This document shows, piece by piece, positions 1-64,000 of a stretch of DNA of 64,000 bases. The position numbers were made by a program, and so were the translations under genes. This stretch comes from the human T2T-CHM13v2.0 reference genome, Homo sapiens. The stretch lies in the NCBI RefSeq assembly GCF_009914755.1, contig NC_060925.1; one strand, written 5' to 3'. The notes under the pieces were generated by a model. It saw only the letters and a program-made list of their open reading frames with translations, searched no databases and was not told the DNA's origin. The first letter of the stretch is position 1, and the number at the start of each line of letters is the position of its first letter.

Positions 1-344
1 TTTCTATAAGGGATTGTTTTCCGGTAAAGGAGGAATAAGGGAAATACTTCAACAATAACTGCTCTGAGGGAGTGTGTCCAGGGAAATCATTATCTCTTAT
101 TGTGCCAATAAGTTTCAAGGCAACGAGCCAAGCTGTTCTCAAGCTGGAGCCTGAGCTACAGCTCTGAGGTCAAAACCTGCACCAAAAGGGAGTTCGTGTG
201 AGATGCCCCCTGGAGATGCCCAAACTGTCAGAGGCATGTTTGAGACCAACTGTTTTCCTCATTGTGGGGATCAAGGTTTTAAATTCTGTACTTCCAGGAG
301 AGAGCAGATATTATTGTAATAATGATAAAGGATAAGAACTGATA

Positions 345-470
345 TTACTGAGTCCTTGTTCTGTACCAGGCATTGTAATAGACACCTTGTGTATAATCTC
401 ATTTAAAACTCAGTAAGCAACAATGAGAGTATGATCATCTCCATTTACAGATGAGGAAACTAAGGGCAGG
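345..470 (-). mobile_element. MIR SINE fragment
   Basis: MIR core 'catttacagatgaggaaactaagg' preceded by 'ttactgagtcc..tgtaccaggcattgt'. Confidence 0.75.
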
Positions 471-1171
471 ATCCACCTGGGTTTGCCTGTTTACAGAGCT
501 TAGTTTTCGCCCATGCTGTGATGGCAAGACATCCACTCAGCCCAGCTAGTATTCCCATTTCCTGAGTATGTCTTACGTGCTCAGCAATGTTTTCAGGAAG
601 AATGAGGCATGCTCTCCCCTGCAACTTCTCTCAAGGAATTTATTGGAAAGACAAAACTAACTCGGAAGAAACAAGCATCATATTAGGTGCTGAACTGGCC
701 AAACTGGAAATAAGCACAATTTCAGTAAGAGTGTTAGGGTGTGGCAATATTATTACAAATTGGAAAATCATCCACAGATTTTAGAAAGAAAAGAAATGGG
801 ATATAAGCCCACAGAACAATATAGTCTTAGAGTAATAAAGGATTTGGATATCTTGTGTAATTTTCCCTCTTTTACAGAGGAGGAAATGAAGGCTCAGAAT
901 GGTTAAGTCACATGGTTTTACTGGAAGAGAGGTGTCTCTAGTAGTCTGTATTCCAGCATTTACTATTAACTCCCAAACTATCTCATGACTCCCATCCTTC
1001 CTCCTTAAAGGTGGAGAATATGGGGACCAATAAAGGCCTTCCCTACCACTCTACACCAAGTCTCTGTGTATTATATGGGAGAAAGAAGGCCAGAGGGAGC
1101 ACATGGCAGGGGAAAACATTTAAGATGCTAGCCTGTTACCTGGCAGTGTTTTTAAAACAGTGACAGTTGCA

Positions 1172-1174
<3 letters not shown>

Positions 1175-1220
<46 letters not shown>
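1175..1220. repeat. (AC)23 microsatellite
   Basis: 46-bp uninterrupted AC dinucleotide run. Confidence 0.98.
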
Positions 1221-1225
<5 letters not shown>

Positions 1226-2008
1226 AAATAAAAAAGAGGTAGCTTTCTTTCCTTATCTCAACTTTCAGAAGTGTTGAGTGCGTGTTGGGGATTGGGCACT
1301 CACAGGGGTTCTCGCCTGAATTTGCAGATTTTATTTCTAGTTAGAATAGGGTATCTGGCTGGACCTGCCTGACTTTTCTTCTAGTTTTAGTTTTCTAATG
1401 CTTAGAGGGGCTCTTCTCAGTTCTCCCATCCATGGATCGTGGTGGGCTTTGCTGACAGGAGAACGCTGTGGCTGTTAACATGATTTGATTTGCATCCTGA
1501 TTCGGTTCCCCAAATGTCTTCCGGATTCAGAAGTCACATGCAGGACATGTTGCCTTTGGAGAGTCCTTCCCTGGGCTAAGTTTGTCAACTCTCTGTTAAA
1601 AATGAAGACTCTTGGAGGGTAGGTGTTTGGGTGAAGTAATTGATCAGAGCCTCTCCCAGGAAGCAAGAGATAAAGCACCTGCCTGGTGGAGCCTGGGAAG
1701 GGAGGTGGGGAGGGAGGTGGTGACGGTGCCCCGGGGTTCCACAACTCACAGAGGGCCATATTTGCACCTGATGTGCCCAGGTCCCAGCAGGGGGAAGGCA
1801 GGTGGGTCTGTTTGGCTCTTTTAAAAGCACCCGTGTTGCTCCCCTGTGGAAGCCACTCTCCTGGTGGCCCCCTAAAGAGGCAGCTTCGCAGTTAGGATGA
1901 GGCCTCCGGGGCTGCACTAGGGAACTCAAGTGTCAGAAGGTTCTAAGGGAAATAGCGCTTGGAAAGCAGGATTCCACGGTGGCAAAAGTCTGGAGGGTCG
2001 TGTGGGGA

Positions 2009-2016
2009 TGACGTCA
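2009..2016. promoter_or_regulatory. Full palindromic CRE (TGACGTCA) in a mildly CpG-enriched segment
   Basis: Exact TGACGTCA with its CpG intact; several CpGs in 1720-2070; function not shown. Confidence 0.3.
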
Positions 2017-3230
2017 AAGGTCACCAGGCTATCGCTTCCTCGTGGAAACATAAACCTGGACAAACGACAGACATATTTAGATTTTTAAGCAAGTTCCTGA
2101 TTATAAAAGTAATTCCTGATCACTGTAGGAAAAAAAAAGGAAAAAAAATTCTTATCCAAAATTTCACCAGACATAAATCACCAGTTACTACTTTTGTGAT
2201 TTTCCATCTTTTTAATATGTGCATTTGTATATGTATTATATTTTTATAGAATAGTCATACTATATTATTTTGTAACTTGCTGTCTAATTAATATTGTATT
2301 TGTTTCACTAAATTTCTTCATTAATGTAAAATGGATTCATTAATAGAATTTAAATATGTTTATCCACATATGACATAGATGTACCATTCATTTGACTATT
2401 TCTTGGTTGTTTAGCATTTAGGCTATTTTCATTTTTAGGTGTACAAATATTTGTCGACATTTATAATTTTTTTACACTAAATTAATGAATGTGGGATTAC
2501 TAAAATAAAGAATGTCAATTTGTTAGTATATAGTAGAAAAATAAGAACACAGAGAAAAAATTGAAATGGAGGAGGAGAATTAAAATCATCCTTAATTCTA
2601 CTATCCAAAGCAGGTCCATTCCTAACATTGTCATGATCTGAGGCGGGAGTATAAGTAAAAGTCCATATACCACGTATAAATGTCTAGGAGTTCTAAATCC
2701 TGCAAACAAATTGTTAAATGAAATACTTTCTATTCTTACCTTTGTAACAATCTAGAATTTCAGGTTCAAATGAAGCACTCAGACTCCTTGTAGGTCCTTG
2801 ATAGAACGCAGTGGGATGCAGAGACCTGACCTCTGGCCTTGGCCACCTCCTTTCTCACTTCTGGTCTCCTAAGTCTTTGTCCTCACGCCCACCATGAGAG
2901 GTTTGTGTTGCATGTGTTGGCACTCAGTCCCATGTACCAGCTTTGTCCACACCCGTGCAAACAGCCCCTTCTTGGCTACCTGTTGAGTCGGGGCGTGCAA
3001 ACCAACAGCACAATCACCCTCACAAAGAGATGGCTGGAAAGAGGCTTGTGCATCCCCGGAAATGGTTTAACAGTGCTTTGAATTCCAGGGAATTCCAGGT
3101 GCTGGGGGCTAGAGTGTGCACTAGGAGGAAAATGGGCTAGGGCATCAGGTGGGTTTATCTCTTTGGCCTTGCAAAGTCTTTGCCCTGTGGAGAGAAGCAG
3201 GTTGGACCAGGGCCAGAATGAAGCCATCTA

Positions 3231-3310
3231 TAGGTTGGTGCAAAAGTAATGGCGGGTTTTTGCCATTACTTTCAATGGCAAAACCCGCCATTACTTTTGC
3301 ACCAACCTAA
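3231..3310. mobile_element. MADE1 MITE (Hsmar1-derived; miR-548-type hairpin)
   Basis: TAGGTTGGTGCAAAAGTAAT...ATTACTTTTGCACCAACCTAA; 36/37-bp inverted arms, 6-nt spacer, TA flanks at 3229-30 and 3311-12. Confidence 0.97.
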
Positions 3311-3924
3311 TAAATTACAAGGATGGATCCATGTCTAGGGGTGATATAATCCAAATAAAACCCAAAATAAAATTTGAGAGTATAACCTTTCAGATGCTTT
3401 TCTACCCTTTCCATGAGATTGCTCTGTATGTTATTTTATAATCTTCTGTAAAAACCAGCGATATTGTAAACATATTTCTAAGTTGAGGAATATACATACA
3501 TGAACTTTTTCAGTCAGATTTTGTAAAGTATCTTCGAGTACGGTTTTACATTCTCATCAGCCATACCTTGTCTTAAACCACGCCTTTGTTTACACTGAGC
3601 ATTTTAATGTTGTTTCATTGTTCACATGATAAGCAAAAAATGGCATTTTACTGTGGAGTCGCAGTGAGGTTGCACCTGGTTCTGTACGTTCCTGAGCCAG
3701 TTTGTTTTCTATTTCATGCACCAGCTCTTCACATCCTTTGTCTACTTATTGGAAGCCATTCCAAATGTGCTTTCGAAGGCCTGAAGAAAGGAGAAGTGAT
3801 GGCAGACTAATGGTGGAAACTGATAAACGACAGATGAGGAGCTGAGGATGCCCCATCCCTGTTTGGTCAAGAACTATTGCTTTGCCTGAGAGCACTGAGA
3901 CGTGGAAGAGTCCCCAGAGGGAAA

Positions 3925-4046
3925 CCAGGGAAACGAGTCGTCTGTTTGCAAGAGCGAGGAGGAGATTTGGCGGAAACCTCGACCATCAGGGACACGAGAT
4001 CTGCCTCCACAGAGGAAGCACAGGCGACTCGTTTCCTGACCCCTGG
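3925..4046 (+). other. Unannotated long imperfect hairpin
   Basis: 17-bp stem 3929-3945/4020-4036 (one G.U) plus 11-bp inner stem 3958-3968/3997-4008 (one bulge, one G.U). Confidence 0.7.
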
Positions 4047-5561
4047 CCATCTTAGGGCTTCCTATATAATGATTCAGCCTTTCTCCCTCAGGAAAATATA
4101 ATTTGGCTTGTGACCTTGAAGTTTATTCCTATCCTGGAAGGTGATTATAGTCTGGAACACACTCCCCAGGGCAGTAATTGTTTAAGGGGCTTCCCTCATC
4201 CTGGATGGCAGGAAAACAATACATTACATATGTCGGCTGACCACACATGTGAGCAATTCAGGTAGGAAAACATCATTCTCTGAGGGTCAGTTTGCTCCGG
4301 TGGGACATATTTGTTTTTGCAAGGATTCAGCCAATCAAGTCAATTGGAGTCAACTGCATTTGCTCGCAGGAACAATGAAGACCCTTTCCTGTTCTTGAGT
4401 CCATTTGCTGGATACATAGACTCAAGTGACATCCAAATGTGTGAAACATTTCCTATTTCTGATAATTTTTTTGGGGGGTTGCATATATGGGGTTACACCA
4501 TAAATGCTTGTATAATATCTTATCCTCACTGCATCATGTGTGAATCTAAGCCATGCTTCCCAACAATATTGCAAGCTTTTTTGGGACTGGTCTTCTGTCT
4601 CTTTTATTCTTCCTCAGTTTTGTTGGTAGTGGGGCCAGAGGGAATACTTCTTTCCCACTTTATTTTCTTTTATGTGGAGGGAACAACATTTTGTAATGTT
4701 CTGGCCTCTCTGTCTCTTCTCTAGAGACTGGAATTCTTTTCTAGGAGAGCAGAAATAACCCATCTGCTTGGAAATTTGAGATAAATTTCTTCTGTCTTCT
4801 TCTTGGGACCGAGCTGCCCCCATGAAGCACATGTTTTTCTCGGCTCACCCATGCTGCAGTTTTTACAGGGTAGGCTCCACATGTGTGTTTGTTGGGGAGG
4901 GGTGGATAAGGAGTAAACCTGAAATTGAGGAATTATCCAGCCCACTCCCTAGGACTTGCCAACTCACTCTGCAATGGAGTATTTCCTAACGTGTGCTTCT
5001 CCTAATGCTCTTATTCCATGAAATGACAATAGGTGTTATCCAGGAAAGAGGAGGGATCTTACGTAGTCATGTAAAGTTGGGAAGAGCTATGTCAAACAAA
5101 GTTAAACTTGGTACACACCACAGGACTTCTCAGAGCCTTGGGTGTGCTAATGTGCGTTTTGCATCTTGTATTTAGCTCTTGAAGCTCCTTGGCGGAGTTG
5201 CTCCTGTGACTAAAGCTTATAGTCCTCATTTCTGTCCTCAAGTCTTGGATGATTCTCAGAATACACTGCGAAAGCCAAGAATTTATACTTGGAGCCATCA
5301 AACTGAATCTCACTGAAATGGTGAAATGTTATCACTATTATAAGGTGTGAAATAGGTGGGAGGGAAGGTGGCCAATGGCATTTATAGTAGAGCCTCCTTC
5401 CTGGAGAAACCTCAGCAACAGAGGGGCTGAGAGATGAGGTAGTAAGCCTGTGATGAATTTGTGCAGAAACCAGATGGATAGACCAGGCCAGATACAAAGG
5501 AGGAGGGAAGACACAGCTTCTGTCCTTAAGGTGCTCTCAGCTGAGTGAGAACATCCCTAGG

Positions 5562-5750
5562 TCAGCAGCTCTCAGATGTGGCCCCTCAGCCAGAAGCATC
5601 AGCAGCACTGGGAACTTGTTGGAAATCCAGATTCTTGGGCTCCACCCCAGACCTACTGAATCTGAATCTCTGGGTGGTGGAGCCCAGCAATGTGTGTTTA
5701 ACAAGCCTTTCAAGGAATTCTGATGCACACTCAGGCTTGAGAACCACTTG
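5562..5750. mobile_element. MER5A (hAT-Charlie)
   Basis: 'agcatcagcagcactgggaacttgttggaaat..ccccagacctactgaatc..tttaacaagcc..ttctgatgcacac..ttgagaaccact'. Confidence 0.9.
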
Positions 5751-8344
5751 TGCTACATAATCTCCAAGTCTGCAGGGTTCAATTAGAACTCCTGCATCAT
5801 ACCTTTCTATGATTAATTACTTTACTTTCAAAATTCATAATTTACTTTCAACATGAATTTTGTGAATTAAAGGACTTTAGAAATTTTGAGACCATATGAC
5901 ATGGGGTAAGAGCCGAGGGCCTGAAATAGAAGGCCCAAGTATAGTCTCAGTGGCTGGGGGTCCTTCAACAATTCATTTCAGTTTCCTCTTCAGTAGAGAG
6001 ATTAATGGCTACCTTCCATGGTTTATGAGATTACATAAAAGGTAATTGAGAAAATGTACATAAAGTTGCTGCAAAAACTGTCAAGTGTCTCACATGTGTA
6101 GAGATAGATTTTGAGTCAATACTGTTTGAATCTTATTTTGGCAAAATGTAGTCCATTTCTCTCCAATTAATTATAGTCTCAGTATAAATCCAAAGTTCTT
6201 TTGGATTCAGGCATAGCTTTTACCCTGAGACTTCATATTAAAATAACCACTTGGGTTTTAATGAGAACTCCGGGGGCTCCTTTCTTTCTAACATACATCA
6301 TGAAGTATATTTGCCTCGGCAAGAGAAGGTGTACATATCTTTATCAACTTGCTCTTCCTGTAACCTTTACCTTCTCCTTCAGAGAATAAAAAGAAAATGT
6401 ATTTTCTGCCTTTTTATACCATTTTCCAAACAAAGCCCAGTGTGATGAGAATTGAGGAAATCAACACTTCTTTCCCTTGGGATGGTGACTCTCATCGCTT
6501 TTATGTCTGCGGGCATTGCATTGATTGCCCATGTCATCAGCAGCTGTAACTGACTCTCTCCCAACTCCCTCTCCCCAACCATCCAAGAAAGCATTTGCTG
6601 GGTAGAATTCATTAAGATGTCAGCACATTTTCACTGGACCGTTATTATGAATGAAGGAAATGAACAAAGTTGGCCTTGTGAGTTAGAGGAATTGGTGGCC
6701 CCTGAGTGGAATAACTTTTGAGATAATTTTCTCTGTCCCAAAATTGCACCAGCATCACTTGTGCCGGACTCTCCACCACCAGATCACTCCTCCTATAGGT
6801 TGATCTTTGTCATTTCTGCTATTTACTATGAAAAGAAAGCACCAGTCACGATCTACCTCCTTGTGTCGATGAGATTTGGACTAGAGTCATGTTTCCTGGA
6901 GCAGTGTGCAAGCTCCAGTTAACACTTAAGACACATTGAGGCAAAATATTAAAGAAATCTTTTTAAGGCCCAGAAAGGGACTGTGGTGGACATCAGACTC
7001 TAGCCTCTTGTCTACTTTATAAAACACTATCACTGGCATTAGAACTGATACCATAATTGGCAGTGTCCAGTCTTGCAGTAAAAATGTATCTATTATCCTC
7101 TCCTTTCTTAAGCTTCTCTAATGGTGAACTTAAAGGCAGAGGACCTCTACTTGCAAACAAAGGCTTGAAGAGTAACTATGAGCTTGCTGCACGTGACCAC
7201 AGTGCTTCAGTGTCCCTGTGCTAAAGTCACACAGTCTGGGCAAAGCAGGGCAAAGGGCAAGTTGGCTGGGCCCAGACAGGAGACTCCCACCTCAATTGCC
7301 CAGGTGGGACTATTCTTACATGTACCAGGAAAACCACCCTAAGGCTAGTGCATCTGGTTCGCTCATTTAAGTTCACTGTGCTCCATAAGCCTTCACCAGA
7401 TGACAACAGGCATTTTTCACAGCTGCAAGGAATAAATGTCCAAGACAGCAGAGCATGGGCTTTTACTGCGGCTGGGTGGAGGAAAGATCTTCCCCTCTGA
7501 TGTGAAAGACGACCAGTGAGGTTCTGTTTGATCCTCATTATTTCTGGACGTGTGTCTGTCACCAGCCAAGTTCACCAAGTCACAAAGCCATTGACTGAGT
7601 ACAGCTGCTTTATCCGCAGCTACAATAGTAGCTGAGGATCCTGCCTCCCAGAGAGGTGAAGTGGCTCACCCAAAGTCACACAGCAAAATAACAACAGTCC
7701 TAGAGGTAACATCTAGTCCTTGGGATCCCCATTCTAGTTTCTTTAGGAATTACATGGATGTGAGGAGACCTAGACCAGGAAAGGTGCCCCCAGGGCAAGA
7801 AGTTTTGAGAGTCCTGTGTACCACTACGGTTTCTACAGAGAGTGAATCCAGATGACCAATAACCCAGCTTAAGAGAATAAGTTAATAGCCCACTCCTAAT
7901 TCTGAGAGCCACACCTTTGATAGCAGTGCCTGAGTCTGTTGCAAAGCACCTTTACTGTTTTTGCTCAAAACCAGAACTCTGAGGGTCTCTTTGGCAGTAG
8001 AAATTAACATCCCCCTCCACCATCTTATCTGATGTTTTGTAAATCTTGTTCCAGTCGGCCTGCCTCATCTCAGCATTATTCCCAATTCCCAAACTCCTGG
8101 AGGGCAGAAATCACTTCTTTATTTCTTGGTTTCCTATGTCCTTGTCCTTGTGCCTTGCTCTTAGCAGCTGTTTCCTTTTGAATGATGGCAATGGGAGAGA
8201 GCTGGTCAGCTTGGAAGAAGTGTCCCACACTGCCCTAGAAGTTTGCCATGGCAGAACCTGAGTCAGGGACAAGACTGGGCTCTTTCAGCCTGTGGAAGAG
8301 GAGCTTGCAAACCTTCAGGATTGTGATCCACAGGAGGAGATGCA

Positions 8345-8502
8345 TTTTATTTTATTTTTTACTTATTTATTTTATTTTAGTTAATTGAGACACAGGTCTT
8401 ATGATGTTGCCTGGGCTGGTCTTGATCTCCTGGTCTCAAAAAATTCTCCTGCTTCGACCTCCCAAAGTGTTGGGATTACAGTCATAAGTCACCATGCCCA
8501 GC
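8345..8502 (-). mobile_element. FLAM / Alu left monomer
   Basis: T-rich tail, then 'gttgcctgggctggtcttgatctcctgg..cctcccaaagtgttgggattaca..caccatgcccagc'; single arm. Confidence 0.9.
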
Positions 8503-9619
8503 TGGAAATAGATTTTATATCATTGTGTGTGTGTCCCCAAAACCTGATGACACCATACTATTCCTATGTGTGATGTGCTGACACTTCTATTCCATTCTAT
8601 TTTGTTAAAACAATTGCTATTTGTGACCTGGTAAGTTGATTTTACATTCTGTTGACAGGTCACAGCCACACAATTTGAGAAACACTGCCACAGAGAACAC
8701 ACCTTCAGCTCCCCCAATGGGGTATGGGGAAGTGTGGGAGGCTGTCAAGGGGAGAGGCTGCAGTTTCAGACAGCCCAGGCAGGCTGCTTCAGGGGCTCTG
8801 GAGCCAGCAGCACATGGAAGGAACAGTACAGGGGCTTTTGCATTGGCCAATGTCCTTGTTATGTGGATAAACAGAAGACACCAGCCTTCAGTGCCTGCAA
8901 TCTGCTACCTTTCAAGAGCTTTCCAACTCAGCCTGAGAGAGGAAGGAAGGAAGGCTTGATGAGAAAGAAGAGTGCCACCTCCTCTGCCCGACATGCCTTC
9001 AGCACTGCAGGCTGGTTGTGGCTGAGGCTTTCTTTCACCATCAGGAAGCCTGTTAAGAGCAAGACATCTTGCAGAAGGGCCAGGATGGAGGATGAATGAT
9101 TTGGTGGCACTTGGCCCCCAGGCAGCCCTCCTCCCTAGCTGGTGCCTCCCTCCATCACCGTGTGTTCCACAGAACGCGCCATCTGGGGGCCTTGCTGCAG
9201 GAGGTGGCTGGAACTTTGCAAGCCAGCTGAGCTGCTGCTAAGACAGAATGTGTCCCTGTGAGAATGTACACCAAGTCCAGGGGGAGGCATCCAGCCTGCT
9301 TCCCTTTGAGAAGGCTCTGCCAGTCTCCATGGGGACTTGAGAGACCAATTCCCTACAAGGGGTGGCTGGCAGAGGTTGGGGGAAAGCATGCCACCTTAGT
9401 GACTGTTCTGGGGGAGGGGTAGGTAGGGAAAATGATTTCTAAAAGGAAGGCCAGCCAGTTGACTAACTTTAGTTCTTCACCCAAAGTGGGCAAAACCCCT
9501 CATGGGGCAAGTGCTTGAATGAATCCTTTTGTACTGTGTGTCCCTTCTCCTCCCTCACAGCAATAGGCTGGAGTTTGGGAAAGGGCATGATTGGGAAGGT
9601 GCTGTAAGCAAAGTGCAAG

Positions 9620-9990
9620 GCATGGCCCCAGCTTCTAAGGAGCTTACACTCAAATCAGAAAAAGGATATTAAAAACAGGAAGCTATTAGTGCACAGTACA
9701 TGAGAGAATGTAAGCAAATGCTGCGCTAAGTGGGACAGAATGTAAATGCTGCAGATCAGGAAGGGGAGGTCTGTGGGGGCTGAGCTGGTCAGGCGCCTCT
9801 TGCAGAGGCACTGGTGGGAAGAAGAAAGGCCATCTAAGGGCAGGGCGGGGCAGGACAGCAGGAGCCTGGAGCTGGAGCCCAGAGGATGAGAAGACCACTG
9901 CGGTGGGCACCGCTGATGCATGGCAGGGAGTAAGGAGGTGTTGGGCTGGAGGTCGAAGAAGTTGCTGGAGACCCTTGATGCCCAGCTGAT
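9620..9990 (-). mobile_element. L2 LINE fragment
   Basis: 'ccccagcttctaaggagcttaca..' followed by purine-rich L2-like sequence. Confidence 0.5.
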
Positions 9991-10023
9991 AAATGTCCTT
10001 AAGGAATTTAAAATCCAGAGCCT

Positions 10024-10149
10024 AGCTGAGCATGGTGGTACATTCCTGTAATCCTAGCTATTAGGGAGGCTAAGGTAGGAGGATCGCTTGAGCCCAGGAG
10101 TTTGAAGCCCACCTGGCAACATAGTGAGACCCTGTCTCTAAAAAATAAT
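10024..10149 (+). mobile_element. FLAM_A-like Alu monomer with TSD
   Basis: Single Alu arm with A tail; TSD AAAATCCAGAG at 10010-10020 and 10150-10160; TT|AAAA target. Confidence 0.92.
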
Positions 10150-10384
10150 AAAATCCAGAGGCTTAATAGCTACGTAACATAGTGGCATATATGGCACACA
10201 CAACAGGTATACATACTATAGCATGAGGTGGGCACCCAGGGTGGGCAGGGGATACCTGTGGCAGGAAAACTACTGTAAGAAATCTCCTGGGATTGGGATA
10301 AACTTCCAGAGGCTGAGGGCATTGAGAGCCCCTGACCCAGAAGGGCAGTTCTGTGAGCAGAAGCAGGGCATGATAAAGGGACCA

Positions 10385-10575
10385 TGGGTTCTGGAGGCAC
10401 AAAGGCCTGCATTCATATCTCTGCTCTGCCAGTTTTGAGCTGTGGGATGTTGTTAACCTCTGTGGACCTCAGTGTCCTCACTGGTAAGAAGGGACACAGC
10501 ACAATAACTCATGTGAATCACCTATCACATGTCAATATGATAGGTCTGACACGTTCTTAGGATAACTTTTGTTAT
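10385..10575 (+). mobile_element. MIR
   Basis: 'tgggttctggaggc..ctctgctctgcca..gctgtg..ttaacctctgtggacctcagtgtcctca'. Confidence 0.7.
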
Positions 10576-11749
10576 TTTACTACTTCATTTCTGTTTCTTT
10601 AGCCTGGCCCCTATCTCCTAAGACAAAATTACAGGCTGCTGTAAAGTTCACTGTTTCTGGGAGTCACCCAGGGCTATGTCACATGGGATCACTACATGGT
10701 GGCTACTTGGCATAATTTCCCTTCTGTGCTGGCAGGTGGGGGGTGTCACCACATCTAATGACAACCATATTCTGCCAGGTCCCACTGCCAGGCACCAGAA
10801 ATGGGCCCCACTAAAGTCAACTGTGTTTGCTTTAGCCAAATGTATGTAACTGACACCAGGGATAGGAGAGGCCAAGTGAGGCATTGACCTGGTTGTGGAG
10901 ATGGAAGGAGGGGCATCAACCTGGCCTTATTCTGTTAATTTGAAATGTACTGAGGGCCTTCTCCAGCTTAGAATTATGCTACCTATGTGCTGCTGTATTG
11001 GGGACACAAGCCATTTACCCATCAGATAGTTAAATATTGGAAGCTTATTATGAGTGGGTTATGAAAGCATAAATGCTTTAGATAATCCATGAAAGGAGGA
11101 TTTTATTTTTAAGGGGAATGTTGAGTAGAAAATGCACATGCTCTTGTGAGAGATGAAAGTATGTCCCTACTGACTCCCTTTCCCATAGGCATTGTTGGTA
11201 CCTGCTCTGTCCTCACTTCTGAGGGACCTGTTGAGTGGCTGTTGATTAGTGCCGACCAGTTGGTTCATGAGAACAAAGACATTTCACTATCCTAAAGCCT
11301 AGGATGGAAGGAAAGAGATGCTCTAAAGAATGAGATTTTTCTTATTGCTCTAGCTCTATGTCTCCATCGAGGAGATTTAGACAGAGGGGTCTTCTCAGAA
11401 TGAAAAATGTGAGAGGGGCTAGAAATCAGGGAATTGCTATCTGCAGCCTTGTTTCTTTGTGGAATTGGTTCTTCCTTGTGATTTATTTTTCCACTTTGAT
11501 ATATTTCATTCATTCATCCCACAATTCATTTATGGCATTTCATCAACATGCCACTGTGAAAAACTGGGCCAACTTAATTTTTTTTCCTTTAGCACTTAAA
11601 AAATTTCCCCAAGTTGTTACATTAGGTTATTTTCCCTTCCAAAAGGTGTTTCTTTATTTGAAATGGATTATAAAAAGCAATAAACTGGAGGATAGGAAAA
11701 AAAATGAACTCTACAATGATCCCAGTGTAACTTACATTTAGTTAGCAGC

Positions 11750-12045
11750 ATGAATAATATCAAAACAATGTGTCTGATCATACCCACAACTCCTTTGAGA
11801 ACACTGAATGAGATCACGTGCATAAAAGCACTTTGGCAAGTATGGAGTGCTCAGGAGGGGATTTTCAGGAGCAAAATGGGAAGCTCTCAGGCTCAGGGGT
11901 CAGACACCTGGGTTGAAATCCTGACTTCATTACTTACTGACCCTGTGACTTTTAGGAAGTTATATATTCCTATAAGTTGGGGATTATGCATGTAGAGAGG
12001 TGTTTAGGATACTGTGGGTGCAGTGAATGGTAACCATTATTATGC
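11750..12045 (+). mobile_element. MIR fragments
   Basis: 'aatgagatcacgtgcataaaagcactttggc' and 'gtcagacacctgggttgaaatcctgacttcattacttactgaccctgtgac'. Confidence 0.7.
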
Positions 12046-12509
12046 AAAGGCAAGGCATTACTATAATCACTAGAATGAGTATTATTTTTATTCAGCCTTG
12101 GAATGAGTCATGTGGCCTTTCCGCAACCTTCTGAATGATATTTCATTTGGGTTAATATCAGAATGTGATGGTATTCCAGGACTACTGATGTTAGTGGGTG
12201 GTAAGGTCATGGAGTGCAAAGTATCAAGAGGAAGTTCTTCAAGGTTAAACCTTGGCAGGGGAAAATGCATGAAGTGGCTAAAATTTAATTTTTCCATAAT
12301 TGAAAACCCTTATGGTGAGTTGACTTTAGTTCATAAAAGTTTGTGTCACTTGCTATATACCAGGTTGGAGGGATACAAAAAATAAACCTCAAGAGGTACC
12401 TGACCAGAGGAGGTAGATGTGAAATCACAGAATAATGTGGGGAGTGCAGTGATGGCGACACACACGTGGCTTATGAGTAGAAGAGAGCAAGGACATATAA
12501 ATCCACAAT

Positions 12510-13055
12510 AGTATATTCTTGGTCACTAGTCACAGAAAGCTTGAGTAAAGATGGCTTAAACAATAAAGAGATGTATTATCTTCCATAGAAAGAAGCTCTA
12601 ATTTAGGAAAGCTCAGAGTTGATTAGTGACTCAACAAAGACCCAGGTTCTTTTTATCTTCACTCTGCCATCCTCACTCAGAATGTTATCTAGATCTTCTC
12701 ATGATCACAAGACAGCTGCAGTAGCTCCAGGGATCACATAACAACAGATTAACATTCCAAGGACAGATAAAGGCCTGTATCTCTCATGTGCATCTCTTTT
12801 TAAGAGTGAAGAAAACTTTCCTAGAAGTACCTACTCTACACAGCAGACTTCTTACATTTCCGAACCAGGTTACCTGGCTGCTTATAAAAAATAACAGCAA
12901 AGGGAAGGACAACACCAAGGATTGCATTTACATCTATTAAAATCCACACACACCACTGGGGGCAAGAGGAGACCTTAAAATAAAATTGGAGCTTTGTGAG
13001 CACTAAAGAAAATAAATGTGGGTTTTTAGATAGGTAGCCAAGAGAGTCTGCAACA
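12510..13055 (-). mobile_element. MLT1 (MaLR) LTR, old J/K/L type
   Basis: 'tggcttaaacaataaagagatgtattatc..agacccaggttc..ctctgccatcct..gacagctgcagtagctccag..aaaattggag..gtctgcaaca'. Confidence 0.75.
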
Positions 13056-13134
13056 GCATCTCACTAATTCAGCCTTGGAGAGAGTGGGGATTAGGAAGGT
13101 CTCAGGAGGAGGTAATACCTAAGGTGAGACTAAA

Positions 13135-13295
13135 GCCTTGCTACTCAAGGTATGGCCTATAGACCAATAACAACAGCATCACCTTGGAGCTTGCTAGGAA
13201 TGCATATTTTAGATCTGTCCCAGACCTATTGACCTAGCATCTGCTTTTTTGCAAAATGTCCAGGTGAACCATATATGCAATTGACATTTGAGAAA
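13135..13295. mobile_element. MER5A/B (hAT-Charlie)
   Basis: 'ctactcaaggtatggcc..cagcatcaccttggagcttgctaggaatgca..cccagacctattga..ccaggtga..tttgagaa'. Confidence 0.8.
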
Positions 13296-13620
13296 ATGAT
13301 ATAAAGCATGAATAGAAGGCAACCAGGTAAAAGAATCTGAAAAATAGAATGGAGGTAGGAAATAGAAGAGAGAACTACATGAATAGAAGTAGTAGAGGGA
13401 AAAGTTAATATAGTACTTGGAGTTAACCACAATGAGCTTAGGGTCATTAATTTTTAGATGTAGTTTCCAATTTTTTAAATATTCAGAAAATTTAATCCAT
13501 CTAATATTACCAATGCAAGTATAGCCGTACGTAAGTAGAAGAACTAACATTGACTGCCTACTGTGTTCCAGTCACTGTCCTGATGTTCTGTTAGGTTGTC
13601 ATCTATAGTGCTGTACAGGT

Positions 13621-14143
13621 TGTTCCATTTGTGTATGGCTGCTTAACAAACTACTTTAAAACTCTGTACATTAAAACAACCACCACTTTATTATATTTCC
13701 CCGATATTATGGGTCAGAAATTTGGGCAGGGCTCTGCTGGGCATTTCTTCAGCTTCACACTGGGTCACTCAATGTTATCCAGCTGGTAGATGGGCTGGTT
13801 TCTGGGGTCCAAAGTGGCTTGACTCACATATCTTGGTACCTTGGTGGAGGGGCTGGAAGCCTGTGTTCAGTTGTGTCCCACTTCTCTTGTGTTCTCACTG
13901 CCTCTCCATGTGGCTTCTCTAATGAGGAAATCAACCTTCTTGGCTTAGGGCTCCAAGAGACTAAGATAGAAACTTCTAGTTCTCTTCAAGGGTAGGCCCA
14001 GAACTAGCAAATTTCACTTCTGCCCCACTCTACTAGCCAAAGTTGTAACAGGCCAGCCCAGAATTAAGAGGAGGAGAGAATAAAATCCCACCTCTCAATG
14101 GAAGGAATGTCAATGAATTTGGAGCCATCTTCAATTCACCACA
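13621..14143 (-). mobile_element. MLT1H-like MaLR LTR inserted into a MIR
   Basis: 'tggctgcttaacaaactac..gggtcagaaatttgggcagggctc..ggccagcccagaattaagagg..gccatcttcaattcaccaca'; MIR halves at ~13540-13600 and ~14150-14330. Confidence 0.8.
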
Positions 14144-15161
14144 TAGACACTAATTAATTTATTCCCTCAATAACCCTGACATAGTTGTTACATTTTTAGT
14201 TTGCATGTAAAGAAATGGAGACACAGTATGGTTAAGTAATTTCCCCAAGGTCAATGCTTAGTAAGGGAAAAAGTCAAGGTTGGAATCCAGCTGGTTTGAC
14301 TCCACCATACCTAACCACTGTACCATTACTGCCTCTCCCTAGGGAGGCCGTACTTACTAAAGAATTAGAGTATATTTCTATAGTTTTAAACCACAGGGAA
14401 GAGCCTCTTCCCAGCCTCCCATTGGCTAACTCATTGTCCACAACACATGTGTTGAATAGCACACTTACACTCTTAATACCCTGGTTTGAGCCTCACATTT
14501 TTAAAGAGCTTTTGACCTCTTCTTTCTGTGTCCAGTAAGTAACCCTAGCCCAGGTGCAGAGGATCCAGCAGCAGATTAAATGCATTTCAGATAACTAGAA
14601 GACACAACCCTGCCTTCTCTGCCCCCACTACTCTCCTGGATTGTTGAAGGATTATTTACTGTGTTTGCCTTGACTTGAGCTATTTAATGTTTCCAAAACA
14701 GATGCAGCCGATTGATTAATGGCATTCCCCACTAAAAGTCAGAAATGTCAGAAACACGCGTAGAAGCCAGTGTCATTCTGGACTAGAACAATAGATACGG
14801 CTGAGAAACAGGGACCCACGCCAAGTATTCTTGAGGCTAGGAGTTCATGTGTCACTCTTCTGCTAAGAGACAGGTATATATAAGGGCAGGGAAAGCAGGA
14901 GTTTGTGGGTGGGGGGTGGGTTGGGGATGGCTAGGCATGTGCTAATAATAGGATGGGTCACATGACGCCTAAGTCACCTCAAAAGAAGCTTAGTTGGTGA
15001 AGGTGAATTAAAGTGCTCGGAATTAAGGACATTTCTTCAAATATTCCCTGACGTGTAAAAATAGACTGAAGGAACTAACATGTGTGATGAAGAGAGAATT
15101 GTGAGTTTAGACTGACCTCTGTTCAGAGGGCTTTTGTGATTTGCTAGGGGATAGTTAAGAG

Positions 15162-15332
15162 CAGGACCAGCTACATAATTTGTAGGGCCTAATGCAAAGT
15201 GAAAATGTGGGGCCCTTTATTCCAAAAATATAAGGTATTTTAAGATGGCAACTGCAGAGCATTAAAGTGTGGGCCCTTCTGAACACAAGCCCTAGGTGAC
15301 TGTGCAGGTACCATACCCTGAAGTCGGTGCTG
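15162..15332. mobile_element. MER45A (hAT-Tip100) with 8-bp TSD
   Basis: 'caggaccagctacataatttgtagggcc..tgcaaagtgaaaatg'; TSD GTTAAGAG (15154-61) / GTTAGGAG (15333-40). Confidence 0.88.
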
Positions 15333-16719
15333 GTTAGGAGAACGTGATGCCCTATTTCTTTTAAGGATGGTGCAGCAACGAATGAATCTGGCAAGGATCT
15401 GAAGGGCTGGCCGACCCTGGGCAAAACTGTGGAAAGGACAGCCTGTTTGGGATCACTGTGTTAGCCCTGTATGCCCCTTCCTCTGCCCCTCCAAGCCTCT
15501 TCCTTCTTGTTACTTGGAGTTCCCCAACTCTCTCACCTCCTCATCTCCTCCCCTCAGAAAACCTGCCCACAGGACAGGATCTAAAAGAGTTCCAGACACT
15601 GAGGTGTACCTGACGAAATACTTGAAATGTTCCCCCTGCATATTTGTACTTCCACCAATGTTTAAGCCTTGGGAAAAAGCAATAATGGAATTTTAGGCAT
15701 TACCCTGCTCGGGGACAAGTAATGTCTTTTTTTTTTTTTTTTTAAGCTCTGAAGTTTGTGCAGCACCCTTGAGATCACACTGTTACAGGCATGTACTTAT
15801 TTTGCCAGTCGTGGAGGCCAGTGGCTTTCTGCTATCAGGGGCATTTATCCCTGAGAATGCAAGTTGCAGCCTCCTCTTTTGTGAATTGGAACTGGAAAGA
15901 CCCTTTCTCCCATGTCAGTGGGCCGGACAGTAGGGCATGCTTAATTCCACAGGAAGTATCTACAGACTAAATTCCATTCGGTTGCACGTTTGTAGTCTCA
16001 GTGTCTCCCTCCATCCCTGCCCCTCCCGCTCCAGTGCCCACTCAGCTGTTTCACAGTGCACAGCTCACGACTCCTGAGCTGCCCTTTCCTTGACACTCTC
16101 TCTGAATACCAGCGGCACCCCTGCAGTCGGCTGCACGTATGTCTCTGGGCATTCCCTCCCCCTGACCCCCATAGGCACTTGATCCTGTGGGGGTCTTGCT
16201 GCTAGAAGGGACGGGGCTGGGAAATCACCTCTGGTCACCCCAAACCAGGCTTTGCTCCCTTTCTCTTGAACCTGCTGTGGCTTGCTTGTCCTTTCCCGGG
16301 CTTAATGTCAAAGGAAACGCCTTCTAAAACCACAAACCACTAGGGCCTCCCTTATTTCTCAGATTGACTTGGCTTCTAGGCAGTGGTTGTGGCCTACAAA
16401 GCCACGGCGTGAGTCCAGGAGAAAATCATTTCAGTCGCGCGAGGCCAGACAGCAGCTCAGCCTCACAGAGGAGGTTAATAATAGGGCCCGTCCTAGAGGC
16501 AGTCCAGGAAAGCCTTTGGAACTTTCTATCTTCAGATATGCCTCGATCGATCCATTCAGAAGCATTTTGTTCTCTAGGCCCCATCTCTGTGGCAACCTGG
16601 CTGTAGAAGGAAGGCGATTGCAGTTCTGGTTTTGAAACATCGGGCATGACTGTTGTAGGGTTTGAAGCCAAAACACATGGAGTAAATGAAAACCTCTGAC
16701 TCACCAGGAATCACTCTTC

Positions 16720-18060
16720 GTTTTCAGACACATCAATCAGTCTGTCAACAGCATTGACTGAAGGTCTATTCTGTGAAGAACCATGGATGGGCACTGTGGG
16801 GAGATTTGCGGAACCGTGTATTAATAGTTTCATTCATCCATCCATTTATCTCGCCATTTAACTCAATTTAGTGAATTGAGTCAATCAGAAATACCCACTG
16901 AGCCTTACTAGCCACAAAACCCTGCCCTCGAGGGATGCCGGAAATATAAAGAGAGATAGCAATGTGTAAAAAGTCACCCATAAGCGCTTACAGTCTAATG
17001 AGGGACTGGTGGCAAAGGCAAATACATAAATAGATAAGACCAGGCAAACTATGACAAACATCACAAGAGAAGTTGACCAGGGGTGTTTCAGAGATTCAGA
17101 AAAGGGAACTGTCATACTGAGTTGGAAGAATTACAGAATGCAGTTCCTTATTAGGAACTCATTATTAGGCATATTAGCTATTCAGTGAGTATATGTTGAA
17201 AATTGTCATATAAAATAGGCTTGGATATAGGTTTTAGAGGTCTACCAGGAAATTAATAGGCAGAGGCAAGGGCAAGGCAGAGGTACAGTAGGTGGCAAAG
17301 ACTGCTAGCAACACATCCGCTGAGGTCTGTGGAGGGCAGCAAGGTGCTGTGTGTATTCACCTGTCATCTTACCTTCCATCCACCTGCCCGAGATGTCGCA
17401 CTGGGCAGTGAGGGGCAAAACCAGGGTTACCGCTGGACACTGAAGAAGCAGTGAGGTTCTAGAAAATATTTGCAAGCTAAAAAGCAGCATTGTGTGTGGA
17501 GGGGCAACAGAATTGAGGTGTGATGGTTCACTGGAGACTTCATTACAGATGGGGAAGTGGTCAGAGGTAGAACAAAAACCGCAGGGCAGAGCCAGAGCCT
17601 GGGTAAGCAGACAAGGAGGCTGGATATAGATGCTGAGAGGTGACCACTGAGGCTCTGTGACCTAACCTCCAGACAGGCACTTGGGCATGGCACTAACTTT
17701 AAAGGGCTGGCATATGATACTACCTACATATTAAGCACTTGCTGTGTACTCAGCATTGTGCCAGGTGAGAAAAAGGTCATTTCGTGTTTGGAGTAAATGC
17801 AATGTATGAAATGTATGTATGCAATGATCTTTGTCCTGACAGAGCTTAGAATCCAGTTGAGCAAGCTAGGATGGGTAGAAAGGAAACAAGAAGAGGAGAC
17901 TATGAAAGCGATTGCCAGAGTGTACATGGAAGGGCTGAATAGTTGCAGGACTTGAAAGGATTAACTGCAGTCCAAACTGACTTCATAAATATTGAAGGGC
18001 TTCCTGGTTGCAAAAGCAGTCATGGAGAGCTTGTTGGAGGAGGTGAGATTTGAACCAGCC
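16720..18060 (-). mobile_element. L2 LINE fragments
   Basis: 'ttcattcatccatccatt', 'cctgccctcgagg', 'gcttacagtctaatg', 'tattaagcacttgctgtgtac..cattgtgccagg', 'ttggaggaggtgagatttgaac'. Confidence 0.6.
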
Positions 18061-18229
18061 TTTCAGTAGTGGCTAGTCAGGGATGTCCAGGCTGGATGGT
18101 CAGGCCTGGGCTGGGGAACTCTGCCTCAGCCTACAGCACTGCCCATAGGCCCAGCCACCCACTACGCTTAATAGCCAGGAGGCTGAGCAGGTCTGAGGAG
18201 GCTTCTGGACCTGTGGTGCTCAGGATCCC

Positions 18230-18431
18230 TCTTTTTGCCGTGTTCTCACTTGGTGGAAGGGGCGAAGGAGCTCTCTGGGGTCTCTTTTATAAGGGCACTA
18301 ATCTCCTTCATGAAGTCTCTGACTTCAAGACCTAATTGCCTTCCAAAGCCTCACCTCCAAATACCATTACATTGGGGATTAGGTTTCAAGATATCAATTT
18401 GAGGGGCGACATAAACATTCAGTCTATAGCA
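18230..18431 (-). mobile_element. MLT1A/A0 MaLR LTR part
   Basis: 'gagctctctggggtctcttttataagggcactaatc..cctccaaataccattacattggggattaggtttcaa..aacattcagtctatagca'. Confidence 0.9.
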
Positions 18432-18468
18432 TAGATTAAGCATGTTCCCTCTTAAAAGTTATTTATTT

Positions 18469-18646
18469 ATTTATTTTGTTTTGTTTCTTTTCCAAGACAG
18501 AGCCTCACTCTGTCGCCCAGGCTGGAGTGCAGTGGTGTGATCTCCATCACTGCAAATTTCCACCACCCGGGTTCAAGCGATTCTCCTACCTCAGCCTCCC
18601 GAGTAGCCCGCCTTGGCCTCCCAAAGTGCTAGGACCACGCCTGGCC
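18469..18646 (-). mobile_element. AluS with two internal deletions, 15-bp TSD
   Basis: Right arm joined to the left-arm 5' end at 'gagtagc|ccgccttggcc'; TSD AAAAGTTATTTATTT at 18454-68 and 18647-61. Confidence 0.92.
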
Positions 18647-18659
18647 AAAAGTTATTTAT

Positions 18660-18917
18660 TTTTAAAACACAAGTAATATAGTAATAACATTTCAGTGTAA
18701 AAAAAGAAAAAGAAAAAAAAGCAGTTTCTTTAGATGCTTCCTATTCCACCTATTCTCACAGAAAGTCCTGTTCCTGATTTATTGTATGTCTTAGAGACTT
18801 TGTACTATATTTTTATATGTGTGTACTTATGCAATATTCTTTTTAATATATAAATGGTAACATGCAGTATGGAAAGATTTGAAATTTGCTTTTGTTTCCC
18901 CATTTACAAATATGTCT
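18660..18917 (-). mobile_element. Ancient L1 (L1ME-like) 3' region, host of the L1PA insertion; continues at 24865-25250
   Basis: Degenerate L1M 3'UTR motifs ('taaatggtaacatg', 'tgatgaactttaggatgtttacaatttt') that continue across the L1PA TSD. Confidence 0.6.
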
Positions 18918-19139
18918 TGGGGCTCTTTTTTTTTATTATACTTTAAGTTTTAGGGTACATGTGCACAACGTGCAGGTTTGTTACATATGTATACATGTGC
19001 CATGCTGGTGTGCTGCACCCAGTAACTTGTCATTTAACATTAGGTATATCTCCAAATGCTATCCCTCCTCCCTCCTCCGACCCCACAACAGTCCCCGGTG
19101 TGTGATGTTCCCCTTCCTGTGTCCATGTGTTCTCATTGT

Positions 19140-23117
<3,978 letters not shown>

Positions 23118-23180
23118 TATGATGTTAGCTGGTTATTTTGCTCGTTAGTTGATGCAGTTTCTTCCTAGCCTCGACGGTCT

Positions 23181-24190
23181 TTACAATTTGGCATGTTTTT
23201 GCAGTGGCTGGTACCGGTTATTCCTTTTCATGTTTAGTGCTTCCTTCAGGAGCTCTTTTAGGGCAGGCCTGGTGGTGACAAAATCTCTCAGCATTTGCTT
23301 GTCTGTAAAGGATTTTATTTCTCCTTCACTTATGAAGCTTAGTTTGGCTGGATATGAAATTCTGGGTTGAAAATGCTTTTCTTTAAGAATGTTGAATATT
23401 GGCCTCCACTCTCTTGTGGCTTGTACAGTTTCTGCCGAGAGATCAGCGCTTAGTCTGATGGGCTTGCCTTTGTGGGTAACGTGACCTTTCTCTCTGGCTG
23501 TCCTTAACATTTTTTCCTTCATTTCAACTTTGGTGAATCTGACAATTATGTGTCTTGGAGTTGCTCTTCTCAAGGAGTATCTTTGTGGCATTCTCTTTAT
23601 TTCCTGAATTTGAATATTGGTCTGCCTTGCTAGATTGGGGAAGTTCTCGTGGATAATATCCTGCAGAGTGTTTTCAACTTGGTTCCATTCTCCCCGTCAC
23701 TTTCAGGTACACCAATCAGACGTAGATTTGGTCTTTTCACATAGTCCCATATTTCTTGGAGGCTTTGTTTCTTTTTATTCTTTTTTCTCTAAACTTCTCT
23801 TCTCACTTCGTTTCATTCATTTGATCTTCCATCACTGACACCCTTTTTTCCAGTTGATCAAATCGGCTACTGAGGCTTCTGCATTCGTCATGTAGTTCTT
23901 GTGCCTTGGTTTTCAGCTCCATCAGGTCCTTTAAGGACTTCTCTGCATTGGTTATTCTAGTTAGCCATTCATCTAATTTTTTTTCAAGGTTTTTAACTTC
24001 TTTGCCATGGGTTCGAACTTCCTCCTTTAGCTCGGAGTAGTTTGATCATCTGAAGCCTTCTTCTCTCAACTCGTCAAAGTCATTCTCCATCCAGCTTTGT
24101 TCCATCGCTGGTGAGGAGCTGTGTTCCTTTGGAGGAGGAGAGGTGCTCTGATTTTTAGAGTTTTGTTTTTCTGCTCTGTTTTTTCCCCAT
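23181..24190 (-). pseudogene. L1 ORF1p remnant (frameshifted)
   Basis: ORF 23181-23591 'RRATPRHIIVRFTKVEMKEKML..YPAKLSF..QKHAKL'; ATG at 24190. Confidence 0.95.
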
Positions 24191-25299
24191 CTTTGTGGTT
24201 TTATCTACCTTTGGCTTTGATGATGGTGATGTACAGATGGGGTTTTGGTGTGGATGTCCTTTCTGTTTGTTAGTTTTCCTTCTAACAGTAAGGACCCTCA
24301 GCTGCAGGTCTATTGGAGTTTGCCGGAGGTCCACTCCAGACCCTGTTTTCCTGGGTATAAGCAGCGGAGGCTGCAGAACAGCAGATATTGGTGAACAGCA
24401 AATGTTGCTGTCTGATTGTTCCTCTGGAAGTTTTGTCTCAGAGGAGTACCTGGCCGTGTGAGGTGTCAGTCTTCCCCTACTGGGGCATAGGACCCTCTGA
24501 GCCAGGTGTGGGATATAATCTCCTGGTGTGCCGTTTGCTAAGACAGTTGGAAAAGCGCAATATTAGGGTGGGAGTGACCCGATTTTCCAGGTGCCATCTG
24601 TCACCCCTTTCTTTGACTAGGAAAGGGAATTCCCTGACCTCTTGCACTTCCCTGGTGAGGCGATGCCTCACCCTGCTTTGGCTCATGCTCTGTGTGCTGC
24701 ATCCACTGTCCTGCACCCACTGTCTGTCACTCCTCAGTGAGATGAACCCAGTACCTCAGCTGGAAATGCAGAAATCACCCATCTTCTGTGTCGTTCACGC
24801 TGGGAGCTGTAGACTGGAGCTGTTCCTATTCGGCCATCTTGGCTCCACCAATCTGGGGCTCTTTCTATGCCAAAAAAAAAAAAAAATAGATTTACTCTAT
24901 TCCTCTTACAGGGTGTATTGTATTCTAGTGAGTAGGTATATTTTCTTGGCTGTTCCTTTACTGATGAACTTTAGGATGTTTACAATTTTTTGTGATTACA
25001 AACAATGTCAGAATGAAGATACCTGTAAAAACCTCATTGAATATGTATATGAATGTTTTTCTATACAAAAATTATAATCACTGGGCCATTAAGTATATTT
25101 AATATTCTAATAGTTAAATTTTCTTTTTAAATGGCTTACCAATTTAATCTTCCACCAGTAGCCTTCTAGTGTATTGATTTTCCCCAAAATCTTGTCTTGA
25201 TAAGTGTGTTGATTTTTGCTAATCTAATGGGTATAAAAATGGGGCTTCTCTCTTTATGTTTTAAGTTAAAATATAACATTATTTTTAAAAATATGGGTT

Positions 25300-25757
25300 T
25301 TTTGCCCTACAAAACTATATTTTAAAAGTATTACACAGTAAAATTAGCTGTTTTCTTTTTGATGTAGAGTTCTAGAAACTTTAACACATGCACAGTTGGG
25401 ACTCTCTCTCCCCTTTTCCTACCCCTGGCAAACACTGATCTCTTCTCCATCATTGTAGTGTTGTCCTTTTGAGAATGTCACATAAATGGAATCATACAGT
25501 ATGTAACATTTTAAGGTTTGCTTCTTTTATTCAGCATAATGCTTTTGAGATTCATGAGACTTGTTCCATAATATCAAGAGGTTTTTCCTTTTAATTGCCT
25601 AGTAATATTCCACCATACACTTTTATCAGCGTTTGTTTATTCACTCACCCAATGAAGGACATTTGGGGTGTTTCAGTTTTTTGAAATTGTGGATACAGCT
25701 GCTGCAAACATTTGTGTCAGGTTTTTATGTGAACATACGTTTTCATTTCCCTAGAGA
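25300..25757 (-). mobile_element. Old L1 (L1MC/MD-like) 3' part; continues after 31091
   Basis: 'acccctggcaaacactgatc..ataaatggaatcatacagtatg..gagattcat..gaaggacatttggg..gtgaacatacgttttcatttc'; sequence resumes after the TSD. Confidence 0.8.
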
Positions 25758-26074
25758 AAATACCAAGGGGTATCCCCATTCCAAGATAGCCAAATAGGAA
25801 CAGCTCCAGTCTGCAGCTCCCAGCATGATTGATGCAGAAGACAGGTGATTTCTGCATTTCCAACTGAGCCTCCACTGGTGATACCCAGGCAAACGGGGTC
25901 TGGAGTGGACATCCAGCAAACTCCAACAGACCTGCAGCTGAGGCACCTGACTGTTAGAAGGAAAACTAACAAACAAAAAGGAATAGCATCAACATCAACA
26001 AAAAGGACATCCACACCAAAACCCCATCTGTAGGTCATCAACATCAAAGACCAAAGGTAGATAAAACCACAAAA

Positions 26075-27100
26075 ACCAGGAGAATCTAGAGCAGAAAAGC
26101 TGAAAATTCTAAAAACCAGAGCGCCTCTTCTCCTCCAAAGGATCGCAGCTCCTCGCCAGCAATGGAACAAAGCTGGATGGAGAATGACTTTGATAAGTCG
26201 ACAGAAGCAGGCTTCAGAAGGTTGGTAATAATGAACTTCTCCGAGCTAAAGGAGGATGTTCAAACCCATCGCAAGGAATCTAAAAACCTTGAAAAAAGAC
26301 TAGATGAATGGCTAAGTAGAATAAACAGTGTAGAGAAGACCTTAAATGACCTGATGGAGCTGAAAACCATGGCATGAGAACTACGTGACGCATGCACAAG
26401 CTTCAACAGCTGATTTGAACAAGTGGAAGAAAGGGTATCAGTGATTGAAGATCAAATTAATTAAATAAAGTGAGGAGAGAAATTTAGAGAAAAAAGAGTA
26501 AAAAGAAACGAACAAAGCCTCCAAGAAATATGGGACTATGTGAAAAGACAAAATCTACGTTTGATTGGTGTACCTGAAAGTGACGGGGAGAATGAAACCA
26601 AGTTGGAAAACACTCTTGAGGATATAATCCAGAAGAACTTCCCCAACCTAGGAAGGCAGGCCAACATTCAAATTCAGGAAATACAGAGAACACCACAAAG
26701 ATACTCCTTGAGAAGAGCAACCCAAAGACACAAAATTGTCAGATTCACCAAGGTTGAAATGAAGGAAAAAATGTTAAGGACAGCCAGAGAGAAAGGTCAG
26801 GTTACCCACAAAGGCAAGCCCATCAGACTAACAGCAGATTTCTCAGCAGAAACTCTACAAGCCAGAAGAGAATCAGGGCCAATACTCAACATTCTTAAAG
26901 AAAAGAATTTTCAACCCAGAATTTCATATCCAGCCAAACTAAGCTTCATAAGTGAAGGAGAAATAAAATCCTTTACAGACAAGCAAATGCTGAGAGATTT
27001 TGTCACCACCAGGCCTGCCTTACAAGAGCTGCTGAAGTAAGCACTAAACATGGAAAGGAACAACCGGTACCAGCCACTGCAAAAGCATGCCAAAATGTAA
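26075..27100 (+). pseudogene. L1 ORF1p remnant (start codon lost, internal stops)
   Basis: 'MEQSWMENDFD..', 'NLRLIGVPESDGEN..YPAKLSF'; usual ATGGGG start replaced by 'accagg'. Confidence 0.93.
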
Positions 27101-27162
27101 AACCATCGATGCTAGGAAGAAACCACACCAACTAATGGGCAAAATAACCACCTAATATCATA

Positions 27163-30903
<3,741 letters not shown>

Positions 30904-31090
30904 GTGGGTGGGGGTGGGAGGCAGGGGGAGGGATCGCATTGGGAGAAATACCTAATGTTGGTGACGAGTTGATGGGTGCAGCAAACCAACATGGCACATG
31001 TATACCTATGTAACAGGCCTGCACGTTGTGCTTATATACCCTAGAACTTAAAGTATAATAATTAAAAAAATTAGCAAATACCAAGGGGTA

Positions 31091-31299
31091 GAGCAGGATT
31101 ACTGGTTGAAATGATAAGTTTATATTTAACTGTACGAAACCGTGAAACTATTTTCCAGAGTAGCTGTGTCATTTTGCATTCCCACCAACAATGTAGGAGA
31201 CTTTCAGTTGCTCTGTATCCTCACCACCTAGCCCTTGGTAATGCCAGTACTTTTTATTTTAGCCATTCTAATAAGCATGTAGTGGTATCTCATTATGGC

Positions 31300-31331
<32 letters not shown>

Positions 31332-34300
31332 TTTAGGTAGTGTCTCACTCGTTTGCCTAGGCTGGAGTGCAGTGTCATTGGCTCACTAAAGCTTTGACCT
31401 CCTGGACTCAAGTGATCCTCTCTCTTCAGCCTCCCAAGTAGCTGGGACTATAGCTGTGCACCATCACACCTGGCTAATGTTAAAATTTTTTTTGTAGAGA
31501 TGGAGTCTTGCTGTATTGCCCAGGCTGGTCTACAACTTGTGGGTTCAAGCAATCCTCCTACCTCAGCCTCCCAAAGTGCTAGAATTACAGGTGTGAGCCA
31601 CTGTTCCTGGCCTTATTGTGGCTTTAATTTACATTCCCCCAATAGGTAATGATGTTAAGCATCTTTTATTTGCCCTATAGGTATCTTTTTTGATGATATA
31701 TTCAAATTTTTGCCGAATTTTTAGCTGGATTGTTTCTTTTCTTATTGTTGAGTTTTGAAAATTCTTTAAATGTTTTGTTTGAATTGTGATTTGCAAATAT
31801 TTTCTCCCAGTCTGTAGTTTGTCATTTCATTCTCAGAGCAAAAGTTCTAAATTTTGATAAACTCTAATCTTTCAGTTTTTCTTTTATGGATTATCCTTTA
31901 GTTTTCATGTCTAGGAGGTCTTCACATAATTCAGGTCGTGAAGATTTTCTCCTATGTCTTCTTCTAAAAGTTATACATTTTAAATTTAAATCTATGATTC
32001 ACTTTTAGTTACATTTTATATAAGGTTTGAGGTATAGGACAAGATTTGTTTTGGGTTTTTTTTGCATATAAGTGACTAATTGGTTTAAAACCATTTGTTG
32101 GAAATACTATTTTTACTTTATTAAGTTGCTTTTGCACTTTTGTCACATATTAGATGGGTAAATTTGTATGGGCCTGTTTTTGGTCTTTATTATGTTCCAT
32201 TGATCTATTTGTCTAATCCTTTACCAATACCATGTGTTTTGAATACTGTAACTTTATAGTAAGTATTGATATCATGTAGTTAGATTTCTTCAACTTTATT
32301 CTTTTCCCAAGTTGCTTTGCCCATTCTGGGTCCTTTTCATTTCTGTGTGTGTTTTAGAATCTGCCTACCAATTTCTGCAAAAAAGGCATGCTGGAATTTG
32401 GTTGGTACTTGATTAAATCTATATCTCAATTTAGGGAAAGCCAATATCTTTAGTATGCTGAGTCTTCTATGCCATGGATATTTTGTCTCTCCATTTATTT
32501 ATGTCCTCTTTGATTTCTTTCATCAGCATACAGTTTTCAGCATATATACTCTGTATATGTTTTGTAAGGCTTATTCCTAAGTATTTCATTTTGTTTGAGC
32601 TATTGTAAATGGTATGGTTTAATTTCAGTTTCCAATTGTATGTTGTTACTATATAGAAATACAATAGACATTTTTGTATTGACATTGTATCCTATAACCT
32701 TGCTGAACTCACTTTTCTCTAGGAGGTTTTTGGTAGAGCCCTGAGATTTTCTATGCAGGTGATCATGTCATCTGTGCATAGAAACGGCTTTATTGTCTTC
32801 CTTTAAAATCGATCTGCCTTTTATTCCTTTTACTTGCATTATTGCACTGGATAAGACTTCCAGTATGATGTTGAATGAGAGTATTGAGAATGGATCTCCT
32901 AGATGGACATCCTAGTTTACTTTTCAACCTAGAGAGAAAGCCTTTTGGTGGCAAGGGCTGGGGTGGAGCAGGGAGGGAGGAGAATCTTTTACCCTTAAGT
33001 ATGAAGTTAGCTGAAGAGTTTTTTGGGATTTTTTGGTAGATGTTCCTCATCATGTTAAGGAAGTTCCCTTCTCTTGTTACTTTACTGAGGGTGTCTATTA
33101 TAAATAGATGTTGTACATTGTCAAGTGCTTTCCCGCATCTATGGATAAGATCACATGGTTTTTCTTCTTTAGATGGTTAACATGGTAATTATAATGACAT
33201 ATTTATGAATATTGAATCAGCTTTGCATTCCTGGAATAAACCCTACTTAATTGTGGTGATTTTTAAAAAAAGATATTTCTCTATTCCATTTGCTAATATT
33301 TTGTTGAGTGTTTTTTCATCTCTGTTCATGAGGAATATTGGTCTATAGTTTTTTTTTTCATGTACTGTCTTTTTGTGGTTTGGTATTAGTATAATATTGG
33401 CCTTGTAAAATTAGTTGGAAAGTATTCCTCTTCTATTTTCTTCAAAAGAGAGTAGAATTGGTGTTATTTTTTCTTTAGTATGTTGTAAAATTTTCCAGTA
33501 AATTACATATGGATCTGGAGTTTCTGTTCTGAAAGACTTTTAACTACAAATTCAATTTCTTTGATAGTTGCAGGATTTTTTGGGTTATCTACTGTTATCT
33601 ACTTCATCTTGAGTGAGTTTTAGTAGTTTGTGGTTTGTAAAGAATTGGCTCATTTAATCTACATTGTCAGATTATCATGCATATAGTATTCTGTATTTCG
33701 TTATTTCCTTTTAATGCCTGTGAGGTCTGCAGTGATATCCCCTATTTCATTCCTGATATTGGTAATTTGTGTCTTCTCTCTCTCTCTCTTTTTTGTCAGT
33801 CTTCCTAGATGCTTATCCATTTTAGTGATTTTTTTCTAACAGTATGCTTTTAGTTTGATTGATTTTTCTCTATTATATTTCTGTTTTCAGTTTCATTGAT
33901 TTATTCCCTTACCTTTGTTATTTACTTTCTTCTGCTTGATTTGTGTTCATTTTTTTTTTGCTAGTTTCCTCAAGTGGAAGCTTAGATGATTTATTTGATA
34001 TTTTTTTCTCTTTCTAATACCATATAGGCATTGTAGTGCTATACATTTCCCTCTAAACACGGCTTTAGGTTAGTCCCATAGATTTTCATGTGTTGTGTTT
34101 GCCTTTTCATGCAGTCCCATTGAGACTTCCTTTTTGATCTATGGATTATTTTTAAGGGTTTTACCTTTCCACATGTTTGAAGATTTTCCTGCTACCTTTC
34201 TTTTATTGATTTCTAGTATAATTTCATCATGGTCAAAAAATAGACTTTGTATAATTTCAATTCTTTTAAACATGTTAATGTTTATTATATGATCCTAGAT

Positions 34301-35860
34301 ATGGTTTCTCTTGGTGAATTGTTCATGTTCACTTAAAAAAATGTATATTCTACTGGTTTTTATTAATAATTTTATCCAGTTAGTTGATGGTGTCAATCAG
34401 CTCTTCATTATCCTTGCTGTTTTTGAAGTTGCAACTATGATTACTAATTTGCTTATTTCTTCTTTGATTTCTGTCTGTTTTTGCTTCATTATTTTGGAGC
34501 TCTGTTGTTAGGTATATACACATTTAGAATTGTTATGTCTTTTTGGTGAATTGACACTTTTAGAAATATGTAATGTCTCTCTTTACTTTTCAGATTTTTT
34601 TTTAAACCTGACATCCACTTTGATATTAATATAACCACTGATTCTTACTCTTTTACCATTTTTTTTCTAGAGTGTTTTTATTGCTCTTTCAAGCACTTTT
34701 ATAATTGCTTTCAGCTCTTTGTTAGATGATCTAATATCTGCATCATCTCCTTGGTGTCTATTGTCTTTTTCTATATGAGTTAAAAATTTTATGGTTTGTC
34801 ATATACTGAGTAATTTTGGATTGTATTTGTAGTATTTTGAATATTAAGTTATGAGACACTGAGCTTTGTTTGAATTGTATTAATGTTGTTAATATTTTTG
34901 TTTTAGTGGGTAAATTGGTTATTAGATTTAGACCCGAAGTTTCGATCTGCCTTCTGTAGATTGTGGTTACAATGTCAGTTCCACTTTTAGTCTTGCAATG
35001 CTACTCAGATCTGTCCCATGTGTGTAGTACCAAGTGGTCATTCTGGGACCTGGGTAAAGGTCTACTGGTTAGCTCAGTTTTCAAAGTCTTCAATATATTT
35101 TCTTAGGATTAAATCCAAGCATGTGTGGGTTAAAGCTTAAAAGTTTATCAGATCACTGTCCTGAGTTCCTCACTCTCTGTGATCTACTCAGTACAACCCA
35201 GTTCTCTAGGGTGTCCATTTTGGTCTCCTATTCAGAAACCATTCACTTCTACAGTCACAGTGTGTCTGAGGCAAAGTGATAGAAGGACATCACCACTGCC
35301 CCACCCACCCCCACCCCCTGCAAAAATAAATAAATAAATAAATAAAGCAATGAAATTTGTCCTTATCTTCATGGAACTTCTGCTCCACTAAATAAAGAAG
35401 AAAGTTATCCTCCCTTCAAGTTTTGGCTCCTGAAGGCTAACCATTGCTTCTATGACTGGGGGCCAGGGCCACCACCATAGGATTGCCTGGTGGGTGTGCA
35501 AGAGAATGAAGCAAAAGGAAAGAGAAATATAAGAATTTACCCCACTCTCTCTGAGCTTTAGAACTTCCCTGACTCCTTGGGTGAAGACTAGAGGGTTTCT
35601 CCTGAAGCTCTTCCTACCCAGCACAGTGCTCATTTCAGATTTTCCAGCTGAGTTAGGCCAGGTGGACACAGAGGACAAAAATTGATGAACTTATTGCTAG
35701 TTTGATAGTACTTTCGTTTTTGGCACCCATCCCTGGTCCACCTACTGCTGTTTATTTTACAGAGTCCTCTAGTGGGCCAGACATTCTGTCCAGGTTTTAG
35801 AGTTGCATTCAATTGAAGGAAAAGCATGGTGTGTATTTGCTTTATCTTACCTGGGACCAG
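31091..35860 (-). mobile_element. Old L1 (L1MC/MD-like) body, highly degenerate
   Basis: ORF2-like fragments on minus strand ('KMKYLGISLTKH..LMKEIKEDINKWR', 'SIQKCLLYFY'); T-rich plus strand. Confidence 0.8.
31303..31612 (-). mobile_element. AluJ (Jo-like)
   Basis: Dimeric Alu with J diagnostics ('ctcaagtgatcctc', 'gcaatcctcc'); imperfect TSD tcattatggcttt/ttattgtggcttt. Confidence 0.93.
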
Positions 35861-35869
35861 TTTTCTTAC

Positions 35870-37600
35870 TTTGTTTTAAAAAGTGATTTCTGATTACCAG
35901 TGAGACTGAGCATCTTTTGTTATTTAATATCACACGTTCTTTTCTGTAAATTATATTTTTGCCTATTTTATTATCATTATTATTTCCAGGAAAGTACTAA
36001 GAAGAAAGTGCCTATTTTAATGCTTGCATTGTTTGCTTTTTTTCTTATTAATCGTAGGAGGTTTTTAATCCTGAATATCAAGCCTTTGATTATTATCTAT
36101 GTGACAAATAGTTTTTATCATTATTTGTTTCTTTGTTTTGGACTTAAATTATTATTTGTTAGTGTACTTTATTGTAATGAAGAATGTAAGTTTGATAAAT
36201 TAATCAAATTTGTCAAGTTTTTTGGCTTCTGCTTTTGTAACTTTATTAGAACAGACTTTTTAACTCCAAGTTCACAATCATATTCATCTATTATTTGTAA
36301 TACTCTTAAGTTTATTTTCTTACATTTAGAAATTTTCTTCATTAGAATTTATTTTTGTGAATAATGTATGGTAGGGAGGTAGCGTATTTTTTCCCCAAAA
36401 TATTTTATCATTTTTCTAACACCATTTATTGTACATTCTTTCATCTGCTGATTTTATCAAACACTAAATTCCCATATATATATAGTGCTTAGTTTTAGAG
36501 CTATATTTTATTTCATTGGTGTTTTCATCTATTCTTTCAAAAATATATTATTTTAATAAATACGGTTTTCTAACCTAATTTAATAACTAATGGGTCAAGG
36601 ACTTCTTTGACAATTTTTCTTTCTCAAAATTATCCTTACTATTGTTGGCATTTAATATTCTTTCATACGAATTTTAAAGTCAATTTGTCAAGCTGCATAA
36701 ACAAATCTTTGGGAATTTGACTAGAACTGTATTAAATTTACAAATTAATTTGAATCTTCTCATCCATGAACACCTTTATTTATTCAAGTTTCTTTTTATG
36801 TTCTTCAGGAAAGAAAGCTTTATAGTCCTTTTTTTAATGAAGGTTTTGCATACACCTTATAAGGTATCTACCTAGATATCTTATAGTTTCATTGATATTT
36901 TGAAGGGTATTATTTCTGTCTTGTTTTATGTTTGGTTATTGTAAATATATGGGAATGCTGTTGATTTTTTTTCATGCTTATCTGGTATCCAGAATATTAC
37001 TAAATGTACTTAGGAGTTTCAGCAATTTTCAGTTAAATCTTTTAGATTGTTTTGATATTTGATTATATTTTCATAAGTAATGACTGTTTTTATTTCTTTT
37101 AGTATTCCCCTCCCTCCCTCAACCCCCTTTTCTTATTTTGTTGTATTGACTAGAATATCAGTATAGTGTTAAATGAAGTTAGGAGGGAAAAGGTCTTTGT
37201 TTTATTCTAATTTTATTGGAAGTTCTTCTAATGTTTTACCAGTAAGTATGATGCTTGCTATAGATTTCTAGTAGATAGCATTAATCAAGTTCAGTAAGGT
37301 CTTTTGTATTTATGTTAGCTAATAATTATTAAAATATCACAAATAGATATTAAATATAATAGAATGATTGTTCAGGATTTATTCAGATAGTTGCAATTTT
37401 TAAACCCATTAATTATTTTCTAGTCATGAACCATCCTTGCTTTCCTAGGATAAACCATACCGCGTCATGATGAATTTCTTTTATACAAAGCAAGATTCAA
37501 TTTGTTAGTCATTTATTTAGAAGTTTTGCTTTATATTCATAAATAAGACTGGTTTATAAATGTTTCTTATAAGGCTTTTATCTGGTATTGATGTGGGATT
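35870..37600 (-). mobile_element. Ancient L1ME-like ORF2 region
   Basis: Degenerate L1 ORF2 antisense motifs ('catccatgaac', 'taagtatgatgcttgctatagattt', 'tgaaccatccttgctttcctaggataaacc'). Confidence 0.7.
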
Positions 37601-37699
37601 TTCCCTCACTACAGGGCATAAATATTTTCAGTTTTATATTTATCCATCTAAAAATATTTTAAGTATATACAAGCAAACCCATATATAGATATTTTTAAA

Positions 37700-38196
37700 T
37701 ATACTTTATATTTTAGAGCAGTTTTATACTCACAGAAAAACTGAGCAAAAGGCACAGATTTCCAATATTCCCCCTATTCTCACATATACATGGTCTTCTC
37801 CATTATCAACATCCCCCACCAGAGAGGTACATTTGTTATAATCAATGAACCTACATTGATACATCATCATCACCCAAAGTCCATAGTTTACATTAGGGTT
37901 CCATCTTGATATTGCACTTTCTATGGGTTTGGAAAAATGTATCATGACACATATCCACGAGTACAGTATCATACAGGGTAGTTTCACTGCCCTAAAAATC
38001 CTCTGTGTTTTGTCTATTCATCCCTCCCACCCCCCATACCCTGGCAACTACTAATCTTTTTACTGTCTCCATAGTTTGCCTTTTCCAGAATCTCATATAG
38101 TTGGAATTATAAAGAATGTAGCCTTTTTAGTTTGGCTCCTTTCATTTTAGTAATATGCATTGAAGTTTCCTCCATGTCTTTTCATGACTTGACAGC
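37700..38196 (-). mobile_element. L1MC1/L1MC2 3' end
   Basis: 'ttttagagcagtttta..cattatcaacatcccccaccagagaggtacatttgttataatcaatgaacctacattgatacatcatcatcacccaaagtccatagtttacattagggttc'. Confidence 0.88.
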
Positions 38197-40352
38197 AAAT
38201 GTCCTAGGAGTGGAATTGCTCAGTCAAAGGGCATATACACTTGGGATTTGGATAGATTTTGCTAAATTGCTCTCATAGAAGTTGTACAAATGTACACTCC
38301 CACAGGAGTTTTTAAGATCTTTTTACTCATACCCTTTCCAACTCAGAGTTATCAAACCTTTTGATTTTTGGCAATCTGATCAGTACAGAAAGGAGGTACT
38401 TCAGTGTAATTTTAATTTGCATTCCTTTTATTGAAGGGCATTGTTACTAGCTAAAATTAGACATTTTGCAGAATCCCTTTTAGACAGAGGGTGACAATGT
38501 GGTATTTTTCTGCCAACGAAGGTAAGAAAAAGTGATTGGGTATAGCTTCCAAGAAAGTAATTTAAGAGGAAGGGAGGTTGTAGACTCATCCTAGCAACTG
38601 CCTTTTTTGGCTTTCCTTTCTTCCCTCCTTCCTGTCTGGGATGTAGTAAACACAGTGCTGATGGTGATGAGCACAGACTGAAGATGACGGAGCAGAAAGA
38701 GGTGGGTTGCTGAGTGTGCCAAAAAGAACGTTTTTGGGTTTTTTTTGTTTTTGATCTTGTGTTTTTGCCATACCAATTCTATGCCCAGTGCTCTGAGAGC
38801 CAAGGTGTATTTTGGGCAAGTAGAAGGTGACAAGGTAAACAAAAGCCATTACGGGTGAGAAATTCATTGGCAAGTATTTCATAAAATCATCCTGCCCCAC
38901 AGGGATAACAACACTAGTTACCTGTTAGGGCTGTTGCAAGAATTAAACAAGAATGCGTATGTAAAGGTGTCCGAGCCAAACAGAGGATCCTTAAAATTTA
39001 GCCACTATTACCATCATTAGCTGTTGTCTCTGGGGTTGTAATCCCCCTACCCCATGTCACCTACTTGTCCTGGGTAGGGTCTGTACCTCTCCTGGATTAT
39101 ATATGAATAGTGATGATGAAGTGTTAGAGACAGAGGGAGGTGCAGGGAGTCTCAGGTTCATGGCAATAGCTCCGTTTTCTTAAAGGCTTTGATGCAAAGC
39201 CTCTGATACAATTTGTTAGTCCACCCAACCCTGCAAATCGGAAATTGGGTTTGTATTTGATCAGTTTGGCTGGGCCACTGAAGCTTCATGTGTCAACAGC
39301 AGCACTGACTTATCATCATAAAGCTCTCAGATGCCTGACCCGCTGCTCCAGCTTCTGGTTCACACCTCCCATGATCTTGAACTGGAAAGAAATCAGGCCA
39401 CACTTCTAGGGGTTGTTTCTGGGTCTGAAATTGTCATAGACAACCTGGTCATTCTTTGGAAACAGTAGCCCTGGTAACTTGAGAGAGAGAGAGACAAATA
39501 TAGCAGCATTTGCAGCTGAAGTTTTTTAAAAATCACTTTGTTTTCATACATTTTCTGTTAGCGTGTAAAGCATAACATAAAATGTTGTGTATATTTTAAA
39601 GCAAACCTGAAGTTTTATAACTTGTGGTAAACATTAAGAAGGGGCAGTTCCCCCTGAAAGGGTTATGGACACCTTGGTTAGTTTGGAGAGGTCTATTTGG
39701 TTTTGATAAGCCAGGCTTTGGGGCTAGTGTAGTGTGTTGTAACAAAAAGGAATAATATTATCTAATTATCAAAGTGAGAGCAATTTGGAAATTTCTGCCT
39801 GGGGTTAGGAGTTGGACTTTGGAAGAAGAGACGGAAGAAATAGTCTAGAGACAGGAGTGTGGCCTGTAGAAGATGATAGAAAGTAGAGCCTGGAGGCCAG
39901 TGGCCAATGAGAAGTATCTTGTGGGGAGAAATGCCTGGTGAAATTTTCAGACAGGGATTCCTGGTGTTTAAATTTAAGTTGACTCCTGTTCTGTGCAGTA
40001 CCATCAGCCCCTTACTATTAGTCTAGGTCAGATACAGCTGTTGTCTTGGGGAATTAACTTAGAGAAATTGCACTCTACACTTGGGACCACCTGGAACAGA
40101 CAGAGACAAGAAAGAAACACTGTGGGAGGCAAGATGCAGAGAATGACCAGTAATTAATTGACCCATGCAGGGCAGGATGAAGGAACAAGAGGGAGGAAAC
40201 GGAACACCCCCTACCCCATTGCCTCCCTGAGCTCTCCTGAGGTCATCATGGGGGCTGGGGAAGGCATTGAATCCCCCTCAGCACATGGGATAGACTCTGG
40301 AGTTAGTTCACCTGGTTATAAAAAGTGACTCCAGAATAATGTGTTTGCATCC

Positions 40353-40392
40353 TATTATATATATATGTGTGTATGCATATATATATATATAT
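40353..40392. repeat. (TA)n/(TG)n compound microsatellite at Alu tail
   Basis: tattatatatatatgtgtgtatgcatatatatatatatat. Confidence 0.85.
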
Positions 40393-40703
40393 TTTTGTTT
40401 GTTTGTTTTTAGACAGAATCTTGCTCTGTTGCCCAGGCTGGAGTGCAGTAGCATGATCTGAGCTCATTGCAACCTCCACCTCCCAGGTTCAAGTGATTCT
40501 TCTGCCTCTGCCTCCCGAGTAGCTGGGATTACAGGCATTCATCACTACCGCCCGTAATACACACCAGCTAATTTTTGTATTTTTAGTAGAGACAAAGGTT
40601 CGCCACGTTGGCCAGGATGGTCTCGAACTCCTGACCTCAGGTGATCTACCTGCCTCTGCCTCCCATAGTGCTGTGATTACAGGTATGAGCCACCACACCC
40701 GAC
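40391..40703 (-). mobile_element. AluSx-like
   Basis: Dimeric Alu, 'ctcctgacctcaggtgat'; small insertion near 40548-40560. Confidence 0.94.
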
Positions 40704-41173
40704 TAGCATCCATAATATTTTTGAATCATGATTTGAAGGAGGTTGACTTTACTTACTTATGGGGTCCTTGCAGTGTGACAAGTGAAGATGTATCATGGTT
40801 AGATAGCCAAATATCAATAGTGGCTCACACCAACAGGGAATGGCTAGAATTTGTTTTTCACTCCTATAAATAAGGTTTTTGGGAGAAAATAAATTAATCC
40901 TTAGATTACTATTATTCCAGAAATAATATGAGTGAATTAGGCTACTTGTTTTCAGCAGAAGGGACCCTTAGACAGAAAGTGTTGAGACCTGGGTACCGAT
41001 TCTTGTTCTACCAACAACTGATGACCTTAGACAAGTCCCCATAACCTGGCTTAGCTGTGTCCTCTGTAAAATGACAGCAGTTATTCTAAATAATCCTGAG
41101 GTTCCTTTCAGCTCTCACTTTCTAGGATTTAAAAAAATTATAACAGAAACCCAAGTGTGGGTAATCTATTAAT

Positions 41174-41771
41174 CCAAAGGCTCCCAAACGTTTTCTGTTC
41201 ACAGCGTCCCTAGTGCCTTAGGGACTTTTGTTTCATAGCACTCCTCAGTCAAAAGAAATATCCCAAAGTACCATTTGTTAAGTGGTTAGGTCCTATGTCC
41301 CAAGAATTTAGTAGCCATTTGAAGAAACAATACATGTCAACAGAAGGAAAAAGTAATCATTTTATTTCATCCCTTTATAAGCACATTTATTTACTCGTGG
41401 ATGGGTGTACCTGTTGAGCACTGCACAACTTCTTCAACCTTGGAGTCAACCTGGACCCCACTACTCTCATTCCCTGCTCCACACTGACATTCACTGAATA
41501 CTTGCTTGTTATCATGGCAACCACCAACAACTTAGCTTTGAAAAAGATATGATGTCATTGAAAAGAATGTAGTGCCATTTATTATTTTTTTTCTATATGA
41601 CAAGTCATCAAGCAAAGCACCATGTATTTTGAAACCATGAACTACCTCAAATAGTTTGTGTTGTGTCTGACAGGTGTTGTGGTGCTTCCCTAAAAAGTTA
41701 AAACTATCCCACAGCAGCCTGTGAGTCTGCTGCATTGCCCTTGAGTGCCTGGGTACAGTTTGGGAACTATG
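41174..41771. mobile_element. MER119-like hAT-Charlie element
   Basis: Termini 'ccaaaggctcccaaac..' / '..gtttgggaactatgg'; internal 'caaaagaaata..ccatttgttaagtggttaggtcc'. Confidence 0.75.
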
Positions 41772-42099
41772 GCTTTAAGCAAAGTATGGGGTGTCCTTCC
41801 CATTTTTTAATAGAGCCGTGTGCATCTCCCTGTTGCAGACATTTTCAGACTCTCTAGACCAACCACAGAATCAGACAGTTTGCATCATCTTGGTGCAATG
41901 TCTGCTGACTCCTGGCCTCCTAATGAGTAATATAATCATCCAGGTGATGACCTACCTGTGCCCCAGTGTCAAGTTTCCTGGTGACATTCCAGAGATCAGA
42001 GAGTTTCATCCTAACTCCACTGCACCCACAACTCTCAGGCCACCCACTGGGCTTTGTAAGCCCTTGGAGCTCACCACCACCCTCATCTGAAATCCTAGG

Positions 42100-43310
42100 G
42101 TCTGAATCTGCAGTCACCCCCTCCTACCTACCAGCAGGCCAGTCCCCTGCTCCCATCCTACTTGCTGTTTGACCTCATGGGGATGGGCCATCTCCTGACT
42201 AGTTTTCTTGTTAATGTCCTCAGGGGGCTTCACTTCTCTTGCCAGCCATATGAGATATCACTGTAGCCTTCTTCTCCTGGGCATCCTCAGTGTCTTCCCA
42301 TCTTCACATTCTGTCCCCACCATGACAATCCTACACAACTTCATCCTTGGATCAGTTTAACCACTTGTCTCATGCCAACATTCCACAGTTTCTTCACTCT
42401 GCTCTCTCATCCCAGCCTCTCTTGCTCAGCAGATAAACTGCCTTTTAGCTCATAGAGGAAATTCACACTCTTAGGAACAAGCACTAGGACACGGTCTCCA
42501 CCTACAAACGCTCCCTTTTGTACCAACCCTCTCACTTGCCTCACCTCCGCAGAACTCCAGGCTCAGAGGAAGAGGCGGCATCCTCCTGCTGAGGGCTCAC
42601 CATTGCCCTGGGCTCTTGCTCCCATCCCTTTCCATGATCCCCAGACCAGCATCTGGCTCTGCTGGATGGTTCTTCTCCCTCCCATATTTCCAACTTCTCC
42701 TTTTTTACTGGTTTCTCCTATACAGCCTATGAGTACGTTCAAGTCTCCACTTAAAAAAAAAAAAAAAAGTCTCCAACAATGTCTCTCCAGTAACTAATGC
42801 CTGATCATCTTCCTCCCATTGGCGGACAATTCCCTGAAGAGTCCACACTCACCTCTTCTGCTTCTCAACAGCCTCTGGGCCCCTGACTCTCCTCTCCAGC
42901 CTCAGTCTCTCCTCCACTCCGCCCCCACCTAGCCCTCTGGCCACAGGAGCCACAAGCCATTCTCAGAAGCGGCTGTGCAGTCCCCGCTTTGATGCTATTG
43001 TTCCCTGCTCTCCCTTTCTCCCTTGCCTACCTGGCAAGCGGCACTTATTTCAAAAGGTCCTCTGGGAAGCCTTTGCTAACCCTCCCTCCCCCGCCCACCA
43101 GGTAGAAATGGCCACTCCTCCTTTGTGTTCTCAGCTGTCCTTTGAGTCACAGTGTCTGTGACGGTTTACTTTCCACGTTGTTGTGCTTTTCTCCAACAAA
43201 AATCGTAAGCTCCTCGAGAGCTAGGACTGTGTCTCAATTATACCTGCCTTCCTAGTACCGAGCACATCTGACTCGTCTCAGTGACTTGAGTTCAGTGAGG
43301 GAGCAAATGA
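42100..43310 (+). mobile_element. L2 LINE fragments
   Basis: Pyrimidine-rich L2 body; 3' end 'gtaagctcctcgagagctaggactgtgtc..ctagtaccgagcaca..gcaaatgaa'. Confidence 0.65.
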
Positions 43311-43439
43311 AGCTTGTACAAGCATAGAGAACTCTTGCTGTTCATGGTGGCGGTGAGGATGGGAGGATCTGCCTTGTGATGGTCCTTGTAACAGACATTT
43401 GATCCCGAGCAATATCTTCTAGACCTCTCGGCATTCATG

Positions 43440-43620
43440 GACACTTTATCGGTGCTATCTCATTCTTCCTCACAGCAACTGAGAGTAGGTATTATGACCC
43501 CTGTTTTACACATGAGGAAACTGAGGCTCAAAGAGAAGAAGTGAGTTTGGCCTTGTCATACGGCTGATTGCAGTGGATGCAGGAGCCCAGCCCAGGTTTG
43601 GTCCCTTTCTATACATCCAG
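43440..43620 (-). mobile_element. MIR
   Basis: 'gtaggtattatgacccctgttttacacatgaggaaactgaggctcaaagag'. Confidence 0.85.
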
Positions 43621-44422
43621 GCGCTCCCTATGTTGCCCAACCAGAGGGTGCTTACTGACTGTCACCTCCATTAATTGTCACCCTTTAGAAACAGGTTTAA
43701 GATGCTGAGTTAGAAGCAAAAGCATTAAGTAATGCATTCACACCTCAATAGACTCATACACACTTATGTGTTATCAATGATGATTGGGGCCCTGAATTTG
43801 TGCAACAAATATCACCTGTCCAGTGGCTTTATTTCTAATTTAGTAACTACCATGCCTTTAACTAAATAGTCAGCCTTAGTGAGATATTAGCCTTCAGCAA
43901 AAGTATCAGCAGTGATCCCCTGCAAAGCCTTTTAACATTGCTCATGGAGGCACAAGCTCCCTCCCTCATTTTTCCTGACACACTCAGGGAAAGAAATCTC
44001 TAAGTTTACACCATCTGCTAGCCTCTCACCTTTCAGCATTTGCATCTATGTCCGCATCCGGGCCCCCTCTGCCAAGAGTTTTTCTTTTACCAGCTACAGA
44101 TGAACGGAAACCTGGGGAGTGGGGAACTGTTTGGAATTGGGATCTGTCCCTTCAAGGAAACTTGGACAAGTCTCCCTTGCCTCCTGAGCCCATCAGCTCA
44201 TCTCCCTCTCCCCACCCCATTCCATTTTTGTTTAGTTTGACCTTGGTCACTGATGACAAGGCTTCTTTTCCTGCCAAACCAATCAATAAGCTAAACAGAC
44301 AGAAGATGAGTATTTAGAATATGGGAAGCCAAACTCAAACACAGATAGGTTATCAGCCTAGCCCAGAGCAGACTTCTGAGCAAATATTTCATTAACAAAT
44401 TTTTCATGGCAACTTGCATGTT

Positions 44423-44510
44423 AAAAAAAAAAAAAAAAAAGAGGGGAGAGGGGGAGAGAGAGAGAAAACGTGTTGGGGGTGGGGTGGAGGTGGGGAGAAA
44501 GGGAGAGGCT
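44423..44510 (+). repeat. A18 followed by polypurine/G-rich tract
   Basis: A18, GAGGGGAGAGGGGGAGAGAG.., GGGGGTGGGGTGGAGGTGGGG. Confidence 0.8.
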
Positions 44511-45697
44511 GGCTGAAGCCCAGAAGCTGAATCGCCCTCCTAGGGAGTGTTGTTTGGAAGTGTGAGGCAGAGTGTAGGGAGAAAAGTGGGATGCAGAGAG
44601 AAGACCCCCAGAATGGGGAGCCCTATTTACTTAAGACCTTTCAACTTCAAACCTACCTCTTATTGCAAGGCTGGCCATGTGATTCATCTTCGACCATCTC
44701 CACAGGGGTGGGGCAGGCTACATCTCCCCAATAAAAACGCCAGACAGGCAGTCAGCAACTGGCAGGTGGAGCCTGGGCTGGGCACCTGGTGGGGGAGATT
44801 GGGAGGAGAGAGGAGATGTGGTCCCTAGAAAGCCCCATGGAGAAGCTGGAGAGCCACGGTGAATACAAACATAAACAATGATAACAAAGACAACTGTGTA
44901 TCGGCCCCCACTGTTTTAGGCAGCCTTGAAGGCACTTCAAATATATTTCATCATTTAATCCTCACAACCAGGCCCAAGACTCTGTGGTCAACACTGGTGC
45001 ACGATGCCCATGGGTCTATTCTGATGGCTCAATATTTTGAATATCATGCCCTGTTCACAACAACCCTAAAAGAAAGGCACTTTGATTTTAATTTATAGAT
45101 GAGGCACTTGAGATTCAGAGAGGTTGAGACACTTATTCACATTTGGACAGCTGGTAAACTGAAGAGGCAGAACGAGGGCCTACCCAGCCTGACTCCAAAG
45201 GCAAGGAGTTTTCTGTTCCTTTCTATTGCTTCCCTAATAGCTTTCATTATACTTCCAAGAAAAGGTTGGAAAAACATGGAATTAGTAAGGTTCAACTCTT
45301 GTAAGCAAGTGCTGAGAGCAGGAAAGAAGGAAGAGACTGAGTTTTGAGCTCCTTGTGTGCCGAGCTCCTTCCCACGTGGCCTGAGCTCCTGCCTTCATTT
45401 GGATTCATGAGGGTACCATTCAGGCCTCAGTTCACAGTCACTTCTCAGAGATGCTTCCTGACTCACCCTGTACTATTTGTTCTTATTGCTTTCTATTTTG
45501 CCTTCAGCATACTTATGCTAATTAATTGCTTTTAATTTGTGCTATTTGTGTAAATTAGCACATATACTAATTAATAGTAATTTTATAATGTTAATTTATA
45601 AGTATCAAATACTAATTAATATCTTTTTGTGTAATTTATTGATGAATGTCTTTTCGATAGACTGGATTAATAATAATAATGATATTAACAATAATAC

Positions 45698-45943
45698 TAA
45701 TAGCTAGCCTCTATTCAGTGCATTCTACGTGCCTGGCACTGTGTTAAGGGCTTTACATATGTTAACTTTAATCCTTTCAGTGGTCCTGTGAGGTGGTGAC
45801 CATTAGTGTCCCCATTTTACAGATAAAGTAACTGAGGCACACGGAAGTAAAGGAACTTGCCTGTTGTTTCTTAGCTAATGAGTGAGTGACAGAGCAGGAT
45901 GTGAACCCAGGTGGTCTGTGGTCCCAGCATCCACATTGTTAAC
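45698..45943 (-). mobile_element. Near-full-length MIR
   Basis: 'taatagctagc..gtgcctggcactgtgttaag..cccattttacagat..actgaggcac..gatgtgaacccagg'. Confidence 0.9.
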
Positions 45944-46445
45944 TGTGATATCGGGCAGACTGCAAAACATGGCCACAAATTCATATAAATACACCTTAGA
46001 GGTGGAGTCTGCTTTCTCACCTCTTGAATCTGGGATGCTCATGGGATTTGTTTTGACAAGCAAAATGCAACAAAAATGATGTTACATGAATTCCAAGGCT
46101 AGGCCTTAGGCTTTGCGGCTTCTGGTTCCCTGCTTTCGGAATGCTGTCCTGAGACCACCCTGTGAAGAAGCTGGTCTGGCCTTTGCCTGCATGTGAGGCC
46201 ACATGGAGGAGAACTGAGGTACCCCAGCCAGGAGCCTGTCTGTACCAGATGTGCGAGTGCAGCCATCCCAGACCCTGCAGCCCAACCCACCCTGCACCTG
46301 AATGCAAGCACATGACTGGGCCAGGCAAAATCAGCAGGGAGACCAGCCAGCCAACCCTCAGAGTCATGAAAATTTAATAAATCATCATTTTCTGAGCCAT
46401 GAAGTTTTGAGAAGGTTTGTCATGTAGCAAAGGCTAACTCAGCAA
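45944..46445 (+). mobile_element. MLT1G/H-like MaLR LTR
   Basis: TG start, 'aaacatggccacaaattc..cttgaatctgg..gaattccaaggctaggcc..gagccatgaagttttgagaaggtttgtcatgtagcaa..ca' end. Confidence 0.85.
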
Positions 46446-46669
46446 GAACTGTCTTATTCATACTGTATCCCTAGCGCCTAGCAAGATGTCTGGTACATAG
46501 CACTTTGACAGTAAAAATGTATTGGCTGAATGAATAAACAGAAGTGAGATTGAACCAGGGAGACCCCCTGGAAGATGCTGGCTAACTTTACAATATATCA
46601 TAGAATACAGTCCATGTGACACATTCTGGAATTCTGGAATAGAAGATAATTTAAGAACACTAGCATTCT

Positions 46670-46965
46670 AGTCTGGGTGCAGTGGCTTATGCCTGCAATC
46701 CCACCACTTTGGGAGGTCGAGACGGGCAGATAGCTTGAGCCATGAGTTTGAGACCAGCCTGGGCAACATGGCAAGACCCCATCTCTATTGAAAGTACAAA
46801 AAGTTAGCCAGATGTGGTGGCACGCATCTGTAGTCCCAGCTACTCAAGAGGCTGAGGTGAGAAGATCACTTGCTCTTGGGAGGTAGAGGCTGCAGTGAGC
46901 CGTGATCATGCCACTGCACTCCACCCTGGGGTGACAGAGAAAGATCCTGTCTCAAAAAAAAAAAA
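46670..46965 (+). mobile_element. AluJb
   Basis: Dimeric Alu with A tail; TSD ACTAGCATTCT at 46659-69 and 46968-78. Confidence 0.95.
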
Positions 46966-48495
46966 TTACTAGCATTCTTAATTTTCTGTAGTTTCTTTCA
47001 AGTTTGTATCAGCTTAATTTCAGAGTATGTTATAAAGTCATTTGTTGACATTTAAATTTTTCTTTATGTTCTTTCTTAGGCTCTTTAACCTATCATTTGT
47101 AATTTATCTTGACATAATTTCATATTTGTTTGTGTAATTAATTGATCATATCTATCTCTCCCCTAGATTGTAAACTCTGAAAGGACAGGGACCCTGTCTG
47201 ATTTTGCTTATGGTTGTAACGCTTGTTCTGGCTCATAGCAGAATGGACTGAATTTAAAATGTGGGTTTCTTTATTTTAATTTCTAGTTTCCTTAGGTTGG
47301 TATTAAACTCTAATCTGCATTTTCACATTTTCCTGCTTCAATTTTGAATCAGAGAATGGTAAAGGTGATAGGGCCTTAGAACATCTCTTTTCCAGGGAAG
47401 TAAAGTTCAAAGGATAGCATACCTCCCATTGTCACACAGCTAGTTTATAGCAGGGTCAGGACTTGAGGTCATGTCTTCACTGGCACTGATTTTACATTCT
47501 TTCAAAGTGTATAGACCCTACAGCCCCCATTGTACAGATGGGCAAACTGTGCTAGAACCAACGCCAGATGGCAGATTACTTATCTCTCAGCTGAAGGCTG
47601 TCTTCATGTGCCCAAGCTGACTCCAGGGTTAAGCTTCTGACAGCTCCAAGTATTTTTTTTCTCTTTTATGTTGCTCTCAAATATATTTCTATCCCTGTCA
47701 GACCATCCCCCTTGTTCCCATTTAACCTGAGAAAGTTAAACCCACTTTTGATCATTATGTGAAAATCTGAAGCAAAGTGCTTCCTTCAAGGCAGATGTTT
47801 GGAAATGCTGAGCTGCAGGCGTTCAACTTGTCAAGTAACTTTTCAAATGATAAAAAAAGGGGAAATGTAGGTCAGAAAGCAATAAACTATATTCATATCC
47901 AATATATCCTTCTGGTTAAGGAGGCGACTTTGAATCTCCACCTTTCACTAAAATGAAACAAAAATCCAAATCCAACCTAAAGCATTACAGCTTTAAGTAC
48001 TGAAAGTATTTATTGTTTCTATTCAAGTAATCCAAAAGCATAATCTCAAGAACATCCATGCTCCAGGAATGTCTCAAAACACCATGGATTTGATGTGATT
48101 CCTTTATCCAGATGTTTGTAAAAATGATTCAGAATGGCATGAGGGGAATTAAAGATTTATTTTTAATATCTGAAAAAGTCATATTTCTAATAACAGTGAG
48201 CCTTAAAAATGTGGCCCCAGTTTTTGCTGCCTGTCTGATTTTTCTCATTATCATTTCTTAAATAACAGCTCTGCTCCAAATGATCAGCCTATAAGTTTCC
48301 AAACATAAATATTTAGGTATTGGAAAGACAAAGCGGGTGAGGTACTTTCATTGTAACATTGATGTTCACGTCGACTTCATTTCAAGAGATGTTTTTCACC
48401 CAATGAGTAAACTATAGGCAAATCTCACAAAAGATCGCTTCTTGAGGGGCAAAATCTCTAACTAACTGCCCAAGTGTCCCAGTCTTGGAGAGTAG

Positions 48496-48870
<375 letters not shown>

Positions 48871-49509
48871 TAAGTAACACCAAACATTCCACAGTTAATG
48901 TATTCATTACCTTGTGTTCGGACATCCAACATAAGATACCTGTGAGTCATGAACATCTTATTATTTGAAGGCCTCTCCTTCATCCATTATCCCCTCACTT
49001 GTGGAAAAGGATATTCTAAAACACGCTAGATTTTGTAAGTTGACCAAGTTTACCTGATGGAGAAGATACATTTCAGATTCTACTGGCAGAGAGAAATTCA
49101 AAATTAGGTCATCTCATGGTTACAAGTTGTATCTATAACAGAAACTAAAAGGTCTCAGAGATCATACACATTTTTCTGGTGGAGAACCCTCACTTTAAAG
49201 GGACCTGCTGTGAAACATTCTTTACACTCAAAATAAAAATATATATATACTGAATATTTCTATGGAAACGGAAGTTTTGATATAAAATAATATACAGTAG
49301 CTGGGTTAAATCTAAGATCTGTGCTCCCCCCAGGATGAATATTTGTGATTTTAGAGGATGACCCCCTGTGTATTGTGATGTTAAGGAAACTCAGAAGTCC
49401 TCCCTAAGCCTCTAAATCTTTCAGTTTGCTGTTTCTTGAAATTGATTTGTCAGAATTCAGTCTCTATTTTAAGATTTGGAGACTTCTAAGATACAAATAC
49501 TTCGTTTTT

Positions 49510-49730
49510 TTCTTTGGCTAGCATTTATATGGTGGTGACTTCCTGCCAGGCATTACTGTAATGCTTTATGAGTATTAATTAATCCTCCCAGAAAGTTTCT
49601 GACTTGGGTACCAATGTTGTCCCCATTTGCAGATGAGGAACATGGGCACAGAGAGGCCATGTAACACAAAGCAGGTCACAGAATCATATGTGCAGCCAGG
49701 CTGGATGCCTTCCCCACTACACTGCACTGC
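49510..49730 (-). mobile_element. MIR
   Basis: 'ctagcatttat..tgccaggca..ccccatttgcagatgaggaaca..ggcacagagagg'. Confidence 0.75.
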
Positions 49731-52423
49731 CAATCTCAGCCTGTGGCAGCACCAGGCGAATAATTTTAGGAAACTTCCCCCAGCCTAGCACAAGGCTCGG
49801 GAGGGACAAGGGGCTAGCAGATTACAAAACGTGACAGCACTGGGCAGGAATAAAGTGGATGGGTAGAAAGAGGTGCCTAAAACAGGATGAAAAGAACAAA
49901 AGAGAAGGTGTGAATAATGAAGACAAAATTTGCTTATTTCTTAATTACAACAGCAGTGGAGACAGAACTGTCACAATGGTCACCCTTGGAATCACAGGTA
50001 GGACCCTTAATGATAGAATCCAATCCCTCATTTTTACCGAAGAGTCAAACAGAGACTGACAGAGCAGACTGAAGACAAGGGAAAGGACGTTTCTGAGATT
50101 TCACAGCTGATCAGTAGGCAAGCCAGGACTGGGCTCCATTACCCTGATTCTGGGTCCAGGGTCCATTCCTCTGAAAGCATTCTTATGCACTCCACTTCAC
50201 TGAGGGGCTGGAAGAAGCTCAGCAAAAAGGAATCTTTTTTCTCTTTGTGCTTTGCCTTGTAAATGTTTGCTGCCTGGATGGTATTTGGTTAGACAATGAC
50301 ACAGTGTAAGAGAATGTTCTTCCTACTATTCACAACGATCATTTCCTTATAGATGTATTTTCTGGGAAGAGAGCAGTACCTTATTCTCTACCTTACATTA
50401 CTTTTTTGGGAGCAGATAATGCAGCAGAGGCTAGAAGCAGAATTCACTGTCACTATCCCATATCAAAAAGATACTATGCATTTCTGAAGAGCATCAGAGG
50501 GGCCAGGTGAAACCGTGTGGGCTGAAGAGAGGGAAGAAATGATGAACATAGTTGGAAATGAAAAGTATTCAACTATAAATTAACATAAACCCAGGGGTCA
50601 TCTTGCATGCACTCCTAGCAATAAGAGACTCCACAATGTGGATGAACAAGTGAAAAAAAAGTAATCAAAGGTAAGAAAGAGACATATGTGAGGCATTAAG
50701 CATCGAGTACAGAGGCAGCCAGGGAAGATTACTGAACAAAGTCCAGGGAGTGTAAAAAAAGATAAGGAAGGCAAAGGTAGTGAATGAAAAAGAGATTGCA
50801 CTGAAGGTTAAGATAAATAATGGGGAAAATTTCAAGTGTGTAAGGAACATAGGGGTCATTGAAGGCGATAGTTGGATGGTGAAGAATTGGAGGGTAATTT
50901 AAAAAGAGGTAGATGTAGCTAAAAAAAATAATGTAATTATTTAATTATTTAAAAAAATATTTTTTTGCCTTGGAATTCTCAGAAGATGGGGGACAAATGT
51001 TAGAAGCAGACATGCATTTCCTAAAAGAAACCAAAGAAACTAAAGAAATAACGAATAACACGATTACATCACCACAAGAGATTCAGAAATTAAGACTTGG
51101 GAAATAAAGCATTAGAGAATTCAATTCCAGGCAGAACGTATACAAACACATGTGAATAATGAATAACAGGAACTTAAGAAATAAGAATTTGAAAAACCAA
51201 ACTTTTGGGGGAAAAACAGTTTCATGATAAGTGGTTGGTGCTATTTTTTGCTGCTCTTACAACACTAGAGTCATCTTCTTAATTTCTCTCCCTCTTTTGC
51301 TTCTCAGTTTCCTTTCACAGATATTTATTGAAAGCCTGCTAATTCTAGGCATTATGCTATATTTTAGGAGGTACATGGATGAATAACATATTTTCTATGG
51401 CCCTGCCTTGGCAAGTTTGCATTTTGGTAGAGTGGACATACTGTATCATGAATGGTTGCATGACTCAGCCACATACTGAGGTACTGTGAGGGCTGAGGGG
51501 TGCAGGAAATAGAGGCTCCGGAGGTCATTTTGGATTGGGACAATCAAATTCCACCTGTAGGGAGGAAATGAATGACATAATGCTTGTGCGCACTGTAAAG
51601 AACAATCCTTCCAGAGTGCTTGGTTTTCTTGTGTTTTGTGTAATGTTTAAAGAGTCAGATATGAGTGGTGTGGGTTACATAGAGGGAGATTGTCTAGGAA
51701 CCTGTATCATCACATTATGTGGGATAACTTCTGCAAATGCTTGGGGGACCCACTTGTAGATGAGCCTGGGGAACTAGTTGTGTTACTGATCCTGAGATCC
51801 GGAGAGGGGGTGACATTTGGCCCACAGGGAAAGAGGTGAAGCGGCTAAGTCAAGCACTTTTGCCCTCCTCCAAAGATTAAGGGAAGCCCTGCAGGGGTTG
51901 AAGAGCGAGCACTGAGGGGGCAGAAGGAGGATCAAAGGTGGCCAGTAAGGACAATAAAACTCCAAGTGCTTGCTGAAGAGAGGCAGGTAATTTGATTATC
52001 CAACTCAGTGTAGTGACAAATAAGGTAATGAGGCTAGGGACAAGAAATCTAGAGGCAAGACAGATCTTCCTTGGTCATGGGCAATAGATTTGAGAGGATA
52101 AATCCAAGTGCACAGGCGGATAAAATGTTAATGTCTTTGGCACCAGGTTCTGGAGCAATAAAATAAATCAAACGTTATTCTGGATTGCATAAATAGAGGG
52201 ACTGTGAACAAGTCCAAGGTAATTAGCTCAGAGTTATAAAAGGAAATGGTGAGTAGTGTTTGACCAAGGAAACTGGGGGAAATGCCTGCTGAGGCTTTCT
52301 CATCCCCTACTTTGCTCTCTCCATTGCTTTTGTTCACTGAATTTAACCTTGACTGGGGTTCTCTGCATCTCCAGCCCTCCGCACCTGAAGACAAACATGT
52401 ATTACATGTGTTAGTAAGACTAG

Positions 52424-52774
<351 letters not shown>

Positions 52775-55735
52775 TAGGGAGGAAGGGCTGGAGTGAGAAG
52801 CTTGGATCACTGAAACCCTGTTCCATCCTTTCTTATTCTGATACGCTGTCCTAGGAGCCAGGTACTTCATGCCATCCAAGAATCCTTCCTTTAGAACATT
52901 TTCCAATGCTATAAAATTTAGATTCAAGAAACCAATGATTGATTTCTTCTTTTCAGACTGTCCTCTATTAGTACCAGTTACCAAAGAACATTTTCTTAGA
53001 AAGAAAATGGTCATCATCACGTACAACTAAGTTATTATTTATTAGTTACCAAAAGGAAAGTTGCTACAACATTTAAATTCAAATCAAAACTAATGACTTC
53101 CTTCATTAAAGAATTTCTCTTGTATTCAGGGTTTTTTTTTTTTTAACTGCTTACTGGCATAAATGTTCAAGTTTCGATTTCTTACAATGAAACTCTCTTA
53201 ACATTTATTCCTCAAACAATAATTATGTGTAAATAGACCAGAGGTGCATATGTGCCTGTAAGTGCATACTGTTCCCAACAGCAGTCAAAAATAAATATCT
53301 TTGGATCAATCAGGTTTTAAAAAAAGAAAATGATAGGGAAAAGGGAAGTCGTTTATCTAACCTTAGCCAAGCTATCATCTACATTCCTTGTTTACACCTG
53401 ATAATACATCCATAATTAAGCATTGAACTTATTCCTTTAAGGTCAGGTTGCAAAGGAGTCAGGGCATCAGGAAAAATTTCACATGGGAAATTCACTTTAT
53501 ACCTAGAGCCGGGTGTGTGTCTTGGCTGAGAGAACAAGCTGTCTCAGGTGTGGTGGCCCCTAGGTATTCTGTTGGAGATCCGAGGTTACTGGTTTAATAT
53601 TAGCTTTGGGCATATTAGCTTGGCTACAGGAGCCCCTAAAGCTACCCTCTCTCTAGGAGGCAAGTTTATTTTGTAATAAATGTGTGAGGGACATGTTTAG
53701 ATAATTCTTTTAGTTGGAGTGACAGGGAGGAGGAACGGGAAGGGACTGAAATTTTAATGTAGGCCAGTATCTCTAGGGAATGTAAAAAATGTCCAAGTTT
53801 CATGTCCAGAAGCTGTAGGGGATTTTAATGCCAGTGAGCTCATTTTAGACTCTACCCTCCTCATTGGAAGGCCTCTGGGCACATGTCTGGAATGTAGAAG
53901 GAAAGGCAGTGATATGCTTCACCCATGGGCGGAGCCCTAAGATCTCCATTTAGAAAAACAAGCCCCAATTAGAAAAACCAAAATCAGTCGTTGCTCATGC
54001 GCCTAATTTATTTATTTTGTACCTACTGTGTGCCAAACTAACTGCAAACATTGTGGAAGATTCTAGGTAGCTCATTTTAAAGAGCCTAGCAACACAGATG
54101 CATATATAAAAGTAATTCAAATACACCCAAAGCTATAATATTAGTGGGAGAATGGAATGACAGACTCATGCCTACAAATTATGGTTCATTTATCCCTTTC
54201 TTTACTCTTCATTCTATTGCACACCAATCTTACAACAAAACTGTGCCCAAAAATGGCAGAGTAGTTTTGCAGAAAAAGCACCATTCTCCCCCATGTATGC
54301 AGTAGGGCGATGAAATAATGCAACTGGTTTTATCTGAGCAATGGAACAAATCCTTCCCATTGATTATGATTGTGTCATGCACAAATTCGCCAGTCGTTGA
54401 GTCCTGCAGCTAGATTTCAGAGATCATTTTGCCTGTAGAGACAAGCCCAGGTAGTGAGGCTGTGTGCTATATTTTGAATCTTGAGAGCAGAAGTTTCCAC
54501 AGCCTTCCCGAGTTGTCTATTTCAGCCTAGAACAATTGTCATCTCAAGAAAATTATCTGTGTATGGTTGAAGTCCCTCAGGCTACTGGTTAATTTTATCG
54601 CAGCCTTCAGACCCCAGAGCTTAAGCTGCCCCCTTTTTTTCTACCCTAGCAAATGGGGAATCCTTTGCCAGACATGCAGCCTTTTTTGAAATTATAAATA
54701 AGTTGATAACTATAGGACTGACCCAATTACTGCTACGTGAACTGGGTGAGTCCAAGCCATGTCCTATTGCAGAAACCAGGGGCTGGTGTCAGGATCTCAG
54801 GTAGAGAGAAGGTAAAAACAACACACTTAGCTGTGTGCTGGGGCGATCTTGCCTGGAAGTCAGTGGGGTGGAACGGGCTGGGCGAGCCTCCTTGTCAGGC
54901 CTCCAGCAGCCCTTTTCAGAGTGTGAGCAGACCTTACAAAGAGGCACTGACCTCGCCTTTCAGTTGACGAGCATCTTGCCATGATAACTCACCCCAAGGG
55001 GATTTCTTTACAGTGATGTATGGTAAAGGTCAGTCTGAATCAGGAGGAAGTCAGAGGCGGGGGAGGAGTTTAAGAAATGCGATTGTATGACTTTGGAGAG
55101 CACACGATAACTCAAGTACATGAACTGAGTTCTGTTTGGTGTCGAAAGGACCTCCTTGAATGAAACAATTAGGGATTTATAAAGAAGACACATCAGCCAT
55201 CTTACACAAATAGTGTTTATAAGGATGTAGGACTTAGATGAAATTATTCTACTCTCTTAAATGTGGTAGATACCCCTTAAAACATTTAAACTTGCAATTT
55301 ATGCCAGTTTATGAGGCATGAGTTTGCTTAAATAAAAGTAAATTTTCTAGATGGTTAGAAGGATCACAACTTGTAAAATAGTGGAGATTGAATGAATGAG
55401 ATATCACTATTTTCATGTTAAGATTCTGACTAGCTAGATTCAGAAAACCCCTAAAAGATAGATTCTACTGAATTCCTATTAATGTGGCTGGAACTGGACT
55501 GAAATTTCTAAGAAAACATTTACCAAATCTCTTACTGGTATAAATAAGGTATGTTGGAGGGAGAACCCAATGTTTCTAGGTCTTTCCCGGAACTTCTTTT
55601 TATGACCCCCACTCCCCTCGAGACACACTTTAAAGGAATAAATAGTTTCATAGATGTGTGAGGAGGGTAAGGGATAAATAATAAAAGATAGCTCTCAGGT
55701 GCTTAGCCTGTGTGCCTAGAAAAAAAAAAAATTAG

Positions 55736-56072
<337 letters not shown>

Positions 56073-56089
56073 CAGAGTTAACTTTTCCA

Positions 56090-56830
56090 AAGCATGACTT
56101 TAATCATAGCTCCCCTGCGCATAGATGTTCTGTGGCTCAAGATTCCCCACCAAATAGAATGAAACCGTCAGCCTGGGTCTCTTCATTTCCCATCTCATCA
56201 GCCTCCTGCTCCCTTTAAGTAACCTCAACTCCAACCAAACTGGTCTATTTCCCAATGCCCAAGCTCACTGTGGTCTTTTCCATCACAGCCCTTTTACTAA
56301 TGATCTGCCTCTATTTTTGCCTGTCAAATCTTTGCTTTCAATCCAATTCAATTTGATTCCTTCGTTTGGTCACTTATTCAATCCTGTTCATTCAGTAACC
56401 CTTCCATAAGTAGCCACCAATTGGTGAGCTACAGCATCCGAGAAGTGTTCCCTGAATTTCCCAGCTAGAAGTAGCCTGTCCACCCTCGCTAATATGTTAG
56501 TGTTTTATACCACTCTGAGATTTATTATAGGCTGCAAGGCAGGTCCTAGCTCTGCCAAGTGCACTGTCTAAACCTCTGTTGCCCCATTTGTAAACTATTG
56601 ATTCCTTTCTCATGGGATTATTGGGTTATTGTGAGGATTAAATGTATGCAAAGTGCTTAGCATGGCATCAGTGCCCTTTGGGTTACCTGTTATTGCTCTT
56701 ACTATTACTATTTATTGTGTTTTTATACCTCATTGAAATCTCATTGAGACAAGAGCTGTGACTTGCAAACCTCTGTATCCCCTTTAGCACCTGTCTCTCA
56801 GAGAGTGTTTACTTCAATCATTTAAGCAAG
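56090..56830 (+). mobile_element. L2 fragments with an embedded MIR (~56535-56710)
   Basis: MIR 'ccccatttgtaaa..ttattgtgaggattaaatgtatgcaaagtgcttagca'; L2 end 'ctctgtatcccctttagcac'. Confidence 0.6.
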
Positions 56831-57034
56831 TTTGTTTGGTTGCAAGATGCAGAGAACTTCTTCCATTACCTCAAGAAAGAAGTGTTGATTATAAGACACC
56901 CTTGGACTGGAATTGAGAACTCATCAGGTTCCTGGGCTACCTCTTCCTCTTGTAGCATTTCAGTTTCTCTCTCTACATCTATTCTGTTCTCTTTTCCCCA
57001 CGAATCACTTCTGCTGGTGGCTTAGAGTCAAGAC

Positions 57035-57922
57035 ACCCTAAATGATTTGCTAGGGCCACTGCAAAATGAATATGAAGCATCCCTTGTTCAAAAAGCAGAA
57101 AAAGGCACCATTAAAGTTATAAAGTTTTCTTTCTCTATTCCTCTCTGTCTCTTTCTGTCTCCACCTATTTGCTATTCAATATTATCCTTCCTCGAGCATG
57201 GAAATACTCACAGGGCAGGTGCAGACCCTCACAGGTGCCTAGGTGCCTGGCCCTGAGACTTGGCACTCACAGCTGGGTTCTCCTTTCTTGCCAGCCACCA
57301 GACAGAAGCCATTCCCCACTAAGGGGTGAGAAAGTCAAGCCAGGCATCCCTCCTTCCCATCAGCCCACAGCTGCAGTCCAAGGCAGACAGGCAATCCCCA
57401 GGACCCAATGGAATAGCAACTTCCATGCATGGTGCACTAGGTACATAGATCAGGGGAGGGCCAAAGACTTGTTCCACTGAATCTCCTACCAAATGAGCTG
57501 TGATGTGGCAGCCTAGGGCAGGGAGAGCCGCCACCTCACCCATGTGCAGATGCCGCAGGTCACAGCAGCCTGACCTTCTCTGGCCTGCACCCAGCTCCCT
57601 GCAGCACACAGGGCAGCTCCCCATGGCACACTGATTGCTGGGTGATGTGGGGAGAGGCAGGGGAGGAGAAGGTAGAAAGAAATGAGCGGGGGGGGGGGGG
57701 GGCGGGGTGGGGAGGGGAGCGCTCTGAGAACACAAGGCAAGAGGGGGCAGCGGGAAGCAGGACCGTGGCTGCTGAGGCTCCGGCCTCAGGAGCATGTTCC
57801 ATTGTCACATGGAATTCACTAACAAAACCCAAGTTTAAAAGAAAGCATTAAATCCAAGCATGGGGTCCTTGTAAACACAGGCCCTTATTTGACCACTGGT
57901 CACATGCCCATGAAGCTGGACT
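57035..57922. mobile_element. MER45B/C-like (hAT-Tip100), long form
   Basis: Same termini as the MER45A at 15162 ('atttgctagggccactgcaaaatgaa..' / '..tgcccatgaagctgg'), with ~700 bp GC-rich interior. Confidence 0.8.
57688..57717 (+). repeat. G15-C-G4-T-G4-A-G4 tract (G-quadruplex motif)
   Basis: Four G runs of 4 or more with 1-nt loops. Confidence 0.9.
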
Positions 57923-58061
57923 TTTTAAAATGGCAGCATACACATGAAAGAGTGTTAATGTCTCAGTCTAGCTCTCTCTAGTATGCCCCTTCTGCTGCAG
58001 CTGCTACTGCTAACAGGTTTATTCTATCAGTTTCCAAACAACATATAACTAAAGAAGAAAT

Positions 58062-58184
58062 CTGATTGGCCCAACTCTTGTTCATCAGTTTTTTGTTCAT
58101 CAGTTTTTTGTTTTGTTTTGTTTTTTAATAAACCATATAGGCCATAGGTTGCTGTCCAGCCAATGGGCTGGCTACTATGGAAAC
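58062..58184. promoter_or_regulatory. Putative NF-Y/RFX promoter-like cluster
   Basis: CTGATTGGC (58062-70), AGCCAATGG (58158-66), X-box-like GCTACTATGGAAAC (58171-84). Confidence 0.35.
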
Positions 58185-58739
58185 AATGCCCCTGCCTGGT
58201 CCATGTTGCATGGCCTCCTTGGTCCACGACTTTGTGGGGCTGAGGAAAGGATAGCAATAATTAAGATCTTTAGTATGGTGTTGAATAAATGTATTTGAAG
58301 GAGTGATTTTGATTGTTTTTAATGGTAAAAAATGAATGAGACCTCTACGTAGCAATGTTTTGTTGCTTAATTCATAGTTATGCTTTATATATGAAAGAGC
58401 ATATATATATGAAAAGGATGAAATGTTTTTGTTAAAATGAATACTTTGGTAAACATTGTATTCAGTCATTTATACTGGCTACCGTGGATTTTGTCTGAAT
58501 TAATGAGGTTTTGGATCATGTAAAATCATGGGCTTTATAGAACATACTTTAGAGATTATCTTATTTAATTCTTATCATTTTACAGATACACAATACATTC
58601 ATTAGGACATGACAGAATAGGGCAATTAAAGCATAATGCCAAAGCCAGGAAGAATAAAGGAACATCTTAATAAATAAAACTGTGGAAACAAGCAAAAACA
58701 ACAACAACAACAACAACAACACATTTTTCGATGTCAAAA

Positions 58740-59580
58740 TAAAAAAAATTAAAAATTTAACAAAAGTATCCAAAATGTAGACAAAGAGGTTAAGATCCTT
58801 AATGTAGAAAATATTCAAATAAGCAATAAGGGAAAAAAATCAATAGAAAGGTAGACAACAGGCATAGAGAATTTACACACACACACATAAACACACACGA
58901 ACACAAATTGCCATTAAAATGTTCAACTTCATTAAAAAAAGAAATTAGAATATAATTTCCATTAAAAATAAAATTAAAACAACAATAAGCATAATTTTTC
59001 TCTCTATTGGCAAAGATGAAAAAGTGATAAAATCCAAATCTGATCTACATGTCTATATGAAACAGAATTACTCATATGTTCAAAAGGATATTTTGGAGCA
59101 GCCTTTTGAAGATCAACTTAACAATATTTATCAAAATACAAAAAATACATGAGTTAGACCCTAAATGTTTTCTTCTAGGTTTGATGCTAAAGAAGCCCAT
59201 ATATATGTGAACAATGGTATAGGTACACAAGGTTTCACTACACTGTTGTTTGTAGATTGACAGATCTGAAAATCTAACAATCCATTAGTAGAAGGAGAGT
59301 TAATTCATGGTACTTTCTTCCATACTATAAAATACTGTGTAGTAAATACAAAGAATAAGAAAGACTGGTATGTACCATCATGGTAAGACATCCAAGTTAT
59401 ATTGTTACATTTAAAGAAGATTTTAAAAAACTACACTGTAAACCCATTATATAAAAACTTTTAATAGACAACTATATATTTGTTAAATATTATATACAAC
59501 AATGTAAAATATATAATGTTATGCTACAATTTTATAACATAGGAATGTTAGCCATGACCCCCTCTCGGCAGTGGGGTGGG
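58740..59580 (+). mobile_element. Ancient L1ME-like 3' region
   Basis: 'aatgttcaacttcatt..aaattaaaacaacaataag..attggcaaag..tccattagtagaagg..ccatactataaaatact'. Confidence 0.7.
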
Positions 59581-60769
59581 AGGGTAGCAGCAGATTGTTC
59601 CTGCTCTCAAGAGCTTATAGTCTAAGAGAGAAAATGAAGCTGGCTGGGACCTCAAAGGATAAACAATATGGTCCAGGGTGCTCTTAGGTACTTACTGAAT
59701 GAAGCATTTCCATGCTCACAAAAACCCTCAGAAGTAAATATTTTATTCCCATTTATCAGATGACCAAACTGAGATCTGTCTAGAAACACAAGGTGGTGCT
59801 AAGTACATGACCAATTATCTCCTCAAGTCCTTAGCCAGCCAGAATTTCACAACTTCCACGTCGCATGGCCCCGGCAGCAGCAGTCCATCACCTCCCCCAG
59901 TGCAAAAGTATCCCAGACATATTCTAATTACAGACAGTATTTGCAGTTATCCAATATTATCTGACAGATAAAAGCTCTAACAGTGGAATTCCTGGGACAA
60001 AGGATGGACATATTTAAAGACATTTGATACATACTAATGTTTACTTATCTAATTATATTTTATAAAAACTAGTTTTTCTGTATGTTTTGCCAGCCAATAT
60101 ATATTTTGTCAAGTTACAATGTACTTGGAGTTCCAAAGGGCATTTTTCTAAGTGAACTCCAATTTGCATGATCACCAAATACACAAAAGCAGGAGAAATA
60201 AATCCAGGGGTGGCACAAGCTAAGGCAAAACCAAAACAAGCCTGCTCTTACGGCAAAGTAGTTAAGCTGTCCTCTTAAGCTCACTCTAGCAGAGTTATTG
60301 CCGCTTATTCATAAGGGCACCAGCAACAGCTGTTCACCTGGCCTACCAAGCTCTCCAAAGGAAGATCTCCGTATGTTGCGGGGAGAGGCACGTGAGCTGG
60401 TTCTTAGTGAGAAGTGTCCTTGTTTCCCAGTTCGTGAGTGATGGGAAGAGAAAAGCTCAGACCCAAGACGTATGGAGGAGAAGCCTCTTCTTTGTTTTAC
60501 AGGGTTCAAAGGGCTCACTCCTACCTGGTTTCATCAGTGAGGTGGGCAAACGAAACAGGTTTGTAAGTCACACCTTTATTGTTGGGCATGCTCAAGTTCC
60601 AGAAGCAACAAGTGACAGAACCAGGCCTGGAACCCAGGGCTTCCTGAAGGATCTTGTCACTGTACATATTGAGTAAAATACAAAAGAAAAAAAGAAGTTC
60701 TGTGAAGTTACAGCAGAGGGAAAATGGGAGGGAGTATAAATTCTTCTAATTTTTGCAAATTTTTATACA

Positions 60770-63201
60770 TAGGCATACCTCAAAGACATTGCAAGCTTGG
60801 TTCCAGACCACAACAATAAAGTGACTATCATAATAAAGTGAAGCATGCACATTTTTTGGCTTCCCAGTACATATAAAAGTTATGTTTACACTATACTGTA
60901 GTCTATTAAGTATGACTTAATAGGAATAAGGCATTGTGTTTTTAAAAAATGTACATACCTTAATTAAAAATACTTTATTGCTAAAAAATGTTAACAATCA
61001 TCTGAACCTTCAGCAGGTGGTAATCTTTTTGCTGGTGGAAGGTCTTGCCTTGACGTTGATGGTTGTTGACTAATCAGGGTGGTGACTGCTGAAGGTTAGG
61101 GTGGCTGTAGCAATTTCTTAAAATAGTACAGTGAAGTTTAGCACATCTATTGACTCTGTCTTTCACAAAAGGTTTCTCTGTGGCATGTGATGCTGTTTGA
61201 TAGCATTTTACCCACAGTAGAACTTCTGTCAAATTGGAGTCAATCCTCTCAAACCCTGTTGCTGCTGTATTGCCTATAATAAGTTTGTGGAATATTATAA
61301 ATCCTCTGTCATCATTTTAACAATGTTCATAGCATCTTCACCAAGAGTAGATTCCATCTCAAGAAACCACGTTCTTTACTCATCCATAGGAAGCAATTTT
61401 TCACCTGTTCAAGTTTTACCACAAGATTGCAGCAATTCAGTCCCATCTTCAGGGTCTACTTCTAATTCTAGTTCTCTTGCTATTTCTACTACATCTGCAT
61501 TGACTTTGTCCACTGAAGTCTTGAGTCCCTCAAAATCATCTATGAGCATTGGAATCTACTTCTTCCAAACTCCTGTTGATATGGATATTTTGACCTCTTG
61601 CCATGAATCACAAATGTCCTTAATGGCATCTAACATGGTGAATCCTTTCCAGAAGGTTTTCAATTTACTTTGCCCAGATCCATCAGAGGAATCACTATTT
61701 ATGACAGCTAAAGCCTTACAAAATATGTTTTTTAAATAATAAGACTTGAAAGTTGAAATGACTCCTTGATTCATGGGCTGCAGAATGTGTTAGCAGGCAT
61801 GGAAACAATATCCATCTTGTATATCTCCATCAGCTTTCCGGTGACAAGGTGCATTGTCAATGAGCAGCAATCTTCTGAAAGAACCTTCCCCCCGCCGCAC
61901 CACCCCCACCCCCACCCCCACCCCGAGCAGTAGGTCTTAATAGTGTGCTTAAAATATTCAGTAAACCATGCTGTAGACAGGTATGCTGTCATCCAGGCTT
62001 TGTTGTTCCATTTTAGAGCACAGGCAGAGAAGATTTAACATAATTCTCAAGGGCCCTAGGATTTTCAGAACGATCAGTGAGCATTGGCTTCTACTTAAAG
62101 TTATAAGCTACATTAGCCCCTAACAAGAGATCCAGCCTATCTTTTGAAGCTTTCAAACCATGCATTGACTTCTCCTCTATAGTTATGGAAGTCCTAGATA
62201 GCATCTTCTTCTAATAGAAGGCTGTTTTGTCTCCATTGAAAATCTATTGTTTAGTGCAGCTACCTTCATCAATGATCCTAGTTAGATCTTCTGGATAACT
62301 TGCAGCAGTTTCTATATCAACACTTGCTGCCTCTTTTTGCACCTTTATGATATTAAGACAGCTTATTTCCTTAACCTCATGAACCAACCTCTGCTGGCTT
62401 CTAACTTTTCTTCTGCAGCTTCCTCACCTCTCTCAGACTTCACAGAATTGAAGAGAGCTAGGGGCTTGTTCTGTATTTGCCTTTGGCTTAAGGGAACATT
62501 ATGGCTTTTTTGATTTTCTATATAGACCACTCAAACTTTCTTCATATCAGCAATAGGGCTGTTTTGCTTTCTTATCATTCATGTGTTCACTGGAGTTGTG
62601 CTTTTAATTTCCTTCAAGAACTTTTCCTTTGCATTCACAACTTGGCTCTTTGGCCCAAGAGGCCTAGCTTTTGGTTTATTGTGGCTTTCAACATGCCTTC
62701 CTTACTAAGCTTAATCGTTCTATCTTTTGATTTAAAGTGAAAGACATGTTACTCTTCCTTTCACTTGAACACCTAGAGGCAATTGTGGTGTTATTAATTG
62801 GCCTAATGTCAGTACTGTTGTTTTTAGGGAATAGGGAGGACTGAGGCGAGGGGAGAGAGAAAGGGGGGTGGCCAGTGGGCGGAGTGGTCGCAACACACAC
62901 GTTTATTGATTGAGTTCACCATCTTATATAAGTACAGTTTGTGGTGTCCCAAACCAATTATAGTAATAACATCAAAGATCACTGATCAAAGATCACCATA
63001 ACAGATGTACTAATAATTAAAAAGTTTGAAACATTGTGAGAATTACCAAAATGTTACACAGAGGCACAAAGTGAGCACACGATGTTGAAAAATGGCACCG
63101 ATAGACTTGTTTGGTGCGGTTGCCACAAATCTTCAATCTGTAAAAAACACAATGTCCGTAAAACGCAATAAAGCAGAGAGCAATAAAATGAGGTTTGCCC
63201 A
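60770..63201 (-). mobile_element. Full-length Tigger1 (pogo-family DNA transposon), inactive
   Basis: TIRs 'aggcatacctc' (60771) and 'gaggtttgccc' (~63190-63200); ~2.43 kb; transposase fragment '[35 protein letters not shown]'. Confidence 0.96.
61420..62780 (-). pseudogene. Tigger1 transposase remnant (TIGD1-like), frameshifted
   Basis: ORFs 61556-61774, 61771-61992 and 62688-62900 match Tigger1 transposase pieces ('SERKS..SFTLNQK', 'AWFTEYFK'); the PMDQG motif reads MNQG. Confidence 0.9.
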
Positions 63202-63489
63202 TCATTCACCTTATTTGATTTATCCTATGGTACAAGCAGACAGGTTTGATTACAGAAGCAGTTCAGAAAGTTTGTGTAATTTGTTCAAGATTCCGACCGC
63301 TGATACATGGGACAGCCAAGACCAGAATTCAATTCTTCTAACTCCCAAGTGCAGTACTGTGTTGCTTTGGAGTCTGAAACCCTATAAGGTTCACACTTTT
63401 CTCAGCCCAGTCTGGCCCTCCCCTGGAATGCCTGTCTGGGGTCTTCCAGCCTCACCTAGGGATCCTGTGGAATGGTCAGTGGAGTACAG

Positions 63490-63620
63490 GGAAAGGAGTC
63501 TAATGTTGTGTTATTATCCTGGCTCTGCAGTCCCAAATTGCTCCGGAAACTTGTTACGGGTTTTAGTTTTGTCATCTGCAAAATGAAGCAGGTATTATGC
63601 ACCCACTCCATCCTACAGGG
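63490..63620 (+). mobile_element. MIR fragment
   Basis: 'atcctggctctgca..ttttagttttgtcatctgcaaaatgaag'. Confidence 0.6.
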
Positions 63621-64000
63621 GGCATTGAAGGCTCCAGGGCAGGAGTGTGCAAATCCTTCGAGGAGGTCCCTGTGCTGTTCCTGTAGGTGAGAGAGGCTTC
63701 CCATTTTCTGTTATTTCAACTCATCTGCCCTTAACAGTGGATGCTCTCCTCAGCCCCAAGCCAGAGGGAGGAGGCTGTGCCAGTCTGTGGGATCTGGGCT
63801 ACTGCTCACTTGGGAGCCCTTTTGGCCAGACTGTTTTCGTTGACTGTCCCAGGCAGCCTGCCTAGGGGCCTGTTTTGCTGGAAGAATGAGCAGTAGGGGG
63901 AAGAGCAGCTCCACAGGTGAGCAACAGAGACAGCTAGCTCAGAGCCTTTAAAATGAAAGCGTTCTCTTGAGAGTGTGCAAAGATCTGATTTGTGATAGAT

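What the first reader, a model, noticed from the sequence alone, without database searches (positions are those of the whole stretch)
25773..25900. Spliced L1 integrant (SpIRE, 97/790-type): 5'UTR intron removed exactly at GT-AG
Seen: the 5'UTR jumps at 25868/25869 from ...CCAACTGAG directly to CCTCCACTGGTGATACCC. The unspliced neighbour L1 shows both intron ends on its sense strand: donor CTGAG|GTACTG (~24755) and acceptor CTGTTCTGCAG|CCTCCGCTG (~24370). A perfect 15-bp TSD flanks the element. Established: L1 RNA spliced from the ~+97 donor to the ~+790 acceptor can retrotranspose, giving promoter-crippled SpIREs. Inference: this copy came from a spliced RNA and was promoter-defective on arrival.
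Basis: partly seen in the sequence, partly recalled or inferred. Interest (0 to 1): 0.7.

Follow-up and report, generated by a model that had tools for sequence, protein, structure and literature searches.

The report
Spliced LINE-1 fossil, undercounted 97/853 class
This is a dead LINE-1 copy missing about 716 bases of its front end between exact splice signals, so it likely came from a spliced RNA and likely arrived with a crippled promoter; it belongs to a known class (SpIRE97/853) that has at least 52 separate insertions in this genome, against 9 published.

Summary
The L1 at 25773-31072 (+) joins CTGAG|CCTCC at 25868/25869. Against four same-type unspliced relatives it lacks one 692-718-nt block that can be read GT...AG. 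It has a 15-bp perfect TSD (0 of 5000 by chance). Larson 2018 S1 Data gives this junction as SpIRE97/853; 97/790 joins to ACCTGCAG, and a 97/790 pattern finds only the four published loci. The locus is absent from Larson's S1 Table. The same junction occurs at 79 places in the genome. The 65 inspected fall into 52 distinct insertions: 7, 31 and 14 in three 5'UTR types whose introns are about 750, 716 and 1030 nt. The nine published copies fall in the first two types; the 14 oldest are unlisted. Spliced copies are not one clade, so splicing recurred. Promoter loss is inferred, and orthologs were not testable. Verdict: a new member of a known kind, whose class is about six times larger and older than published.

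The parts
25755..25772 (+). 5' target-site duplication (18 bp with one mismatch; 25758-25772 perfect); implied endonuclease nick site 5'-TTCT/C on the bottom strand
25773..25868 (+). L1 5'UTR exon 1 (96 nt), ending at the +97 splice donor
25868..25869 (+). splice junction CTGAG|CCTCC = SpIRE97/853; about 716 nt of 5'UTR missing
   Evidence: same junction at 79 genomic places
25869..26072 (+). retained 3' part of the 5'UTR, with the unused 790/916-type acceptor (AG at 25928-25929) and the 25-nt extra block that marks type B
26073..27100 (+). ORF1 remnant (start codon lost, stops); approximate bounds
   Evidence: Pfam PF02994, PF17490, PF17489
27163..30903 (+). ORF2 remnant (endonuclease, reverse transcriptase), broken by stops, frameshifts, an A-run expansion near 27370-27407 and a 43-nt insertion near 28252
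   Evidence: Pfam PF14529, PF03372, PF00078
30903..30904 (+). second deletion of about 205 nt (ORF2 end and start of 3'UTR); ends are not GT-AG and it is private to this copy
30904..31072 (+). 3'UTR end and short decayed A-tail
31073..31090 (+). 3' target-site duplication (31076-31090 perfect)
24371..24754 (-). comparator: intron of the neighbouring L1, GT...AG, shortened to 384 nt by an internal deletion

Best explanation
This dead L1 lacks one block of its 5'UTR between the +97 donor and the 853-type acceptor and is flanked by a target-site duplication, so it likely arose when a spliced L1 RNA was reverse-transcribed into this site, and it likely arrived with most of its internal promoter gone. 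Steps: (1) a full-length L1PA6/7-age source was transcribed and the spliceosome removed the ~716-nt 5'UTR intron (inferred from exact, recurrent ends); (2) both reading frames lie downstream of the acceptor, so the RNA would still make ORF1p/ORF2p and integrate in cis by target-primed reverse transcription (TSD shown; cis mobility shown by Larson for 97/622); (3) it would not copy itself further (inferred), and later decayed (shown). It is one of at least 52 separate such events.
For: Single gap of 718, 714, 716, 692 nt against 4 of 4 same-type relatives, readable as GT...AG with only AG shared. Junction identical to published SpIRE97/853; Larson recovered this splice by RT-PCR from a reporter carrying the acceptor (section 16). 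78 pattern matches, reversed control 0; 65 inspected give 52 distinct flanks; 44 of 52 read AG|CC, the other 8 differ by one base. Same ends in three 5'UTR types with introns of 734-758, 692-718 and 1014-1054 nt; type C relatives, chosen without regard to splice sites, show AG in 7 of 8 and GT in 6 of 7. One clade rejected, AU p 1e-32; 3 of 39 and 1 of 39 nearest relatives are spliced. TSD beyond chance; flanks continue one old antisense L1 fragment to within about 4 nt. Positive control: 4 of 4 published 97/790 recovered.
Against: No primate ortholog could be examined. The AG of the type A/B comparators was part of the search pattern, so it is not independent. For type B alone the one-clade test is weak (p 0.0105, group named after seeing the tree), the tree is star-like, and the spliced label is somewhat clustered (23 of 500 shuffles as low), so a few shared sources are not excluded. 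3 of 39 spliced neighbours is above the ~2.5% rate. The A-tail is short and the nick site is a variant (TTCT/C). This copy also has a non-splice deletion, so DNA-level deletions do occur here. Promoter loss is untested.
Confidence: 0.93

Rival explanations
1. It is a SpIRE97/790.
For: Same donor; total length about 5.3 kb resembles the listed 97/790 copies (5331-5342 bp), but here 205 nt of that shortening comes from a separate 3' deletion.
Against: 97/790 junction is CTGAG|ACCTGCAG; that acceptor is retained 61 nt downstream here; the 97/790 pattern finds four other loci only.
Confidence: 0.01
2. The gap is a DNA-level deletion after or during insertion, joined at the shared AG.
For: This copy and its neighbour each carry another, non-splice deletion; the 2-nt AG overlap could serve as microhomology.
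Against: The same ends recur at 52 separate insertions in three 5'UTR types of different length, while the non-splice deletion is private.
Confidence: 0.02
3. A spliced L1 stayed mobile, for instance under a host promoter, and this copy descends from such a source rather than from its own splicing event.
For: A 97/622 SpIRE co-opted the RAP1GDS1 promoter and made progeny (10.1101/2025.02.02.635956, passages). Type B holds 31 of 52 copies; the type-B-only test is weak; nearest rows by path are spliced copies.
Against: One clade of all spliced copies is rejected; no starred branch joins this copy to another spliced one; 36 of 39 nearest relatives are not on the spliced list; no shared 5' extra sequence among type B flanks.
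Confidence: 0.04

Closest known systems
SpIRE97/853 (Larson et al. 2018, PMC5860796)
   Same: Same donor, same acceptor, same junction letters; TSD-flanked; type B marker block shared with clones labelled L1PA6.
   Different: This locus is not among the nine listed. The class has at least 52 insertions here, 43 unlisted, 14 in an older 5'UTR type with a ~1030-nt intron that holds none of the nine.
SpIRE97/790 (Belancio 2006 as cited by Larson; Larson 2018)
   Same: Same +97 donor; intra-5'UTR splice; ORF1 start region left in place.
   Different: Acceptor 61 nt further downstream; four reference copies, L1PA1-PA2 only.
SpIRE97/622 (Larson 2018)
   Same: Same donor; the class in which promoter loss was measured (about 7-fold versus 267-fold over empty vector).
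   Different: Upstream acceptor, ~524-nt intron, 116 listed copies peaking in L1PA3.

Membership tests
SpIRE97/853 | G98U99 donor joined to the A851G852 acceptor | tested here: met
   Junction matches S1 Data 97/853 clones; gap readable as GT...AG against 4 of 4 relatives
SpIRE97/853 | Target-site duplication | tested here: met
   15 bp perfect, 18 bp with one mismatch; 0 of 5000 by chance
SpIRE97/853 | 3' poly(A) tract and endonuclease consensus site | tested here: inconclusive
   Tail short and decayed; site reads TTCT/C, a variant that also occurs in Larson's table
SpIRE97/853 | L1 body with ORF1 and ORF2 | tested here: met
   Pfam L1 ORF1 domains, endonuclease and RT in 4 of 5 stretches; both frames broken
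SpIRE97/853 | Reduced promoter activity | not testable with these tools
   Measured for 97/622; inferred here
SpIRE97/853 | Junction present from the time of insertion (orthologs) | not testable with these tools
   The genome has no relatives in the collection
SpIRE97/790 | Donor joined to A788G789 (junction CTGAG|ACCTGCAG) | tested here: not met
L1PA6 versus L1PA7 | Best match to a subfamily consensus | not testable with these tools
   No consensus library held; groups with Larson's L1PA6-labelled clones; from recall this 5' end is L1PA7-like and type C L1PA8-like, unchecked

The most novel reading that the evidence does not exclude
97/853 is the ancestral and main 5'UTR splice of the older primate L1 lineage: at least 52 insertions rather than 9, reaching into L1PA7/PA8-age subfamilies (roughly 35-45 million years) where no SpIRE has been listed. 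With about 2-3% of near-full-length copies spliced, the leak looks roughly constant through time while the preferred acceptor moved from 853 to 622 to 790 as the 5'UTR was remodelled, giving a dated fossil record of L1 splicing.
Probability: 0.65. Interest if true: 0.5.

Novelty: new member of a known kind. Interest (0 to 1): 0.35.

Why it matters
The single locus is an inert fossil and matters little. The census matters modestly to L1 specialists: the published catalogue used probes built on a young L1 with a >95% identity cut, lists 9 copies of this class and none older than L1PA6. Finding 52, with 14 in an older type, would push germ-line L1 splicing back in time and make acceptor choice per subfamily measurable, a direct test of the idea that host-driven 5'UTR remodelling shifts L1 splicing.

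Tried and rejected
97/790 label: rejected. Second splice at 30903: rejected, ends not GT-AG and private; 14 of 20 other loci cover 197-200 of the 200 positions, 2 cover 143-162, and 4 end earlier or have their own larger deletion. One spliced lineage: rejected overall. Two automatic classifiers were noisy (one search left 10 unassigned and misplaced some; one search was pulled by the 25-nt block shared by types B and C, giving 37/8/7); counts use diagnostic columns, with only 6 columns for type C. L022 was dropped from divergence figures (20.8% from this copy, apparently mixed with a flanking L1); L013, L016, L025 were too short; L032, L044 (long branches) and two duplicated copies were left out of the second tree. 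Rfam scan of 23500-27000 gave two chance-level hits. The LINE-1 ribozyme paper (PMC11620745; passages, section 13, one supplement table) did not give its place in the L1, so overlap with the junction is unknown. Khan 2006 and Belancio 2006/2008 were not held under the ids tried, so subfamily consensus sequences and those lists were not seen.

Full report
Observation. The element runs 25773-31072 on the + strand. It reads CCAACTGAG|CCTCCACTGGTG at 25868/25869, 96 nt from its start. The minus-strand neighbour has 384 extra nt at this point, 24754..24371, beginning GT and ending AG. That neighbour intron is itself shortened by about 360 nt, so I fetched better comparators. Of 16 loci picked by hand from the first 100 rows of an acceptor search, 11 had a normal intron of 692-758 nt starting GT, one had a different splice-type junction (L038) and four had no donor in the stretch. 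Against the four that share this copy's 5'UTR type, the window element shows one gap of 718, 714, 716 and 692 nt, with only AG shared between the ends. The TSD is 15 bp perfect, 18 bp with one mismatch; 0 of 5000 random flank pairs reached 15. Both flanks align at 62-63% to consecutive parts of an antisense L1 3' region, so the target was an old L1 fragment and lost nothing. ORF1, endonuclease and RT remnants are confirmed by Pfam and are broken.

Class. I read Larson et al. 2018 (PMC5860796): abstract, sections 5 (parts 1-2 of 4), 16, 17 (part 1), 21, 39 (part 1), the whole S1 Table and passages of S1 Data; figures were not available. S1 Data shows 97/790 as CCATCTGAG|ACCTGCAG and 97/853 as CCAACTGAG|CCTC... 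This copy is therefore 97/853. A 97/790 pattern with up to 3 mismatches finds exactly four loci, on the chromosomes and near the positions of the four published ones, which also serves as a positive control. No row of S1 Table names RPS6KC1 or L1PA7/PA8, and no 97/853 row is on chromosome 1.

Census. The junction pattern gave 78 matches with up to 3 mismatches, reversed control 0; one search added one. All 56 hits outside acrocentric short arms and 9 of the 23 on them were inspected. The 65 fall into 52 distinct 5' flanks; 14 share one flank and are duplicates of one insertion. The 14 acrocentric hits not fetched probably belong to it. Diagnostic columns split the 52 into 7 type A, 31 type B (this copy) and 14 type C. 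The nine published copies map to 2 type A (labelled L1PA5) and 7 type B (L1PA6 or PA4-PA6); six were matched by sequence in S1 Data passages and three by chromosome and approximate position only. Type C relatives have introns of 1014-1054 nt, with GT in 6 of 7 donors found and AG in 7 of 8 acceptors. A rough rate for type B is 13 exact spliced against 514 exact unspliced donors, about 2.5%; the 514 include some type C and duplicates. These counts are lower bounds.

Age. Half the mean pairwise non-CpG difference in ORF2 is 2.9% (A, 3 rows including the neighbour), 3.3% (B, 8 rows) and 4.7% (C, 5 rows); the ORF2 tree separates C from A+B at 100/99 and A at 98/97. Since Larson's labels make A younger than B, and C is more diverged and on the far side, C is older than anything in the published list (inference). 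Scaling from Larson's 27 million years for L1PA6 puts C near 38 million years (inference). From recall, B looks like L1PA7 and C like L1PA8; no consensus library was available to check.

Independent events or a lineage. In trees of exon 1 plus 960 nt after the junction, spliced and unspliced copies interleave; one clade is rejected (AU p 2e-59 with 41 rows; 1e-32 with 37 rows). For 13 type B rows alone p is 0.0105, with the group named after the tree was seen. Type C formed a spliced-only branch there because no unspliced type C was sampled; a search with a type C post-junction stretch found 1 spliced among 39 nearest relatives, and the same test for this copy found 3 of 39. Recurrent splicing is the best reading; a few shared sources inside type B are not excluded.

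Mechanism. Shown: exact ends, recurrence, TSD, decay. From Larson: the donor lies in a RUNX3 site, this acceptor is used in cells when present (section 16), intra-5'UTR spliced RNA still makes ORF1p, and the 97/622 5'UTR gives about 7-fold versus 267-fold reporter activity. Inferred: this copy integrated in cis from a spliced RNA and could not be re-transcribed well. A second deletion of about 205 nt at 30903 is private and not GT-AG. Per the hub's annotation the window lies in the RPS6KC1 span with no exon of the selected transcript; the element is in the same orientation, and I have no evidence of an effect on the gene.

Novelty. Searches for 'SpIRE' with its full name, 'SpIRE97', 'SpIRE97'+'L1PA7', 'SpIRE'+'L1PA8'+'spliced', 'spliced L1'+'L1PA7' and 'SpIREs'+'older subfamilies' found no larger or older catalogue. 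I saw passages only of 10.1101/429613, 10.1101/2025.02.02.635956 and PMC9252281; bioRxiv supplements are closed and subscription papers are not searched, so an unseen list may exist. Verdict: real, ordinary in mechanism, mislabelled by one acceptor, unlisted, and a pointer to a class about six times larger and older than published.

Noticed in passing
L038 (G000:C1:104735370-104735402): A 97/622-type junction (509-511-nt gap) in a type B L1, not in Larson's table. One search lists several more with the same CTCTGAAG variant (C2:149155832, C23:67209687, C23:79609619, C1:90090964 and others), so 97/622 may also reach older subfamilies than published.
   Followed up: partly
L012, L027, L028, L054, L071, L076-L084: One type C spliced L1 has been copied by segmental duplication to at least 14 and probably 28 places: acrocentric short arms and contigs C1, C3, C9 and C24.
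   Followed up: partly
L013 (G000:C4:29855232 region; Larson 97/853-3 by position): Listed as a 3' truncation without TSD, but a 17-nt near-repeat (2 mismatches) sits at both ends of the ~340-nt element; it may be a TSD-flanked insertion of a short spliced RNA.
   Followed up: no
window 18926-24855 (-): Neighbour L1, head-to-head with the SpIRE about 920 nt apart and 91.6% identical; type A; 11-bp TSD AAAGAGCCCCA; ~360-nt internal 5'UTR deletion near 24481 with short C-rich overlap; a short L1 3' end inserted in its ORF2 at 21970-22107.
   Followed up: partly
window 27368-27407 and 28252-28294: An A-run expanded to about 40 nt in the endonuclease region and a 43-nt A-ended insertion in ORF2.
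   Followed up: no
window 25780-25791: Relatives read AAGATGGCC where this copy reads AAGATAGCC; by recall this is the YY1 site, so the remaining promoter motif has also decayed.
   Followed up: no
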